IMG/VR virus record: IMGVR_UViG_3300046513_000343
Location: 13,778 to 77,777 of that record
Direction: 5' to 3' (one strand)
DNA: 64,000 nt
DNA from: a virus
A program made the position numbers and the translations under genes. A model generated the notes under the pieces. That model was not told where the DNA came from. It saw nothing but the letters and a program-made list of their open reading frames with translations, and did no database searches. Each line of letters starts with the position of its first letter. Positions within the stretch are counted from its first letter, which is position 1. Positions 1 through 64,000 of the stretch are shown piece by piece.

Positions 1-2720
1 AACGGCGCTTTGGTGTCGCCGTTCTTCAGCCAGTCCTTCAGCTGCTCCGGCGTGGTCTCGGTGACGGCCTCGGCGCCCTGCCAGCCGGCGGCGTAGTTGT
101 CCTGGTACAGCTCGCGCGCCGCTTCCGCGCTGTCCACGCCGGCGATGACCTTGTGTTCATCGAACTTGCCGGTCTTCGGGTCGATCTGGTCAACGACAAA
201 CACCTTCTGGCTGTCCGGGTTGTCGCCGACAAACACGTCCACCGGCGCGCCATCGGCGCCTACGGTGCCGGTGAAGCGGCCGTAGTGCGCCGTCATCAGC
301 GACTCCCATGGGTTGTCGCTGTCCTTGCTGCGGCGGGTCGATCCCTTCGGATTCTCGATGCCGACCGGCAGGCCGAACAGCGTCGGGTGGCCCAGCTTGG
401 CGTTGTCGGCGTCGATCTGCGCCAGGCTGGCCGGCGGGCGGTCGTTGAGCGGCGACGTGCTGGCCTCGTGCGCCGCCTCGTCAAAGGCGTTCTTGGGCAC
501 GATCGCCTCGGGCGTCACCTTGGCCGCGCCGACGTTGGTCGGCCCGGCCGGGAAGTCGGGCACGTCCGGGAACAGGTCGTCCTGCTGCTGTGCCGCCTGC
601 TGTTTAGTCTGCTGGCCGCGCGCCTTGTACTCTGCGCGCCAGGCGTCAAACGCACCTTTGCCCTCGGGCGAGATCGGCGCCGGGATGCCGAGTGTGGCGC
701 GCACGCCGTTGACCATGTTCGGCAGGTCGGCCGGCACCACGCCGGGCGCCTTGTCCTGAATCTGGCCGACCACCTGATTGACCGTCAGGCCGTCGCCAAA
801 CAAGCGCTCGATGGTGTCGGTCAGTCCCAGCGCGTCGGCGGTGTCGCGGTGGCGCTGGGCGTTGGCGTTCTGGTAGCCGTCGGCGGCCGGGCCGACCTGC
901 ACGCGCGGCGCGACTGCAGCGGCGCCATCTGCTCCAGCTGCAGCCGCGCCAGGGGCGGCCGGGGTCGCATCTGCGACCGTGCCGGCGCCAGCGGCAGGCG
1001 CCTCGCTGTCCAGGTGCGCATTGCCGCGCCCCTTCAAGGTGGCCAGCGTGGCGTCGGCCTGCTGCGTGAAGAAATCAATGGCCGGGCCGACCGGCATGCC
1101 GGCCACGCCCAGCTTGGCGGCCACGGCCGGATCGGGGATGAACGCTGCCACCGGCGTCAGGTCGCGCTCGGAGGCCGGTACGTTCAGCAGTTCGGCGGCC
1201 GGGCCGGCGCCCAGCAGGCGCCCGATGTAGGTCTCGGCCGGCGTCGGCGCGCGCCCCAGCGCCTCGCCCAGCGTGTCGATGTCTTGTTTGAGGTAGGCTG
1301 CGGCCAGCTGGGCGCGCGTGGCCGGATCGCTCCACTGCTGCGCCGTCAGGTCCGGGTGCTGGGCCAGCAGCTCGGTCATCAGCTGGGCGCCGCCGTCGCC
1401 ATGCGTGGCCAGCTGCGCGGCGGCCGGATCGACCCCCTGCCGCTCGGCTTCCTTGACGAACAAGTCGTCGGCGCCGTCAATGGTCACCGGCACGGCGGCG
1501 AACCTGCCCGCCACGTTCGGGTGCGGCACCGCCTGGTGCGGGATGCCGGAATCGCTGGTAAAGCTGTCGGCCTGCTTCTGCGCGAGGTCGAGGCTGCCGA
1601 ACGGGAACAGCTGGCGCGCGCCGGGGACCAGGCTGGCCGCTTGCGTGAGCGGGCCGGGCGGCGCGGCGGGTGGCGGTGCTGGCGGTGGGGGGCTCTGGTC
1701 GCCAGCGGCATCCTGGCCACCGGCGCCTTGACCATCGGGATTGTGCGGTGCATCATGGCCGTGCAGGGGTCCCGCCACGGCGCCCATCAAGCCGCCGGCC
1801 AGCATGCCCTGTGCGCCCGCTTCGGCGGCGCCCTCGTCCCACGGTTTGCCCTGCGCCAGGTTTTGCGCCACCTGCTCCTGATACGACTGCCCCAGTTCCT
1901 GGCCGACGCCTTCGACCAGCGCGCCCTCGCCGATCTTGCGCAGGATGCCCTTATTCGCGCCGGTGGCGATCGCTGCCTCGCCGACCGGGCCAAGGTGCCC
2001 GGAAGCGGCCATGGTGGCGGCGTCGCCGATGCCCAGCCGGTTGGCCAGCTTGCCGGCGCCGAAGCCGATGAGGCCGGTCAGCGCGCCGGACGCGGCCAGG
2101 ATCGCCGATTGGCCGGGCGTGAGGGTGCCGTTCGGGTCTTCCTGGCGCACCTGCTCGGCGTTCTGGCCGGCGGCGGTGGCGCCCTCGCCGATGGCGCCGG
2201 CGGCAATCGCGCCTTCCTTGGTGGCCAGGCTCGGCAGCGCTTTTATCGCGCCGCGCGAGATCACGCCGCCCGACAGAATGGTCGGCGCCGATTCGATTGC
2301 CTGATTGGCCACCGCCGACGGGTTCTGCAAGCCGGCGATGATCGTTGGCACTAAGCCCTTGGCCTCGGCCAGGTTGCGAATGGCAGACTGGCCTTCGGGC
2401 GAATAATGCTTGTCGAGCGCCGCTTTCCATTCCTTGGCGTGGAAGCCGGCCTGCTCGGCCAGCTTGCCGATCGCGCCCTCGGAGACCATGTCACCCAGGC
2501 CGAGGAAGGTTTCCGGCACGCCGATCAGGCCCTTGGCCAGCGACAGGCCCATGTCGCCCGCGCGTGGCAGGACCTGCTGCATGGCGCTGCGCGGCGCCTG
2601 ATAGTCGGGCGTGGTGTACTTGGCGAACGGGTCGGCGTCGGTCGCCGGCGCGGCCTGATCGGCAGCCGGCACGGCCGGCTTGACGTACTTGGCGAACGGG
2701 TCGAGGTCTTGATCAGCCAT
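1..2720 (-). CDS. Large polyvalent/internal virion (ejection) protein, runs off the left edge; has an inorganic-pyrophosphatase-like polyvalent domain and a degenerate lysozyme-like segment
   Basis: Not in the ORF track (no stop in window). ATG at 2720 is 3 nt past the previous stop. Hand translation: MADQDLDPFAKY...DPFAKY..., later GIENPKGSTRRS..WESLMTAHYGRFTGTVGADGAPVDVFVG..VFVVDQ..KFDEHKVIAG..AARELYQDNY..GW. Confidence 0.8.
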   Translation of the reverse strand, partial: MADQDLDPFAKYVKPAVPAADQAAPATDADPFAKYTTPDYQAPRSAMQQVLPRAGDMGLSLAKGLIGVPETFLGLGDMVSEGAIGKLAEQAGFHAKEWKAALDKHYSPEGQSAIRNLAEAKGLVPTIIAGLQNPSAVANQAIESAPTILSGGVISRGAIKALPSLATKEGAIAAGAIGEGATAAGQNAEQVRQEDPNGTLTPGQSAILAASGALTGLIGFGAGKLANRLGIGDAATMAASGHLGPVGEAAIATGANKGILRKIGEGALVEGVGQELGQSYQEQVAQNLAQGKPWDEGAAEAGAQGMLAGGLMGAVAGPLHGHDAPHNPDGQGAGGQDAAGDQSPPPPAPPPAAPPGPLTQAASLVPGARQLFPFGSLDLAQKQADSFTSDSGIPHQAVPHPNVAGRFAAVPVTIDGADDLFVKEAERQGVDPAAAQLATHGDGGAQLMTELLAQHPDLTAQQWSDPATRAQLAAAYLKQDIDTLGEALGRAPTPAETYIGRLLGAGPAAELLNVPASERDLTPVAAFIPDPAVAAKLGVAGMPVGPAIDFFTQQADATLATLKGRGNAHLDSEAPAAGAGTVADATPAAPGAAAAGADGAAAVAPRVQVGPAADGYQNANAQRHRDTADALGLTDTIERLFGDGLTVNQVVGQIQDKAPGVVPADLPNMVNGVRATLGIPAPISPEGKGAFDAWRAEYKARGQQTKQQAAQQQDDLFPDVPDFPAGPTNVGAAKVTPEAIVPKNAFDEAAHEASTSPLNDRPPASLAQIDADNAKLGHPTLFGLPVGIENPKGSTRRSKDSDNPWESLMTAHYGRFTGTVGADGAPVDVFVGDNPDSQKVFVVDQIDPKTGKFDEHKVIAGVDSAEAARELYQDNYAAGWQGAEAVTETTPEQLKDWLKNGDTKAP

Positions 2721-2722
2721 GG

Positions 2723-5548
2723 TTATTTGCCGTCCTTGTACTTGTTGTACTGCTCGACGCCGAAGTTTTTGATGAAGGAATTCATCGCCACCACGTCACC
2801 CTTACGCTTGCGCAATTCCTGTATCGCCTCGTCCGGCGCGGCTGGGTAGGCTTGCTTGCCGGCCGGGTTCGGCCCGCCGAGCATCTGGCCGGTGCTGGTA
2901 TCGACCGCGCCCTTCTTGTAGATCGGCTGGTTCATGTTGTCGCGCTCGCCGGTGTCGACATCGACGATGGCGTGGCGGTTGCCTTTGGTGTTGATCTCGG
3001 CCACCTCCTTGGCGCCCTGCGCGGCAACCTGGTGCTGCTGCACGCCGAACTGGCCGGTGGTGGCGGCCACATTGCCGGTGCCCTGGTTTTGCAGCGCCTG
3101 CTCGTCCAGCTTCGCCTGGGACGGGTTGACGCCATAGATTTGCCCCTGCACCAGCGCATTGCGGTAGCGGGTTAGTGGGCTGTTCGGACCATTCACGTCA
3201 CCGCTGGCCAGGGCCGCGTTGTAGATGGAGGCGGGCACCACGATGCCACTCGGCATCTGTACGGTGCTGTGCATGCCCCGCATTTCCCAGACGGGTTGCT
3301 CGCGCAGGTCTTCGGGGACGTCGTCGCGCGTGTCGCCTGGCGTGGCCGGCCCGGCCTGTGCCACCGCACCGGGCCGCTGCGCCGCCGACATGTGCGAGGC
3401 CGCCAGTCCAGTCCACTTGCCGATGGCCTGGCCGGCGGTCATGCCGCGCATGCCGTTGTCATTGACGATGTTCTCGGCGTTCTTGGGATCGTAGCTGGCC
3501 ACCACCTGCTTGATGGAGGCGTTCGGGTCGGCGCTCAGCAGCGTGCTGGCGCCTGTCACGCCCAGCAGGTGGCCCATGTAGGACTCGGCCGGGGTCGGCG
3601 CGCGCCCGAGCTTGGCGGTCAGTTCGGCGTCGGTCTTTTTCAAGAAGTCAATGCCGGCGCGCGCCTGGATCGTCGGGTCTTTCCATTGCTCAGGCGTCAG
3701 TGAATAGGCGGCGCGGGTTTTCTTGAGCATCTGGAACAGGCCGAAGGCGCTGCTGTTCGGGTTCTGCGCGTCGTGGTTGAACTTGCCGCCCGTTTCAATC
3801 GAGCTGACCATCAAGGCGCGCGCCGGGTCGTAGCCCATTTCCTGCGCCTGCGACAAGATGCGGCGCTGGTTCTCGCTCATGTTCGGGTTGGCCAGCGCCG
3901 GCGCGCTGCCGCTGCCCGGTGCCGCTGCGGGCGCTTGCCAGTTGCCATTCATCAGGTCGGCCACTTCGGCGCTGCGGTCGAGGTATCGCTGCACTGAGGA
4001 CGGCAGCGGCTGACCATGCGGGATGACGGCCTCGCCGCCATCCTTGTAGGAAATGTGCGTGCCGTTGTGCGCACCGCCAATGCCGATGGACGAGATCGGG
4101 CTTTCCTGCGACTCCTTGTACAAGGCGTTGTAGCGCGCCAGCATGGCCTGTTGCCGCTGGTCGCCTTGCGAGGGGCCGCTCGGGGCGGCAGCGGGCGCGG
4201 GCGCGCCAGGCTTGGTCGCCTGGCGGGCCTGCTGTTGCAGGCTGTACTGGTCGGCCTGGTCCTCGGTCATCACCGGGCCGGCAGGCTGCACCTGTGCTGG
4301 AGTTGGCTTTGCCTTCTCGGCGGCTGCCGCGGCGGCGATGCTGGCCTTGCGCGCATCGACGCGCTCCACCGGACTGGCCTCGTCGAGGCCAAAGAAGCCG
4401 CGCAACGCCTTGATCGCCTTGTCGCCACCGAAGTAGCCAGCCCCCCCGCCGATGATGCTGCCGACGATCGGCGCGGCCGGCGCGGCCGGGCCGAGGAAGG
4501 GCGCGGCCAGCAAGCCCACCTGGCCACCGATGCCGGCACCAGCGATGGTGGCAGCGCCGCGGCCGACGCCCTCGGCCGCTTGGGTGGCCACGTCGGCCTT
4601 GCTGGTTTCCGGGTCGGCCGCCACTTTGGCCACGCGGCCCGCCTCGATCACCGGCTCAACCCATGGCGTCGCCTTGCGTGCCAGTGCCAACGTGCCACTG
4701 CCAGCCGCCACGGCGGCCTTGCCGATCAGGCCGCTGCCGGGCGGCACCAGCGGTTTCGCCTGGGCGCTGGCGCCTTCCATGAAGCGGGCATAGGCGGATG
4801 GACCGGAAGGGCCGGATGGTGCGGCGCCGGGAGCCGCGCCTGGCGGGATGCCGCCCGGTGGCGGTGGCGCACTGCCACCACCGGCGCGCGCGCGCACCGC
4901 GTCCGCATAGCCGGTGTCGGGTTCGGCGTAGCGCATGGTGGCCGCGCCCAGTTTCTGGTCCATGCTCAAAGGCCCGGTCGGTTCTGGCGGCGCCAGGGCG
5001 GCGGCGCGCACGCCGTTCGGGTTGGGCGCGTTGTTGAGGTTGCGCGCGGTGCGCACCTGTTCCTGCGCCTGGCCCAGCGCCTCGCCCGGCTGGCTGTTGA
5101 AGGCAGCACGCGGGTCAACCGCCGCGGCGGGCACGGCTGGGGCTGCCGGCGCAGCAGCGGGCAATGCTGGGCGCGGGCCGGCCATGGCGCGGTCGTACTG
5201 GGCATTGGCCACGCCGGCGCCGGGCTGCGGCAAGCCGGCGCGCAGGTCGGGGCGGGGCTGCGCCGCGTGTGGCGTGTCAAACTGCTCGCTGGCCATGGCG
5301 CGGTCGTACTGCGTATTGGCCAGGCCAGCGGCTGGCTGGGGCAGGCTGGCGCGCAGGCGCTGGCCGGCGGTGGGCGTGTTCAACAGCGCGGCGCCACGCG
5401 GGGCGGCCGGCTCGACCGGCACCGGCTCGGCCGGCGGCGGCAGCGGCGCTGGGCCGCCTCCCTCCGGCGGCTGCAGCAGCGCGGCGCGGCCCTGCTCAGG
5501 CATGAGCGATGCGGCAGCCCGGCGATACTGGTCTTCGAGGATGCCCAT
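2723..5548 (-). CDS. Internal virion protein with lytic transglycosylase (SLT-like) domain
   Basis: 941 aa; motif GYDPARALMVSSIETGGKFNHDAQNPNSSAFGLFQM (catalytic ET and GLFQ); lies after the tail genes. Confidence 0.8.
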   Translation of the reverse strand: MGILEDQYRRAAASLMPEQGRAALLQPPEGGGPAPLPPPAEPVPVEPAAPRGAALLNTPTAGQRLRASLPQPAAGLANTQYDRAMASEQFDTPHAAQPRPDLRAGLPQPGAGVANAQYDRAMAGPRPALPAAAPAAPAVPAAAVDPRAAFNSQPGEALGQAQEQVRTARNLNNAPNPNGVRAAALAPPEPTGPLSMDQKLGAATMRYAEPDTGYADAVRARAGGGSAPPPPGGIPPGAAPGAAPSGPSGPSAYARFMEGASAQAKPLVPPGSGLIGKAAVAAGSGTLALARKATPWVEPVIEAGRVAKVAADPETSKADVATQAAEGVGRGAATIAGAGIGGQVGLLAAPFLGPAAPAAPIVGSIIGGGAGYFGGDKAIKALRGFFGLDEASPVERVDARKASIAAAAAAEKAKPTPAQVQPAGPVMTEDQADQYSLQQQARQATKPGAPAPAAAPSGPSQGDQRQQAMLARYNALYKESQESPISSIGIGGAHNGTHISYKDGGEAVIPHGQPLPSSVQRYLDRSAEVADLMNGNWQAPAAAPGSGSAPALANPNMSENQRRILSQAQEMGYDPARALMVSSIETGGKFNHDAQNPNSSAFGLFQMLKKTRAAYSLTPEQWKDPTIQARAGIDFLKKTDAELTAKLGRAPTPAESYMGHLLGVTGASTLLSADPNASIKQVVASYDPKNAENIVNDNGMRGMTAGQAIGKWTGLAASHMSAAQRPGAVAQAGPATPGDTRDDVPEDLREQPVWEMRGMHSTVQMPSGIVVPASIYNAALASGDVNGPNSPLTRYRNALVQGQIYGVNPSQAKLDEQALQNQGTGNVAATTGQFGVQQHQVAAQGAKEVAEINTKGNRHAIVDVDTGERDNMNQPIYKKGAVDTSTGQMLGGPNPAGKQAYPAAPDEAIQELRKRKGDVVAMNSFIKNFGVEQYNKYKDGK

Positions 5549-5551
5549 GAC

Positions 5552-8500
5552 TTACTCCTTGTGCGTGGTGATGTCGGAATAGTTGACGCCAAAGCTGTTG
5601 CTGCTGCTGTTGCTGGCACTGTTGTTGGCACTGTTGTTGGCATTGTTGCTGGCACTGTTGCTGCTGCTGTTGCCGCTGCTGTTACTGCTGCTGTTGTTGC
5701 TGCTGTTGCTGCTGCTGTTGTTGCTGCTGTTGGCCGACGCATTCGAGGAGCTGTTAGCCGACGAGTTGGACGACGAGTTCGAGGCGCTGTTGCTGCTGCT
5801 GTTCGAGTCGGACGACGAGATCGACGCATGCACGCTGCGCGCCGACAGGGCGGCGGCGGCCAGCTGGCCCGACAGCTGGCCGGCCGCGCGCAGCGACGCC
5901 TGCGCCGTTTCGGCCGCCGACAACGCCAGCTTCAAGTTCGCTTCGCCGGCCTGCAAAGCCAGTTGCGCCTGCGAGGTGTACACGGCGGTGGTCGCCTTGA
6001 CCACTTCGACCTCGGCGCGCGCGTGTTCGTTGTGGGTGTTCTCGACGGCGGCAAAGGCCTTCACGCGCGTGTCGAACACGGTGGCCAGCGCACGCAGGCG
6101 TTCGGCTTCGGCCGACACCCCGGCCTGGTAGCTTTGCACCTCGCTCTTGAACACGTCGAGCGGGAATTCGGCGCTCTGCTTGAAGTTCAGGTTGGCCTCG
6201 CCCAGCTTGGCGTTGACCAGCGTGCCGTAGGCGTCGATGCGGCTCTTGTAGGCGCCCACCTGCTGGCCGTACATTTCCGCCTTCAGCGACTGGCCCTTGA
6301 TGGCACTGGTGTAGCCCTCGTATTCCAGTCCCTTGGCGCGCACGCTCGACTCGAAGCCGGCAATGGCGTCGCGGTACAGCGCCGACTTGATTTCCTCACC
6401 CTTCCAGGAGGCCTCGAAGCTGCGGATCTCCGAATCCTTGGCCTTGATCTGTTCGTCGATCGCCAGCAACTGGCTCTTATATAGCTCGACCTTGTTCAAT
6501 TCCGCCCTGACCAGCGTTTCGTAGCCCTGGTACTCGGCCGCCTTGGCGCGCACGGCCGAATCGAAACCGGCCAGTTCCGCCTTGTAGATTTCCGGCTTGA
6601 GCGATTCGATCCTGGCCTGCGCATCCAGGCCGGCGTACTCGACCTGTTTGGCCTTGATCAGCGAATCGAAGCCGAGCAGCTGGGCCTTGAACAGTTCCAC
6701 CTTGGACAGTTCGGCGCGGATACGGCTGTCGTAGGCCTGGTACTCGGACGCCTTGGCGCGCACCAGCGATTCATAGCCGGCCAGCGAGTCCTTGAAGATG
6801 GCCGACTTCAGTTCCTCGTTCTTGAACGAGGCCTCGAAGGTCCTGATTTCGCTTTCCTTGGCGTGGATCGACGCCTCGAAGCCGGATAGGGCCGCCTTGA
6901 ACAGCTCGATTTTCGCCAATTCGGTCTTGGTCACCGTCTCATAATTGGTGTACTCGGCCGTTTTGGCCTTGACCAGCGAATCGAAGCCGAGCAATTCCGC
7001 CTTATAGATATCGGCCTTGACCGATTGCGCCTCGGTCTGGAATTTATAACCCTCGTACTCGGACGATTTGGCCTTGACCTGGCTGTCGTAGCCGGCCAGC
7101 TGGGCGGAAAACAATTGCACCCTTGACAATTCAGCCTTGACGCGCTCGCTGTAGCCGGTGTATTCCAGCCCTTTGGCGCGCACCTGGCTTTCAAAGCCGG
7201 ACAATTGCGCCTTGAACATTTCCACCTTCGAGGCATCGGCTTCGATGCGCAGTTTGGCGGCGGAAACGCGGGTGGCATACACCTCGGCCATGGTTTTGAC
7301 CGCAGAAATTTGCGCGGTATAGGTGGCCACGGCCTGGGCATTGATGTCGCCGATCAGTTTTTGCCCTTCCAGCTGGGCCTTGTAGATATCGAGCTGGGCC
7401 AGCGCGGCCGACAGGCGCGTCTTGAACACCTCGGCCTTGGCCGAAAACGCCTGCACGTCGGCCTGGAACAGCGACACGCGGGCGTTGAAAATCTGGATCA
7501 CCGATGTCAGCGTGAACTTGGCCGCGTCCAGTGCGCGGTTCTGGACGCTGTTGAAGTGCTCGATCAGGCGCGTTTCGAGCTGCATCGCCTGATTGAAGGC
7601 GAACTGGAAATTGCTTTGCTCCAGTTCGGCCTGTTTGATCATCACCTCGCGGTTCAGGTCGCCATCGGCGTTCATGCCCTCCTGCAGGGCTTGCTGAATC
7701 ACGCGCAACAAGGTGCCGCCGGGGATGGTGAAGCCGCGCGCGGCAAACAGGCGCTGCGCTTCCTCGACGCCGCGCTGGGTGATCAAGGCTTGCCGGTCAC
7801 GGCCGCGGTTCCAGATCGCCGCCTCGACCACCGGGTCCAGCCCGGTGTGGGCGCCGTTGACCAGTTCGATCAGGCGCGCATTCATGCTGCCCAGCAGCGT
7901 CGTGTTGTATGCGACCTCGCTCCAGGCGAAGGTCGCATCCGGTGCGTTCGGCAGCTCGCCAACGCTGGCGTCGAACAGCGGAATGTCGATCACCGGCACG
8001 CCCGGCAGGTTCAGCCCGGCCAGGGTCGGCACGGGCGGGAAAATAAAATCCGGCTCGCTGGGGGTGGCGATCTCGGCCAGCGTCGGCGCGGCCGGCAGCG
8101 GCGCATCGAAGGCGCTGGGCACCGGCACCTCGCTCAGCACTGGCGCGCTGGGCATGATGCCGGCAAAGGCGCTCGGCACCGGCACCACGTCCAGCACCGG
8201 GGCGAGCGGCACGCCGGTGGTCAAGGGGTCGGGCGCGGCGAAGTTGGTCAGCACCGGCAGCGCCGGCAGCGGCTCGGCAAACGCGGCCGGGGCGACCAGC
8301 TCGTTGATGGTCGGGGCCACCGGCAGCGTGGCCGCCAGCGCGTCCGGCGCGGCGATATTGTCCAGGGTCGGGGTGGCCGGCAGTGTGCCGGCAAAGGCGG
8401 CCGGCAGCGTGATCGGCGTGATCGCGGGCGCGAGCGGGACCGGCGTGGTGAACACGGCCGGCACGAGCGCCACGTCCAGCGTGGGCGCGGCCGGCACGGC

Positions 8501-9067
8501 CAGGTCGAGCGTGGCCGGCGCGCTGAACTGGTTGATGACGGGCGCGCTGGGGGCCAGCGCGCTCAAGGGGTCGGGCAAGGCGATGTCGACCAGCAGCGGC
8601 GTGGCGATGTCGAACAGCGGTTCCGTGTCCAGCGTGATCGGGATCAAAGCCGGCACGCTCGGCGCGGTCGGCGCCAGCGGGAACACGGCGCCCAGGTCGG
8701 CCGGCTCGGCCGGAGCGATGCCGGCCGGGTCCAGCGTCACGCTCGGGATCGGGATCGACGGCATCGTCAGCAACGGCAGATGCAGCGAAAAACTGCCCAA
8801 TTGCGCAATCGCCGCCATGGCGCTCGATTGCGAGGCCTGCGCCAGCGATTCGGAGCTGGACATGTATTGCGACACCACATTGTTGGCGCGGCCTTCGATC
8901 CACTTCGCCGGTTCGGCCGGCGCGGCCGGGGCCGCTGGCGCGGCAGCGGCGGCGGCCGGGGCGGCAGCGGCAGCTGGCGCCGCCCCGGCGGCGGCGGCCG
9001 GGGCGGCGGCAGCGGCGGCGGCCGGTCCTACGGATGGGGAGCCGGTGCTAAAGAATCCGAAGCTCAT
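5552..9067 (-). CDS. Putative virion/tail fibrous protein with 19-aa Pro-rich repeats, 35-aa heptad repeats and a Ser/Asn tail
   Basis: 1171-aa ORF with AGGAG RBS; repeats visible in the translation. Confidence 0.75.
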   Translation of the reverse strand: MSFGFFSTGSPSVGPAAAAAAAPAAAAGAAPAAAAAPAAAAAAPAAPAAPAEPAKWIEGRANNVVSQYMSSSESLAQASQSSAMAAIAQLGSFSLHLPLLTMPSIPIPSVTLDPAGIAPAEPADLGAVFPLAPTAPSVPALIPITLDTEPLFDIATPLLVDIALPDPLSALAPSAPVINQFSAPATLDLAVPAAPTLDVALVPAVFTTPVPLAPAITPITLPAAFAGTLPATPTLDNIAAPDALAATLPVAPTINELVAPAAFAEPLPALPVLTNFAAPDPLTTGVPLAPVLDVVPVPSAFAGIMPSAPVLSEVPVPSAFDAPLPAAPTLAEIATPSEPDFIFPPVPTLAGLNLPGVPVIDIPLFDASVGELPNAPDATFAWSEVAYNTTLLGSMNARLIELVNGAHTGLDPVVEAAIWNRGRDRQALITQRGVEEAQRLFAARGFTIPGGTLLRVIQQALQEGMNADGDLNREVMIKQAELEQSNFQFAFNQAMQLETRLIEHFNSVQNRALDAAKFTLTSVIQIFNARVSLFQADVQAFSAKAEVFKTRLSAALAQLDIYKAQLEGQKLIGDINAQAVATYTAQISAVKTMAEVYATRVSAAKLRIEADASKVEMFKAQLSGFESQVRAKGLEYTGYSERVKAELSRVQLFSAQLAGYDSQVKAKSSEYEGYKFQTEAQSVKADIYKAELLGFDSLVKAKTAEYTNYETVTKTELAKIELFKAALSGFEASIHAKESEIRTFEASFKNEELKSAIFKDSLAGYESLVRAKASEYQAYDSRIRAELSKVELFKAQLLGFDSLIKAKQVEYAGLDAQARIESLKPEIYKAELAGFDSAVRAKAAEYQGYETLVRAELNKVELYKSQLLAIDEQIKAKDSEIRSFEASWKGEEIKSALYRDAIAGFESSVRAKGLEYEGYTSAIKGQSLKAEMYGQQVGAYKSRIDAYGTLVNAKLGEANLNFKQSAEFPLDVFKSEVQSYQAGVSAEAERLRALATVFDTRVKAFAAVENTHNEHARAEVEVVKATTAVYTSQAQLALQAGEANLKLALSAAETAQASLRAAGQLSGQLAAAALSARSVHASISSSDSNSSSNSASNSSSNSSANSSSNASANSSNNSSSNSSNNSSSNSSGNSSSNSASNNANNSANNSASNSSSNSFGVNYSDITTHKE
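5583..5805 (-). repeat. Degenerate (AGC/AAC)n trinucleotide tract encoding a Ser/Asn-rich segment
   Basis: Plus-strand ctgctgctgttg arrays; encodes SSSDSNSSSNSASNSSS... Confidence 0.9.
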
Positions 9068-9115
9068 ACTGTTCTCCTGGGGTGATGGGGGCGCCGCTAC
9101 GAGGGCAAGGCAGGG

Positions 9116-10876
9116 TTAAGGGTCCACCTCCACCTCCAGATCGGGCAGTTCCAGCTCGTAAGTGAGGCTGGCCACGCCACTGGCCCAGCCGGTAGTGGTG
9201 CCGTCGATCAGGTCCAGCAGTGTCGGTGGCGACACGGTGGCGCCCACGGCCCACAGCGCCGGCAGGCCGAAGCTGCTATCGGCGTCGGTTTGTGCCGCGC
9301 CGACAACGATTTCGCCGTCGTCGGACATGGCGTAGGTGCTGGTAAACGGGCCGAGCGACTGCACCGGCTTGTCTTTGATCAGATACCAGCCGGCCGGTTC
9401 GGGCGCGTTGAAGGCCTGCGACGTGGTGGTGACGGTGGTGTCCGGGATACCGAATTCGGGCGGGTGCTGGAACACGTCAACGGTGATGACGGTGTTGAGC
9501 GGCGACGCAATGCTGTTGCCGGCCAGGGTCACGCCGTCGCCGTCGATGGCGACCAGGTCGCCGTCGTTGTAGAAGGCGTATTTGCCGGGGTTGTCCACCT
9601 CGGGTAGCGGCATTTGCCACAGGAAGGCGGTGTTGGGCGAGAGCGGGTCGGCCACCAGCGGGTACTGGTCGGGCGGGCTGACGCCGTCGCTGTTGTCGAT
9701 GTGGTAGACGGTGCTGACCATGCTCAGGTGCATCGAGTAGCCGGCCACCAGGCCGGCGTCGTTGATATCGACCGGCAGGCTCTGGTCGCCGTCTTCCCCC
9801 GGCCCATACAGGCCATCCTGCGCTGGATGCACCGTGCCCCCCGAGGTCACGCCATACGGCTCGGTGGTGGTGCCCGGCACCGGGATGCGCTGCAGGGCAC
9901 CGTCGGCATCCCATGCCACGCCCACGTAGGACGGCATCGGGGTCAATTCGCGCATCACCCCGCACATCAGGCGCCCGTCGGGCGAAATGCTGGGGGCGCA
10001 GTCGAAGCGCAGTTTGTTGGCGCGTGACGGCCGCGGCGGGATGCCGATGCCCATCGCGCCCAGGCCCAGGTCTGACATGAGCGTAACGTCCCCCGGACCG
10101 TCGTCCGGCGCGGCGTCCCAGCGCCAGACGGCGTAGCTGTCGTCGTCGTTGCGGCAGATGCCGCAGATGGCGGCGCCGTCGGCTGACACGTCGGTGGCGA
10201 TCGCGTAGTGGCCGCTGCCGATCGTGCCCAGCGCTTGCATGCCGTCATCCTCGGTCCAGCGGAAGGCGAAGGTGCCGCTCGGCCCCTGCGAATAGCCAAC
10301 GATGGTCGTGCCGTCGATGGAAATGGCCAGCGCCTCGCCGGTGACGCAGTCGGGCAGGAAGCCCAGTTCGAGCGGCTGGTTGTCATGGATGAAACCCCAG
10401 GCAACCGGGTGCAAATGGTCGGCGCCATTGGCGCACACGCCGCAAACGAGGGTATCCGGGTAGTCGAGTTTTTGCTTGATCAGGGCGCGCTTGCGGCGCG
10501 GCTCCAGCACCGGCTCACTCGGGGTGTCACTTGGCTGCTCCGGCGTCTCGGGCGATTCCAGCGCCTCGCTGGGCTGCGGCGCCGTCGTCACCGACTCGGC
10601 TGTCGGCGGCACGCTGATGCGCAGCGTGTCGTGGCCGTCATTGGTGATGACCTCGATGCGGGTGCCGTCGGCCAGCACGCGGCGCTCCATGTAGAAGCCG
10701 CCCGCTTCGCCGTTGGCGGTACGCTCGTTGACGCCGTAGTGCGTCTTCATGCGCCCGAGCATGGCGCGTGCGGTGCCGATATAGCCCTTGGCCGCCTCCA
10801 GGTCGCCAAACAGCGTGGTGCGCAGCCAGCCGGTGGCGATCGGCTCGTCCAGCACCAGGTCCGGCTTGTTCTGCAT
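9116..10876 (-). CDS. Tail-associated protein with HAF-type repeats
   Basis: Start MQNKPDL overlaps the upstream stop (TGATG); motif AFRWTEDDGMQALGTIGSGHYAIATDVSADG. Confidence 0.7.
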   Translation of the reverse strand: MQNKPDLVLDEPIATGWLRTTLFGDLEAAKGYIGTARAMLGRMKTHYGVNERTANGEAGGFYMERRVLADGTRIEVITNDGHDTLRISVPPTAESVTTAPQPSEALESPETPEQPSDTPSEPVLEPRRKRALIKQKLDYPDTLVCGVCANGADHLHPVAWGFIHDNQPLELGFLPDCVTGEALAISIDGTTIVGYSQGPSGTFAFRWTEDDGMQALGTIGSGHYAIATDVSADGAAICGICRNDDDSYAVWRWDAAPDDGPGDVTLMSDLGLGAMGIGIPPRPSRANKLRFDCAPSISPDGRLMCGVMRELTPMPSYVGVAWDADGALQRIPVPGTTTEPYGVTSGGTVHPAQDGLYGPGEDGDQSLPVDINDAGLVAGYSMHLSMVSTVYHIDNSDGVSPPDQYPLVADPLSPNTAFLWQMPLPEVDNPGKYAFYNDGDLVAIDGDGVTLAGNSIASPLNTVITVDVFQHPPEFGIPDTTVTTTSQAFNAPEPAGWYLIKDKPVQSLGPFTSTYAMSDDGEIVVGAAQTDADSSFGLPALWAVGATVSPPTLLDLIDGTTTGWASGVASLTYELELPDLEVEVDP

Positions 10877-13716
10877 CAGATGCGCCGCGTCAGCATGGTC
10901 GCGTCGAGCGTCAGGGCATCGAGCGCGAAGTCGGCCCCAAGCCGGTTGGCCAGCCGCCATTGCCAGTAGCGCCCATCGACGCCGCGGCCGAACTTGACGC
11001 GGGCGGCATGCTCCTGGGCGAGCTGGTTCGGTTGCAGCGCATACACGTATTCGTGGTGGCTGTCGGTGATCATGGTCAGTTCCAGGTCGCCGCCGGCGGC
11101 ATAGCCGACATAGCCGGCCAGCACGCGCTTGAACTGTTCCGCTTTCAGGTCCGACACGCCGGACGCCAGCATGGCGGCGATCGGGCTGCCGTCGTCGTCC
11201 TCACCAATCAGGGCGACGATGCCGCCGCTGGTGGCCGCCAGCAGCAGGCCGTTGAACTGCGCCAGGCTGTTGAAGGCCAGCCCGGCATAATTACTCACCG
11301 CCTTGGTGTGGGTATTGAGGACAATGCCGGTAAACACCGGCGCCGGCACGCTGGCCATGCCGGCCACGCCGGCCGCCGCCAGCGTGAACAGCGGCAGCGT
11401 GACGCTGGCCACGCCCACCGTGTCGGCATAGCCGTCGGCCGACAGGCTCACCAACGGCAGGGTCAAGGTGCCGCTGCTGATGGTTCCCGCGTCCAGCGTG
11501 CCGCGCAGGGTCCAGGTGGCGAGTTGCACGGCGCCGGCGCCGACGCCGCTGACCTCGCCGCTGGCGGCCACGCGCCACTCGGCCAGTGTGATATCGCCGG
11601 CGCCGGCGCCGCTGGCGAAGGCGGTAGCGGAAAGCGTCAACGCCTGCAGCAGCGCGCCGCCATCGGCGAACATATCGCCGCTGGCATCCGCGTCCAGCGT
11701 GGCGCGCCCCAGCACGGCGTCGCCTGCGCTCATCGTCCCGGTCAGCAGCGCGGCGTCGGCCGCGGCCAGCGGCAGCGTGACAGTGCCGTCCGCCAGGCCT
11801 TGCGCCGGGCCGAAGTCGGCCGCCAGCGTGAATTTATCCAGCAGCACGCCCGCCGTGCCGAGATTGCCCGCCAGCGCGCTGCCGGCCGCATCCAGCAGCG
11901 GCAGGAACAAGGCGCCTTCCGGTCCGCCTTCGGCCGTCAGCAAGGGCAGCGTCAGCGCGCCGGCGCCGACGGAGCCCTGCAGCACCGCGCCGGCCACGCT
12001 CAGCAGGGGCAATGGCAGGTCGTTGTCGGGCCGGGTGTCGGCCAGCAAGGTCAGCCCCGGCCAGTCGATCGCGCCCACCGCCGCGCTGCCGGCCAGTCCG
12101 GCCCCGCTCGCATCCAGCAACGGCAGCGTGACCGCTCCCTCGGGGCCGCCTTCGGCATGCAGCAGCGGCAGCGCGACGGCGCCGTCGGCGACATTGCCGA
12201 GGATGGCGTCAGCGTCGGCGGTCAAGGTCAGCAGCGGGTTGTCGCCAGCGGCCACGCTGCCGCCGAGCAGGCTCGCGTCCAGCGTCAGTTCCTCGGTGGC
12301 CAGCGGCGCGTCCATCGCGCCCACCACCATGATCATGCTGCGCAGCGTCAGGCTGCCGGTGGCGACTGTGCCGCCCTCGCCGCTCGCATCGAGCGTCAGC
12401 CAAGGCAGCGGCAGGGCTGGTTCGAGCGCGCCGGCGCTGTCCATGGGCAGCAGCGCCAAGTTGCCGCCGGCGGCCATGTGGTGCGGGAAGCCGGTGGCGG
12501 CCAGGCTCAAAGGCAACAGAGTCGCCTCGCCGTCGGGCGTGCGCAGGCCGGTCGCGGCCAGCGTCAGCGCTTCCATCGTCAAGCTGCCGCCCACATAGGT
12601 GTCGGTCGGCACGTTGAGCAGGCCGTTGGCGCTCAGCTCCAAGAGCGTGAGGTCGCCGTCGTTGGACGGCGGCGCGCTCAAGGTATAGGTGCGCGCCTCG
12701 CCGTAGGTGTTCCACGGCGTTTGTCCGGTTTGCGTGTCGGCCACCTGCCAGCTGGCGCCGTCGTAATACTCCAGCGTCCACGCCGACGGCTGCTGGTTGG
12801 TGGAATTGGCCGTTTTATGGCTGGGCGCGCTGACTACGTATTCAACGACGGCATACGGCGCATTGAATTCGTATTCCAGCCAGGGCGTGCTGGCCCCGCT
12901 GGCGTACCAGTAGGTGTCGATGGTGTTGTCGAACGCCTGGACGGCGCCGTAGGAGTAGCCATACGCGCCGCCGGTGGGCGCGTCGGCCGCCGAGGCGGTG
13001 GCGGTGCCGTCGGCGCTGGTGAGCGTGAAGGCGACATCGTAGCCCTGGTTGACCACGCCGGCGCCAAAGGTGGCCGCCAGCGCGTAGTAGTAGCCGTCGC
13101 TGATGCCGGCGATCAGGCCCTCGGCCGCGCCGGCATAGCCGCTGGTGCCGAAGTCGATGCGCAGCGTGTTCGGCGCGGCGGAGGCGAAGGTGACTTCCCA
13201 TACCGTGTCGGCCGAGCCGGGGTCGGTGTCCTGCGAACACATTTCAAGGCGGATGCGGAACGTCGTGCCGCTGTTCTCGGCGCCCGCGTACAGCCGGCGC
13301 GTGCCGCTGAAGCCGGAATCGTTGCCGGGACTGTGGAAGATGCTGGGGAAGCCCTTGGGGGTGTTCTCGACCTGGAAGTAGTCCCAGCCGTAGGTGGCGC
13401 CGTCGGTGCTAAATTCGATCTGCCCGTCATCGGTGATGAAGCAGCTCGAATACGACACGCCGCCCAGGATGACGGCGAACGGGAAGGTGACGGTATGCCA
13501 GTTATACGACGAGAACGCGCCGACGATGGTCGACAGCGACGCGGTGCCCAGCAGGCTGGCGGCGCCGGTGTTGGTGGCGCTGACGGTGAAGAAATCGCGC
13601 ACGTACTGGTGCGCGACCCCGACGCTGGAACGCAGTTCCAGGCCGCCAACGCCGTAGCCGAAAGAGCTGCCGGCGTTGGCGGTCATGTTGAGCCGCCACT
13701 TGGTCGGGGCCGTCAT
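10876..13716 (-). CDS. Tail fibre-like protein with discoidin (F5/8 type C)-like domain and GAVTLPLL repeats
   Basis: 946 aa; AFDNTIDTYW..WLEYEF..QPSAWTLEYYDGASWQV. Confidence 0.7.
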   Translation of the reverse strand: MTAPTKWRLNMTANAGSSFGYGVGGLELRSSVGVAHQYVRDFFTVSATNTGAASLLGTASLSTIVGAFSSYNWHTVTFPFAVILGGVSYSSCFITDDGQIEFSTDGATYGWDYFQVENTPKGFPSIFHSPGNDSGFSGTRRLYAGAENSGTTFRIRLEMCSQDTDPGSADTVWEVTFASAAPNTLRIDFGTSGYAGAAEGLIAGISDGYYYALAATFGAGVVNQGYDVAFTLTSADGTATASAADAPTGGAYGYSYGAVQAFDNTIDTYWYASGASTPWLEYEFNAPYAVVEYVVSAPSHKTANSTNQQPSAWTLEYYDGASWQVADTQTGQTPWNTYGEARTYTLSAPPSNDGDLTLLELSANGLLNVPTDTYVGGSLTMEALTLAATGLRTPDGEATLLPLSLAATGFPHHMAAGGNLALLPMDSAGALEPALPLPWLTLDASGEGGTVATGSLTLRSMIMVVGAMDAPLATEELTLDASLLGGSVAAGDNPLLTLTADADAILGNVADGAVALPLLHAEGGPEGAVTLPLLDASGAGLAGSAAVGAIDWPGLTLLADTRPDNDLPLPLLSVAGAVLQGSVGAGALTLPLLTAEGGPEGALFLPLLDAAGSALAGNLGTAGVLLDKFTLAADFGPAQGLADGTVTLPLAAADAALLTGTMSAGDAVLGRATLDADASGDMFADGGALLQALTLSATAFASGAGAGDITLAEWRVAASGEVSGVGAGAVQLATWTLRGTLDAGTISSGTLTLPLVSLSADGYADTVGVASVTLPLFTLAAAGVAGMASVPAPVFTGIVLNTHTKAVSNYAGLAFNSLAQFNGLLLAATSGGIVALIGEDDDGSPIAAMLASGVSDLKAEQFKRVLAGYVGYAAGGDLELTMITDSHHEYVYALQPNQLAQEHAARVKFGRGVDGRYWQWRLANRLGADFALDALTLDATMLTRRI

Positions 13717-13732
13717 CGCGCGCTCCCGCCGC

Positions 13733-14503
13733 TTACGAGGTTGGCAGGGTGATCGGGAACGAGCTGATGGTCTGCGTCGCGCCGGAGGTGATGCTGGTGG
13801 AAGACATGTTCAGCTGCGCACCGCTGGTGGAGATCGCGCCGTCCAGGCGGATCTCGGTCTCGGCCGAATCGAGCGCGCCCGAGTCGGCCACCGCGCCGAC
13901 GAAGCGGAACCAGCCGGCGGTGCCGGTGGCGCCGGCGATGCCGGACCAGGTCTGCGCGGCCAGTTTCGGCAGCACGCCAGCGGCGGCGACGCCGAAATTG
14001 AGGCCGTTGACGGCGGTCACGCCGCTGGCCATGTTGACATCGGTGCTGGTCATGGTGGTGCAGGTGGCATCGACCACGAAGCCGTTCGGGCCGGCGCCCG
14101 AGCCGCGCTTGGCACGGATGGTCACCACCGCGCCGGACGAGGTGGCGCTGTATTCCGGGTCGGAGGCGGCATTGTTGACCGCCAGCGCCAGGTCCACGGC
14201 GGTCTGCGTGAGCGAGGAATTGAACGGCACGGCGGCGTCAATGATGGCGATGCCGTCCACCGTCAGCGCGGTCACCGAGCCGGCCGAGCCGGCCAGGGTG
14301 ACGGTGCCGCTGGCCAGCACTTCGGCGGTGTGCGAGCCCGAGGCGTCGGTGATGGTGGCCAAGAGCGTGCCGGTCGGGGCGGCGTCGGCGGTGGCCGGCT
14401 GGGCGCCGCTGTAGACAAGGATTTTGCCGCCTTGCAGGGTGTCCTTGAGCGAGCCGCCCGAGAGAACGTGATTGCGCAGCGCAGAGCTGAGACGAAGGGT
14501 CAT
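13733..14503 (-). CDS. Virion structural protein, paralog of 45586-46005
   Basis: Start MTLRLSSALRN after GGAG; motifs IYSGAQPATAD, TGTAGWFR, DGAISTSGAQLN. Confidence 0.75.
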   Translation of the reverse strand: MTLRLSSALRNHVLSGGSLKDTLQGGKILVYSGAQPATADAAPTGTLLATITDASGSHTAEVLASGTVTLAGSAGSVTALTVDGIAIIDAAVPFNSSLTQTAVDLALAVNNAASDPEYSATSSGAVVTIRAKRGSGAGPNGFVVDATCTTMTSTDVNMASGVTAVNGLNFGVAAAGVLPKLAAQTWSGIAGATGTAGWFRFVGAVADSGALDSAETEIRLDGAISTSGAQLNMSSTSITSGATQTISSFPITLPTS

Positions 14504-14540
14504 GGTAATTCTCCAAAGGAAGCCCCGCAAACGCCGGGCG

Positions 14541-14564
14541 AAAAAAAACCCGCGGCTGCGGGTT
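14541..14564 (-). terminator. Intrinsic terminator
   Basis: AACCCGC-AGCC-GCGGGTT followed by a T run on the minus strand. Confidence 0.75.
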
Positions 14565-14587
14565 CGAGGGGTGATGCAGGAAAAGGG

Positions 14588-15769
14588 TCAGCTCAGGAAC
14601 AGCAGGTACTGGTTCAGCAGGGCCGAACGGCGGAAATGCGCCGCCCCGGTGGCGCTGGCGGCGTAGCGGTAACGCTCATGGGTCAGGTTCTGCACCGAGC
14701 CGTCCGGGGTGCCCAGGCAGATGCCCAGGCCGGTGGCGAACAGCACGCATTGCTGGCCGGCCAGGCCGGCGTTGCCGCTGACGGCGTAACCGTCGGCGGC
14801 GACGGCGCTGCGCGCGATGCCGGCGCTGTCGACCACCACCTTGCGCGTCAGGTCTTCGAGCCGGTCACCGGCCAGGAAATACACTTGCTGCTCGGTGCCG
14901 ACGAACAGGCCATGCTCGACGGCGGCCACAAAAACGATGGTGCTGCCGTCCAGCGGAACATAGTCGCGCCGGTCGCAGTATTCGTAGCCCAGCGCGGCGC
15001 TGGCGAACAGCACATTGCCGGCGGCGATGATGATGCGGCCGCGGTGCACGGCCAGGCACTGCCCGGCCGGCGGCTGATCGAGCCATTGCGTGGCCAGCGG
15101 CAGCGTCGCTCGGCCGCTGGTGATGTCCACGCCGCCGTCGCTGGCGGCGACGATGGCGGCCTGATACAGCGTCTTGCCGTCCGGTTCGGACAGGTAGACG
15201 GCAACCTCGACCAGTGCCGGATCGGCCGGCACCGGCCAGGTCACGCGCACGCCGCCGTTGTCGGGCAGCGTGATCAGCGAGGTGATGCCGGCGCCGGACT
15301 CCTGGCCGTCGGCGCGCAAGGTGGTGAGTACCGCCTGATAGGCGCCGGCAGTCAAGGCGCCGGGGATGGCCGCCAGGCCGGGCGGCTCCGGCAGCGGCAT
15401 GCCCCAGCTGCGCGAACGGCCGCCCGCCAGCGCGCCGCTCTGCTGGCCGTTGCTCCAGTAGATATTGCCGTTGACGGCGACGTAATTGTTGGGCACATCG
15501 GCCAGCAGGCCGGTGGCCAGCGTGGTGCTGCTGAAGTCGGCGTTGAGCCGCTTGAGGGCGGGGCCGGCCACATACAGGCAGGTGTCGCCTTCGGCCCACA
15601 GCGAGTGGGCGGCGCCGGCCACCTGCAAGGTGGTGCCGGCGCGGCGCGCCACGCGCCCGCTGTCGTCGATGTCGACGTTGACCGCCTCGCTCAGGTCTTC
15701 CGGCGCCAGCCGTTCGGCCGGCAGCGTGTTGCGGATGCCGGCGAAGGCTTTGTAAGTAGCTTCGGCCAT
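14588..15769 (-). CDS. Putative podovirus tail nozzle / tail tubular protein B-like
   Basis: N-terminal FAGIRN..L.EAVNVDIDDSGRVARRAG pattern; follows the adaptor gene. Confidence 0.6.
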   Translation of the reverse strand: MAEATYKAFAGIRNTLPAERLAPEDLSEAVNVDIDDSGRVARRAGTTLQVAGAAHSLWAEGDTCLYVAGPALKRLNADFSSTTLATGLLADVPNNYVAVNGNIYWSNGQQSGALAGGRSRSWGMPLPEPPGLAAIPGALTAGAYQAVLTTLRADGQESGAGITSLITLPDNGGVRVTWPVPADPALVEVAVYLSEPDGKTLYQAAIVAASDGGVDITSGRATLPLATQWLDQPPAGQCLAVHRGRIIIAAGNVLFASAALGYEYCDRRDYVPLDGSTIVFVAAVEHGLFVGTEQQVYFLAGDRLEDLTRKVVVDSAGIARSAVAADGYAVSGNAGLAGQQCVLFATGLGICLGTPDGSVQNLTHERYRYAASATGAAHFRRSALLNQYLLFLS

Positions 15770-15811
15770 GATGTAGAATCCTTTCCCTTTGTAAATCTTT
15801 CAGGAGGGCCA

Positions 15812-16042
15812 ATGGCCGAAAATATGGAAGTGATGGCATTGGCGCACAAGGTCCATGTGGACCTGGGCGCGTTGGCCACCATCTTGCTGGTGGTAGAAAA
15901 CGACGACGACGCCTCGGTTGGCATCGTCCTTCCTATCCATTTCAAACACCGCGAGGACTTGGCGCTGGCACTGGAAGCGCTGGCCGAGAAGGTGCGCTCG
16001 GCAAGCTACCCCGACGCAGGCAGCCGGGTCTACAGCAACTAA
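15812..16042 (+). CDS. Hypothetical 76-aa moron gene antisense to the tail operon
   Basis: CAGGAGG RBS, ATG 15812, upstream TTGTAA-18-TAGAAT; exactly fills the gap between two minus-strand genes. Confidence 0.65.
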   Translation: MAENMEVMALAHKVHVDLGALATILLVVENDDDASVGIVLPIHFKHREDLALALEALAEKVRSASYPDAGSRVYSN

Positions 16043-16698
16043 AAGGTCCCGTCCATATAGCTCTGTTCACGCTCGATCCAGGTCTCGTCGATCGCCGACG
16101 ACTTCTTGCCGAACTCCTGTTCGAACAGGGCCAGCGCATCGGCCGACTTTTTCGGGTCGTTGGCCTGGCTATCCTGTTTGCTGTAGGCGCGGAACATCAT
16201 CCAGTAGCGCAGACTGCGGTGAAAGCGCGGCGCGATCTCGGGGCTGTCCTCGTCGTCGTTCATGTCCTCCAGCGGCGTGCGCACCACCGTCAACAGCAGC
16301 ACGTCGTCCTCGTCCGGGGCGGGCCATAGCAGCAGCTTGCCGGTCTGGTAGTCGGTGATGAACATGCGCGGCGTGCCGGCCGGGGCGTTTTGCCAGTAGG
16401 GATTGTCCGTTTCCATGTCCTGCATGTTCATGCGCGCCAGCGGGCGGGCGCCCTCGATGCGGGCGCGGCGCACGAACATGATGCGCGGGTCGAGCGTAAC
16501 CAGGCCGCCACCGGCCGCCAGCACCTCCACCACGCAGATTTCGGCGGTGCTGGAATCGACCAGCAGGCGCGCGCGCCGGCACGCCTCGCCCTCGGCGTCG
16601 TTGGCGAAGTCGATGGCTTCCTCGTCGCTCCACAGGAAGGGCTCGGTGGCATCGTCCACCTCGTTGCGGAACAACGCCGTCAGGTCGCGCAGGTTCAT
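16039..16698 (-). CDS. Head-tail adaptor / tail tubular protein A-like
   Basis: MNLRDLTALFRNEVDD..FLWSDEEAIDFANDAEGEACRR..LLLWPAP..PEIAPRFHRSL. Confidence 0.7.
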   Translation of the reverse strand: MNLRDLTALFRNEVDDATEPFLWSDEEAIDFANDAEGEACRRARLLVDSSTAEICVVEVLAAGGGLVTLDPRIMFVRRARIEGARPLARMNMQDMETDNPYWQNAPAGTPRMFITDYQTGKLLLWPAPDEDDVLLLTVVRTPLEDMNDDEDSPEIAPRFHRSLRYWMMFRAYSKQDSQANDPKKSADALALFEQEFGKKSSAIDETWIEREQSYMDGTF

Positions 16699-17156
16699 GG
16701 AAGCTCCAGGGAGGGGAACGTCAGGGTATCGACGCCATTGCCGCAGCCGGCGCACACCAGCGAGGTGATTTCAACGGCGCGGCGGGCGTCGTGCCCGGCC
16801 AGCATGACGGCCATGGCCGCCTCCTTGCCGGCGCCGATGGCGTAGCGGTTGCCGAATTCGCCTTCGGCGTAGATGACCGGATACGGCGTGTTCTGGTACA
16901 CCTTGACGGTGCCGTCCGGCGCGATCGCCAGCATGGTCAAATTGTCGAGCTTGCGCAGCGACTCGTGGAAGGCGGCCGGATCGGCGCCCGCGGCGAACCA
17001 CGCCTGCATTTCCCGCGCAGCAGAAGCCGGGCCGGCGCAGCCGACCAGGTGGCCGGCAAGGCACGCGATCTTGATCACGCTGTTGCACTTGATCCAGCTG
17101 TCGCCGGCCTCGCGGTCGGCGGCCAGGGTCCGGCCATCCCATGCAATGACGGTCAA
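16695..17156 (-). CDS. HslV/proteasome-beta-like Ntn threonine peptidase
   Basis: TTG start overlapping the upstream stop gives M-TVIAWDGRTLAAD (N-terminal Thr); also KI, GCAG and YAIGAG motifs. Confidence 0.7.
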   Translation of the reverse strand: MTVIAWDGRTLAADREAGDSWIKCNSVIKIACLAGHLVGCAGPASAAREMQAWFAAGADPAAFHESLRKLDNLTMLAIAPDGTVKVYQNTPYPVIYAEGEFGNRYAIGAGKEAAMAVMLAGHDARRAVEITSLVCAGCGNGVDTLTFPSLELP

Positions 17157-18787
17157 TTTGCGTCCTTCCACGCCGCGTAGGCGGCCTTGATGGCGTCGAA
17201 CACGCGGCTTGGGGCGATGTGGCTCTGACAGCTGGACGCGCCGGTGGCCTCGTCCTCGACACAGTAGATTTTCCCGTAATGCAGGCGGTGACAGGCTTGG
17301 TCGTTGCAAACCGGGTTGGCCGGGTTGAACGGCGCCGCCAGGCTCTCCGTGTTGAGCCAGTGCTTGGTCAGGTTCTCGACCGATGAATGCGACAGCAGCG
17401 CCACCTTGGCCACCTTGGCCTCGAAAGCGACCGCGTTCAGCACGCCCGTTTCCGGCCCCACCACGCAGTCGGCCATGGTGGCCAGGGTCAGGGTTTCACG
17501 TATGCTCTGTTTGCCCGACGCGCGGTACACGCGCGGCTCGATCTCCCAGCCCGCTTCCAGAATCTGGCAGGCCATGTCGCCGGTGAGGATGACAACGGCC
17601 TCGGGCAGCTCCAGCAGCAGCTTGGCGATCACCGCGTCCATGTGCGGGTAGAACTTGTGCATGCTCGACCCGGCCAGCGCCCACACGATGAAAAAACAGT
17701 CCGGGGTTGGCACGCCGATCATCAGGTCTTTCGGCGCACGCGACAGGCGGATGCCGGTCAGGTAGCCGGCCGCGATGCCCTGCTCGTACAGGCTGGGGTA
17801 GAACTTGGCGTCGGAGCGGTACGGCAGCTCGGCCAGTTCGGCGCACCATTCCAGGTAGTTGCGGTTCAGCTCCATGTGGCGCACCGCATGCGGCCAAGCG
17901 TGGTTGGCGCGGCCCGGCATGGCCAGCAAGGTGCCCTCGATCGACTCGGACAGCTGGATGAACTTGGTGTAGCGGCGCGCGATGGCTTCCCAAAACAGCG
18001 GCAGCTGGTGGTTCGGCACCTGGTCCGGGTCGACGATCAGCCAGTCGTCGATGTGCGGGTCGTGCAGCAGGATATCCTGCCCGCTGGGGGTGGTGTTGAG
18101 GGTGATGTGATAGCCCTGCCGTTTCAGTTCCGGCAGCAGGGCGGAAGCCATGAGCATGTCGCCGAAGCCGCCGAAGCGGGAAATACACGCTGTCTTGGTG
18201 GGGCGCGGCGCCAGGTAGCTGTGCAGGCTGGCGTCGTTCTCGTCGCGCTCGATCTTGCGCAGCACCAGCAGGAACGAGTATTCCATGCGCTGGGCGCGCG
18301 TCTCGCAGAGCAGCACATCGCAGGCGTTGCCGACCTCGCGCGTGATCTCCGTCATGGTGTCGATGATGTCCTGCGGCTTGAAGTCGTGCTTGTGGTCCGG
18401 GTTCGCGCCCGGCTGGCCGATGCGCGGGTACAGGTCGCGGTGCGGCAGGTACAGGACCATGTGCCCGCCCACCTTGATGATGCGCCACCACTCGCGCAGT
18501 GCGCCCTGGTAGTCCTCGATGTGTTCCAGCAGGTGCGAGGAAAAGACGAAATCGAGTTTGCCGGTCGGGACCTGCGGCAGGCTGGCCGCGTCCTCAACCA
18601 CGTTGTCCGGCTCCATTTCAATGCCGAACAGCGCGGTGTCCTTCTTGGAATCGACGCCGATGAAATGCGGGAAGGCCTTGTGCGGGCCGCAGCCGATGTC
18701 CAGCCCGAGGCCGCGCGTGTACTGCGCGATCTCGAACTTGACCTTGGATGCCTCATCGCCCTCGGGGTCAGAAATGCGCCAGATCAC
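17153..18787 (-). CDS. Class I SAM methyltransferase fused to GT9 (ADP-heptose heptosyltransferase-like) glycosyltransferase
   Basis: LDIGCG..FSSHLLEHI..LREWWRIIKVGG, then RFGGFGDMLMASALLPELK and ADCVVGPETGVLNAVA. Confidence 0.8.
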   Translation of the reverse strand: MIWRISDPEGDEASKVKFEIAQYTRGLGLDIGCGPHKAFPHFIGVDSKKDTALFGIEMEPDNVVEDAASLPQVPTGKLDFVFSSHLLEHIEDYQGALREWWRIIKVGGHMVLYLPHRDLYPRIGQPGANPDHKHDFKPQDIIDTMTEITREVGNACDVLLCETRAQRMEYSFLLVLRKIERDENDASLHSYLAPRPTKTACISRFGGFGDMLMASALLPELKRQGYHITLNTTPSGQDILLHDPHIDDWLIVDPDQVPNHQLPLFWEAIARRYTKFIQLSESIEGTLLAMPGRANHAWPHAVRHMELNRNYLEWCAELAELPYRSDAKFYPSLYEQGIAAGYLTGIRLSRAPKDLMIGVPTPDCFFIVWALAGSSMHKFYPHMDAVIAKLLLELPEAVVILTGDMACQILEAGWEIEPRVYRASGKQSIRETLTLATMADCVVGPETGVLNAVAFEAKVAKVALLSHSSVENLTKHWLNTESLAAPFNPANPVCNDQACHRLHYGKIYCVEDEATGASSCQSHIAPSRVFDAIKAAYAAWKDAN

Positions 18788-19023
18788 GCTTCACCCAGCT
18801 GGGCGTCGAGCTGGGCGTCCTGTGCCAGCGGTTCGGCGGCAGCCCTGGCCTTCTTCGGCGCAGGCTTGTCCGGCGCCACATCAGGCAGCGGGTCGGGCTC
18901 CGGCGCGACCCACACGTTGCCGTCGGCCATGAAGAACTGGTGGTCCTGTTCGTACATGCGGCCGAACTCGTCGCCAGATATCGTGCCGAACTGGCGCTTG
19001 CGGTCGAGGGTCGGGGCGGCCAT
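18784..19023 (-). CDS. Hypothetical protein, head region
   Basis: 79 aa; overlaps both neighbours, consistent with translational coupling. Confidence 0.65.
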   Translation of the reverse strand: MAAPTLDRKRQFGTISGDEFGRMYEQDHQFFMADGNVWVAPEPDPLPDVAPDKPAPKKARAAAEPLAQDAQLDAQLGEA

Positions 19024-19295
19024 CAGTAGGCTACCTTGTCTTCGGCGGCGTCTTCCTCGGCGTCGCCCTTGGCCGGGCCGAAGGTCGGATCGTCAACGTA
19101 GCACTCGTCCATCGGGTCGCTCTTGGTCGCGCCGGTGATCTTGCCGATGGTGTTGGTGGCCTCCAGGTCCAGGCTCATGCCCTCGTCGTGGGTGTTGTAG
19201 CCGGTCATGCCGGTGCTGGTGCCTTTGTCTGGCATGGGTTTGCGGTCGCCCATCACGACGCCGGTGCCGTCTGGTTTGTAGTTTGATTCGGACAT
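19023..19295 (-). CDS. Hypothetical protein, head region
   Basis: AAGGAG RBS before MSESNYKP. Confidence 0.65.
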   Translation of the reverse strand: MSESNYKPDGTGVVMGDRKPMPDKGTSTGMTGYNTHDEGMSLDLEATNTIGKITGATKSDPMDECYVDDPTFGPAKGDAEEDAAEDKVAY

Positions 19296-19342
19296 GTCAA
19301 TCTCCTTCGTTGGTGGTGGTCTGCGGTGGTAAGTGGCGGGGC

Positions 19343-19591
19343 TTAACGCTCCCAACCCTCGGGGCGGTTTAGGAAGCCACCACGTTCGAGCGGGTTGCCG
19401 ACATAGTTCTCGCCGTCGTCGGTGTTCTGCGGCAGGTAGTGCGGCACCTTCGCGGGGTCGGCCACCTTGGCGTAGCCCGCTTTCAAAGCCGTCAGCGACG
19501 GGTCGTTGCCGTCACCGGAACCGCCGCTGTAGCTGGTGTCGGACTCTTTGAGTGCAGCGCTGGTGTTCAGTTCGGCGTTCTCGATGGTCAT
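19343..19591 (-). CDS. Hypothetical protein, head region
   Basis: AAGGAGGT RBS; 82 aa. Confidence 0.7.
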   Translation of the reverse strand: MTIENAELNTSAALKESDTSYSGGSGDGNDPSLTALKAGYAKVADPAKVPHYLPQNTDDGENYVGNPLERGGFLNRPEGWER

Positions 19592-19648
19592 GGTGACCTC
19601 CTTGGGGGTGGGTTAGAATCGCGGCTCCCCCAACCACAGGAGAGCTGT

Positions 19649-20005
19649 ATGTCCTACTGCCGCTGGAGCAGCGACGACTGGCAATGCGATGTGTACGTGT
19701 ACGAGGGCTGCGGCTTTGTGACGCACGTCGCGCGCAGCCGGGTCCTCGGCGCGATCCCGCCGACCCCGCCTATGCGCAACGATCCGGCGTGGCCGCGTGA
19801 ATTCCTGCTGGCGCACCAGGCGCAGATGGCGTTTCTTGCGACCTGCGAGCGCACAATCATCACGCTGCCGCACGCCGGTGAGTCGTTTCACGATGACACA
19901 CCGGGCGCATGCGCCGACCGGCTGGAAATGCTGCGCGCGCTGGGCTACAACGTGCCGCAGTACGCGATTGACGAACTGCGCGCGGAAGCGCTAGACGATG
20001 ATTAG
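19649..20005 (+). CDS. Hypothetical moron gene (MSYCRWSSDDWQCDVYVY...) antisense to the head operon
   Basis: CAGGAGAG RBS; TAGAAT -10 at 19614; fills the gap. Confidence 0.7.
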   Translation: MSYCRWSSDDWQCDVYVYEGCGFVTHVARSRVLGAIPPTPPMRNDPAWPREFLLAHQAQMAFLATCERTIITLPHAGESFHDDTPGACADRLEMLRALGYNVPQYAIDELRAEALDDD

Positions 20006-20509
20006 CGCCTTGCCCGTTTCGCCCAGGATCAGCACCGGAAACGCGCTTTCATAGACCGCCTGGGTGCAGCCCTCGCAGTCATCGACGGCGAAGTCATCGA
20101 ACAGGATGAAGCCACCCTTGACCATCAGCGGCGGCAGGCGTTCAAGGATCGCCTTGGTGCTCTCGTACTGGTCGGCGTCGGCATGGACGAAGCCGATTGG
20201 CGGCATCGGCACCAGCGTATCGGGGAACAGCCCCTGGATGACGGTCGCGGCCGGGATCAAGGCCTGCACCGCCTCGGCGCTGGTGTCGCCGAACTTGCCG
20301 ACCGGGTTGCCGGTGTCGAGCTGGCCCTGATACGGGATGCCGGTGAAGGTGTCGTACAGGTACAAAGGGCGCCCCAGCTTGGCCAGGTGCCACGCCGAGC
20401 CGCCGCGATACACGCCCACTTCGACAATGGCTGCGGCCGGCGCGCGGCTGGCGTAGTACATCAAGCTGTTGATGGCCAGCTGCGACAGAGCGGTATAGGG
20501 AGCGTCCAT
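19991..20509 (-). CDS. TylF/MycF/NovP-family sugar O-methyltransferase
   Basis: IVEVGVYRGGS, LYDTFTG, GLFPDTL, FVHADADQYESTKAIL, GGFILFDD. Confidence 0.85.
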   Translation of the reverse strand: MDAPYTALSQLAINSLMYYASRAPAAAIVEVGVYRGGSAWHLAKLGRPLYLYDTFTGIPYQGQLDTGNPVGKFGDTSAEAVQALIPAATVIQGLFPDTLVPMPPIGFVHADADQYESTKAILERLPPLMVKGGFILFDDFAVDDCEGCTQAVYESAFPVLILGETGKALIIV

Positions 20510-20601
20510 AGGGTCCGTTTGATTTCACTGGAAATGCTTGTTTCAGCAAACGCTGAAACCCCTGCTTTTGGTGAAACTGGCAAGGGTTGAAATTGGGGTA
20601 A

Positions 20602-20626
20602 GAAAAAAGACCCGCCGAAGCGGGCC
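20602..20626 (-). terminator. Intrinsic terminator after the capsid gene
   Basis: GGCCCGC-TTCG-GCGGGTC-TTTTTT. Confidence 0.8.
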
Positions 20627-20681
20627 TTTCGGGGTAGTCCGAACCCTGGTACGGATTATAGGATGGTTGTCAAAAAGACAA

Positions 20682-22125
20682 CTATGCGGCAGAATCCCAG
20701 CGAATGATGCGCGATTGCGCAGCGGCGGTCTGAACCAGGCCGAAACCGCCCATGTAGTACCAGGCCACACCACGCTGGCGACCGTAATCGCCAGGGATCA
20801 TGCCGCGCATTTCCTCGGGGATCACGATGCCCTCGGCGACGGTGTCGTTGCCGAAGAAGTAGGCCCAGTTCGACAGGCCGTTGGTGAACGCGGCCTTGGC
20901 GATGTTGGTCTGCTCGACGAAGCGCACCGACTCGTAGCGGCCGATCTCGCCGTTCAAGATCATCTGGAAACCGGCGTCCACGTACTGGTGGACAGCTTCC
21001 AGGTCGTTCTTCAACTGGCGGAACGTGGTCGGGTGGGCCAGGCTGATGTAGTCATCCTGGATATAGGGCGGGACGTTGCGCTCTTTCATCACGTCCACGA
21101 TGGCCTTCACGTGATTTTTGCCCAAACTCACATTATTCGTCGCCGTCGCAGTGCCGTTGGTGGTCAACGTCACGGCGGAAGTCGAGGTGCCGCCGGTCGG
21201 CACCACGCGCAGCGGGGTCAGGCGGAACTGCGCCTCGGCCATGATGTCGAAGGCCTTCTTGGCGTCGTTCTTCAAGACCTTGCTGATGATCTCCTTGACC
21301 GGCTGTTCCGAGAGGTCGTCCAGCTTGGAGCTGTACGGCACGCTGTTGCCGGCCTCGGTGATGGTCATGGTGCCCTGGGTAATTACGAAGTTCGTGGTTG
21401 GCATCGCGGTGCCTTCCGTGAGCGTCGTTCCTTGGGTCGCTACATCGCTGTAAACGTTCCACACACTGTTACTTGATAACCTGTCGCTGCATTGACAGGC
21501 GGGTGGTCATTTCTGCCACCTCACGGCGTTCATTGGGTTATATGCCGTGGTCGGACTATCGCATCCCCGTTGCCGGGGCCAACTCGCTTAGTCTCTCAGG
21601 CTGCACAGCCTTGCGGCTTGCTTGCCCCTTCTTTCCCGCTGCCGGGGGTTGAAGTCAATCAGAGTCGGTTTTAATTCCACCAGGTCGTTAATGGAATGCG
21701 TCACCCATGCCTTTACCCTGGACAGCTGCGTCCTTGATATCAGCAAATTGACGGAATTTTGTGAGTGGCTGGACGGCCATACGCAAAACTTTTGAGAGGT
21801 TGGGGGACCACATGTATCCCATTTTGTTCAGCAGAGATCGCTACACGCTGCTCGCCGGTTCCCACTCCGGCTGCTTGCCATTTCTGGCAAGATCAGACTA
21901 TTTCATCGTCCCTTGGGACGTTGCGCACTTCGGGGCGCTTGCCCCTACTCCCACCTACGGGATAGTCGTTGAACCTTCCGGCTTGCGCCGGCTTGGCTGC
22001 AGATTGTCTGCGCCTTAACGCGGTCAGAGTTCCCTGCAATTCACGCAATTATCAGTCGCCGATTACTCGGTGACGGGGCAGTGTTATTTACCCAGGCTGT
22101 TGGTGAGCCAGACTTGACCTGCCAT
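20682..22125 (-). CDS. Major capsid protein (N4-gp56-like); three exons 22125-22090, 21819-21691, 21461-20682; 314 aa when spliced
   Basis: AGGAG RBS and ATG 22125. Spliced reading MAGQVWLTNSLG|GYMWSPNLSKVLRMAVQPLTKFRQFADIKDAAVQGKGMGDAFH|WNVYSDVATQGTTLTEG..GEIGRYESVRFVEQ..DYGRQRGVAWY; follows the scaffold gene. Confidence 0.9.
21462..21690 (-). ncRNA. Group I intron 2 in the capsid gene (229 nt, no ORF)
   Basis: 5' exon ends UUCCAU, pairing with intron GUGGAA (P1 with U.G); CTGAGAGACTAAGCGAG and GCGATAGTCCGA (P7); ends in G before TGG. Confidence 0.9.
21820..22089 (-). ncRNA. Group I intron 1 in the capsid gene (270 nt, no ORF)
   Basis: 5' exon ends in U (GGU) and intron ends in G; P1 GGGU|A pairs with UGCCC (U.G at the splice site); core AATTGCAGGGAA, AATCTGCAGCCAAG, GGTTCAACGACTA, AAATAGTCTG (P7 GACUA/UAGUC). 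Confidence 0.9.
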
Positions 22126-22160
22126 GATATGTACTCCTAAAAGAGAAAGATGGACTCCAC

Positions 22161-23222
22161 CTATCCCCCGGCGCGCGCCGCCTTCATCGCCGCGATCACA
22201 TCGCTGGGATTTTCGGGCTGCTGCTCGGTGGTGGTGGTTTTGGTGTTGACCGAGGCGACGTTGTCGATCGATCGTTTTTGCTCCAGCTTTGCCGTTCGTG
22301 CGGAGGACGTGGTTGGGGCAGGTTCGGCGGGACGGCCCGCTGCGGTACTCGCGGCCCAGCCGAATTTGTTGGCCATGTCCTTGCTGACGGTATCCAGTGC
22401 AGTGAAGAAGTCACTGCCGTTCTGCTCGCGCAGGCGGTGGATTTTGGTCAGGGCCAGGGCCTCCATATCGGGGTCGCTGTACAGCTCGGGATAGTCGCGC
22501 TGGTTCTGCGCTAATGCACTCTCGACTGCGAACTTCTGCTGCACTTGCTGCGTGACGGCGTTGGCGATCTGGTCAATGTCGAGGGTGGGCGCAGCCGCCG
22601 TGGCGGGTTGCTGCCGTCCTCCAATGACCTTCTGCAGCGCGGTCAGCGCGTTTTCCTCGTCGCCCTCAAACAGGGCCTTGAGAAATTCCTTGCCTGACTC
22701 GTCCACCGGCGGGGTGTCGGTCGTGGCGGGGTTCGGGGTGGCGGTGGTTGCCGCCTGCTGGGCGCGCAGCTGGGCTTCCTGCTGTTCCAGCAACAGGCGC
22801 TGGGCCTGCGCTTCCTGGGCTTCGCGCAACAGGCGCGTGGCCTCGTTCAGGCGCTTGTCGGCGCTGCTGTTCTTCTGGTACTGGCGCACCACTTCATCGA
22901 GCGGCACATCGGTCTCGACGCCGTCGACCTTGACGCGCACCGTGGCCGGCGCCTCGGTCACGGCGGCGGGCGGGTCTGCCAGCTGCGCGGCCAGTTGCTC
23001 GGCCGGCGCCGGTGCTGGTTCAGGCTCGGCGGGTTCATCGACCGGCAGTTCGTAGCCGTTCGATTCGGCCATCTGCTGCTGGTGGCGGGTTTCCAGCGCT
23101 TCCATGGCCAGCTCGCGGGGCGACTTCGGGACTTCTGCTGCTTCGGTGGTGGTGGGCGTTGCCGGGGTGGCTGGGGTAGCGGGTGCGGCGGTGTCTTGCA
23201 CGTCCGTTGGGATAGCGCTCAT
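22161..23222 (-). CDS. Capsid scaffolding protein
   Basis: AGGAG RBS before MSAIPTD; VKVDGVETDVPLDEVVRQYQKNSSADKRL motif; coiled-coil; directly upstream of the capsid gene. Confidence 0.8.
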   Translation of the reverse strand: MSAIPTDVQDTAAPATPATPATPTTTEAAEVPKSPRELAMEALETRHQQQMAESNGYELPVDEPAEPEPAPAPAEQLAAQLADPPAAVTEAPATVRVKVDGVETDVPLDEVVRQYQKNSSADKRLNEATRLLREAQEAQAQRLLLEQQEAQLRAQQAATTATPNPATTDTPPVDESGKEFLKALFEGDEENALTALQKVIGGRQQPATAAAPTLDIDQIANAVTQQVQQKFAVESALAQNQRDYPELYSDPDMEALALTKIHRLREQNGSDFFTALDTVSKDMANKFGWAASTAAGRPAEPAPTTSSARTAKLEQKRSIDNVASVNTKTTTTEQQPENPSDVIAAMKAARAGG

Positions 23223-23240
23223 GTACGGCTCCTGAAATGC

Positions 23241-23272
23241 AAAAGCCCGCATGGCCAGAGCGGCGTGCGGGC
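23241..23272 (-). terminator. Possible terminator after the secreted-protein pair
   Basis: GCCCGCAC..ATGCGGGC-TTTTG. Confidence 0.45.
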
Positions 23273-23313
23273 AAATGTTGAAAAGCAGCGCCGCGTATGG
23301 CAGCGCTGCGGTT

Positions 23314-23796
23314 TTACTGCGGCGTGACTGGCTCGTCCAGGCAGGGCGCGCCGACCTTGCGGTAGGCGGCGCGCACGGCCTTGTTCTCGCACAGCACCTG
23401 CTTGGCCGCCGCCGTGTCGCCCAGCGAGCGCAGTTCGCGCGCGTTGAGGCGGTTGACGCATTCGACATCGTTCCAGGTGCCGCCCAGCGAGACGCCGAAG
23501 GCGATGCCCGACAGGCCGGCGCTGGTCGAGCCCATGCAGGTTTCCGACAGCGTGGTGGTCAGGGAGGGCGGCGCGATGCCCGGCGCCGAGCGCACCGTCA
23601 GCTTGTCTGGCGTGGGCGCGGCGTTGTAAATCGAGGTTTGCGCGTTACCGGCGTTGGTGGCGGTGCCGGACACCGAGCCGTTGCTGCTGGCGGTGCTGCC
23701 GGACGCACTCGTGTTGCCCGACGACTGCGCACTGGCGCTGCCGCACAGCAGCAGGCCCGCCAGACCAAGGTACAACCAGGACAGCGGGCGCGTCAT
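23314..23796 (-). CDS. Secreted protein: signal peptide, Ser/Gly-rich linker, 4-Cys C-terminal domain
   Basis: LLLCGSASA|Q signal; TCMGSTSAG..DVEC..VLC..GAPC. Confidence 0.7.
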   Translation of the reverse strand: MTRPLSWLYLGLAGLLLCGSASAQSSGNTSASGSTASSNGSVSGTATNAGNAQTSIYNAAPTPDKLTVRSAPGIAPPSLTTTLSETCMGSTSAGLSGIAFGVSLGGTWNDVECVNRLNARELRSLGDTAAAKQVLCENKAVRAAYRKVGAPCLDEPVTPQ

Positions 23797-24239
23797 TACG
23801 GGTGCCCTGCGTGACCGGCGGTGCCGGCGAACACGCCGCCCGCCTGCGCCCCGGCGCCACCGGCAGCCGCGCCTTGCGCCGAATTCGAGAACGAGGCGCC
23901 CGCCTGGCCGCTCAGGGCGACGTTGCCGGCCGCGCCCGAGCTGCCGGTGGAGGTGGTGCCGGCGCTGGCGTGGGTGACGGTGCCGCCGCCGGTGGGGCCG
24001 CTGCCCGCGACCGCGCCAGCCGAGGCGCCCGAGGTGTTGCCGGCGATGACGCCGTTCGACTGCGTGGTGCTGGCCGCGCCGTTGCCGTACACGCTGGTGC
24101 CGACCGCGATGCTGGAGGTGCCGCTGGCCGCCGAATGGGCGTTGCCGCTGACCGACGACGCGCTCGACTGGTTCGGGTGGCCGGCAAAGGCGGCGCCGCA
24201 GCAGGCGCTCAGGAGGGTGATCAGGCAGAAGTTTTTCAT
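23796..24239 (-). CDS. Secreted Gly/Ala/Ser-rich low-complexity protein
   Basis: AAAGGA RBS; MKNFCLITLLSACCGAAFA signal peptide. Confidence 0.7.
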   Translation of the reverse strand: MKNFCLITLLSACCGAAFAGHPNQSSASSVSGNAHSAASGTSSIAVGTSVYGNGAASTTQSNGVIAGNTSGASAGAVAGSGPTGGGTVTHASAGTTSTGSSGAAGNVALSGQAGASFSNSAQGAAAGGAGAQAGGVFAGTAGHAGHP

Positions 24240-24330
24240 GGTGTCCTTTAAGGATGGGAAGGTGGTGTTACGGGTGACAAGCACAACGGCACAACAGGGG
24301 CTGGCGCCCCGACAAACATAATCAGGATGG

Positions 24331-24552
24331 CTAGTCGCCGTGGGTGGCTTGGCCTTTGACCAGGTAGCGCTGGCCGCAGTGCAGGCATTGTTCGCGGCGC
24401 TGGCTGTCGGCGTGGCGTTCCATCGGCCAGGTGCGGCTCTGGCAATGCAGGCAGTTTTTCAGTTTGCGCCAGCTGACCTTTTGCTCTGGTTCGCCGACGC
24501 GGGCATCGCGTGCCTGTTGCAGCAGGTCCAGCGGCAGGTCGTCGGTCAGCAT
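24331..24552 (-). CDS. Small zinc-ribbon protein
   Basis: Two CLHC motifs; start overlaps the end of the MTase gene. Confidence 0.55.
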   Translation of the reverse strand: MLTDDLPLDLLQQARDARVGEPEQKVSWRKLKNCLHCQSRTWPMERHADSQRREQCLHCGQRYLVKGQATHGD

Positions 24553-25835
24553 GGCGTGTCCTCGAACAGGTCGGGCTGCAAGCTCGCGCCTTGCGGGGAA
24601 GACGCGCAATCCGCCGCGGCCGTGCGCTGCGCGTGCAGGATGCGCGCCTCGGCAATCGGCAGGTACTCCGGGGTCAGTTCGATGCCGATGAAGTCGAAGC
24701 CTTCCAGCATGCAGGCCTTGCCGGTGGAGCCGCTGCCCATGAACGGGTCCAGCACCACGCCGCCCGGTGGCGTCACCAGCCGCACCAGGTAACGCATCAG
24801 CTCGGTGGGCTTGACGGTCGGGTGAAAGTTGCCGCGTGCGCTGTTGGTGCGTGTTCCCTGGCTGCGCCCTGCGCGCTGGTCCACCGAGGTCTTGATGCCA
24901 TTGAGCGGTTCGACGGTGTGCAGTGCGAAGCCCTCCAGCCCCTCGTTGCGGTCGCGCTGGGACACCTTGGCGCTGTAGAAGAAGCGCGCCGCGCTGCCGG
25001 TGTCAAAGTGACGTTCAGGAACGTCCTGCTGGCCGATATGGCCACTGGTGCTGATGCCACCGGCACCGCGCGCGGCCGGGGTATGGCCGACCGAGCTGGT
25101 GGTCGGGAAAGCGGCGATCACCTCGTCGCTGCCGTCGTGGATCAGGTTGGCGGGCCAGCGGCCAGGTGCGCCGCTCGGTGTCGTTTCGCCCATCTGGTAC
25201 GTGCCGGGGCGGTATCCCGCTTCGGCCAGTGCGGCGTTGCGGCGGTCAACACCGCTTGGCGTCGTGTTCACGAAATCGCCAACCCGGCAACCGTCGATAT
25301 TCAGTGCCCCGGTGCCGAACTGCAGCACGTTGGAGGCCACGGTGCCGATTAGGGGCTTGCGCGCCACGCAGATAGGCTCGTGCGCAGGTTTCAGCGCGGT
25401 GCCCCAGCCGGCGTGATCGCCGTCCAGGTTGAGCGATTTCGGGAATCCGCTGCCATACACCCACATGATCTGGTCGCGTATTTCAGCCCCGGCGTCCTCA
25501 ATGGCGCACGCCATGCGGTGATAGGTGCGGCTGCCCGAGAACGCCAGCAGATGCCCGCCAGGTTTAAGCACGCGCATCGCTTCGGTCCACAGCTCCACGC
25601 TTTGCGCGATGTCGCCGCCGTCCCATTTCATGCCCATGAACCCTGCCGAATTTAAGTGGCTGACCTTGCTGTATGGACTGGTAGTGCTTTTGCTCTCGCT
25701 CGCCTTGCCGCTGCCGCCCTTCTTGCCGGTCGTCAGGTGGTACGGCGGGTCGGTGACGATGGCGTCCACCGAGTTGTCGGGCATGCCGCGCATCACGGCG
25801 AGGCAGTCGCCCAGGTGCAGGGTAAAGTCGCTCAT
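24546..25835 (-). CDS. Orphan N4/N6 DNA methyltransferase (beta-type motif order)
   Basis: DAIVTDPPY precedes HPTVKP..VLDPFMGSGSTG. Confidence 0.9.
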   Translation of the reverse strand: MSDFTLHLGDCLAVMRGMPDNSVDAIVTDPPYHLTTGKKGGSGKASESKSTTSPYSKVSHLNSAGFMGMKWDGGDIAQSVELWTEAMRVLKPGGHLLAFSGSRTYHRMACAIEDAGAEIRDQIMWVYGSGFPKSLNLDGDHAGWGTALKPAHEPICVARKPLIGTVASNVLQFGTGALNIDGCRVGDFVNTTPSGVDRRNAALAEAGYRPGTYQMGETTPSGAPGRWPANLIHDGSDEVIAAFPTTSSVGHTPAARGAGGISTSGHIGQQDVPERHFDTGSAARFFYSAKVSQRDRNEGLEGFALHTVEPLNGIKTSVDQRAGRSQGTRTNSARGNFHPTVKPTELMRYLVRLVTPPGGVVLDPFMGSGSTGKACMLEGFDFIGIELTPEYLPIAEARILHAQRTAAADCASSPQGASLQPDLFEDTPC

Positions 25836-26206
25836 GTCGAGAATCCGAACATGTCGCGTTGCGGCGGCTCCGGGGGCTGCGTGCCGACGGCTGCGAGGAA
25901 TTCCTTCCAGTCGTCGCGGCGGTATTCCCACAGCAGCGCGTGTTGAGGGTGCAGGATTGCAAAGACGCGGGCCAAATCGGGCGCACGATGGTCGTTGATT
26001 TTCAAGGTGCCGTCGCTATCGCGCAAGCGGGAGAAGTGGCGCATGTCCTCAACAATGGTACGTGCCGAGAAGTGCTGTCTGCCGCGTTCAAGCATGACCA
26101 GCGCATGGCGCTCAAAGTCGTCGTAGATCGTCGGGTTATCGGCCAGCCACGCCAAGAATCCTGGCGCGAAGAATTGCCTGTAGCTTGCCAAGCGTCGCAC
26201 ATTCAT
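25832..26206 (-). CDS. Hypothetical phage protein
   Basis: ATGA overlaps; WLADNPTIYDDFERHAL..HFSARTIVE..KINDH. Confidence 0.65.
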   Translation of the reverse strand: MNVRRLASYRQFFAPGFLAWLADNPTIYDDFERHALVMLERGRQHFSARTIVEDMRHFSRLRDSDGTLKINDHRAPDLARVFAILHPQHALLWEYRRDDWKEFLAAVGTQPPEPPQRDMFGFST

Positions 26207-26481
26207 TCGTCGCGCACCAGCACGTTGACGAACAGCGGCGTCTTCTCGCCCACATACGCGCCCGAGGTGTTGAACTCGAACCATTCGACTGCCTCGTCGT
26301 GATCCCACTCGTTGTCCTCGGCCAGCGCAGCGATGCACTTGGCCGAGTCGTACACCGCCACCCCGGCGTGATGGCAGCCCTCGCTGATGCCAATCAAGGC
26401 GCGGTCGTAGGTCGCGCGCGGCTCCAGCAGCAGTGCTTCGGCATCCTCCAGCAGCTCCATCAGCACGTCGAGGTCAATCAT
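26203..26481 (-). CDS. Hypothetical phage protein
   Basis: AVYDSAKCI..EAVEWFEFNTSGAYVGEKTP motif, common in phages. Confidence 0.7.
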   Translation of the reverse strand: MIDLDVLMELLEDAEALLLEPRATYDRALIGISEGCHHAGVAVYDSAKCIAALAEDNEWDHDEAVEWFEFNTSGAYVGEKTPLFVNVLVRDE

Positions 26482-26776
26482 TCGCGTTCTCCCTTGGGTC
26501 GAGTTGAGCCTGGGTGTTGATCCCGGCCTGGATCGCGTCGTGCAGCCAGAACAGCAGCGAGTCGGCGCGTTTGATGGTCGATTGCAGCGCGCGGATGGCC
26601 TCCGGGTCGGCCGGTGAGGCGTCCACCAGATCGGCCAGCGCATCGGTGCGTTCTTCCTCGGCCTTGCGCAGCAGGTATTGCCCCACCGGCGACTTGAGGA
26701 ACAGTTCCGCGTCCAGGCCCAGCTCGACGGTGGCGTACATGTCGCGCAGCTCGCTTTGCTCGAACTGGCCGCTCAC
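26474..26776 (-). CDS. Small post-portal head protein
   Basis: 100 aa; coupled to the portal stop; AELFLKSPVGQYL. Confidence 0.65.
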   Translation of the reverse strand: MSGQFEQSELRDMYATVELGLDAELFLKSPVGQYLLRKAEEERTDALADLVDASPADPEAIRALQSTIKRADSLLFWLHDAIQAGINTQAQLDPRENAND

Positions 26777-29622
26777 TGCGCACCGCCGTACAGCTGCACC
26801 AGCCGGTCGAAGAAGTCAGCCCCCAGCGCGGCGACGACATCGGCGGGCACGATGAAGTCACCCTGCGCCATGCCGAGTGGTTGAGCGCTGCTTGGCAGCG
26901 GCCCCTGCGCGCCGCCGCTCGGCTGGTGGAACTGCGCCACCAGCTTGTCGAAGAAGTCGCGCCCCAGCGCCGCCACGACAGCGGCCGGAATGTGGTACTC
27001 GCCGTTCGACACCGCCAGCGGCTGGCCATTGGCCTGCGCCGCAATCGAGTCGGAGGTGCCGCTGCCGGGTCCGGCGATCAGGCCGCCGTTGGCCAGCCGC
27101 CCGTTGTTGAAGGCCGACCCGGACAGCAGGTCGCGCGTCTGCGAATACGCCATCGCATCGTGCAGCGGGCTGTTGTTGAGCGCGTTCGGGGCCAGCCCCA
27201 GCGGAGCCAGGTTGTAGCTGGCCAGGTTGTCCGGCTCGCCCTCGGCGTTGGTGAACTCGCCGCCGCGTTGCAAGGTGTTGATGTAGTCGCCCTGGCTGTT
27301 GAACTGGGTCGGGTGGATCACCTGTTGCGCCGGGCGGGCCGCCCGCTGTTCGCTGGCCATGGCGGCATATTGCAAGTGTTGCCGCTGCTGGTCGGTCAGG
27401 CCGTCGTAGCCCACCATCTGCTCGATCAGGCCGCCGTCGGCGTAGGCTGCCTGCGCAATCGAGTCGGGGCGGGTGGTCTCGATGCCGTGCCGCTCGCCGA
27501 TGCCCGGCGTGGCCGGTCCGGCCGGGCGCAGGGTGGTCGATGGCGGCGGCAGCGGTGGTGCGCTGCCATCGCCCGGCGTGAACACCATGCCGGTACGCTT
27601 GTTGGTGACCTCCTTGATGCCGAGATTGGCGTCCGGTAGGCCCGGTTGCGGGAAATTCGGGTCCACACCCGGCGGTGTCGGTGGCGTGTAGCCCGCCGCC
27701 TTCATCAACACGTCGGCAATCGGCGCCACCGCAGGCACGGCGGCGATCACTTCCGCCGTCTGCATGGCCGAGAACTGCGCCTCGGTGCCCTGCTTGACTG
27801 CGTTGGCGTTCTGCACCTTGTCCTTGACGCCCATGGACGCGATCTCGGCGTCGATCTTGCGCACCGTGGCGTCGATGATCTTCGGGTCCATCTTGGCGTC
27901 CAGCGCCTGCTGCAGCTGGTCGATGGTGGCCTGCATCTGTTTCAGCTGCGGGTCCTCGTTCTGCATGTCGAAGAAGCGCGAACCGTCTTTGTAGCCGAGC
28001 TTGCCGAACAATTCCTTAATGACTTCCTCGACCTTCAGGCCGAGGCGCATCAGGGAACCGTCGGAGAGCATGTCGCGCAGCGCGGTCATGCCGCTAATGA
28101 ACTGTTTCACCTGGTCGGTCGGGTTGGTCGCGCCCATGCCGACATTCACATTCAGGGTGAACTCCTGCATCAGCATGTCGTCGGTGACTTGATCGACGCC
28201 GAACTTCTGCGCCAGCTGCGCCGCTTCGCCGCACAGGCCGACCAGCGTTTCGTCGGTCTCGTAGAACTGTTCCAGCAAGACGATCTGGCGCAGCACCGGC
28301 TCGACCCAGGTTTCCACGAACGTGCGCAGCTGGTAGCTGGACACCTGATTGGCGTTGGTGTCGAGCAGCTTCATGCCGCCCACGGTCTCGTTCAACTTCC
28401 TGTTCGACTGCACCGACGCCCCGCTGAACGCACCGGCCATGTCGTCGAAGTCCAGGTTCAGCACTTCCTGCTCCTTGTAGCTGGAGCCGGTGACGTCGTT
28501 GAACTCGACCACCTTGACGTCGTCTACGTCCTGCATCAGCGTCACCGAGCCCGGCACGTTGCGCGTGACGCTGCGGATATCCACTTGCTTGTTGCGCCGC
28601 GCGAAGTACCTTTTGTTCATCGCCAGCTTGACGTTGTCGATGCGCTGGTTGGCCACCTCGTTGATCTCGGCCTGCACGTCGCGCGTCAGGCGCGGCACCG
28701 AACTCGGGTAGGTCTTGTGCGTCTCGATGACGCACGAGCCGATCACGTAGGGCCGCTTGCCATGGAAGTAGCGCTGTTCCAGCGGCAGCGGCTCCGACAG
28801 CAGGTGTTCGCAGCCCAGCGTGTAGTACACGTAATCCGCGTCGTCCATGCTGACGATGTTCTTATGCACCCACACGATGTTGAAGGCGTTGTTGGCCTGC
28901 TGCTGGCTTTTGCTGTCCATGCGCTGGCCTTCGCGCTGCATGCGGATGGTGTCGCCGTAGCCCTTGGTGGCCGACAGGATGACCGCGTCCGGCAGCGTCT
29001 TCCACTTCGCCTCGCCGGTCTTCGGGTCCGGCGTGTTCATGCGCGCCTTGACTTCGCCCAGGTACATCGGGATCAGCTCGATCAGGTAGGGGCTGGTGCC
29101 GACCGGATCGGTCCAGCTCGCGCCTGGATCGAAGCGCAGGTTCTCGATGGGGATCAGGCGCACCTGCGGGCGGTCCAGCTTCTTCTTCTCGTTGTATTCC
29201 CAATACTGGTAGCTGGCCACCACGCCCACCGTCTGCGCGTCCTGATAGGCACCGACCAGCGTCAGGAACCACGGTATCGACTTGGTCAGGCGGTACTGCA
29301 GCAGCTCGGCCATGACGGCGGCACTGGCCTGCTGCAGCGGGTCGTTGTCGTTCTCGGCGGCGATCTGCACCACGTCCTGGGTGGCGAAGAAGGCCTCGGC
29401 GGCCACCGCCTCGTTCTTCCTGATGGTGGCGCGCGTCTTGGGGCGGAACAAACGACTACGGCTCTTGTCGGCCAGATACTTGGAGCCGACCGGGTGCTGC
29501 CCCTGCGACTGGCGCAAGTCGGCCTCGATCTGCTGACGGATCGAGGCGTCGAAGTAGCTGGTGGACGCGGTGTAGGCGTCGCGCGCCAGCGTCAGCCAGT
29601 CGGGAGCGGTGTTGGTCATCAT
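26773..29622 (-). CDS. Portal protein (P22-like podovirus type) with long C-terminal extension
   Basis: 949 aa from an ATGA overlap; RSRLFRPKTR, ENLRFDP, QAEINEVANQRIDNVKLAMN, LRTFVETWVEPVLR; located between terminase and scaffold. Confidence 0.85.
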   Translation of the reverse strand: MMTNTAPDWLTLARDAYTASTSYFDASIRQQIEADLRQSQGQHPVGSKYLADKSRSRLFRPKTRATIRKNEAVAAEAFFATQDVVQIAAENDNDPLQQASAAVMAELLQYRLTKSIPWFLTLVGAYQDAQTVGVVASYQYWEYNEKKKLDRPQVRLIPIENLRFDPGASWTDPVGTSPYLIELIPMYLGEVKARMNTPDPKTGEAKWKTLPDAVILSATKGYGDTIRMQREGQRMDSKSQQQANNAFNIVWVHKNIVSMDDADYVYYTLGCEHLLSEPLPLEQRYFHGKRPYVIGSCVIETHKTYPSSVPRLTRDVQAEINEVANQRIDNVKLAMNKRYFARRNKQVDIRSVTRNVPGSVTLMQDVDDVKVVEFNDVTGSSYKEQEVLNLDFDDMAGAFSGASVQSNRKLNETVGGMKLLDTNANQVSSYQLRTFVETWVEPVLRQIVLLEQFYETDETLVGLCGEAAQLAQKFGVDQVTDDMLMQEFTLNVNVGMGATNPTDQVKQFISGMTALRDMLSDGSLMRLGLKVEEVIKELFGKLGYKDGSRFFDMQNEDPQLKQMQATIDQLQQALDAKMDPKIIDATVRKIDAEIASMGVKDKVQNANAVKQGTEAQFSAMQTAEVIAAVPAVAPIADVLMKAAGYTPPTPPGVDPNFPQPGLPDANLGIKEVTNKRTGMVFTPGDGSAPPLPPPSTTLRPAGPATPGIGERHGIETTRPDSIAQAAYADGGLIEQMVGYDGLTDQQRQHLQYAAMASEQRAARPAQQVIHPTQFNSQGDYINTLQRGGEFTNAEGEPDNLASYNLAPLGLAPNALNNSPLHDAMAYSQTRDLLSGSAFNNGRLANGGLIAGPGSGTSDSIAAQANGQPLAVSNGEYHIPAAVVAALGRDFFDKLVAQFHQPSGGAQGPLPSSAQPLGMAQGDFIVPADVVAALGADFFDRLVQLYGGAQ

Positions 29623-29975
29623 GTGTCGAATGTGAATTCGCCCTTGAAATCGGTTTTCAGGTCGGCGTACTGCTGTTCGTTGAAGCGGCCAGCCTGCAGG
29701 CGGTAGCGCTCCAGCAGCTCGCCCCCGGCGCGGATCACGTCGGCCTTGAAGGCACTGGCGCTGTAGATATCGGGAATCTTGATGACAAAGCCCATGTTCC
29801 CCGACAGCAGCAGGTTGCGGATGATGCACAGCCCCGTCTTCGAGTCCGCCGACACCGCCCACAAGTGCGGCGCGGGGTAGTGCGCCACCAGCGCATCGGC
29901 CATGGTCTTGGCCATCAGGTGGTCATTTGCCGTGGTGACGGCGGTCTCGTCCAGGCCGTTGAGCAGTCGTGTCAT
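29619..29975 (-). CDS. Hypothetical protein
   Basis: 118 aa; coupled to the portal start; HYPAPHLWAV..AGGELLERY. Confidence 0.7.
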   Translation of the reverse strand: MTRLLNGLDETAVTTANDHLMAKTMADALVAHYPAPHLWAVSADSKTGLCIIRNLLLSGNMGFVIKIPDIYSASAFKADVIRAGGELLERYRLQAGRFNEQQYADLKTDFKGEFTFDT

Positions 29976-29981
29976 AGGTTC

Positions 29982-30167
29982 TCAGTCGTCGTACTGGTCT
30001 GGTTCGGTCTCGGATTGGATCAAGCGCGCTTTCTCGCTCTCCGACAGCCACTGGTATTGCACCCAGCTGTAGTAGTGGCGGATCGCTTCCGGCAGCGCGT
30101 CGTACTCGGCGCGTGCCTGATCGCGCTGTTCGTCCATGGCCTCCTGGCGGGTGCGCGGGAAACTCAT
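29982..30167 (-). CDS. Hypothetical protein
   Basis: MSFPRTRQ; ATGA overlap. Confidence 0.55.
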   Translation of the reverse strand: MSFPRTRQEAMDEQRDQARAEYDALPEAIRHYYSWVQYQWLSESEKARLIQSETEPDQYDD

Positions 30168-30400
30168 GGCGTGCCTGCGTCGGCGGCTACGTCGCCGATG
30201 AAGCGGAACGACTCGATGGTCCCGATCTCGCCGCGCAGCGGTTCCAGGCTGGGCAGATTGGCATCGGCGCGCTGGGCGTAGCGCTGGCGGCTGCGTAGCA
30301 TCAGGTACTGGCCGCGCGGCGTCATGTCGAACAGGTCGGCACCGCGCCAGCAGCGGCGCGATATCTGCCAAGTCAGGTAGGGCATGGGCGGCTCCTTCAA
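30164..30400 (-). CDS. Hypothetical protein
   Basis: Tightly packed in the operon; start may instead be the ATG at 30385 after AAGGAG. Confidence 0.5.
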   Translation of the reverse strand: MKEPPMPYLTWQISRRCWRGADLFDMTPRGQYLMLRSRQRYAQRADANLPSLEPLRGEIGTIESFRFIGDVAADAGTP

Positions 30401-30579
30401 GGTGGCGGTGGGTCGTCGTCCAGCGGGCGCGGGTCGTACAGCGAGTTGTCGGTGCGCGTGCGTCCGTTGCTGAAGGTGTAGGTGCCGCCCGGCGAGGGCG
30501 TGTTCGCTTCCGGGTCGGCCAGTCCGACTTCGTTGCTCCAGAGCTGGGTGGTGAAGCTGGGGATGGTCGGATCAGGCAT
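30397..30579 (-). CDS. Hypothetical protein
   Basis: AAGGAGG RBS before MPDPTIP. Confidence 0.55.
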   Translation of the reverse strand: MPDPTIPSFTTQLWSNEVGLADPEANTPSPGGTYTFSNGRTRTDNSLYDPRPLDDDPPPP

Positions 30580-30580
30580 G

Positions 30581-30850
30581 TCAGCCTCCTTTAAAGCCGC
30601 GCCCCTGGTGCTTGCTCGACGCGGGCACATGGTTGTTGGCGGCGTTGTGGGTATCGGTGCGCACCACCCCGCGCGGCGTGGCCACGCTGGGCACCAGACG
30701 CTGGCTGGCGGCCACCGGCGGGCGCGCCATCGGCGAGGGCGCGGGCATGGGCGCTGGCGGTGGCGGTGCGGACTGGACCGGCAGCGGTGGCGGCGGGCCT
30801 TGAACTGGCATGGGCGGCAGGGGCGCTTTCAACTTGGACATGGCGGGCAT
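30581..30850 (-). CDS. Pro-rich hypothetical protein
   Basis: 89 aa; fills the operon gap. Confidence 0.5.
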   Translation of the reverse strand: MPAMSKLKAPLPPMPVQGPPPPLPVQSAPPPPAPMPAPSPMARPPVAASQRLVPSVATPRGVVRTDTHNAANNHVPASSKHQGRGFKGG

Positions 30851-30856
30851 CCTCGG

Positions 30857-31123
30857 TTATAGGTACTGCACTTCATTGCGGCAGGTAATGAGCCGGGGCG
30901 CGCTGGCCTGCACGGTGAACACCAGCTCGATGCCGTGGAACTGTCCGTGCAGGCCGTGCGCGATCTGGTCCTGATAGAAACGTGGTTCGCTGTACAGGTC
31001 CGGCTTGAGCGCCGGGTGCAGCTCGAAGCGGCGCGGCTTGCGGCCCTGGTAGGTCTTGATGTGCTGGTGCAGTGCGTGTTCGAGCATGTGCGTCAGACCG
31101 CACGCCAGTTCTGGTAGTTCCAT
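30857..31123 (-). CDS. Hypothetical protein
   Basis: GGAG RBS before MELPELAC. Confidence 0.55.
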   Translation of the reverse strand: MELPELACGLTHMLEHALHQHIKTYQGRKPRRFELHPALKPDLYSEPRFYQDQIAHGLHGQFHGIELVFTVQASAPRLITCRNEVQYL

Positions 31124-31203
31124 GCGGGGTTTCTCCGACAAAGCCCCGATCCGGCTTGCATAGCGGGCCGTGGTGGCGTTTAAACGGGGACGCCGGTAGG
31201 TTG

Positions 31204-31353
31204 CTACCAGCAGAAACAGGGGTTGAAGGAGCGCACCAGCCAGACCACCGTGGCCAGCATTGCGCCGACGATCAAGAGCCACAGCAGCGTGGCGACGACG
31301 TAGACCATGGGGCTGGGCCGGGACGAGTGCGGGCGGTAGTGGGGCAGCGGCAT
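31204..31353 (-). CDS. 49-aa single-pass membrane protein
   Basis: Below the ORF-track cutoff; AGGAGG RBS; MVYVVATLLWLLIVGAMLATVVWLV hydrophobic segment. Confidence 0.55.
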   Translation of the reverse strand: MPLPHYRPHSSRPSPMVYVVATLLWLLIVGAMLATVVWLVRSFNPCFCW

Positions 31354-31379
31354 ACGGTCCTCCTGTCGGTTGGCTGTGC

Positions 31380-32996
31380 TCACATGCCGTCGGCGTAGGT
31401 TTCCGGCTCCAGCATGCGTTCGTCGATGATCTGCGGCGGCACCGGCTCCATGTCGTACAGGCGGCTGGCGGCGTCGATCAGGTCCTTCTTGGCGCTGAAC
31501 GGGTAGGTCAGGAATTCTTCGAGAAAACCCTTGTTCAGGCTGTACACATTGCCCTCGTGGTCGCGGCGCTGCACCGGCTTGAAGATGCGGAACGGCTGGC
31601 CCTGCTCGCGGATGCGGCGCTGGTTGGCGGTCTCGGTGGGCGTCACGGTGGCCAGGAAGAACTTGTGCCCCATGAAGTCGGGCTGCAACCTCTGCACGCG
31701 GTCGTCCTTGGCCTGCGCGCCGTCGGAAGTCCAGTTCAGTTCCTCGATGGCAAACGCATCCTTGTCGCGCACCATTTGTTCCTCGAAATACTCAAGGTCG
31801 GCCTGCATGCCATAGCGCTCGTAGCCGACCTTGACCATTTGCACGCCCGGTTGTGCCAGCCACACGCGGCGCAGGCCGCGCAGGGCCTCCCAGCGCTCGC
31901 GCAGGCCCATCTTGTGGCGGTAGCCGTCCAACAGATATTTGTTGTTGCCCGCGTCGACGCCGATCACCGCCATGGCCGTGTTGTCCGACCCCTTCTTTTT
32001 GCTGTGGGCCGGGTCAACCATGATGTACACGTTGAGCGTGGCGGGCCGCACATCGATGAACGACAGCCACTCCTTGCGGAACATCGCCTCGTTGCCCGCC
32101 GCCGGGTTCTGCAATTGCTGGCAGGCGATGGTGGCCGGACCCTGCACCAGCTTCTTGGCAGCCCACGCCTCGGCGGTCAGGAACACCGGCACGCCGTCCG
32201 GCATGCCGTTGGCGGTGGCCGGGAAGATGCGCGCCTTCAATGCGCCGCGCTCCAGGATGGCGTTGTAGCTGTCGGCAAAGCTGTAGCGGGTCCCAAAATG
32301 CCATGCGCGCGTGTTGCCGTTCTCACCGCGCGCGCCCAGGTTGTCGGACAGCTCCCATGCGCTGGTGGTCTTGCTGACCTGATCCGGCGTGCTGACCGAC
32401 TCGCGCGTGACGACGTCGTCATACACGCGCAGCATGAAGTGCGCGCCGGTCGGCTGACCATCGACTAGGCCGTGCGCCTCGACTGACGCCTCTTTGGGGT
32501 TGGACTTGCGGCGCACCACAATGCCCTTTTCCTCGCTCCACTTGCTGCTCTCGTTGCGCGGGTCGGCGTACAGCACGTCCGGGTAGGTCTGCTGCAGCTC
32601 GCGGTTCGCTTCCAACTCCTGTTTGATCTGCAGCAGGAATTTACGGGCAACGGGCTTGGTATGGCTGAAAATGCCGATGGTGCACTCGGGGTCGATCAGC
32701 AGTTCCTGGATGATCCCGGCGAAACTGCCCAGGGTGCTCTTGTAATGCTCGCGCGCCCATAGGTCCAGGTGCCCATCCGGGGCCGCCTCCAGTTCGCGGC
32801 AGCGCGCGTACAGCCACGGATGCACCGCATCGAGCCGGTGCAGCAGGCGCACCAGCAGATAGAAACGGTCATTGCGGCCCAGCCAGGCCTTGCCCGGCAG
32901 GCCGTATTGGCGTTCGATGACCTGCCATAGGTCGGCAATGCAGTCAAACGGCGCACTCTGCAGCGCCACCCTTACATCACTCGGTAGCGTCAGCAT
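31380..32996 (-). CDS. terL: Terminase large subunit
   Basis: Walker A-like REHYKST, TGAHF..YDDVV, GTRY, nuclease IMVDPA..SDNTA..DLIDA. Confidence 0.9.
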   Translation of the reverse strand: MLTLPSDVRVALQSAPFDCIADLWQVIERQYGLPGKAWLGRNDRFYLLVRLLHRLDAVHPWLYARCRELEAAPDGHLDLWAREHYKSTLGSFAGIIQELLIDPECTIGIFSHTKPVARKFLLQIKQELEANRELQQTYPDVLYADPRNESSKWSEEKGIVVRRKSNPKEASVEAHGLVDGQPTGAHFMLRVYDDVVTRESVSTPDQVSKTTSAWELSDNLGARGENGNTRAWHFGTRYSFADSYNAILERGALKARIFPATANGMPDGVPVFLTAEAWAAKKLVQGPATIACQQLQNPAAGNEAMFRKEWLSFIDVRPATLNVYIMVDPAHSKKKGSDNTAMAVIGVDAGNNKYLLDGYRHKMGLRERWEALRGLRRVWLAQPGVQMVKVGYERYGMQADLEYFEEQMVRDKDAFAIEELNWTSDGAQAKDDRVQRLQPDFMGHKFFLATVTPTETANQRRIREQGQPFRIFKPVQRRDHEGNVYSLNKGFLEEFLTYPFSAKKDLIDAASRLYDMEPVPPQIIDERMLEPETYADGM

Positions 32997-33540
32997 CGCC
33001 GCCAGCGGGCTGTTCTAGGCGGCGCTTGAAGGCGGCGCGCAGCTCGGCGAAGCCGTCGCCGATATCCACCGACACGGACGCCTCGGGCGGCTCGTCGGCG
33101 TCCAGCGAACGTACTTTACGGATGGTCTCGACGGCGATCTTGTTCGATTCGACAATCAGCTTGACGTCCTTGGGGTGGTCCACCTGTGAGCACATGGCCA
33201 GCAGGGTGGCCATGCAGCGGCGTGCCACGGTCAGGCCCATGTTCATGTCGGCTACGTCCTGGCTGGCCGCGTCCAGGCGTAGCTGACGAACTGCGTCATC
33301 AGTGAAGGCGTTCGTCATGTCCTCGCCAAGTGGGACGCCTGCCATGGCCTCACGCACCATGCCGCGCTTGACCTCGGCGTTGCCCTTGACCCAGCCGTGC
33401 CGCTTGGCGTGACGGCGCAATGTCGCTTCCGGGATGCCGTACTTGTTGGCCAGGGCATTCACGCTCCAGCCGCCCGCCATGAAATCCAGCTCGGCGGCGG
33501 CGAAGTCGTACTGCGCTGGCGGCGTGCTGTTCGCTGCCAT
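32977..33540 (-). CDS. terS: Terminase small subunit
   Basis: N-terminal HTH (SVNALANKYGIPEATLRRHAKRHGW); overlaps the terL start. Confidence 0.75.
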   Translation of the reverse strand: MAANSTPPAQYDFAAAELDFMAGGWSVNALANKYGIPEATLRRHAKRHGWVKGNAEVKRGMVREAMAGVPLGEDMTNAFTDDAVRQLRLDAASQDVADMNMGLTVARRCMATLLAMCSQVDHPKDVKLIVESNKIAVETIRKVRSLDADEPPEASVSVDIGDGFAELRAAFKRRLEQPAGGDADATE

Positions 33541-33550
33541 GATTTGGTCC

Positions 33551-33578
33551 TTGAATATGTAGCACTATGCTATATAGT
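33551..33578 (+). promoter_or_regulatory. Sigma70-like promoter of the early plus-strand block
   Basis: TTGAAT-16-TATAGT in an AT-rich gap, overlapping the inverted repeat CACTAT..ATAGTG. Confidence 0.55.
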
Positions 33579-33625
33579 GAATGAACGGGCAATTGCGCCC
33601 GCGCCCCGCTATGCCACTGGAGACT

Positions 33626-34480
33626 ATGATGACTACCACCGCTCTGAGCAACGACCAGCTGATGAAGTACGCCCCTTCCATCTTCGCCACGTCGGCGTGG
33701 AACGGCGTGTCGGACCGCTACGCTTTCATCCCCACCATCGAGGTTGTCGAAGGCCTGCGCCGCGAGGGATTCATGCCGGTGCGCGCCCAGCAAAGCGCCT
33801 GCCGCGTCGAGGGCAAGGAGGCCTACACCAAGCACATGATCCGCTTCCAGCGCGCGCAGGACATGGTCGACCGGCAGGCCGTCAACCCCGGCCACCACTT
33901 CTATGCGCAGCATGGCGAGCTGGAACCGGAAATCCCCGAGATCGTGCTGGTCAACTCGCACGACCGCTCCAGCGGCTACCAGCTTGAAGCGGGCCTGTTC
34001 CGCCTGAAATGCTCCAACGGCCTGACGGTCAAGTCGTCCGACCTGGGTTCGATCAGCGTGCGCCATTCCGGCAACGTATCGGACATGGTCATCGATGGCT
34101 GCTGCCGCATCATCGAGAGCATGCCCAAGGTGCTGGAGCATGTGGACACCATGAAGCGCATCCAGCTCGACCCGCGCGAGCAGGCCATCTTCGCCGCTGC
34201 CGCCGTGCAGCTGCGCTACCCCAATGACGAGGACGGCAAGTACACCGCCCCCTTCCAGCCCGCCGACTTGCTGGTCCCGCGCCGCCGCGACGACGCCCTG
34301 CCCGACCTGTGGACCACCTTCAACACCGTGCAAGAGAACTTCATGAAGGGCGGTCTGCGCGGGCGCGGCACCACCGGCAAGCGCATGCACACCCGCGCGG
34401 TGAACTCGGTCAATGAGGATTTGCGCCTGAATAAAGCGTTGTGGGTGCTGGCCGAACAGATGGCAGTCTTGAAGGCCTGA
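33626..34480 (+). CDS. DUF932/DUF945 family protein
   Basis: APSIFA..SDRYAFIPT..LRREGF..TKHMIRF..LVNSHDRSSGYQL.AGLFRLKCSNG..LNKALW. Confidence 0.85.
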   Translation: MMTTTALSNDQLMKYAPSIFATSAWNGVSDRYAFIPTIEVVEGLRREGFMPVRAQQSACRVEGKEAYTKHMIRFQRAQDMVDRQAVNPGHHFYAQHGELEPEIPEIVLVNSHDRSSGYQLEAGLFRLKCSNGLTVKSSDLGSISVRHSGNVSDMVIDGCCRIIESMPKVLEHVDTMKRIQLDPREQAIFAAAAVQLRYPNDEDGKYTAPFQPADLLVPRRRDDALPDLWTTFNTVQENFMKGGLRGRGTTGKRMHTRAVNSVNEDLRLNKALWVLAEQMAVLKA

Positions 34481-34557
34481 GCCAGCACGGACCGGGGCAT
34501 GCCGCCCCGGTTCGTCACCTCGTCACCCATTCTCGTCACTTACACAAGGAGTTCGTC

Positions 34558-34920
34558 ATGACACATCAAGTTAGGCTGGAAAAGAGCAAGCATCGCGGCT
34601 GGCAGGCCACCACCGATGTAGCGCTGGAGGGCACTCGCGTGCTGCAGATTCAAACCAGCAAGCGCGAATCGAATGGCCGTGCTGCTGGCGTCAGCGCCTT
34701 TGCGTCCGTCCACAAGGTCGAACGCGGCTTCCTGACGTTTGAGCTGTTCGGCGACTACAGCAAGACCGTGGCACTGGACGCCAACGCGCGCAGCACTGAG
34801 AAAACGGTAGCACTGGTGCACGCGCAGGCGCTGGGCCAGCTCGATGCCATCCTGGCTGAGGTCAAGGCATACTACGCGGCCAAGGACGCCAAGGAGGCCC
34901 AGCGGGCGCATGCGGCCTAA
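34558..34920 (+). CDS. Hypothetical early protein
   Basis: AAGGAG RBS; MTHQVRLEK. Confidence 0.7.
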   Translation: MTHQVRLEKSKHRGWQATTDVALEGTRVLQIQTSKRESNGRAAGVSAFASVHKVERGFLTFELFGDYSKTVALDANARSTEKTVALVHAQALGQLDAILAEVKAYYAAKDAKEAQRAHAA

Positions 34921-34921
34921 T

Positions 34922-35001
34922 GCCAGTGTCAGCGCCTCTCGCGGGGCGCTCACGCGGGCACTATCCCGATCCACCAACCACCCACCAAGGAGAACACCAT
35001 G
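34922..35001 (+). repeat. Intergenic hairpin leader, copy 1
   Basis: GCCAGTGTCAGCGCCTC-tcgc-GGGGCGCTCACGCGGGcactaTCCCGAT..CACCCACCAAGGA. Confidence 0.8.
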
Positions 35002-35772
35002 ACTGCCCCACTGACCACCATCGATGGCTACAACGTCATCGCGCTGGGCGAGCCGCCCGAATTCTATGTCGAGACCACCATCGACGGATGGCGCTACATC
35101 GCCTCACTGGCTTCCCTGAACACCACCTGTGAGCTGGTATGCGCCTCCAGCGGGCTGGACCCTGACCGCATCCATCAAGTTCCCCTCTCCGCCATTGAAC
35201 ACATTGACGCCTGGGTCAATGAGAACGGCGAGGACCCGGACGACGACGACGACGCCTGCGACAACCAGTTCGGCCTGTTCTGCCCGCAGTGCGGGGCCAG
35301 CGACCAGCTTGACATCACCGCCACCGTCAAGGTGCGCCTGACTGCGGACGGCACCGACGAGGACCAAGCGCACAACGGCGGCACCGGCCACGAATGGCAC
35401 GACGAATCGCCCTGCACCTGCCTCGCTTGCGACTATGACGGCACCGTGGCCGAGTTTGAACCGGCCTATCAGGCGGAAAAGAAGGCGATTCAGGACCGTC
35501 TGCTCCACCCCGCCAACCTCGCCAAGCTGCCACCGCAGGCGTTCGTTGAGAACACCGGATTGTGCACTGGCCCGCATGGCATCCCGCCTGTCATCAGCGT
35601 GACACGCGGCGAAACGGGCTACAACCCGATCTACACCAATATGACCGCCGCTGCGTTGAACGAGGCCAGCGGCGTCACCCCAGCACAAGCCAGAGCCATG
35701 TTCAACGGCTCGCTGTTCGGCTGGGGCACGCCCGGTGCCGATCCTGACAACCCGATCAACCAGAAGGACTGA
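34999..35772 (+). CDS. Hypothetical early protein with two CxxC pairs
   Basis: AAGGAG RBS; CPQC, CLAC; C-terminal GVTPAQARAMFNGSLFGWGTPGADP. Confidence 0.75.
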   Translation: MTAPLTTIDGYNVIALGEPPEFYVETTIDGWRYIASLASLNTTCELVCASSGLDPDRIHQVPLSAIEHIDAWVNENGEDPDDDDDACDNQFGLFCPQCGASDQLDITATVKVRLTADGTDEDQAHNGGTGHEWHDESPCTCLACDYDGTVAEFEPAYQAEKKAIQDRLLHPANLAKLPPQAFVENTGLCTGPHGIPPVISVTRGETGYNPIYTNMTAAALNEASGVTPAQARAMFNGSLFGWGTPGADPDNPINQKD

Positions 35773-35851
35773 GCCAGTGTCAGCGCCTCCTGACGGGGCG
35801 CTGACGCGGGAGCTGTCCCGATGCCACTCACCCACCAAGGAACCGCACATG
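35773..35851 (+). repeat. Intergenic hairpin leader, copy 2
   Basis: GCCAGTGTCAGCGCCTCC-tgac-GGGGCGCTGACGCGGGAgctgTCCCGAT..CACCCACCAAGGA. Confidence 0.8.
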
Positions 35852-36289
35852 AACCAGACTGACGACAAACCGGCGCTGTACGCGCTCACCCCGCAGCAGC
35901 ACGCCACCGTGCTGATCGCGCTCGGCCACTATCAAGGCATGGTCGCCTCCATGGCACTGGCCAATACGCCCGACAAGCGCCCGGTCAACACCGCCCATGG
36001 CAGCGTGGTGCCGTTGTTCGCCCCGACCAGCGTCAACGACTTGTATGCTTCGCTGAACCATACCGGCCTCGATTTCAGCGCCGTGGTGCCGCTGTTCGGC
36101 GAGGACGAGAGCGACCCCTACGTCGCCGCCGCGCTCGGCCATGCGAGCGAAGGTGAACTGGAGGTCGATGTCCCCGCCGTGGTCTCGCGTGGCGACGATC
36201 CGGGGGCCTATGTCATGGCCTGGATTTGGATCACTGACGAGGAAGCCGGGGTATCACCCGCCGATGTCACCAATGACCAAGGAGCTTGA
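35849..36289 (+). CDS. Hypothetical early protein
   Basis: AAGGA RBS; GELEVD..VVSRGDDPGAYVMAWIWI. Confidence 0.7.
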   Translation: MNQTDDKPALYALTPQQHATVLIALGHYQGMVASMALANTPDKRPVNTAHGSVVPLFAPTSVNDLYASLNHTGLDFSAVVPLFGEDESDPYVAAALGHASEGELEVDVPAVVSRGDDPGAYVMAWIWITDEEAGVSPADVTNDQGA

Positions 36290-36291
36290 CC

Positions 36292-36804
36292 ATGAACCTG
36301 ATCCTATCGAACGGCTACCCGTTCCCCTACCCTGACGGCCTGAGCGAGGCGCAGCAGCAAGAAATCTCGCAGGCCGCGCCGTCGTACCGGCTGGTCGTTG
36401 CTGGCGTGACGCACTTTGAACAGAAGTACACCACCACCGTGCAATTCCGTGACACCGACACCTACCACACCGCGCTGGCCGTCACTGGCTGGGAACCATG
36501 GTCCCCGCTGGTCTTGGAAGCGCCCACCAGTGCCGCCGATGGCTACGACTACCCGGCCATCATCGTTGGCAACGTCGCCTACTGCGGCTACCAACTGGTA
36601 GAACACAAGGAGCCGGTGCTGCCAGCGGCCAACCCGCTCGACACGCCAGAGACGCGCAAGGTCATCGCCGACGCCCTGCGCGATGGTGTCGCCGCCGATA
36701 TCTGGTACGACGCCGGCCACTACGGCGACAACGCAAAGGCCACGCAGATCGAGGAAACACAGAACGCAATGGATAACGCCGCGCAACTGCTGGACCCAAG
36801 CTGA
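36292..36804 (+). CDS. Hypothetical early protein
   Basis: AAGGAG RBS; MNLILSNG. Confidence 0.7.
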   Translation: MNLILSNGYPFPYPDGLSEAQQQEISQAAPSYRLVVAGVTHFEQKYTTTVQFRDTDTYHTALAVTGWEPWSPLVLEAPTSAADGYDYPAIIVGNVAYCGYQLVEHKEPVLPAANPLDTPETRKVIADALRDGVAADIWYDAGHYGDNAKATQIEETQNAMDNAAQLLDPS

Positions 36805-36829
36805 CCCAACCACCACAAGGAGCAACACC

Positions 36830-37594
36830 ATGGAACAGAAACCCACCACGCTGCTGGAAGGACTCAGGCGCGACAACATGTACCAACTTGGGGAACCCGC
36901 CGCCGCGCCAGCCACTCAGCAAAACGAATACGCTTTCGATGTCGTCCTGGCCGCTGCGCTGCGCGTCAAGGCCAGCGACGAGGCTGACGCACGCCTCCAG
37001 CTGAAAGGGGCACTGCACTGCGCAGATACCAACTTCGGCGCATGGCGCAGCGGCGATCCGATCATAGGCGAAGTTAGCCTGCGCGGCACGCCGAGCCTGT
37101 ACGAGGTCAATGGCGAGACGATCGAACACCCTGCCCCGGCCCCGTCAGCCACCGTGTATGAATGCCCCGACTGCGACTGGACCGGCACCCGCGACGAAAT
37201 GAATGGCCTGTGCCACCTGCACCACATCGACGAGCATATCAGTGTCGGGGAGCTGGTCCCGGCTGGAGTCTGCCCCGATCCCGACTGCCGCGCCATGATC
37301 GAGGCCAACAACGCCGACGTGGCCGACTATGTGGTCGAGAACGTCGCCACCATCATGCGTGCGCGCGGCTGGACCGTGATCGAGCCTCCCGCCCCACACG
37401 CCGATGTCGAGAAGGCCGACGGCGTGCTGGTCGCCATCGCTGACCTTCCCCGCGACACGGTAATCGACCTGCTCGACGAGATCGACGGTGTTGGCTGCCG
37501 CGACGAAGACGACGAAGACGACCTGAAAGCGGAGCTTAAAGCGCACTACCTCGCCAACCGCATCGACGGTCAGGAGATTATCGACCGCTCGTAG
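36830..37594 (+). CDS. Hypothetical early protein with zinc-finger-like motif
   Basis: AAGGAG RBS; CPDCDW..GELVPAGVCPDPDC. Confidence 0.7.
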   Translation: MEQKPTTLLEGLRRDNMYQLGEPAAAPATQQNEYAFDVVLAAALRVKASDEADARLQLKGALHCADTNFGAWRSGDPIIGEVSLRGTPSLYEVNGETIEHPAPAPSATVYECPDCDWTGTRDEMNGLCHLHHIDEHISVGELVPAGVCPDPDCRAMIEANNADVADYVVENVATIMRARGWTVIEPPAPHADVEKADGVLVAIADLPRDTVIDLLDEIDGVGCRDEDDEDDLKAELKAHYLANRIDGQEIIDRS

Positions 37595-37701
37595 CGCCTA
37601 CTGACGACAAGCCGACAGGACCCCGGCGCAACGGCGGCGCATGCCGGGGATGGCTTACAATCCCGCGCTTGCACAGAGCGCAACAGAATCAAGGAACCAC
37701 C

Positions 37702-37890
37702 ATGAGCGGACGCACATCAGCAGAAACGGTGCAGGCGATGCAACTCGTGCGCACCGGGATGACCGGCTACGCGGCGGCCAAGCGGGTCGGCATCGCCTTA
37801 TCCACCCTTTACCGTTCGGCCTTGTGGAAACAGTACCAGGCCGAACTCGCAGCCCAACCAAAACAGGAGAACCAGCATGCAAATTCATAA
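37702..37890 (+). CDS. Small HTH DNA-binding protein
   Basis: GMTGYAAAKRVGIALSTLYR. Confidence 0.7.
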   Translation: MSGRTSAETVQAMQLVRTGMTGYAAAKRVGIALSTLYRSALWKQYQAELAAQPKQENQHANS

Positions 37891-38098
37891 CCCGCCCGGC
37901 GACCCGGCCAAACGCTGGGTGTATTACGTCGTCGTCAAGAACCACCCGCAAAACATCTATGCGCGCTTCTTGCTGACCGCAACCGCTCTCGCGCACGCGG
38001 AAGCGGCGGTGCTGGAAAGTGTGGGGCCAGCATGGACCGCGTGCCACGCTCGAATGGTGTGCAGCACGACCGATAGCCCTTTTTTCAATGAGCTTTAG
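37877..38098 (+). CDS. Hypothetical protein
   Basis: AGGAG RBS; 73 aa. Confidence 0.6.
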   Translation: MQIHNPPGDPAKRWVYYVVVKNHPQNIYARFLLTATALAHAEAAVLESVGPAWTACHARMVCSTTDSPFFNEL

Positions 38099-38108
38099 GA
38101 GAACCAGC

Positions 38109-38858
38109 ATGACCAAGCGTAAGACCCCGCAGGAAAACATCTGTCCTGGCCTGAGCGCCGAGGATGCCGCCACCATCCGCAACGCGCCCGAAGGCACCAC
38201 CTACATTACCCTGTGGCGCAACAAGTACCTCGCCATCGACGCGGCCAGCTTCGACGAGTTCCGCACGGCGCTGGCCGATGCCGTTGCCCTGCTCGACCGC
38301 TGGAAGGCGCTTGGCATCGAGCTGCAAGACGACGGCGTGCCAGATGACTACGCCACGTTCTACACTACATCGAAGCAGATCGCGCTGGCCGAGGGCTTCA
38401 TGCCCGAACCGGAGTGCGAGGACGATGACGAAGAAGGCCCGGCCAATGCCTCCGATATTGCCGAGATCGGCCCGCTGGCACTTGGCGCGGGCTGCACCTG
38501 GACCATGACACGCGATAACCTGCCCGCCTCGCCCGCCGCGCTGATCACCGAGCTGGCGAAACGGGAAGCCGAACTGGTCGCCGACGATCCGAGCTACGAG
38601 CCGTTCGACGCCCAGCGACTGGCGGCGTCGTCCGGCCTGTGCGGCCTGTACGTGCGCTTCGACCAGTGGTTCAAGGGCAAGGAACCTGTCAAGAAGATCG
38701 GCGACTTCGCGCACGACCTGACGTTCGCCGAAATCCTGTTTGAACTGCACAAGTCGGTCCTCAAGGACAAGCTGGGCGATCATATCTACTTCGAGGGCCT
38801 GATCCGCGTCCATGGCCAGTCCGAAATACCGCTGTTCGACGTGTTCATGGGGAGCTGA
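38109..38858 (+). CDS. Hypothetical protein
   Basis: AGGAG RBS; C-terminal LTFAEILFELH..LGDHIYFEGL..MGS. Confidence 0.7.
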   Translation: MTKRKTPQENICPGLSAEDAATIRNAPEGTTYITLWRNKYLAIDAASFDEFRTALADAVALLDRWKALGIELQDDGVPDDYATFYTTSKQIALAEGFMPEPECEDDDEEGPANASDIAEIGPLALGAGCTWTMTRDNLPASPAALITELAKREAELVADDPSYEPFDAQRLAASSGLCGLYVRFDQWFKGKEPVKKIGDFAHDLTFAEILFELHKSVLKDKLGDHIYFEGLIRVHGQSEIPLFDVFMGS

Positions 38859-38860
38859 CC

Positions 38861-39301
38861 ATGCGCAAACTTGAAACCCCCGAACAGATCATCGCCCGCG
38901 TCGGCTGGATGGTGCAGCTGGTCGGTGCCAGTGATCACGCGCCCAGCTTCGCCTACACCATCGGCCTGACCGACCGGCACCTGCCCGAACTGATCACCTT
39001 TTCCCTGCCCTTCGAGGTCGCAGGCTTCGCGCTGAACACGCTGGCCCAGCGCATGAGCGACGGCGAAGTCCTGCCCGGCCATACCCGCCTGCAGGACGTG
39101 CTGGCCGCCGACGTGCAGCTGGTGCAGGCCGAGCGCAGCTTGGCCGACCAGTTCATGTTCCAGGCGCTGTACCGCAACCCCAACTACCGCGCGCTGCAGG
39201 TGGTCTGGCCCGACCCGCAGAGCGGGGCCTTCCCTTGGGAGGACGGCTACCAGGAGCGCTATCGGAGCGCGCAGCCGCTGCTGCTGCCGACGTTGCAGTA
39301 A
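38861..39301 (+). CDS. DUF4262 family protein
   Basis: GWMVQLV..FAYTIGL..LPELI..ALQVVWPD..GAFPWE..QPLL. Confidence 0.8.
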   Translation: MRKLETPEQIIARVGWMVQLVGASDHAPSFAYTIGLTDRHLPELITFSLPFEVAGFALNTLAQRMSDGEVLPGHTRLQDVLAADVQLVQAERSLADQFMFQALYRNPNYRALQVVWPDPQSGAFPWEDGYQERYRSAQPLLLPTLQ

Positions 39302-39324
39302 CCAACCACCACCAGGAGACCACC

Positions 39325-39840
39325 ATGCAGCAATTCCAGCGGCACATCATCTACGCCGAGGCCGAGGCCGCGTGCGCCCGCGCTGGCCACCAATTCGACG
39401 CCAGCAAATACAACGAGAGCAACGGTGTCGACCACCTGTGCATCATCGGCACATTCGGCGACAAGCACGCCAGCATCCTGTATGCCCCTTGGAACGGCAA
39501 ATTCTTCGGTGACACCACCGACGGCATCCACTTCAATTCGGACAACACCGAACATGACGGCCAGCCATGGTTTGACGCCATGCTGAACTTCTTCTACGTC
39601 CCGCACACGCAGGACCAGCAGCTCGCCAGCGCCGCGCCCGCCCCAAGACCGCTGGACGAGGCCGAACAGGAAGTGGTGCGCAAGGGCCTCGTCGCCGCGG
39701 TCGAGGCGGTGCAAGTGCTGCATCCCGACTTCGACGCCGACACGCAGCCTGGGGTAGAGCTGCTGGACGCGCTGATTCGTTTCACCGTTGCTTGCCGCGA
39801 TCCGGCTGCAAACGGACCGGCAAAGCCTAACAGAGCATAG
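39325..39840 (+). CDS. Hypothetical protein
   Basis: AGGAG RBS; MQQFQRHII. Confidence 0.7.
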   Translation: MQQFQRHIIYAEAEAACARAGHQFDASKYNESNGVDHLCIIGTFGDKHASILYAPWNGKFFGDTTDGIHFNSDNTEHDGQPWFDAMLNFFYVPHTQDQQLASAAPAPRPLDEAEQEVVRKGLVAAVEAVQVLHPDFDADTQPGVELLDALIRFTVACRDPAANGPAKPNRA

Positions 39841-39854
39841 GCTTTGCCGGTCCC

Positions 39855-39877
39855 GCACCGCCCTCCGGGGCGGTGCA
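39855..39877. terminator. Hairpin between convergent gene blocks
   Basis: GCACCGCCC-tccg-GGGCGGTGC; no clear T tract. Confidence 0.45.
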
Positions 39878-39884
39878 ATGAATG

Positions 39885-40211
39885 TCAACTTCCACGCACG
39901 CGCGCGACACAATCGACGGTCCACTTGCCCAACAAGCCCGTCCCCGCATCCACCACGATTTCTGCTGAATAGCGCCCATTGGGCTGCAGGTCCAGGCTGG
40001 CCAGCAGCAGCGTGCGGTACACGCCCTTGCTGTTGGCCACGTAGGGCATCGGCTTAGGCCAGGTGTCGCCTGTGGTCTCCGCGCCATCTGAATTGAACAG
40101 CGTCACCTGCACCGTGGCCGAATTAAGGAAGTCGCCCGTCAGTTCCTCCCGGACATGGCACACTTCCAAAACGTTGTCGTTGTCGATATACAGTACGGTG
40201 ATTGTGCTCAT
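39885..40211 (-). CDS. Small Ig-like virion accessory protein
   Basis: 108 aa; ATGA-coupled to the repeat fibre gene; beta-rich pattern. Confidence 0.55.
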   Translation of the reverse strand: MSTITVLYIDNDNVLEVCHVREELTGDFLNSATVQVTLFNSDGAETTGDTWPKPMPYVANSKGVYRTLLLASLDLQPNGRYSAEIVVDAGTGLLGKWTVDCVARVRGS

Positions 40212-42373
40212 TGTGCGGGCCTCAAGATGGTGTAAGCAGCCAGTGCTGGAGCGAAGCGACTATGGGCCTGCACCGATGCCGCCACCCCGACATAGCCATT
40301 GACTGCCTGGCGCACCCTGATCCGGCCCACGTCGATGACACCATCCGGCTGCACATATTCGGCGAGGTCGCCACTGACCGACTGCCCGGCCTGGCCGGTG
40401 CCGACCACGGCATCCACGCCGACGACGATATAGCCTTGCGTGCGCTGCGCCTGTGCCGTGGCCGCGATGCTATCGACCGCCACGGCGGCGCTGACGATCA
40501 CCGTCTGGCCCTGCCAAGTGGCCAGCGTGCACACCGCCGACAGCTCGCCGCTGGCCTGCACGCTTTGGCGCGCCTGGAAGGTCTGCACGCCCTCACTGTC
40601 GCTGATCGCAAACAGGTCGCCGCGTGTGGTTTGCCCCTGACTGGTGCTGGCCTGGCTGTCACTACCGAGCTGGGCGCTGGCCGCCACCTGCTGGGCCTGC
40701 GCGGTGCCGCCACTGGCATCCACCGACAACGCAGCATCCGCGCTGACCGATTGAGCCTGACTGGTATTCACCTGGGCGCTAAATTCCTCCTGGCCCTGCG
40801 CCTGCACGCTCTGTCCTTGCGCGGTGTCGACCAGCGCCGCCGCGGCCACCTCGCCGCTGGCCAATACGGTTTGGCCTTGGCTGGTGGCCGCGCTGCTGTC
40901 GAGCACCTGCGCCGAGCTGGCCAGCGTAGTCTGCGCCTGACTGGTTCCTGCTATCGCGTCCACCGCAACCTGACCATCCGTGCTGACACTCTGCGCCTGG
41001 GCCGTGGCGCTCACGGCATCCACGCCGACCGCGCCGCTGGCGGCCGCGCTTTGCGCCTGCGCCGTGGCCGCGCCGACCGCAATTTCGTCTGCCAGCGTAC
41101 CGGCGATGGTCTGGCCCTGGCTGGTGGCGCAGGCGGCGTCCGTGCTAAGTGCAAGCGTGACGACCACCGACTGCGCCTGGCTGCTATTGGCGCTGGCATC
41201 AACGGCGCTGGCCGCTGTGGCGAGGCTCGACTGCGCCTGACTGGTGGCCGCGATAACGTCCAGCGACAGCGCCACGTTGGCCGACACCGATTGCGCCTGG
41301 CTGGTGGCGACCACGGCGTCGTTCGCCGAGGCCATGCTGACCGTCGTGCTTTGCGCCTGACTGCTGCTGCTGCTGACGTCCACGCCCACAGTGCCGCTCG
41401 CCGATACCGTTTGCGCTTGCGCCGTGGCGCTCGCGGTCAACGCTGTTTCCACCAGCACGGCAACGCTCTGCCCCTGGCTGGTGGCGATGCTGGCCAGCGC
41501 CTCCAGTTCGGCACTGGCCGCCGTCGTTTGCGCCTGGCTGCTGCTGCTGGTCGCATCGACACCGACCGCGCCGCTGGCCGACACCGCTTGCGCCTGCGCC
41601 GTGGCGGACACCAGATCGCTGAGCAAGTCCAGCGTCCCCACCACCGACTGCCCTTGACTGGTGGCGCTCGTGGCGTCCACGCCCAGCGCCGCGCTGGCGG
41701 CAACCGTCTGCGCCTGGCTGGTATTGCCGCTGGCATCGACTCCCAGCGCCGCCGAAACGACAACTGACTGCGCCTGGCTGGTGGCGATGCTGGCGTCCAC
41801 GGCCAGCGCCGCGTTCGCTGCAACACTTTGCGCCTGGCTGGTGGCCACCGTGGCAGTGGCGGACAGCGCCGCCGTGCCCGTCACACTTTGCGCCTGGGCG
41901 GTAGCGGCAAGCGCATCGACGCTGACCAAAGCCGTGCCGCTCGTGGTCTGCGCCTGACTGGTTGCGCTGCTGACGCTCACGCTTAGCGATCCTGTCGCGG
42001 CCACCGACTGCGCTTGATAGGTCGCCACGCTGGCGTCTGCCGCCAGTGTGCCGCTGGCCGTGACGCTCTGTCCCTGGCTGGTCGCCACCGTGCCATCCGT
42101 CACAATAGGGACTGCAACGGCAAGGAACGGCTGGCCTTTGAAACTGATGTCGAGCGTGGTCGTTGTGATGCCACCCTTGGCCGCCACCTGCGCAAAAGGC
42201 TCGCCGCCAAACGCCAGGTCAAGACCAGCCAGTTCCGCCACGCTCTTGAGCGTGCGCGTGCATGCGACAACGGATTGCGACGCCTGGCCGGTGGCCACGG
42301 TGCAGTCGATACCGCTTACACCGACTTGGCCGCCAAGTGGCGCAGAGGATATGGGTGCAAGACCGAGCGCCAT
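40208..42373 (-). CDS. Fibre-like protein made of ~23-aa ATSQAQSV repeats
   Basis: 721 aa; more than 20 copies of (A/S)T(S/A)Q(A/G)Q(S/T)V. Confidence 0.75.
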   Translation of the reverse strand: MALGLAPISSAPLGGQVGVSGIDCTVATGQASQSVVACTRTLKSVAELAGLDLAFGGEPFAQVAAKGGITTTTLDISFKGQPFLAVAVPIVTDGTVATSQGQSVTASGTLAADASVATYQAQSVAATGSLSVSVSSATSQAQTTSGTALVSVDALAATAQAQSVTGTAALSATATVATSQAQSVAANAALAVDASIATSQAQSVVVSAALGVDASGNTSQAQTVAASAALGVDATSATSQGQSVVGTLDLLSDLVSATAQAQAVSASGAVGVDATSSSSQAQTTAASAELEALASIATSQGQSVAVLVETALTASATAQAQTVSASGTVGVDVSSSSSQAQSTTVSMASANDAVVATSQAQSVSANVALSLDVIAATSQAQSSLATAASAVDASANSSQAQSVVVTLALSTDAACATSQGQTIAGTLADEIAVGAATAQAQSAAASGAVGVDAVSATAQAQSVSTDGQVAVDAIAGTSQAQTTLASSAQVLDSSAATSQGQTVLASGEVAAAALVDTAQGQSVQAQGQEEFSAQVNTSQAQSVSADAALSVDASGGTAQAQQVAASAQLGSDSQASTSQGQTTRGDLFAISDSEGVQTFQARQSVQASGELSAVCTLATWQGQTVIVSAAVAVDSIAATAQAQRTQGYIVVGVDAVVGTGQAGQSVSGDLAEYVQPDGVIDVGRIRVRQAVNGYVGVAASVQAHSRFAPALAAYTILRPAQ

Positions 42374-42382
42374 ACGCTACCG

Positions 42383-43363
42383 CTATGCCCCCCAAGCGCT
42401 GTAGCCGCTTGGTACGGATTGCGCGAAATCGGCGGCCAACAAACGCATCACCTGCGCGCCGGTTACACCAGCATTCATCCCTGGCCAGAGTAGACGGTTT
42501 GACGCGCCACCGAGCGCCCATGACAGGTCGATACCACCTACCCCGGTTGCTGGGTCATTGGAGCCGCTGTTATTCCAATTGCCGCCGTTGGTGCGGAACC
42601 ATATTAGTAGGGCATCCAGGTCTGCGGCGATGCACAGGTTATTGGTAGCGGCCCAGGTCTGGATGGTGGCGACGGTAAGGATATTTGGCGTACTGGTAAA
42701 TTTGTTTACTGCCTTGACAGCACCTGAGCTATCCCATCCGATCTGTCCGATGTACCAAGCTCCGAAATTACCACCGTCACCCTGCTTCTGGTGCCCGGCC
42801 CCGCCTGCCAGCCCGACAGCGGTGAAACTGGTCGAACTGGGTACGATTTCAAAATACCGCTTGCCGGTGTAGCGGGCTGGGCAGCCGAACATATGGTTGT
42901 AGGGACTGCTGGACGCAGGGGTTGCCGTTTTGTTGCTGTTCGATAACGTGACCGCCGAAGTGAGGCCGACGAACGCGGGATCAAAGCCGGGGTTAGCCGG
43001 TACTGTCAAAAAAGCCCCACCTGCCGCCAGGTTCATCGCTGCGATCTGCGACGCCGCCAGGTCGAGCCATACCTGTTTGGTGCCTGCCGCAAAGCTGACC
43101 GCCGCGCCGGCATTGCTGGACGACAGCACCGTGCTGCGCGTCAGGGTGTTGGAGGCTGAATATGTACCCATCCCCACTTCCCAATCGCCGCTCGGCACAC
43201 CGGCGCTGTCCACCGCCTGAATCGTGTAATAGCAGGTATCGCTGGGACTGGTGCAGACCGCCGAGAAGGCGCGAAAGCCGGTATAGGCGCCCGCCAGCGT
43301 GATGGCGCCGGTGCCAGTGGTCGTAGTACTCTCCTTGACGCGATCTGCAATGATAAGACCCAT
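42383..43363 (-). CDS. Fibre/receptor-binding protein with SPRY/B30.2-like C-terminal domain
   Basis: N-terminal ADRVKESTTTTGTG..WEVGMGTY..GTKQV; VTLSNSNKTA..TGKRYFEI..IAADLDALLIWFRTNG. Confidence 0.7.
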   Translation of the reverse strand: MGLIIADRVKESTTTTGTGAITLAGAYTGFRAFSAVCTSPSDTCYYTIQAVDSAGVPSGDWEVGMGTYSASNTLTRSTVLSSSNAGAAVSFAAGTKQVWLDLAASQIAAMNLAAGGAFLTVPANPGFDPAFVGLTSAVTLSNSNKTATPASSSPYNHMFGCPARYTGKRYFEIVPSSTSFTAVGLAGGAGHQKQGDGGNFGAWYIGQIGWDSSGAVKAVNKFTSTPNILTVATIQTWAATNNLCIAADLDALLIWFRTNGGNWNNSGSNDPATGVGGIDLSWALGGASNRLLWPGMNAGVTGAQVMRLLAADFAQSVPSGYSAWGA

Positions 43364-43384
43364 GTCCGCTCCCTATGCGACCGT

Positions 43385-45559
43385 CTAGGACTGGCTGATC
43401 GAAATGTCGTCAATCCAGAAATTGTTCGTCGTGCCGACCCCATCCCACACCAGGAACAGCGCCTCCACCACACCGGCCTCGGTGGGGGTGAAGGTCAGGC
43501 TCGATTGCACCCAGGTGTTGACCGACGGCGTGCAACTCACCGACACGTCATTGCCGACCCCGGCCAACTGGCCGCCAAGGACAATCAATTGCCCGGCGAT
43601 GTTGGTGTTGTCGCGCCGCGTCCAGATGGAGAGCGTGACCATCGCGTTCGCGCTCACCGCGATCTTGGCCACCGACAGGCGCAGCGGATACTGACTGCTG
43701 CGGTTGGTTGAGGTGGGCCGAAACTTCCAGCTGATGCCCGACGCCGTGTGGCGTTGGTCGGTGGCCGAGGTGATACTGCCGCCATCGGTCCAGATCAAAT
43801 GGTTGTCGGCGGTCTGGTTGTGCTTGTGCGAGTAAATGTAGGTGCCATGCAAGGCGGTCGGATCACTAAACGCGGTGGTGCTGAACAGGCCGTTGATCAC
43901 GTTTACGTGCGCGCTGTTGGGCGCCGCCAGTCCGGCCGTGCCGCTGCCGCTGCACACAAAGCCGCTCAGCGACAATTCGCGCACGGACAGGTGGTTGAAG
44001 CCGATGGTTTTATTGCCCTTGGCCCAAATGTCACGCAGCGGCGGGCCGGTCAGCAGGCCGGTGCCGGTGGCGAAGCCGACCGAATTGCCGCCGCTGCTTT
44101 GCAGTGCCACCGCGTCGATGATCACGTTGGCCACCGAGAAATCCATGCCGGCGCCGCTGCACATATTGGTCACGACATTGCGCAGGGTGATGCTGGCGTC
44201 GGTCGCCCCGGCGAAGCTGAAACCGCTGACCGCGTTGTTGTGGTGGCAGTTCGCGTAACGCCACCCCTTATTGGTGTAGTAGACCCCGTAACTGCACCGC
44301 ACCGAATTCAAATTTTCCTGGGTGACGTAATCCATGCCGGCCGTGGGGTTGTAGGCGATGCCCATGCCGTTGCCGCCGTCCACCCACGTCTCGCCGGTTT
44401 GCGTACTCATGTCGGTCCGGTTCCAGCCGCCCTTGTAGACGATGGGCTGCGCGGCCGTCCCGCTTTCCTGCACCGCGTTATTGCCGCCAAGGGCGATGGT
44501 CCCCAGCGGCAGTGGCAGCGGCTCGCGCCTGTAGGTTGCTATTGTCTCGCTGGTGTGCGGATAGCCGTAGGACGTGCTGTTACTGTTGGCCTGCACGGGA
44601 CCGTCAAGCCGCACGGTGGTGCCGTTGATTGAGGCAATGCCATACCACGTATCTTCCAGTCCCTCGCACTGCCAGGTCACACCGCCGTCTGTGACGCTGA
44701 CGCCGATCTCCTGCGGCCAGGTCGGCTCGCTGCTGCCGGTGGCGCCGGTCTGCGCCGTCACCTTGTACTTGTAGCCGTTGCGGTTCGGCTGCGTGGGGCG
44801 GCGGATATCGTTCACCGCGTAGCTGGTGGAGGCGATCCAGCTCAGGTTGTGCACTTTGCCGATCAGCGAATTAAACGTCAGCGCGTCGGCACTGGAGGCC
44901 GCCTTGCAGGCGATGATATTGTCCAGGCGGATAACGACGGCGCCATTATCCACTTCACAATACAAGGCGATGGAAGCGATGGACGAATTCAGGTTCGTCC
45001 CGAAGTCCACCGTGACCGGCATCCAGTTCGTAAAACTAGACGCGGGTATGGCTGGGATGGGAACGGTATGCACGGTCGTCGCCCCGGCCGTGTCCGAACA
45101 CAGACGCAGCGTGAGTGACGACACAGGGATGGTGGCCGTGGTCGATATCCAAAACGACACTTGCTGATACGCGGACAAGTCCAGCGTGCCGGTGGCGAAA
45201 TAGGCGGCCAGGCCGGTGCTGAAGGCATCCTGAATAGTAATAACAGCAAGCTTGGTGCCTTCTTTTTGAATAGAGGGGCTGCCCGTGCCAATCGACACGT
45301 TGGCCGAGCCTGTCCAAGCCGTCTCGCAGTCGCAAATGTTGGTCGTCACCGCGCTGGCCAGCGTGATAGTGCGGCTGGCGTTGGTCCAGGTGGCACTGCC
45401 CACCAGCGTGGGGTCGGGCGAGGCCATGAGGCGGATGGTGTCGCCGGGCGCGGTGCGCGCAGCGGTGGCACCGCTGCCGAAGGTCAGCCAGCGATTGGCG
45501 AAGCTGGTCCCGTCGTTGGCGTCGTTGCCGCCCACCAGATCGAGGTAAAAAGTCGCCAT
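43385..45559 (-). CDS. Tailspike-like protein (parallel beta-helix plus carbohydrate-binding-like insert)
   Basis: TFYLDLVGGNDANDGTS; WIASTSYAVND..YKV..GATGSSEPTWP..DGGVTWQC; Asn/Gly-rich beta-helix-like segment. Confidence 0.65.
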   Translation of the reverse strand: MATFYLDLVGGNDANDGTSFANRWLTFGSGATAARTAPGDTIRLMASPDPTLVGSATWTNASRTITLASAVTTNICDCETAWTGSANVSIGTGSPSIQKEGTKLAVITIQDAFSTGLAAYFATGTLDLSAYQQVSFWISTTATIPVSSLTLRLCSDTAGATTVHTVPIPAIPASSFTNWMPVTVDFGTNLNSSIASIALYCEVDNGAVVIRLDNIIACKAASSADALTFNSLIGKVHNLSWIASTSYAVNDIRRPTQPNRNGYKYKVTAQTGATGSSEPTWPQEIGVSVTDGGVTWQCEGLEDTWYGIASINGTTVRLDGPVQANSNSTSYGYPHTSETIATYRREPLPLPLGTIALGGNNAVQESGTAAQPIVYKGGWNRTDMSTQTGETWVDGGNGMGIAYNPTAGMDYVTQENLNSVRCSYGVYYTNKGWRYANCHHNNAVSGFSFAGATDASITLRNVVTNMCSGAGMDFSVANVIIDAVALQSSGGNSVGFATGTGLLTGPPLRDIWAKGNKTIGFNHLSVRELSLSGFVCSGSGTAGLAAPNSAHVNVINGLFSTTAFSDPTALHGTYIYSHKHNQTADNHLIWTDGGSITSATDQRHTASGISWKFRPTSTNRSSQYPLRLSVAKIAVSANAMVTLSIWTRRDNTNIAGQLIVLGGQLAGVGNDVSVSCTPSVNTWVQSSLTFTPTEAGVVEALFLVWDGVGTTNNFWIDDISISQS

Positions 45560-45585
45560 CCCGCGCTCCTAGCGCCCGCGCCCGC

Positions 45586-46005
45586 TTACAGGCCGGACGT
45601 GGCTTTGTTGAGCGTGTGCACGAAGGCCGAGCAGGACACCGTTTGCGCCGCCGTGATGGTGGTGGTGGCGATGTTCAGGTTGGCGCCCGAGGTGCCCACC
45701 GTGCCGTCCAGGATGGCCGTGGTGCCGTCCGATTTCAGGGCGCGGAACCAGGACGCCGTGCCGGAGGCGTCGGCCGACGAGTCGGCCGTGATGGCGTTGG
45801 CGGTCATCACCCCGGCCGAGGTGGCGCCAAAGGCGGTGGCGCCAAAGCGCAGCTCGGCCAGCAGCGTGTTGCCCGACAGCGCCGTGTCGGCGGTGGCCGG
45901 CTGGGTGCCGCTGTAGATTCTCAAATATCCAGACGAAAACAGGGTTGCCAGAGCGTCCCCCTCTTGATTTACTGCAACATTCGACAGCTGCGTATTCAGG
46001 GCCAT
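45586..46005 (-). CDS. Virion structural protein, paralog of 13733-14503
   Basis: LRIYSGTQPATAD..SGTASWFR..LDGTVGTSGANLN. Confidence 0.75.
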   Translation of the reverse strand: MALNTQLSNVAVNQEGDALATLFSSGYLRIYSGTQPATADTALSGNTLLAELRFGATAFGATSAGVMTANAITADSSADASGTASWFRALKSDGTTAILDGTVGTSGANLNIATTTITAAQTVSCSAFVHTLNKATSGL

Positions 46006-46022
46006 GATGTTTCCCCCACAAG

Positions 46023-46090
46023 AAAAAGCCCGCGTAATGCGGGCTTGATAGAAATGTCCAGATGAAAAAAAACCCGCTGATTAGCGGGCC
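46023..46090 (-). terminator. Two tandem intrinsic terminators
   Basis: CCCGCT-aatc-AGCGGG followed by T8, then AAGCCCGC-attac-GCGGGCTT-TTT. Confidence 0.75.
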
Positions 46091-46118
46091 ATATGAAATG
46101 CCAGGTGTTATTCAATGA

Positions 46119-47123
46119 CTACTCTACTGGAGCGCCCTCGCTGGTGCGTTTTTTTGCCTTGCCCGCCAGCCGCGCCGCCACCCACTCAGCGCTCTGTTTT
46201 TTGCCGAGCTTGGCTGCCGACAGTTTGGCGCGGTGTTCTGGCGTAAGTACCTTACCCTTGTTTGCCTTGCCCAAGTTGGCCAGGTGCTCTGCGGTTTTAA
46301 CCCTGCCCTTGAGCTTCGCCGATATTTGCGCTCGCGTTGCCACCGAAATGACCTGCCCCTTGTGCGCTTCGGATAACTTGGCGCAGAACTCGGCGCTCAT
46401 TATCATATTCTTGTTCCATGGGGTCGCCGGTGGGCTTGGCAGCTTCGGCGGTGGGGGTGGCAACATCGCCAGCTTGCGCGCACGGTTCGCCGCTTGCGTT
46501 GCGAGCCTTTTGGTGACCTGCTCTGGCGGCTGCTTCTTGCCAATTTTTGCCGCCGCAAGACGAAATCTGGTTTCAGGCGACACCGTGCGGCCTTTGGCGT
46601 TTGAATTGCCCATGCCAGCTTCGCTCAACCGCTTTTTCGTTTCATCCGAGTGGTGGGACAGTTGCTCTTTTTTTGCCTTGGAGATTGCCGCCCCACGCTC
46701 TGGCGGATAGGGGCCACGCTTCTTGCCTTTTTGCCCGGCACCGATATTTGCCCGCCACTCTGCTGACATCACGCGGCCCGTTAAGGACTTGCTGATATTG
46801 GCACGATGTTCTGGTGAATTTGTCATGCCTAACCGGCTACCGGCCGTCGCCGTCATGTTGTACCCCGATGCCCAGGCATCGAAACCGTCAATCGCGCGCT
46901 GCTCGTAGAACAGCAAGTCCTTCTTCTCGCAGCAGAACAAGATCACAAACACGAATGTATCCTTGCCGTACTTGATCCACGCTCGTTGCAGCTTGCTGCT
47001 GTGGTGGCAATTAGTATTGAGTTCGTGCCTATGCTTTATGAACCGCTTAGAGAAATGCACAGCGCTACCGACATACCGCTTGCCGTTGCTGGTATTAATG
47101 ATTGCGTACACACCGGATTTCAT
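46119..47123 (-). CDS. Free-standing GIY-YIG homing endonuclease with NUMOD3 repeats
   Basis: MKSGVYAIIN..KRYVGSA..RFIKH..LQRAWIKYG..GYN; repeated S.EHRAKLS.A.KG. Confidence 0.9.
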   Translation of the reverse strand: MKSGVYAIINTSNGKRYVGSAVHFSKRFIKHRHELNTNCHHSSKLQRAWIKYGKDTFVFVILFCCEKKDLLFYEQRAIDGFDAWASGYNMTATAGSRLGMTNSPEHRANISKSLTGRVMSAEWRANIGAGQKGKKRGPYPPERGAAISKAKKEQLSHHSDETKKRLSEAGMGNSNAKGRTVSPETRFRLAAAKIGKKQPPEQVTKRLATQAANRARKLAMLPPPPPKLPSPPATPWNKNMIMSAEFCAKLSEAHKGQVISVATRAQISAKLKGRVKTAEHLANLGKANKGKVLTPEHRAKLSAAKLGKKQSAEWVAARLAGKAKKRTSEGAPVE

Positions 47124-47166
47124 TTTCACCTCGCGGTCGATGTGTACATTGTATTGCCTGGATTCC

Positions 47167-47193
47167 AAAAAAAAAGCCCGCGCGAGGCGGGCT
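47167..47193 (-). terminator. Intrinsic terminator
   Basis: AGCCCGC-ctcgc-GCGGGCT followed by a T run. Confidence 0.8.
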
Positions 47194-47218
47194 GAACGTG
47201 GTGAACGTGGTGTCAGTC

Positions 47219-47371
47219 TCAGCGCGAGCCTGGCGGGGAATTGTTGGGCAGCAGCCACCAGCCGAGCTGGCGGCGAATTTCCACCGGCGTGCCCGGTGGC
47301 GTGGGCGCTTTAGCGCGCTCCTGCAGGTAGTGGCGGACAGCTTCTTTCGTCGGCGGGATCACGGTCGGCAT
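47219..47371 (-). CDS. 50-aa protein of a type common in Oxalobacteraceae
   Basis: AGGAGG RBS; MPTVIPPTKEAVRHYLQERAKAPTPPGTPVEIRRQLGWWLL. Confidence 0.65.
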   Translation of the reverse strand: MPTVIPPTKEAVRHYLQERAKAPTPPGTPVEIRRQLGWWLLPNNSPPGSR

Positions 47372-47390
47372 GGCAACCTCCTGCGGGGTG

Positions 47391-47446
47391 GTTTAGCTGA
47401 AACGGCCTGATTAGCTGCACAGCTAATCAGGCCAGATCAGCTAAAC
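47391..47446. repeat. 56-bp near-perfect inverted repeat
   Basis: GTTTAGCTGA-aac-GGCCTGATTAGCTG-ca-CAGCTAATCAGGCC-aga-TCAGCTAAAC. Confidence 0.9.
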
Positions 47447-47454
47447 AAGCGGGC

Positions 47455-47700
47455 TTAGTCGGGCGCTGCGGTGAAGGTGACGTAGTATTTTTTGCCTGGC
47501 TCGAAGAACATCGCGGCAGCCGCTTCGGCGTCGATCCCCATCTGGCAGCTGCCCCATGGGGTGTACTTGGTGAAGTCGGCGTTCTCGCTTTTGTCGTTGG
47601 AGTAGACGCAGCCCAGGTCCACCCGCGTGACCGCGCCGCTGGGAGTGGGCTGGGAGGTGCTGTTGCAAACCATCTTGGCGCGCACGGAAGTAATCGTCAT
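47455..47700 (-). CDS. Conserved small phage protein
   Basis: VRAKMVC..ENADFTKYTPWG..FEPGKKYYVTFT. Confidence 0.7.
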   Translation of the reverse strand: MTITSVRAKMVCNSTSQPTPSGAVTRVDLGCVYSNDKSENADFTKYTPWGSCQMGIDAEAAAAMFFEPGKKYYVTFTAAPD

Positions 47701-47781
47701 GGTGATGCTCCTATAGAGGCCCGGTAGGGCGGGTATAGGGCTGTGGTCTTGCGTCTTGCGCCCCGAAAGCTGAAAACCAAT

Positions 47782-47928
47782 GCAACAAGCCCGCGCCTGG
47801 TAAGGGGGCGGGCTTGTTGCGAAAAGGGAAGTGCGAGGGTACGGGCGAACAAGGGCAGCAAGGGTCGCCTTCCGATGTAGACAGGTTCTTTGCTGCACCC
47901 GCCAATGGGGGTGTTCGCCCGAATTATG
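47782..47928 (-). promoter_or_regulatory. Putative late promoter, structured leader and terminator (pR'/tR'-like)
   Basis: CATAAT at 47928-47923; 80-nt fold 47921-47842; 13-bp stem 47820-47782; directly after the Q-like gene. Confidence 0.5.
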
Positions 47929-48021
47929 CCGACTCGAAAGGGCCAGAAACTTCCCACGGCAACCCAATACGTCCGGCAGTGCGCACAGCTTAAATGTTTC
48001 GATTTTCAAATTCAAGCCTTT

Positions 48022-48522
48022 TCAAGCGACTTCCCGGCGCAGCTTCTTTTTAGCCCGCGCCCCCGCCTTGTACTCGAAGATGAACAGTTCCTCGATCATG
48101 TCCAGCACGTAGTCACGGATCGCCGGGTTGCAGCGCAGCTCGGCCTGGCCGCTGCCGTCGCACAGCGCGCAGTTCTTGGCTGACAGGGTCGGCGTGTTGA
48201 AGATGGTCTCCTGGCAGCGCCCGGTGCAGGCCGGGCACACCGACGAAATCCAGCGTGTCAGCGAGAGATAGGCGACCTTGTCGATCGGGACATGCACCGG
48301 CCAGTTGCGGCGGCCGGCCTTCTGCGACACGATCCACGTCCACTGGTCGCGCAGGCGCGGGTAGCTCGAAACGTCGTTGAAATACTTGACGCGGAAGTAC
48401 AGCCCGCCAAAAGCCGACGACAGCGCCATCGCCGCCAGCACATCGGTGTCGAAGTGAAATTCGTCCGATCGGAGGTTGCCCGAGCCGACCGCGCGCACGT
48501 AGCGCTGTGCCAGTTGTGCCAT
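48022..48522 (-). CDS. Q-like late antiterminator
   Basis: CPACTGR..CALCDGSG zinc finger; last gene of the delayed-early operon. Confidence 0.65.
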   Translation of the reverse strand: MAQLAQRYVRAVGSGNLRSDEFHFDTDVLAAMALSSAFGGLYFRVKYFNDVSSYPRLRDQWTWIVSQKAGRRNWPVHVPIDKVAYLSLTRWISSVCPACTGRCQETIFNTPTLSAKNCALCDGSGQAELRCNPAIRDYVLDMIEELFIFEYKAGARAKKKLRREVA

Positions 48523-48534
48523 ATCGTCCTCCGC

Positions 48535-48732
48535 TTACAACTTGGCCACGTAGGCCGCCAGCAGGTCCAGCGCCGCATCGAGCAGCGCCGGCGTCGGTGT
48601 CTGCCCATTGTCCAGCAGCGGGTCCAGCCACTGCTGCGCCTGTTCCTGCTGTTGCTTGCTGGCGCACATCACCCAGCGCAAAGCGCGGTAGCGCTGCGCG
48701 TCGAGGTGGTCCTTGCTCGCTTGCTCGTCCAT
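48535..48732 (-). CDS. Hypothetical protein
   Basis: AGGAG RBS; DAQRYRALR motif. Confidence 0.6.
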   Translation of the reverse strand: MDEQASKDHLDAQRYRALRWVMCASKQQQEQAQQWLDPLLDNGQTPTPALLDAALDLLAAYVAKL

Positions 48733-48740
48733 GGCCGCTC

Positions 48741-49103
48741 CTACGTTTCCAGAATGTCGATGTTGTATAGCGCCTTCATGATGTGGCGCTTGATCTTGTA
48801 GACGCGCGTGAGCACGCCCTTGGTGTCCTCGATGACCGTCTTGCCGCTGGCGGTCAGCGTGTAGCCGAAATCGGCGACGTAGCGCAGCGCCGGCGTGGCC
48901 CGCTTTGATCCAAACAGACGCACCGACGGCACCAGCTCGAACGACACCTGGCGGCGCAGGTCGCTGATCTTGCCGCGCTGTTGCAGGCGGGTCAGCTCAA
49001 TCCAGCGCGCCGCCTCGGCCTGCGAATCGAAGTGCTGGCCGTTGATCTCGACGTGCCTGTTGCCATACTTCGGGCGCTTGGGCAGGGAGCCGGGGCGCTT
49101 CAA
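48741..49103 (-). CDS. DUF1064 family (PD-(D/E)XK nuclease-like) protein
   Basis: KYGNR..FDSQAEAARW..QVSFEL..YVADFGY..IEDTKG. Confidence 0.85.
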   Translation of the reverse strand: MKRPGSLPKRPKYGNRHVEINGQHFDSQAEAARWIELTRLQQRGKISDLRRQVSFELVPSVRLFGSKRATPALRYVADFGYTLTASGKTVIEDTKGVLTRVYKIKRHIMKALYNIDILET

Positions 49104-49591
49104 TTGCTGTCTCCGCCGCCACCTCCGCAGCCGTCGCTGCCGCCGCTATCGCTGCTGGCCGCGTTGGCGGCATCGCTGCCGGACGGGACGCACCAGTCGC
49201 TGTTCGACGGCAGATGGTGGATCGGCACCAGATGCACCTGCATGCCCATATCGAGCGGCATGCTGTCCGGTGCCGGGCTTGATACGCTGTCACGCTGCGC
49301 TTGCGCAGCTGGCCGCGGCGCCAGCTTGCCCTCGCGCTCGCGTTGCATGTCGCGTATCACATTGCGCTCGAATGTTGCGCGCTCGTTGCGCTGCGCCAGC
49401 GCCGCTTCCCGGCTGCGGGTCCACGCCGCGTCGCGTGCCTGGCGCGCCGCATCCTGCGCCGCCTTCTCGCGGGCGCGCCGTGCCCCGATCGCCTGCGCCA
49501 TCGCCGCCGTGCGCTCGATCGCTGCCTCGATTTCCCGCTCGGCGCGCGCATGGCGTGCCGCCGGTCCCCATTTTTTCAGCCATCCAAACAT
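49100..49591 (-). CDS. Hypothetical protein
   Basis: GGAG RBS; Gly/Ser-rich tail. Confidence 0.55.
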   Translation of the reverse strand: MFGWLKKWGPAARHARAEREIEAAIERTAAMAQAIGARRAREKAAQDAARQARDAAWTRSREAALAQRNERATFERNVIRDMQREREGKLAPRPAAQAQRDSVSSPAPDSMPLDMGMQVHLVPIHHLPSNSDWCVPSGSDAANAASSDSGGSDGCGGGGGDSN

Positions 49592-49619
49592 GCTTTGCTC
49601 CCGGTGAAGTGACTCGGAC

Positions 49620-50006
49620 TTACGCTTTTTCCAGCGCGGCGTACCCGCTTGGCACGGCGCGCAGGTCGTTGCTGCCCTCGCGTATGCCGCGCGTGGACAG
49701 GAAGTAGCGGCGGTCCAGCGGCGGCGTGAAACGGTTCACCACGCGCGGCGGCACCAGCGGCGTGGCCACCTTCGGCTGCGGCGGTTCGTAGTAAAACAGC
49801 ACCGCCTCGCTGACGCAGTAACGCGCCCCAACCCGGTCCAGGCAGCCGAGCGTCACCAGTTCCTCGTACAGCTTGTCCATGTCGGCCAGCGTCATCTTGT
49901 TGAACGAGCCGTGCAGCTCGATCCCCTCCTTGAGCGTGACCGGCCCGCACTGGCGCAGCGCCTGCACGATGGCCATGGTGCGGGAGTTCTTCGGCGGCAG
50001 TTTCAT
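49620..50006 (-). CDS. Hypothetical protein, possible winged-helix
   Basis: AGGAG RBS, ATGA overlap; MKLPPKNSRT. Confidence 0.6.
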   Translation of the reverse strand: MKLPPKNSRTMAIVQALRQCGPVTLKEGIELHGSFNKMTLADMDKLYEELVTLGCLDRVGARYCVSEAVLFYYEPPQPKVATPLVPPRVVNRFTPPLDRRYFLSTRGIREGSNDLRAVPSGYAALEKA

Positions 50007-50299
50007 GGCGCTTCTCCTTGGCTGTATTTGGTGATCGGTTGGCGCCAGGTATCGAGCAACCACGTATTGAGGCGCACATAGTTGTTCTCGGCGGTTTGGG
50101 TGTAGCCATTGCGCAGTGCCATCGCCAGCGTGGCGATGTAATCCATCATCGGGCCGGGGCTGGCGCGCACCAGCTGGCGCCATTCCTCGGCCTCGTCCTC
50201 CGTCATGTCGTAAAACCACACGACGTAGCGGAAGTCGCACGCGAATTCCTTGGTCACCCGAATCTTCGGGTGACGGGCCACGGCGCGTGGACGGGCCAT
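50003..50299 (-). CDS. Hypothetical protein
   Basis: TAATG coupling to the vWA gene. Confidence 0.6.
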   Translation of the reverse strand: MARPRAVARHPKIRVTKEFACDFRYVVWFYDMTEDEAEEWRQLVRASPGPMMDYIATLAMALRNGYTQTAENNYVRLNTWLLDTWRQPITKYSQGEAP

Positions 50300-50979
50300 T
50301 ACGGCTTCTGCAGGCCAGCAACCGCGTCGGGCAGCACGCCGGACGGCTGCGCCGGCGGCAGCGGCACGCTGGCAATCGCATCGGCCAGCGGCCCGGCTGG
50401 CGGCTGTGCTGCCACGTTGCGCAGGTTGGTGACGGACATGCTCATCGCGCCGTAAGCCCCCCGCAGCCCGGCCCCGGTGGCAGCAAAGTTGCTGGTGGTG
50501 GCCGCGCTGATGCCGTACTTGCCGCCGGCTGCGAAAGCGTCCTGGTTGGCCGCCTGGAACAGGAACACCCAGCCGCCCTTGTCCTGCGCGTGCGTGATCA
50601 TGGTCTTGACCTGCTCCAGCGTGTACTGGTGGCTGGCGTTTTCCTCGCCGTCGGTGTTGATGTGCACAATCACCAGCTCGGCCCAGCCCTCGTCGGCGAT
50701 GCGCTCGGCATGGGCCGTCAGCGTGCTGCCGATCGCGTCGAGCAGCGCCGTGCTGCCCGTCGGCAGATAGTCGGCGGCGCCCATGTCCTTGACCTCGGAC
50801 AGCGGCAGCGCCTGGTACAGGGTGCGCACCTCGTCGTTGAACTGCACGCAGGTGATGCGCGCCTCACCCGGCACGGCGCGCTGTTCGGCCAAAAAGGTGT
50901 TGTAGCCCCCGACGACATCACGGTGCAGCGGCGCCATCGATCCGCTGCGGTCCTGGATGGCGATGATTTCTGTTTTCAT
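50299..50979 (-). CDS. vWA-domain protein
   Basis: MIDAS motif DRSGSM; GSTALLDAIG; TDGEENAS. Confidence 0.85.
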   Translation of the reverse strand: MKTEIIAIQDRSGSMAPLHRDVVGGYNTFLAEQRAVPGEARITCVQFNDEVRTLYQALPLSEVKDMGAADYLPTGSTALLDAIGSTLTAHAERIADEGWAELVIVHINTDGEENASHQYTLEQVKTMITHAQDKGGWVFLFQAANQDAFAAGGKYGISAATTSNFAATGAGLRGAYGAMSMSVTNLRNVAAQPPAGPLADAIASVPLPPAQPSGVLPDAVAGLQKP

Positions 50980-51292
50980 GATTGCCTCTCCTTGTGGTTG
51001 AAAATCGAAAACCAGTGGCCCACAGCCCTCCAAAGGTGAGAGGGGTGCCGTGGTGGCAGGCTCTCATCCCGCGCCATGTCCATGCAGCCGGACACCACGC
51101 TCTCCTGGAGGCTGAATTCACTCGGCGCCGGGTTGTCTCACCATTTGTCCCCGCCGCCTTGCTTGCAGTCGCTTCAGCTACGCTGCGTTGGCGCGCCTGC
51201 AAGGGTTGAGCAGGGCCAGTCTTTGCGCGGTGGGGGCCGATGCAAGCCCATGCACGTTTTTTGAGGTGTCGTCCGCGCCACCTGTGACCCCG

Positions 51293-52144
51293 TCAGTGCG
51301 TGCGCGCCTCCATCATCAGTTTGCTTACCGCCATCAGGCCGGCGCGTACGTACAGGTCGTTGGCATCCTCGCCCTCGACCGCACTCATGCAGTACGCCAG
51401 GCCCGCCTGCTCGACGGCGCGCAGGCCGGTGCCGCTCTTGTCATGGTCGGCGAAGGCGAACTTGCGGCCCTGCACCTGCGCCGCCACATGGGTCAGGTTG
51501 CTGGCCGAAAAACAGATCAGCACCTGGGCCTGCTGGTGCAGCTGGTGCAGCGCTGCTTCCAGCGTCAAGCCGGTGGCGTAGCCCTCGACCAGCCAGGTTT
51601 CCGGCGACCGCGGGTTCCCCAACCGGAACACGGCGCCCTTGGCGCGGGTCCCGTAGAGCATCTTTTTCTGCCACTCGCGTTCGTCCATCAGCCAGCGGAT
51701 GACCTGCGCGCCGACCAGCTGGTTCGACTCCAGCGTGCGCATCGGCACGATCAGCTCGCGCGCGTCGTTGACCAGGCCGCGCACCTCGGGCAGCTGCTTG
51801 CTGCGCAGGTAGTTGTGTTCGCCAGGCTTGCAGGCGGCCAGCATGGCGGCGGCGGTGCGCTCGGCCTGGCGGTGCACCTCGGCCTGGCGGCGCTCCTGCG
51901 CGCGCTTGCGCTCGCCCCACGCCTTGCGGTCGGCGTCGGTGAAGCCCTTGGCGTCCGGGTTGTCATACCAGTGAATCTCGGCGCCGTTCGACCAGTCCGA
52001 CACCCAGCCCCGGCGGCCGTCCCAAAAATAGGCGCCGTCCTTGGTGCGCGGATGCTGTTCGGTCGGGCAACGGCGCACCCGCTCGCTCGGGTACAGGTCG
52101 GGCAGGAGCAGGCCGTACAGAGTGGCGAATTGGGTAAACGTCAT
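51293..52144 (-). CDS. Toprim-domain primase
   Basis: HNYLRSK..LIVPM..VEGYATG..FADHDKSGTG..DANDL. Confidence 0.85.
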   Translation of the reverse strand: MTFTQFATLYGLLLPDLYPSERVRRCPTEQHPRTKDGAYFWDGRRGWVSDWSNGAEIHWYDNPDAKGFTDADRKAWGERKRAQERRQAEVHRQAERTAAAMLAACKPGEHNYLRSKQLPEVRGLVNDARELIVPMRTLESNQLVGAQVIRWLMDEREWQKKMLYGTRAKGAVFRLGNPRSPETWLVEGYATGLTLEAALHQLHQQAQVLICFSASNLTHVAAQVQGRKFAFADHDKSGTGLRAVEQAGLAYCMSAVEGEDANDLYVRAGLMAVSKLMMEARTH

Positions 52145-53640
52145 CGCGCCCTCCGGTAGGCGATCATGTTGGCCTTGTACTTGTTCGCCACGCCGCGCGT
52201 GATGGGCACGTCGGCGACCATGTGGAAGTCGGGCAGGTTGCGCGGGAACGAGCCGGTGATGCTCTTGAACAGGTGGGCGGCGCGCTGCGGCGCTGTCTCG
52301 GGCCTGGCGCTTTTCTGACGCATCAGCGTGACGCATTGCGCCCACACGCTGGCCTTGTCGCCGACCTTGGCCTTGCCGACCTTGAACTCGACCATCTTGC
52401 CGGCTTCGTGTTCAAGCAGGTTCTGCTTGATGATCTCGAAGCCGCAGGACATGCAGCGCTTGCCGAACGGCTTGAAGTGGCATTTCGGGCAGCCGCTCGG
52501 CTCGCCGTCGTCGCGGTCCTTGCGCACCGCTTTGTCGAGCTTTTCGCCGTTGTCGAGCGAGGCCAGGCCGTCGTGGAACAGCGCCTCGAAGTCCTCGGCG
52601 AAGCGCACGATGTTGCCCGAAAAGTCGAGCAGCAGCAGGTCGGTCTTGCCGGTGGCGGGCGAAGCGCGCAGCCCGCGGCCCCACATTTGGATCGCGGTGG
52701 ACAGCGATTTGCGCAGCGGGCGCACGTCGCACACGCAGGCCACGTCTGGCACGTCAAAGCCCTTGGCCAGCGCCTCGACCGAGATCAGCACGCGCAAGAT
52801 CGCGTCAGGACCACGGAAGCTGGCCAGCAGGTCGGCGCGCGTGCTGTCGGTGGTCTCGGCGGTGAAGCAGGCCGCCAGCACGCCGGCGGCAGTGAACTCC
52901 GCGCACAACGCCTCGCAGTGGGCGATGGTGGCGCCGAAGACGATGGTCTTGCGCCCGTCGGCGTGGCGCAGCCACTCCTGCACCACGTCGCCGATGATCT
53001 TCATGCCGCGCGCGCCGGCCGCTTCGACCGTCCACTCGCCGCCGGCGGTGGCCGCGCCGCGCATGTCGACCTTGGTGCAGGACAGCACCCGCATCGGCAC
53101 CAGCACGCCGGATTCAGTCAGCTCGGCCATGGTGGTGGCATTGATCAGGTTCGAGAACAGCTTGCCCAGGCCGCTTGAAAACGGCGTCGCCGACAGACCG
53201 ATGACGGCGGCACGGCAGCTTGCAATATGTTCGGTCCACACCTTCATCTGCGTATGGGCCTCGTCGATGATGATCAGGTCGGCGTCCGGCCAGTCGCGCA
53301 TGGCCAGGGTCTGCGCGCTGGCGATCTGGAACGGCGCGTCCGGGTCGTAGCGCATGCTGTCGGCCATCAGCACGCCATGCGACAGGCCCAGCGAGTCGGC
53401 CACCTCGGAAGTCTGGTTGATCAGGGTGCGGCGGTCAGCCACAAAGATCACGCGCTTGGCGCGCAACAGCGCTTCATGGATCAGGAACATGGCCAGGATG
53501 GTCTTGCCCGAGCCGGTCGGACTCATCACCATCTGGCAGCGGTGACCGGCGGCGAACGCCTCGCGCAGCAGCACGCGCGCCGAGCGCTGGAACGGGCGCG
53601 GATCGGGAAACCTGTCGTTGACGTAGGCGGCGACCTGCAT
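52141..53640 (-). CDS. SF2 DEAH-box helicase with C-terminal zinc finger
   Basis: SPTGSGKT, IIDEAH, GLSATP, KGFDVP, QMWGRGLR, CPKC..CMSC. Confidence 0.9.
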   Translation of the reverse strand: MQVAAYVNDRFPDPRPFQRSARVLLREAFAAGHRCQMVMSPTGSGKTILAMFLIHEALLRAKRVIFVADRRTLINQTSEVADSLGLSHGVLMADSMRYDPDAPFQIASAQTLAMRDWPDADLIIIDEAHTQMKVWTEHIASCRAAVIGLSATPFSSGLGKLFSNLINATTMAELTESGVLVPMRVLSCTKVDMRGAATAGGEWTVEAAGARGMKIIGDVVQEWLRHADGRKTIVFGATIAHCEALCAEFTAAGVLAACFTAETTDSTRADLLASFRGPDAILRVLISVEALAKGFDVPDVACVCDVRPLRKSLSTAIQMWGRGLRASPATGKTDLLLLDFSGNIVRFAEDFEALFHDGLASLDNGEKLDKAVRKDRDDGEPSGCPKCHFKPFGKRCMSCGFEIIKQNLLEHEAGKMVEFKVGKAKVGDKASVWAQCVTLMRQKSARPETAPQRAAHLFKSITGSFPRNLPDFHMVADVPITRGVANKYKANMIAYRRAR

Positions 53641-53641
53641 G

Positions 53642-54484
53642 TCAGGCGGCCTTTTCCAGCTCGCGCTCGGCTTTTTCCGCACGCCGCTTCCAGTAGCTGA
53701 CATTGCGCGCGCGCTCGACGAATTCGTGCGATTTGGCTGCCAGCGTGCGCTCGGCATTGTCGGCCAGCGCCTTCTGGCGGCGCGCTTCCGCCATCGCGGC
53801 CTTGAGCTGGTCGTCGGCGTCGATCACCCGGCCCATGCTCTCGTTGTCGGCCAGTGTTTCGGCGAAGCTGGCCTTCACATCGTCCAGTTCCGCGCGCAGG
53901 GCGGCGTTTTCCTCGCGCAGCGCGTCCAACTCGGTGGCGGCCTGGCCGTCCGGCTCGTCGCGGCCGGGCGTCCTGTAGTTTTCTACAGGACGCCCCTTGG
54001 CCGGCGTCGGTGCAGCATCTGACTCGGAAAAATCGGCCGGCTTGGGCGGCGCCACCGTCGGCTCTGGCTTCGGCTTGGCCTCGGCCAGCGCCGCCTTGGC
54101 TGACACAGGTTTGCCGGCCTCCTTGCTGCGCGCGATATACGCCTCGACCGCCGGCTCGGGGATGGCGGCCAGCTGCTCGTAGCGGTGCGCGGTGGAGGTG
54201 GAAATGCCGGCATCGGCCAGCGCTTCGGCTTTGAACTTCTTCCCACCGGCGGGAAGAAGTTCAGTTTTACCTTGCTGTTTTTCCAGACCGGCGCTGATTT
54301 CGCCGATGGCGCGCTGGGCGCGCAGCTTGATCTCGGCCGCCCACTGCTCCAGCTCCGTGTCGTTGGCTTGCTTGGCGTACAGCCGCATCGCCTCGGATTT
54401 GTCGCGGATATCCTTGACCTCATCGACGTTGCGGCACTCGGCCAGCGCGAGGCGGGCTTGATCGTATTTAATCAGGTTCGTCAT
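53642..54484 (-). CDS. Hypothetical replication-region protein
   Basis: 280 aa; VDEVKDIRDK..AAEIKLRAQRAIGE; HTH-like LADAGISTSTAHRYEQLA. Confidence 0.7.
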   Translation of the reverse strand: MTNLIKYDQARLALAECRNVDEVKDIRDKSEAMRLYAKQANDTELEQWAAEIKLRAQRAIGEISAGLEKQQGKTELLPAGGKKFKAEALADAGISTSTAHRYEQLAAIPEPAVEAYIARSKEAGKPVSAKAALAEAKPKPEPTVAPPKPADFSESDAAPTPAKGRPVENYRTPGRDEPDGQAATELDALREENAALRAELDDVKASFAETLADNESMGRVIDADDQLKAAMAEARRQKALADNAERTLAAKSHEFVERARNVSYWKRRAEKAERELEKAA

Positions 54485-54903
54485 GGTTGCATTCCCAGGA
54501 TGGCGTGGATCATGTCGAGCAATTCGAGCTGACTGCCGTACAGCTTTTCAAAGCGGGCTTTGTTCGGGTGCACCGCGACCAGGCTCTTGTCGTTGCCGGT
54601 GCCCTGCTGGTGGCAGCCGGCGCACAGCGGCAGCACCAGCAAGTGGCAACCAGGGCGGGTGCGCCCGTCAATGTGGTGGATCGACACGTACTCGCTGGTG
54701 GCGCGGCCGGCCACGCGGCAGGCGATGCAGCCGATCTCGCTGGCCATGCGGTCCCACAGCTGCTGCTCGGCGGCGCTGACCGGGCGCTGGTGCGTGGTCA
54801 GCTTGCGGGCCGCCTTCGGCTTGGCCGGCGCAGCCGCTTTCGGCGGCGTCATCGGGCTGCGCTGCATCGGTGCGCTGCGCTTGAGCGGGCCGCTGCGTTT
54901 CAT
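54481..54903 (-). CDS. Ref/DUF968-like HNH nuclease
   Basis: GCIAC..VSIHHIDGRT..VLPLCAGCHQ..FEKLYGSQ. Confidence 0.75.
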   Translation of the reverse strand: MKRSGPLKRSAPMQRSPMTPPKAAAPAKPKAARKLTTHQRPVSAAEQQLWDRMASEIGCIACRVAGRATSEYVSIHHIDGRTRPGCHLLVLPLCAGCHQQGTGNDKSLVAVHPNKARFEKLYGSQLELLDMIHAILGMQP

Positions 54904-55490
54904 GCGCCCTCCCCGGCGACCATCACCTCGAAGCCAAGGCACTTGGCGACGAGGTATTCGATGCGCGCGCCTTTCGAGCGGCGCCAGCCTGGCAGCAGGC
55001 AGATGGTGCTGCACCGCATCATCAGGCGCAGGTCGGCGCGCATGTAGTCGAACCAGGTGGGATTGCCATCCAGCGTGACCTCGGCCGGGCTGACCACGTG
55101 CAGGCCAGCGGCGCGCAGGCGGGCCGCCTCGGCGTGGAAGGCGGGATGGTTCAGCTCCGGGTAGCCGGTCATCGGGCCGGCGATGTAGATGCGTGGCGCG
55201 TCGCCGGCGCGGTAAATGTTGTGCGCCTTGCGGTAGGGCCGCTGGTCCAGATCGCTGTAATCGGCGCGCAGCTGTTCGCACTGCACCGCGCCGCGCACGA
55301 AGGTCTCCATCGGTGCGCAGTGTTCCAGCGGCACCCGGCTGGTGTACCAGTTCTGCACCGCCTGGTAACTCACGCCGAGCAAGATGCCGAGCTTGGTTTT
55401 CGATCCCACGCGCTTGACGACGTTGTCCAGCGCGACCCACTCTTTGGAGCGGATGATGTCTTGTTGGCGCTTGGATAATATTTTTTTCAT
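54900..55490 (-). CDS. Cro/YdaS-like HTH fused to a DUF4406 (nucleoside 2-deoxyribosyltransferase-like) domain
   Basis: GSKTKLGILLGVSYQAVQNW..VPLEHC..EQLRAD, then IYIAGPMTG..GWRRSKGARIE; divergent from the repressor. Confidence 0.8.
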   Translation of the reverse strand: MKKILSKRQQDIIRSKEWVALDNVVKRVGSKTKLGILLGVSYQAVQNWYTSRVPLEHCAPMETFVRGAVQCEQLRADYSDLDQRPYRKAHNIYRAGDAPRIYIAGPMTGYPELNHPAFHAEAARLRAAGLHVVSPAEVTLDGNPTWFDYMRADLRLMMRCSTICLLPGWRRSKGARIEYLVAKCLGFEVMVAGEGA

Positions 55491-55505
55491 GGAAACCGAT
55501 TCTGA

Positions 55506-55557
55506 CAAGATTAACTTGCCGTGACAAGTTAATCTTAGCTCACGCAAGGTAACCTTG
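55506..55557. promoter_or_regulatory. OR-like triple operator
   Basis: CAAGATTAACTTG (55506), CAAGTTAATCTTA (55525), CAAGGTAACCTTG (55545). Confidence 0.8.
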
Positions 55558-55573
55558 TGGTACAGTTGCGCCC

Positions 55574-56215
55574 ATGGACATACATTCACGAATCAAAGAG
55601 CGGCGCCTGGCGCTGAAAATGTCGCGCCAGACGCTGGCCGAGGCGGCCGATGTGTCGCGTGAAACGGTGCGGTTGTGGGAGACGCCGGACGCGCAAGGTG
55701 GCACGGCGCCGGACCGCTTCAAAACAAAAAAAGTCGCCGACGCATTAAAAACGACGGTCGGATACTTGGTGCTTGGAATTGATGCTAACGTGGACCCCAA
55801 CGACAAATATGCCTTCATACCCCGGTATGCCGAGGCGTTCAAAGGGGTGTCCACAGTGAACTATCATGATGAGGTCGTCGACCACCTCGACGGCAAGGAT
55901 ACGTATGCGTACCGCAAGGATGTACTGGCCGACTTGGGCGTGCGCGCCAGCGACTGCGTGGTCGTGATCTCCAACGACAGCAGCATGTCCATCGGTAACC
56001 AGCTACTCGTCAACACCACCGCCAAGACGCTGGTGTCGTCGAAAATCTACGTGCTGCAAGCGGCCCACGGCCTGCTGGTGCGGCGCGTGGTCAAGCTCGC
56101 CGACGGCCGCATCGAGTTGCGCACCGACCAGCCGGCGACGGCGCCCGAAACCTACCAGCCGGACCAGCTGCCGCCAGTCCTGGGCCGCGTGATCAGCGGC
56201 AGCTGGTTCGACTGA
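55574..56215 (+). CDS. CI-like repressor (HTH plus degenerate S24 domain)
   Basis: RIKERRLALKMSRQTLAEAADVSRETVRLWE; C-terminal VLGRVI; flanked by operator triplets. Confidence 0.85.
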   Translation: MDIHSRIKERRLALKMSRQTLAEAADVSRETVRLWETPDAQGGTAPDRFKTKKVADALKTTVGYLVLGIDANVDPNDKYAFIPRYAEAFKGVSTVNYHDEVVDHLDGKDTYAYRKDVLADLGVRASDCVVVISNDSSMSIGNQLLVNTTAKTLVSSKIYVLQAAHGLLVRRVVKLADGRIELRTDQPATAPETYQPDQLPPVLGRVISGSWFD

Positions 56216-56238
56216 CCCGGCCCGCTGCACCGCCCACC

Positions 56239-56264
56239 AGCCCCGCCGCGTGCGGGGCTTTTTT
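56239..56264 (+). terminator. Intrinsic terminator after the repressor
   Basis: AGCCCCGC-cgcgt-GCGGGGCT-TTTTT. Confidence 0.8.
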
Positions 56265-56371
56265 CCGCCCAGCGCGCGGCGTGGCTGCGCGGCGCCCCCG
56301 CAAAATAGCCGGACAGAGAGGGAAAAGCCGCATATTGGTGTGTAAGCAACAATATTTTAGCAGCAACTATA

Positions 56372-56423
56372 CAAGGTAACCTTGTCTTTGCCAAGATTAT
56401 CTTGCAGAAGCAAGTTTACCTTA
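56372..56423. promoter_or_regulatory. OL-like triple operator
   Basis: CAAGGTAACCTTG (56372), CAAGATTATCTTG (56392), CAAGTTTACCTTA (56411). Confidence 0.8.
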
Positions 56424-56465
56424 CGTACACTGTTTTCCATTGTCTCAACGAAAACAGGAGTGCCG

Positions 56466-56879
56466 TTGAAAACCTCTCACACCCTGCAGCAGCTCGCCCT
56501 CGGCGTGTCCGCCGCCGACCTGCGCGGCGCACACAACGAGCCGGCAGCGCTGCCGAACCTCACCGCGCCGGCCCAGCTGTTGGTCGATTACGACTACACG
56601 CCCGGCCGCCTGGCAACGCTGTACCTGCCCAATGGCGACCCCGGCGACGAGCCAGGCGAACAGGAGTGCTTGGAGATTTTGCGCATCGAATCGGCGCAGC
56701 CGCTGCAATTCATGGACGCCACGCGCGGCGTGCTGGTCACGCTGCTGGCCGGGCGCGACCTGCGCCCCTACTTCACCGACAGCGCCCTGATCGCCATGGA
56801 GCTGGCCCTGCTCAAGGAAGTGCGCGCCGCGGCCGACGAGGCCCGCATCGACGCCCACCTGGGAGGGGCGCACGAATGA
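56466..56879 (+). CDS. Hypothetical protein
   Basis: CAGGAG RBS with TTG start. Confidence 0.6.
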   Translation: MKTSHTLQQLALGVSAADLRGAHNEPAALPNLTAPAQLLVDYDYTPGRLATLYLPNGDPGDEPGEQECLEILRIESAQPLQFMDATRGVLVTLLAGRDLRPYFTDSALIAMELALLKEVRAAADEARIDAHLGGAHE

Positions 56880-57373
56880 GCGACGCACCCATCAAAACCC
56901 ACTGGAAGCAGCTGGCCGATCCGCGCTTCATCGGCGCCTACGCGCTGCCCAACGGCGCCGACCTGACCGTCACCATCAACTACGTGCAGAAGGAAACGGT
57001 CACCATGATGGGCGGCAAGAAGGAAGACCACAGCCTGATGTACCTGGCCGGGCACAAGCCGATGATCCTGAACGTCACCAACCAGAAGACGCTGGAAAAG
57101 CTCTACGGCCCCTACATCGAGGACTGGGCGGGCCAGCGCGTGACGCTGTACGCCTCCACCACCAAGCTCGGCGCCGACATGGTCGAGTGCCTGCGCATCC
57201 GCGCGAAAATCCCGCCCCTGGAGAAGGAGCCGCTGGCCGCCGCCCGCTTCAGCAAGGCGCTGGCCGGCATCAAGGCGGGCACCTTCGCGGCGGCCACCTT
57301 GCGCGACAAGTTCTCCCTGTCGTTGGCCCAGGAGGCCGAGCTGGCCGCCGCCGAAGCGGAGCCGGCCGCGTGA
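56876..57373 (+). CDS. Putative ssDNA-binding/annealing partner of the exonuclease
   Basis: THWKQLADPRFIGAY..KPMILNVTN..YIEDWAG; coupled to the exonuclease gene. Confidence 0.6.
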   Translation: MSDAPIKTHWKQLADPRFIGAYALPNGADLTVTINYVQKETVTMMGGKKEDHSLMYLAGHKPMILNVTNQKTLEKLYGPYIEDWAGQRVTLYASTTKLGADMVECLRIRAKIPPLEKEPLAAARFSKALAGIKAGTFAAATLRDKFSLSLAQEAELAAAEAEPAA

Positions 57374-58110
57374 TCGTTCCCGAATTCCGCATGCGCTGCT
57401 CCAGCCTGGGCCAGCTGATGACCGATCCGAAGTCGATCGACCCGGCCCTGCTCGATGAGAACACGGCCGTCGTCGCCAGGAAGAAGGTCAAGAGCGACGA
57501 GGAACAGGCGCAGCTGGCCGAGCTGTTCGACTACAGCCTGAGCGCCGGCGCCAAGACCTACCTGCGCAATTGGGCGCGCGAATTCATGCTCGACTTCCAC
57601 GAAATCATCACCAGCAAGTACCTGGAGAAGGGCCTGATCGTCGAGAACGAGGCCATCGCGCTCTACAACGCGCGCTTTTTCACCAACTACGTCAAGAACA
57701 CCGAGCGCCGCCAGAACGACTACATCAGCGGCGAATGCGACATTTTCACCGGCCTGCCGGCCAACAAGATCGTCGACACCAAGTCCAGCTGGTCGCGCGC
57801 CACCTTCCCGATGACGGCCGAGGAAGGCGAGGACCGCGACTACGAATGGCAGATGCGCGGCTACATGTGGCTGTGGGAGGCCGAGCAAGCCGACGTGGCG
57901 TACTGCCTGGTTGACACGCCCGAAGAACTGATTCGCTACGAGCAGCGCGATCTGCACGAAGTTGACGCGCTGCCCGAACACCTGCGGATCACCGTCGTGC
58001 ACTACCAGCGTGACCGCGCGCTGGAACAAAAAATCATGCGCAAGGTGATCGCGGCACGCCAGTACCTCGCCGCCTACATCGAGCGCATTCACGCGGAACA
58101 CCCTCTTTAA
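57370..58110 (+). CDS. YqaJ/lambda-exonuclease-like PD-(D/E)XK nuclease
   Basis: RCSSLGQLM..KGLIVENEAI..SGECD..DTKSSW..YEWQMRGYMWL. Confidence 0.8.
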   Translation: MIVPEFRMRCSSLGQLMTDPKSIDPALLDENTAVVARKKVKSDEEQAQLAELFDYSLSAGAKTYLRNWAREFMLDFHEIITSKYLEKGLIVENEAIALYNARFFTNYVKNTERRQNDYISGECDIFTGLPANKIVDTKSSWSRATFPMTAEEGEDRDYEWQMRGYMWLWEAEQADVAYCLVDTPEELIRYEQRDLHEVDALPEHLRITVVHYQRDRALEQKIMRKVIAARQYLAAYIERIHAEHPL

Positions 58111-58125
58111 CCACCAAGGAATCCC

Positions 58126-58674
58126 ATGGCCTCTGTCAACAAAGTCATCATCGTCGGCAACCTCGGGCGCGATCCCGAAATGCGCTACATGCCGTCCGGC
58201 GACGCGATCGCCAATATCGCCGTCGCCACCTCGTACAAGAGCAAGGACAAGAACACCGGCGAGGCCAAGGAATCGACTGAATGGCACCGCATCAGCTTCT
58301 TCGGGCGCTTGGCCGAGATCGTCGGCCAGTACCTGAAAAAGGGCTCGTCGGTGTATGTCGAGGGGCGCCTGCAAACGCGCAAGTACACCGACAAGGACGG
58401 CGTCGAAAAGTACGCCACCGACATCGTGGCCGAGTCCATGCAGATGCTGGGCGGGCGCCCCGAGGGCGGCGGCCAGGGCGCGCCGGCGCCGCAGCGCCAG
58501 GCACCGCCAGCGGCGCGCGCGCCAGCCCACAGCGCCGACTTCGCCGACGACGACATTCCGTTCGGCCAGTCCATGAACACGCTCAACGATACCGCCGGCC
58601 GCTCCAAGGCCCAGCTGCGCGCGCGTCACGGCCGCTGCCTCGCGCTGGCCCACGTCAACCAGGGGGAATTCTGA
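58126..58674 (+). CDS. ssb: Single-stranded DNA-binding protein
   Basis: [35 protein letters not shown]; DDDIPF. Confidence 0.95.
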
Positions 58675-59180
58675 TGATCGACGCCAAGACCCTACTCGAC
58701 AAGCGGCTCGGCGTATTCCTTCTGGAATCCGACACAGAAGACGAAGCGCACGCCGCTTTTGCCAAGGACATGCTGGACCTGCTGCGCCAAATCGGCTACC
58801 GCATCACCCATCCGAATGACTTTAGCCGCGCTTTGACCAGTCTCTGGTCTGGCTACCAAATCAGCTATTGCCTAGCCATCAAGGAGGCGGCATTCAAGGA
58901 GGCGGCATCGGCGGCGCAGGCCGCTGCCAACACCGGCGTCGCCACTTTCTTTACCGCAGATGAGCTTTGGGCCGCCGAAGCGCGCTACCTGCGCTTGAGC
59001 AGGGAGCTGAAACAGACCGAGTTGGCCGAGCAGACGGGTGGCGTCATCAGCAACTCGCAGATCAGCGAGTACGAGACCTACAAGTCTTTCCCGGCACAGG
59101 AAGTGCGCGCGCAAGTCGATGACGTGCTGCGCAACCCGGTCACACCACCGCTGCAACTGCCACTGAAAGACTGCCAATGA
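58674..59180 (+). CDS. Hypothetical protein with C-terminal HTH
   Basis: TGATG coupling; LKQTELAEQTGGVISNSQISEYE. Confidence 0.6.
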   Translation: MIDAKTLLDKRLGVFLLESDTEDEAHAAFAKDMLDLLRQIGYRITHPNDFSRALTSLWSGYQISYCLAIKEAAFKEAASAAQAAANTGVATFFTADELWAAEARYLRLSRELKQTELAEQTGGVISNSQISEYETYKSFPAQEVRAQVDDVLRNPVTPPLQLPLKDCQ

Positions 59181-59512
59181 CCGACCACACCGACCTGACC
59201 GACGACGCCGACGACGCCGAACTGGACCTGCCGTTTCATTACGGCCCTGATGCTTCGATGCCGTGCTTTGCCTGCTTCGTCGAAAGCATGCTGTTAGCGC
59301 TCGATGACTGCGACACGATCGCCGAAAAGCGCACCGCCATCGACATCGCGTTGACGCAGATCGCCGACTGCATCGGCGCGCTGTTCCTGCAGCTGGCGCT
59401 CGACGCCGAAGGCAGCGTGACCCTGTTCACGGAGCGCATCCGCACACTGGTCGCCGCGAACAGCGACGCCGCACCGCCAGCGACGCCAGCGCCGGACAAG
59501 CAGCACCACTGA
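59177..59512 (+). CDS. Hypothetical protein
   Basis: ATGA overlap; 111 aa. Confidence 0.6.
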   Translation: MTDHTDLTDDADDAELDLPFHYGPDASMPCFACFVESMLLALDDCDTIAEKRTAIDIALTQIADCIGALFLQLALDAEGSVTLFTERIRTLVAANSDAAPPATPAPDKQHH

Positions 59513-59904
59513 TGCAGCGCCTGTTCGTCCTGCGCGAGGCGCAGCACCTTGCCGGCCTGGTCGCCTTCCTGACGGCCAACTGGCAGGTGTTCGCCCGCGA
59601 GGGCAAGTTCCTGGCCGTGACGGTCAGCTTCTACAAGTCCAAGCGGTCGCTGGACCAGAACCGGCGCTATTTCGGGCCGGCCGTGCTGGGCGCGATCGCA
59701 GAACAGGCCTGGTTCGACGGGCGCCGCTACGACAAGGAAAGCTGGCACGAGCACATGAAACGCCAGTTCATCGGCGTGGTGGACGTGCCGGGCGGCGGCG
59801 TGCGGGCGATGTCCTCGACCGACCTGAACGTCGAGGAATTTAACCAGTTCATGCAGCAGGTAGAAGCCTACGCCGCCCAGGAGCTGGGCGTGCAATTCGA
59901 TTGA
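59512..59904 (+). CDS. ninB: NinB/Orf-family recombination protein
   Basis: KRSLDQNRRY..WHEHMK..SSTDLNVEEF. Confidence 0.8.
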   Translation: MQRLFVLREAQHLAGLVAFLTANWQVFAREGKFLAVTVSFYKSKRSLDQNRRYFGPAVLGAIAEQAWFDGRRYDKESWHEHMKRQFIGVVDVPGGGVRAMSSTDLNVEEFNQFMQQVEAYAAQELGVQFD

Positions 59905-59929
59905 TCTTTTCAACCATTAAGGATGCACT

Positions 59930-60169
59930 ATGCCAAATAAAGCACCACAAAACCCGAACCACTTCCTCGACAGCATCCTGGCCATCATGCGCTTGAAGAA
60001 CGACGCGGCCCTGTCGCGCGCCGTCAGTGTGGCCGCGCCGGCGCTGTCCAAGCTGCGCCATGGCCGCCTGCCCGTCACGGCGGCGCTGCTCATTAAGCTG
60101 CACGACTACACCGGCCTGACCATCGCCGAGCTGCGCAAGCTGCTGTACCACCCAAACCGCAACAACTAA
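59930..60169 (+). CDS. Small HTH protein of a family common in Oxalobacteraceae
   Basis: PNHFLD..LKNDAALSR..PALSKLRHGRLPV..LLIKLH..IAELR. Confidence 0.75.
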   Translation: MPNKAPQNPNHFLDSILAIMRLKNDAALSRAVSVAAPALSKLRHGRLPVTAALLIKLHDYTGLTIAELRKLLYHPNRNN

Positions 60170-60181
60170 ACGGAGGCGGCC

Positions 60182-60889
60182 TTGACACAGGAAATTACCG
60201 CCTATCTGTCCGACGATGGCCGCATCTTCCGCAACCGGGCCGACGCGCAGTTCGCCGACCACCTGGGCGCCGTCGGCCAGCGCATCGCCACCTTCCTCAC
60301 CGAACCTGGGCGCGCGCTGCCGCTCGACCCGGCCGAGCTGCTGCTGGCCTGGGAAGACTGGCGGGTCGGCGGCCCTGCGGGGTGGCAGAAAATGCAGCAG
60401 GCACTGCAGCCGGTGCAAGCTGCCCTGTCGCTAGAGGCCCAGCTGGCGCCGGCCGCCGTGATGATCTCGTCGTCGCCGCCGGCACGTGCCAAGCCTGGAC
60501 CGAAGCCCAAGAACAAGCCGGCCACGGCGCTCAGCGACGCACTGGAAGCGGCCCGCGTTGCGCAACAGCGCAAGCAGGCCGAGGACCGCCCTGCCGCCAA
60601 GACGCTAGGAGCGTACCGCAAGCACGTCGCCGTCATCGGCCTGTTCAATATCCACCATGAGCATATCCAGCGCGAATTCGGCAACGAACTCAAGCTGACG
60701 CTATATGACGCCGACTGCATTGCGAAACTGCATGGCCTGCGCGCGTTCCACAAGGTCGTCGCCATGACCAAGTTCATCAGCCACAAGCACATCGAGCTGC
60801 TCAAGTCGATCGGGCAGGAACCCCTGCTGGTCATGGGCGGCATGGACAAACTCAAAGAAGCGCTGACCACCATCTATGTCAACAGCTGA
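60182..60889 (+). CDS. Hypothetical protein
   Basis: GGAGG RBS with TTG start; AYLSDDGRIF. Confidence 0.65.
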   Translation: MTQEITAYLSDDGRIFRNRADAQFADHLGAVGQRIATFLTEPGRALPLDPAELLLAWEDWRVGGPAGWQKMQQALQPVQAALSLEAQLAPAAVMISSSPPARAKPGPKPKNKPATALSDALEAARVAQQRKQAEDRPAAKTLGAYRKHVAVIGLFNIHHEHIQREFGNELKLTLYDADCIAKLHGLRAFHKVVAMTKFISHKHIELLKSIGQEPLLVMGGMDKLKEALTTIYVNS

Positions 60890-61349
60890 CCCCGGCCTCA
60901 AGGCCCTGTTCCTCGATATCGACGGAGTTTTAAATAGCGGCCGCAGCCAGATGGCGTTCGGTGGATTCCCGCACTCGTTCCGGCCCGGCGACATGGCCAA
61001 GTTCGACCATGTTGCCATCGGCCTGGTGCGGCGCCTGTGCCGCGAGACCGGCTGCTCGGTCGTCCTGTCGTCGGATTGGCGCTACGACTGCACCGCGCAC
61101 GCCGCCGCCAACGCCCTTGACCTGCCGATCATGGACGTCACGCCGATCAACGTCACCGGCACCCGCGCCATGGAGATCGCAGCCTGGCTGGCCGCCCACC
61201 CCGAGGTCGCCAGCTATGCCATCGTGGACGATATCCCGGATATCGATGACATGCACGGCCCGCGCTGGGTACTCACCGACCCGGCCAACGGCCTGTCAAT
61301 GGCCAACTACAGCGCCCTGCGCCGCCTGCTCACCGTGGCAAACACATAA
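60876..61349 (+). CDS. HAD-family phosphatase (Swiss-army-knife RNA repair-like)
   Basis: LFLDIDGVLN, VVLSSDWR, R..EI..WL, YAIVDD. Confidence 0.85.
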   Translation: MSTADPGLKALFLDIDGVLNSGRSQMAFGGFPHSFRPGDMAKFDHVAIGLVRRLCRETGCSVVLSSDWRYDCTAHAAANALDLPIMDVTPINVTGTRAMEIAAWLAAHPEVASYAIVDDIPDIDDMHGPRWVLTDPANGLSMANYSALRRLLTVANT

Positions 61350-61835
61350 TGGCATGTGTGCAACTTTTTGCACAAAATAGCACAAAGTTGCACATACAAG
61401 CATAAGTTTGTGCAATTATAATCAGCACTGATTAACTTTGTTTAAATTTGCACAAATTAAATTCAATCTAATTAGTGCTTATCAACACCAATTACATTTA
61501 TGTTGTAGTGCATAATGTTAGCTTATGTTGTTTACTATAGATCAGCCCCAATTAAATTAGACTTACATTAAACTAATGCAATAAATGCAATGCTAATTAA
61601 AATTATGTTGTCTTATGTCGGTCTAATTTATTGAAAATGATATTCATCGGCATTAATGAGATTAATGCCGATTAACTGTGACTTATTGTATTCAGCATTA
61701 ACTTGATTGCTATTAATCTAATTTGGCCTATCTTATGTGGGTTAATGCCTATCAATACAGAGCGACATTTGTATGATTAGCATTGCATTGCACATATTCG
61801 TATGAGATACTTCCTTTTTGTCATCACATTAAACA
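61350..61835. repeat. AT-rich periodic array upstream of parA (candidate centromere and/or origin)
   Basis: Abrupt AT-rich island; phased ATTAA/TGTTG/CACAA pentamers; ATCA(G/A)C.C..ATTA at 61421, 61481 and 61541. Confidence 0.7.
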
Positions 61836-61845
61836 AGGGGGCGGT

Positions 61846-62514
61846 ATGGCAATCGTCGTGGTAGGAGCGGAAAAGGGCGGGGTCGGCAAAAGCACGATCG
61901 CGGTCAACCTGGTGGTATCGTGCGCGGCTCAGGGCAAGGACGTGCTGCTGATCGACACCGACAAGCAGGGATCGGCGCAGCAATGGGCGGCAGCGCGGCG
62001 CGAGGAAGGCATTCTGCCGGCGATCACCTGCATCGGCCTGCGCGGCAAGTCGCTCAAGGAGGAAGTGCGCGCTCTCAAGGACAAATACGACCACATCGTC
62101 ATCGACGCCGGTGGCCAGGACTCGATCGAGCTGCGCGCCGCGATGATGGTAGCGGACCTGATCGTCACGCCCTGCGAACCGTCGCAGTTCGATATCTTCT
62201 CGACCTTCACCATGGATAGGCTGGTGGGCGAGGTGCGCACCATCAACGAAGGCCTCGCCGCCGTGTTGCTGGTCAACTGCGCCCCCACCAACGCCCAGCA
62301 GCAGGACGTAGCGGAAATGCGTGAAGCGCTGGCCGACATGCAGAACTACACGATCCTGGCCACCGAAGTCCATTCGCGCAAGGCCTACCGCCGCTGCGCC
62401 CGCGACGGCCGCGCCACCAGCGAGTACCCGCGCGCCGAAACCGACGACAAGGCCGTGGCAGAAATGGCGGCGCTGGCAGCCGAAGTGTGGGTAGACGAGC
62501 GGGTGGCATCATGA
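61846..62514 (+). CDS. parA: ParA/ParF-type partition ATPase
   Basis: EKGGVGKST, LLIDTDKQGS, IVIDAGG; 222 aa with no N-terminal HTH. Confidence 0.9.
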   Translation: MAIVVVGAEKGGVGKSTIAVNLVVSCAAQGKDVLLIDTDKQGSAQQWAAARREEGILPAITCIGLRGKSLKEEVRALKDKYDHIVIDAGGQDSIELRAAMMVADLIVTPCEPSQFDIFSTFTMDRLVGEVRTINEGLAAVLLVNCAPTNAQQQDVAEMREALADMQNYTILATEVHSRKAYRRCARDGRATSEYPRAETDDKAVAEMAALAAEVWVDERVAS

Positions 62515-62963
62515 CCGCGCCGGCAAAGACCGTGGCCGTGAAGAAGTTTCGCCAGCCGCTGCCGATCGCCGGTACGACCGCTGCGCGCCAGGCTGCCGAA
62601 GACCAGTTCATCGCAGCCGCCGAGTTGCCGCAAGCAGCCCCCGTCGCCCCCCCGGAGACGCCAGCTGCGATGCCGGCCAAGCCAGCGGCACGCAAGAAGG
62701 CGGCAAAGCCAGCCACACCGCAGGCGACCGAGGTCGCGCCGGCGGCCAAGGAGAAGCCGCACGTGCCGCCGTGGCAGCACGCCGACCGCAAGGTCGCCAA
62801 GCACGTCAACCTCAAGTTCGACGGTGTCACTCATGCCAAGATGAAGTGGATCGTGGACAACGTGCCGCGCATGAAATCACACCAGAAGTTGGTGGAAGCG
62901 TGCCTGTTCGATTTCATCGAGGCATTACTGGCCGAGCATTACAAGCCTTCTGAAAAGAAATAA
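62511..62963 (+). CDS. Putative ParG-like (ribbon-helix-helix) centromere-binding protein
   Basis: ATGA-coupled to parA; disordered N-terminus; C-terminal HVNLKFDGVTHAKMKWI..SHQKLV. Confidence 0.6.
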   Translation: MTAPAKTVAVKKFRQPLPIAGTTAARQAAEDQFIAAAELPQAAPVAPPETPAAMPAKPAARKKAAKPATPQATEVAPAAKEKPHVPPWQHADRKVAKHVNLKFDGVTHAKMKWIVDNVPRMKSHQKLVEACLFDFIEALLAEHYKPSEKK

Positions 62964-63025
62964 AGTTGCATAAAGCGTCAATGTTACCTAATATGCCTGC
63001 TGTTTTTTAAACCACAAGTTGCGCT

Positions 63026-63274
63026 ATGGCCGACCCACACATCATCACCGAACTGTACGCCTTCATCGCCACCGAGGACCTGGGGGAGGGGATTCCGGCG
63101 ATCCAGCTGAACGGCATGATGATGCCCCTGGTTGGGGCCGACGCCGCCCGCGTCGAAACCCTGCGCAAGCTGGCACAACAGGTCGCCGACGGAACCGGCC
63201 GGACGCTGACGTTGGCGCGCTTCGCAGTGCGCGAGAACATGGCCACCATCACGCCGCGGAAGCCCACGCCATGA
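63026..63274 (+). CDS. Hypothetical protein
   Basis: ITELYAFIA..EGIPA..MPLVGAD. Confidence 0.6.
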   Translation: MADPHIITELYAFIATEDLGEGIPAIQLNGMMMPLVGADAARVETLRKLAQQVADGTGRTLTLARFAVRENMATITPRKPTP

Positions 63275-64000
63275 CTGACACCACCATCACGCAGCGCTAC
63301 AGCATCAGCGACGACGGCACGGCCATCAAGTGCCACTTCTGCAACCTGGTCAGCCACAACATCGATGACGTGCGCCAGCGTTATTGTGGCAACTGCATGC
63401 GTTTCCATGACGACGAGCAGGTGCCGATCCCGCCGCACATCAAGGCCATCGCCGAGAACATAGCGATGACGGCGCGCACCACCATCTGCCAAGGCAGGGA
63501 AGTGGCGCCCGAGATTTTCGTGATGAATACCGCCAAGGGGCTGGTGTCGCAGCCGACAATGCGCATGGGCGACCCGGAAGACCGCGACCTGATGGCGCAG
63601 GAAACCCGGCTGTTGGCCGACGAAATGGATGCCGACGTGGTCATCCTGCTGTCGGAGGCGTGGGCACAGCAGGTGAACACGCCGGCGAAAATGGCAGCGC
63701 TGCGGGCGCAGTACGGCGGGCGCATCGCCAACATGCCGGGCCGGCAGGAAATCCTGCTGATGACAGTTGAAACGGCCGGCCACTACTGGCAGGGCAAGGC
63801 GCCGATCACCGGCACTGGCCTTGACCGGCGCTGCGGCGACGTGCAGTACGCGCACGATCTGGCCGGCCAGGAACATGGCCGCTTCACCCACTTCCTGGCC
63901 AGCCCCGCCGACAAGGCCCAGCTCGCAACGACGCTGGCCAAGGTGCGTGCGATCCTTGATGCCAAGGGCGTCAACCCGGAAACCCTGGTCAAATACGATG
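63271..64000 (+). CDS. Hypothetical protein with N-terminal zinc finger, runs off the right edge
   Basis: ATGA overlap; IKCHFC..SHNIDDVRQRYCGNCMRFH; open to the end of the window. Confidence 0.65.
   Translation, partial: MTDTTITQRYSISDDGTAIKCHFCNLVSHNIDDVRQRYCGNCMRFHDDEQVPIPPHIKAIAENIAMTARTTICQGREVAPEIFVMNTAKGLVSQPTMRMGDPEDRDLMAQETRLLADEMDADVVILLSEAWAQQVNTPAKMAALRAQYGGRIANMPGRQEILLMTVETAGHYWQGKAPITGTGLDRRCGDVQYAHDLAGQEHGRFTHFLASPADKAQLATTLAKVRAILDAKGVNPETLVKYD

Follow-up and report, generated by a model that had tools for sequence, protein, structure and literature searches.

The capsid gene described here lies on the minus strand of a viral contig of 77.8 kb, with a completeness of about 79%, of which we analysed a stretch of 64,000 nt (the window); its source is a soil or rhizosphere phage of roughly 100 kb. 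The sequence is a metagenome assembly, and the same arrangement is seen in independent assemblies. The product of exon 3 matches phrog_1357, 'major head protein' (E 1.2e-17), and has more than 5000 homologues. Three exons make up the gene, and a 945-nt frame of 314 codons is obtained once two inserts, of 270 and 229 nt, are removed (Table 1). Exon 1 continues in frame into AAA-TAA, which places a stop at the 5' end of intron 1, and TAA follows exon 2 immediately, as the first codon of intron 2. Each insert is preceded by U, has G as its last base and contains GACUA...UAGUC. The exon and insert boundaries, the 12 plus 43 codons and both stops agree to the base with the original prediction, which had been made from the letters of the window.

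Table 1. Features of the split major capsid gene, in window coordinates.
Feature	Position	Strand	Basis
Shine-Dalgarno AGGAG, 8 nt 5' of the true ATG start at 22125	22134..22138	-	direct sequence reading
Exon 1, 12 codons MAGQVWLTNSLG, last base U at 22090	22090..22125	-	
Intron 1, 270 nt, ORF-less group I, IA type	21820..22089	-	RF00028 match; 7-copy consensus fold
Intron 1 guide GCCC, pairing with exon GGGU (P1, U.G wobble at the 5' splice site)	22079-22076		
Intron 1 P7, GACUA with UAGUC	21967-21963 with 21900-21896		
Intron 1 terminal G	21820		
Exon 2, 43 codons, last base U at 21691	21691..21819	-	
Intron 2, 229 nt, ORF-less group I, class undetected by Rfam	21462..21690	-	class covariance models, covariation
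Intron 2 guide GUGGAAU, pairing with exon AUUCCAU	21680-21674		
Intron 2 P3	21668-21662 with 21585-21579		
Intron 2 P7, G21595, bulged A21594, GACUA with UAGUC, C21553	21593-21589 with 21558-21554		
Intron 2 P8; J8/7 = AUGCGA	21578-21574 with 21569-21565		
Intron 2 P9, P9.1 and P9.2, after J8/7 and P7'			
Intron 2 terminal G	21462		
Exon 3, 259 codons + stop, main body of N4-gp56-family major capsid protein	20682..21461	-	
Terminator-like hairpin + U-tract, ~50 nt 3' of the capsid stop	20605..20632	-	pattern scan; consensus match only
Putative transferred cassette, roughly 700 nt, from the end of exon 1 through both introns and exon 2 into the start of exon 3	approx. 21400..22100	-	mismatch profile

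The seamless protein of 314 residues that had been proposed is borne out by uninterrupted homologues of that length, which match across both junctions and carry the joins NSLG-GYMW and DAFH-WNVY as such. Exons 1 and 2 encode residues 1-12 and 13-55, respectively, of one of these, P0006, at 100% identity. Both introns thus fall within the first 55 codons, and these 55 N-terminal residues are conserved in the family. The gene call of the window is instead a 260-aa product from a GTG at 21464, as had been foreseen of automatic annotation. Against TIGR04387 (cut-off 60 bits) the exon-3-only product scored 54.3, below the threshold, and the full-length protein 65.6, as measured on P0006 as a stand-in (93% identical to exon 3, 100% over residues 1-55). 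The two-insert gene recurs in viral contigs L015 and L016 and in independent soil assemblies. Homologues of 300 aa (P0013, P0024 and others) were considered as a sign of intron 1 and discarded, since the contigs concerned (L019, L020 and L033) are uninterrupted and the short lengths reflect start-codon calls. A U stands 5' of every interrupted site; the uninterrupted alleles have U there in 19/79, 31/79 and 19/79 cases.

Insert 1 was matched by the Rfam group I model RF00028 with 75.9 bits (cut-off 50; E 1.7e-17), over 22099-21874 and model positions 1-253, in an alignment that sets model U10 on base 22090, paired to the G of the guide GCCC. The consensus fold of seven copies comprises P2 to P9 plus P7.1 and P7.2, with compensatory changes at 34 of 66 pairs, and P7 covaries (GACUA/UAGUC, GAUCA/UGAUC, GACCA/UGGUC). 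The P7.1 and P7.2 hairpins, between P7 and P3' (alignment columns 139-152 and 157-171), also show compensatory changes, and their region is a 33-nt insertion relative to RF00028. All copies finish ...GAAC(N)nG. Since it has P2 and P7.1/P7.2, intron 1 is of IA type; the two hairpins between P7 and P3' are the IA hallmark that it shares with T4 td-type IA2 introns, and we take the resemblance to extend to T4 td in particular. Over half of the group I introns known from viruses are assigned to IA2 (PMC11835236).

Insert 2 yielded no Rfam match, RF00028 included, even at E<=10. Its helices nevertheless follow the group I order, P1, P3[P4-P5, P6, P7]P3', P8, P7', P9, with a P3/P7 pseudoknot. Unaided, RNAalifold recovered P3, P4, P5, P6, P8, P9 and P9.1 for the class, and 25 of 34 pairs are compensatory. 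Once the P7 pseudoknot is included, pairing reaches 93.7% of cells, versus 33-46% in slid controls, and the covariation score is 0.484, versus at most 0.127 in these controls; none of 500 shuffles reached the observed score. This covariation backs P1, P3 to P6, P8 and P9; P7 is invariant throughout the class, so that its pairing is compatible with the fold but draws no support from covariation. The minimum free energy fold of intron 2 agrees with the class model (z = -3.15), and P10, as read by eye, is weak, with about three pairs including wobbles. The automatic P1 finder, which scanned 45 nt before P3 and misses members having a P2, sets the U.G one base inside intron 2, since the intron itself opens with a U; we placed the 5' site after CAU because protein homology fixes it there.

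A covariance model of the class, R1, scored intron 2 at 145.6 bits. R2, built from copies in other genes and excluding intron 2 and all copies of this capsid family, gave 129 bits (E about 1e-30), and nothing on the intron-less contig L014. The covariance-model check of the original prediction came out with RF00028 for insert 1, and with R1 and R2 for insert 2, where Rfam gave nothing. Both inserts do show the group I features that had been read from them (U.G in P1, terminal G, P7 GACUA/UAGUC), and the cores differ as stated, P2 and P7.1/P7.2 being absent from intron 2, unlike intron 1.

The class of intron 2 extends well beyond this gene. Of 69 viral contigs that contain its 16-nt core word, 67 share the core. 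The class is widespread in environmental phages, with host genes that include those for ribonucleotide reductase, capsid and portal; within the sample examined, genes for head proteins from four other PHROG families also harbour it. Exon and guide change together in P1, namely, AUUCCAU/GUGGAAU in the window, GUUCCAU/GUGGAAC in L035 and UUCCGU/GCGGAA in the copies at codon 35/36. Among other host genes there are about ten distinct P1 helices, with the guide always 4-6 nt before P3, and within this capsid family all copies come after U and end in G. Some other copies contain GIY-YIG, HNH or LAGLIDADG-like endonuclease ORFs. The intron at codon 184 in L011 is matched both by RF00028 (65.6 bits) and by R1/R2 (32-34 bits), which links the two intron classes. 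A blastn search of 50,697 deposited phage records returned one weak match each for insert 2 and a short-P6 relative, a method too insensitive for a census of the class. Among cultured phages, Roseobacter phage CRP-118 (OR420741.1), a marine autographivirus, has an intron of the same class (R2 106 bits; Rfam nothing at E<=10). As here, a conserved gene is split there, into two annotated CDS (gp44 and gp45), although the host gene is ribonucleotide reductase and the deposited annotation is without the intron.

Within the capsid family, each intron class occurs at two codons that share the exon word with which its guide pairs. For the class of intron 1 this word is CCUGGGU-GG (the hyphen marks the insertion point), at codons 12/13 and 293/294; for that of intron 2 it is UUCC(G/A)U, at codons 35/36 and 55/56, with a compensating change in the guide. 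It is tempting to speculate that insert 2 represents a compact group I lineage missed by RF00028-seeded catalogues, common in environmental phages and with a preference for capsid, portal and ribonucleotide reductase genes, and that the shared exon words are circumstantial evidence of guide-directed ectopic spread, by reverse splicing, within a protein-coding gene; we regard this larger picture as possible but doubtful. To our knowledge, such spread has so far been documented mainly for rDNA.

Both insertions are polymorphic. L014 is an intron-less twin of the window, about 99% identical on either side, from which both inserts are missing exactly at the predicted junctions, and DNA contigs from other soil metagenomes, also without the two inserts, agree with the junctions to the nucleotide, 138 (129 + 9) and 12 (3 + 9) letters lying between. 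Across related capsid loci, 79 of 93 are uninterrupted, and introns of these classes occupy at least seven different codons of the gene. Near-identical phages with and without introns coexist, some of them within one sample.

The DNA of exon 2 is only 83.6% identical to L014, against about 99% elsewhere. Mismatches in the coding sequence are concentrated, 32 of them falling within 255 nt and 5 within the other 690 nt (p = 1.6e-14, Fisher test), and the mismatch profile delimits a tract that is L015-like within a surrounding genome that is L014-like. Both introns and exon 2 thus look like one foreign cassette, apparently acquired in a single transfer. From the different cores, independent invasions had been deduced: two classes of separate origin are indeed present, but in this phage they sit in one cassette of about 700 nt. 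As had been noted, neither intron encodes an endonuclease, both being devoid of ORFs. In relatives, however, long introns at codons 35/36 and 55/56 hold homologous ORFs of 195-206 aa with a LAGIIDGEG motif; Pfam LAGLIDADG_3 matched the one from L038 below threshold (E 0.0019), and Pfam gave nothing for that from L037. No homologue of this ORF was found elsewhere in the record, whose missing part could hold one. The same 77.8 kb are without a tyrosine or serine recombinase, and the attribution to a temperate phage is therefore unsupported.

Taken together, two ORF-less group I introns of different architecture very probably split this capsid gene and would have to leave the RNA for the 314-aa protein to be made. 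The primary late transcript would lose both, presumably by self-splicing: the internal guide sequence of each would bind the 3' end of the exon before it, forming P1 with U.G at the cleavage site, and P7 would offer the canonical guanosine-binding arrangement of bulged A and G-C pair, with each intron ending in G. The stop codons at both intron 5' ends may halt ribosomes and leave the ribozyme free to fold, in-frame intron stops having been described as a folding aid (PMC3984707). The two introns are best viewed as selfish mobile elements, probably neutral to the phage, that would have lost their homing endonuclease genes, the LAGLIDADG-like ORFs being kept by relatives at the same codons. They would have arrived together with the intervening exon, by recombination with co-conversion, and we infer that homing was the route.

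Other mechanisms fit less well. Translational bypassing was rejected because of the insert lengths (229-270 nt) and the ribozyme folds, inteins because the inserts hold in-frame stops, and group II introns because domain V and a reverse transcriptase are absent and the core is that of group I. Insert 2 could also be a structured insertion of another kind that is excised, or put up with, in some other way, a reading to which the Rfam results lend some weight, as RF00028 finds none of 18 sampled other cores of the class and misses the window and CRP-118 copies at E<=10. These negatives mark the reach of the model and are not a test of the fold, and the helix order with its P3/P7 pseudoknot, the bulged A and G-C pair in P7, the 6-nt J8/7, the 5' U.G wobble and 3' G, the guide that covaries with the exon, the cross-match of the class model to an RF00028-positive intron, and the endonuclease ORFs of the three types in other copies make it very unlikely. 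That the inserts stay unspliced, in a capsid pseudogene of a defective phage or ahead of a protein starting at the GTG, would agree with the 260-aa product of gene callers; it is scarcely credible against the identity of exons 1 and 2 to intact homologues, differences from L014 that fall mostly at third codon positions, ribozyme cores maintained by compensatory changes, a strong AGGAG ahead of the ATG at 22125, the conservation of the N-terminal residues in the family, and the recurrence of the arrangement in several contigs.

The introns might also be kept as regulators, two obligatory splicings serving to gate or delay capsid synthesis or to hide the capsid from capsid-sensing defences, as the original prediction had suggested. 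No late product is more abundant than the capsid protein, whose rate would be set by splicing efficiency, and both introns lie early in the gene. Near-identical phages with and without introns speak against the suggestion and fit selfish elements better than a gate, and so does the large majority of related loci that are uninterrupted. Furthermore, the same intron classes at so many codons here and in unrelated genes, the intron-less alleles and the homing-endonuclease-like ORFs of relatives form the pattern of selfish mobile DNA, and we consider a regulatory role improbable.

The original prediction had deemed tandem introns in the capsid gene of a proteobacterial temperate phage unusual. Group I introns in capsid genes are already published, for LittleE, where the proof came from RT-PCR, for Tuc2009 and for crAss-like phages (PMC3706429, PMC7886860), and the four further PHROG families mentioned above likewise argue against novelty. 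LittleE, a Cluster J mycobacteriophage, resembles the present case in having an intron within the major capsid subunit gene, with an exon that ends in U and an intron that ends in G; its close relative Omega has the allele without the intron, and splicing needs to be highly efficient (PMC3706429). It differs in being a temperate actinobacteriophage with a single intron, of 819 bp, that carries an endonuclease ORF and whose splicing was demonstrated by RT-PCR together with N-terminal sequencing (PMC3706429), whereas here two ORF-less introns, of 270 and 229 nt, are predicted from sequence. In the Delta and Zeta groups of crAss-like phages, also assembled from metagenomes and complicated in their annotation by introns, several group I introns can divide a capsid gene into up to five fragments; these were found through endonuclease domains, in gut phages of Bacteroidota (PMC7886860), in contrast with the ORF-less introns defined by RNA structure in the present phage, which comes from soil and has a capsid of the N4-gp56 type. 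Phage capsid-gene group I introns are thus a known phenomenon, of which the present case appears to be a well-supported example. Several introns in one phage gene also occur in orf142 of Staphylococcus phage Twort, where Landthaler and Shub (1999) reportedly described three self-splicing group I introns; that system differs in host gene and phage lineage, and in that splicing is reported to have been observed experimentally.

What is known of how phages express their capsid genes is unchanged by this finding. It does bear on annotation: capsid gene calls are truncated to 260 aa, with a product that falls under the family cut-off, and because the single Rfam group I model misses the class of insert 2, interrupted genes for capsid, portal and ribonucleotide reductase proteins are left unexplained in viral metagenomes. 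The covariance model built here would detect introns of this class, by which the cultured CRP-118 is also affected. The capsid family itself shows intron mobility as it stands in a natural population, with at least seven sites, two ribozyme classes, presence and absence of endonuclease ORFs, coexisting alleles that lack the introns, and a co-conversion cassette with sharp limits, and would be a good system in which to study the persistence of ORF-less introns and their movement from site to site.

Rechecking on the sequence bore out every coordinate of the original prediction: excision of the two inserts from the capsid gene (see the table) yields a 945-nt reading frame. By itself, exon 3 is recognised by phrog_1357, 'major head protein' (E 1.2e-17), and it has more than 5000 homologues, the majority of the close ones being exactly 314 aa long. 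When the spliced protein was aligned to intron-less homologues, the 314-aa proteins of the P0006 type showed NSLG/GYMW and DAFH/WNVY, identical across both joins. The cultured phages closest by capsid protein are Vibrio phages, at ~55% identity, all uninterrupted. P0006, an uninterrupted full-length homologue, passes the TIGR04387 model (N4-gp56 capsid; cut-off 60) with 65.6, whereas the call restricted to exon 3 scores 54.3 bits and fails; the truncated gene therefore loses its family name as well as 54 residues. Separately, the 300-aa database proteins P0013, P0022, P0024 and P0073 (loci including L019, L020 and L033) begin at MWSPN although their genes are uninterrupted, gene callers having picked the internal Met15 though the 14 upstream codons are intact and conserved.

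Coordinates of the capsid gene, its inserts and neighbouring features in the window
Feature	Position	Strand	Remarks
DNA methyltransferase gene	24549-25931		phrog_67, E 1e-84
435-aa ORF	22164-23468		directly upstream of capsid gene; no PHROG match
Shine-Dalgarno-type AGGAG	upstream of ATG at 22125	minus	read from sequence
Exon 1	22125-22090	minus	12 codons (MAGQVWLTNSLG), last codon GGU; AAA-TAA next in frame
Intron 1	22089-21820	minus	270 nt
Exon 2	21819-21691	minus	43-codon frame, last codon CAU; TAA directly after
Intron 2	21690-21462	minus	229 nt
P1 guide of intron 2	21680-21674		GUGGAAU, pairs with exon AUUCCAU
Distal hairpin after P9, intron 2	21478-21510		columns 180-208 of alignment A1
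Exon 3	21461-20682 (stop)	minus	259 codons, gene body
Exon-3-only gene call	20682-21464		260 aa, GTG at 21464

The parent IMG/VR viral record is linear, 77,777 nt long and ~79% complete, and DNA of the capsid stretch is present in rhizosphere and soil metagenomes. The capsid gene shares a late operon with genes for the terminase large subunit, portal and a DNA methyltransferase, the last of these within the head-morphogenesis block, between portal and capsid genes. The 435-aa ORF could be a candidate scaffolding protein, from its position and Ala/Gln/Glu-rich composition. The 77,777-nt record holds no introns beyond these two. The description of the phage as temperate is unsupported, because no tyrosine or serine recombinase was found in the ~79%-complete record.

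The group I covariance-model check succeeded for intron 1: the Rfam group I model RF00028 matches 22099-21874 (75.9 bits, E 1.7e-17), with model U10 aligned to base 22090, pairing with the G of the GCCC guide sequence. The consensus fold of seven aligned copies from this capsid family, at codon sites 12/13, 184 and 293/294, contains P2, P3-P6, P8 and P9, together with P7.1 and P7.2 hairpins between P7 and P3', a hallmark of subgroup IA. Compensatory changes occur in 34 of its 66 pairs, and P7 covaries among copies (GACUA/UAGUC, GAUCA/UGAUC, GACCA/UGGUC).

Intron 2 has no Rfam match even at E<=10 (951-nt search), and RF00028 matched none of 18 sampled cores of its class (hereafter the insert-2 class); despite this, comparative evidence identifies it as a group I intron. 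The word CCTGAGAGACTAAGCG from its core is found in 69 contigs of IMG/VR, 67 of which have a conserved core in common, and 33 non-redundant cores were aligned with MAFFT (alignment A1). From A1, RNAalifold, unaided, returned a nested set of helices arranged as in group I introns, P3 around P4-P5 and P6, then P8, P9 and P9.1, with compensatory changes in 25 of 34 pairs. P7 was added as a pseudoknot (G, bulged A, GACUA with UAGUC-C; J8/7 of 6 nt); the resulting structure has 93.7% of cells paired, versus 33-46% with slid partners, and a covariation score of 0.484 versus at most 0.127 in controls, a value reached by 0/500 shuffles. P7 is invariant in the class, and so agrees with the model but gives no covariation test of this helix. 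A leave-out covariance model (R2), built from 29 copies with the structure derived automatically and the window and all copies of this capsid family excluded, covers insert 2 of the window at full length with 129 bits (E ~1e-30), and finds no match in the related intron-less contig L014. The single-sequence minimum-energy fold of the window copy regains P1, P3-P6, P8 and P9-P9.2 (z = -3.15). The codon-184 intron (KER/NIP) of a related capsid gene (L011:312-568) is matched by RF00028 (65.6 bits) and by insert-2-class models (32-34 bits), so that it is intermediate between the two classes; this contig is binned as Phycisphaerae. In the distal hairpin beyond P9, the stem varies and covaries but the loop, (G)CAGAAAUGA(C), is highly conserved; this suggests a tertiary contact.

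In P1 of the insert-2 class, the guide varies with the exon. Where the exon of the related locus L035 changes synonymously to GUUCCAU, the guide is correspondingly GUGGAAC; at site 35/36 (L022, L149), insert-2-class copies follow UUCCGU and carry GCGGAA. About ten distinct P1 helices occur among copies in other host genes, and in members without P2 the guide consistently lies 4-6 nt ahead of P3. All interrupted alleles have U before the insert; in the uninterrupted alleles, U is present in 19/79, 31/79 and 19/79 at sites 12, 35 and 55, respectively. All copies end in G, with an in-frame stop at the start or soon after; such stops have been read as stalling the ribosome, allowing the intron to fold (PMC3984707). 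The RF00028 match for intron 1, and covariation and the leave-out model for intron 2, lend good support to the reading that the gene holds two ORF-less group I introns of different kinds; judging from sequence, both very probably must be removed for the capsid protein to be made. The proposal that splicing gates capsid synthesis or evades capsid-sensing defences found no support.

Of 93 related capsid loci, 79 have the full-length gene without interruption and seven have inserts (eight if the fragment L011 is counted). Family-wide, the insertion sites are 12/13, 35/36, 55/56, 93/94, 184, ~289 and 293/294. In soil metagenomes of another study, intron-bearing contigs occur alongside contigs with neither insert, in which the letters between aligned parts number 138 (129+9) and 12 (3+9), an exact fit to the predicted junctions. 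The related capsid gene at L149:626-3237 has three inserts, namely, an insert-2-class intron at codon 35/36, 991 nt at 93/94 containing an RF00028 match (87.8 bits), and a 392-nt, phase 1, RF00028-type intron near codon 289 (92.3 bits). Further interrupted genes of the same family were located by means of a 3' word typical of insert-2-class introns: L170:7108-9701, where ~1.7 kb separates codon 55 from codon 83, and L166, L171 and L173, with ~680 nt at codon 35/36.

Identity between genomes is mosaic. Compared with L014, the window shows ~99% identity across 2.4 kb of upstream sequence and the greater part of exon 3, falling to 83.6% in exon 2; CDS mismatches number 32 in the first 255 nt and 5 in the other 690 nt (Fisher p = 1.6e-14). 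L015 carries the same introns, and against it a background of ~90% rises to 97-100% across 21400-22100. From this pattern we infer that both introns and exon 2 entered this genome as one transferred cassette, with the co-conversion signature known for intron homing (PMC3984707).

Each intron class occupies two codons sharing a guide-paired exon word, CCUGGGU/GG or UUCC(G/A)U, and copies at paired sites are ~70% and 75-78% identical. A shared word at two sites resembles the evidence cited for spread by reverse splicing in rDNA. Long insert-2-class forms at 35/36 (L037, L088) and 55/56 (L038) carry ORFs of 195-206 aa with a LAGIIDGEG motif; the two compared are mutually homologous (E 1e-13), and Pfam LAGLIDADG_3 gives a sub-threshold match, for L038. 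Guide-directed spread by reverse splicing and relaxed endonuclease specificity account for the paired sites equally well.

Flanking ORFs were annotated for 20 other insert-2-class copies: six interrupt ribonucleotide reductase, four major head proteins of four other PHROG families, and two portal or head-tail adaptor genes; four have adjacent GIY-YIG or HNH endonuclease ORFs and four lack a PHROG match in their flanks. In the cultured Roseobacter phage CRP-118 (OR420741.1; L186:1515-3588), ribonucleotide reductase was deposited as two CDS, gp44 and gp45; between them lies an unannotated gap of 400 nt that contains an insert-2-class copy (106 bits with R2, no Rfam match at E<=10), and the split looks like an annotation error.

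To call tandem introns in a capsid gene unusual was an overstatement. Group I introns in phage capsid genes are on record for Tuc2009 and for LittleE, in the latter case backed by RT-PCR and N-terminal sequencing (PMC3706429); crAss-like phages have the gene in five fragments (PMC7886860) and genomes of jumbo gut phages contain 18.5 group I introns on average (PMC12880540), and therefore multi-intron capsid genes are already known. What the present analysis adds is an intron class invisible to Rfam yet well supported, the density of insertion sites within one 314-aa protein family, a two-intron cassette with sharp bounds, and the use by each intron class of two codons with a common guide-paired exon word. 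Such introns can deprive a capsid gene of its family name in automatic annotation.
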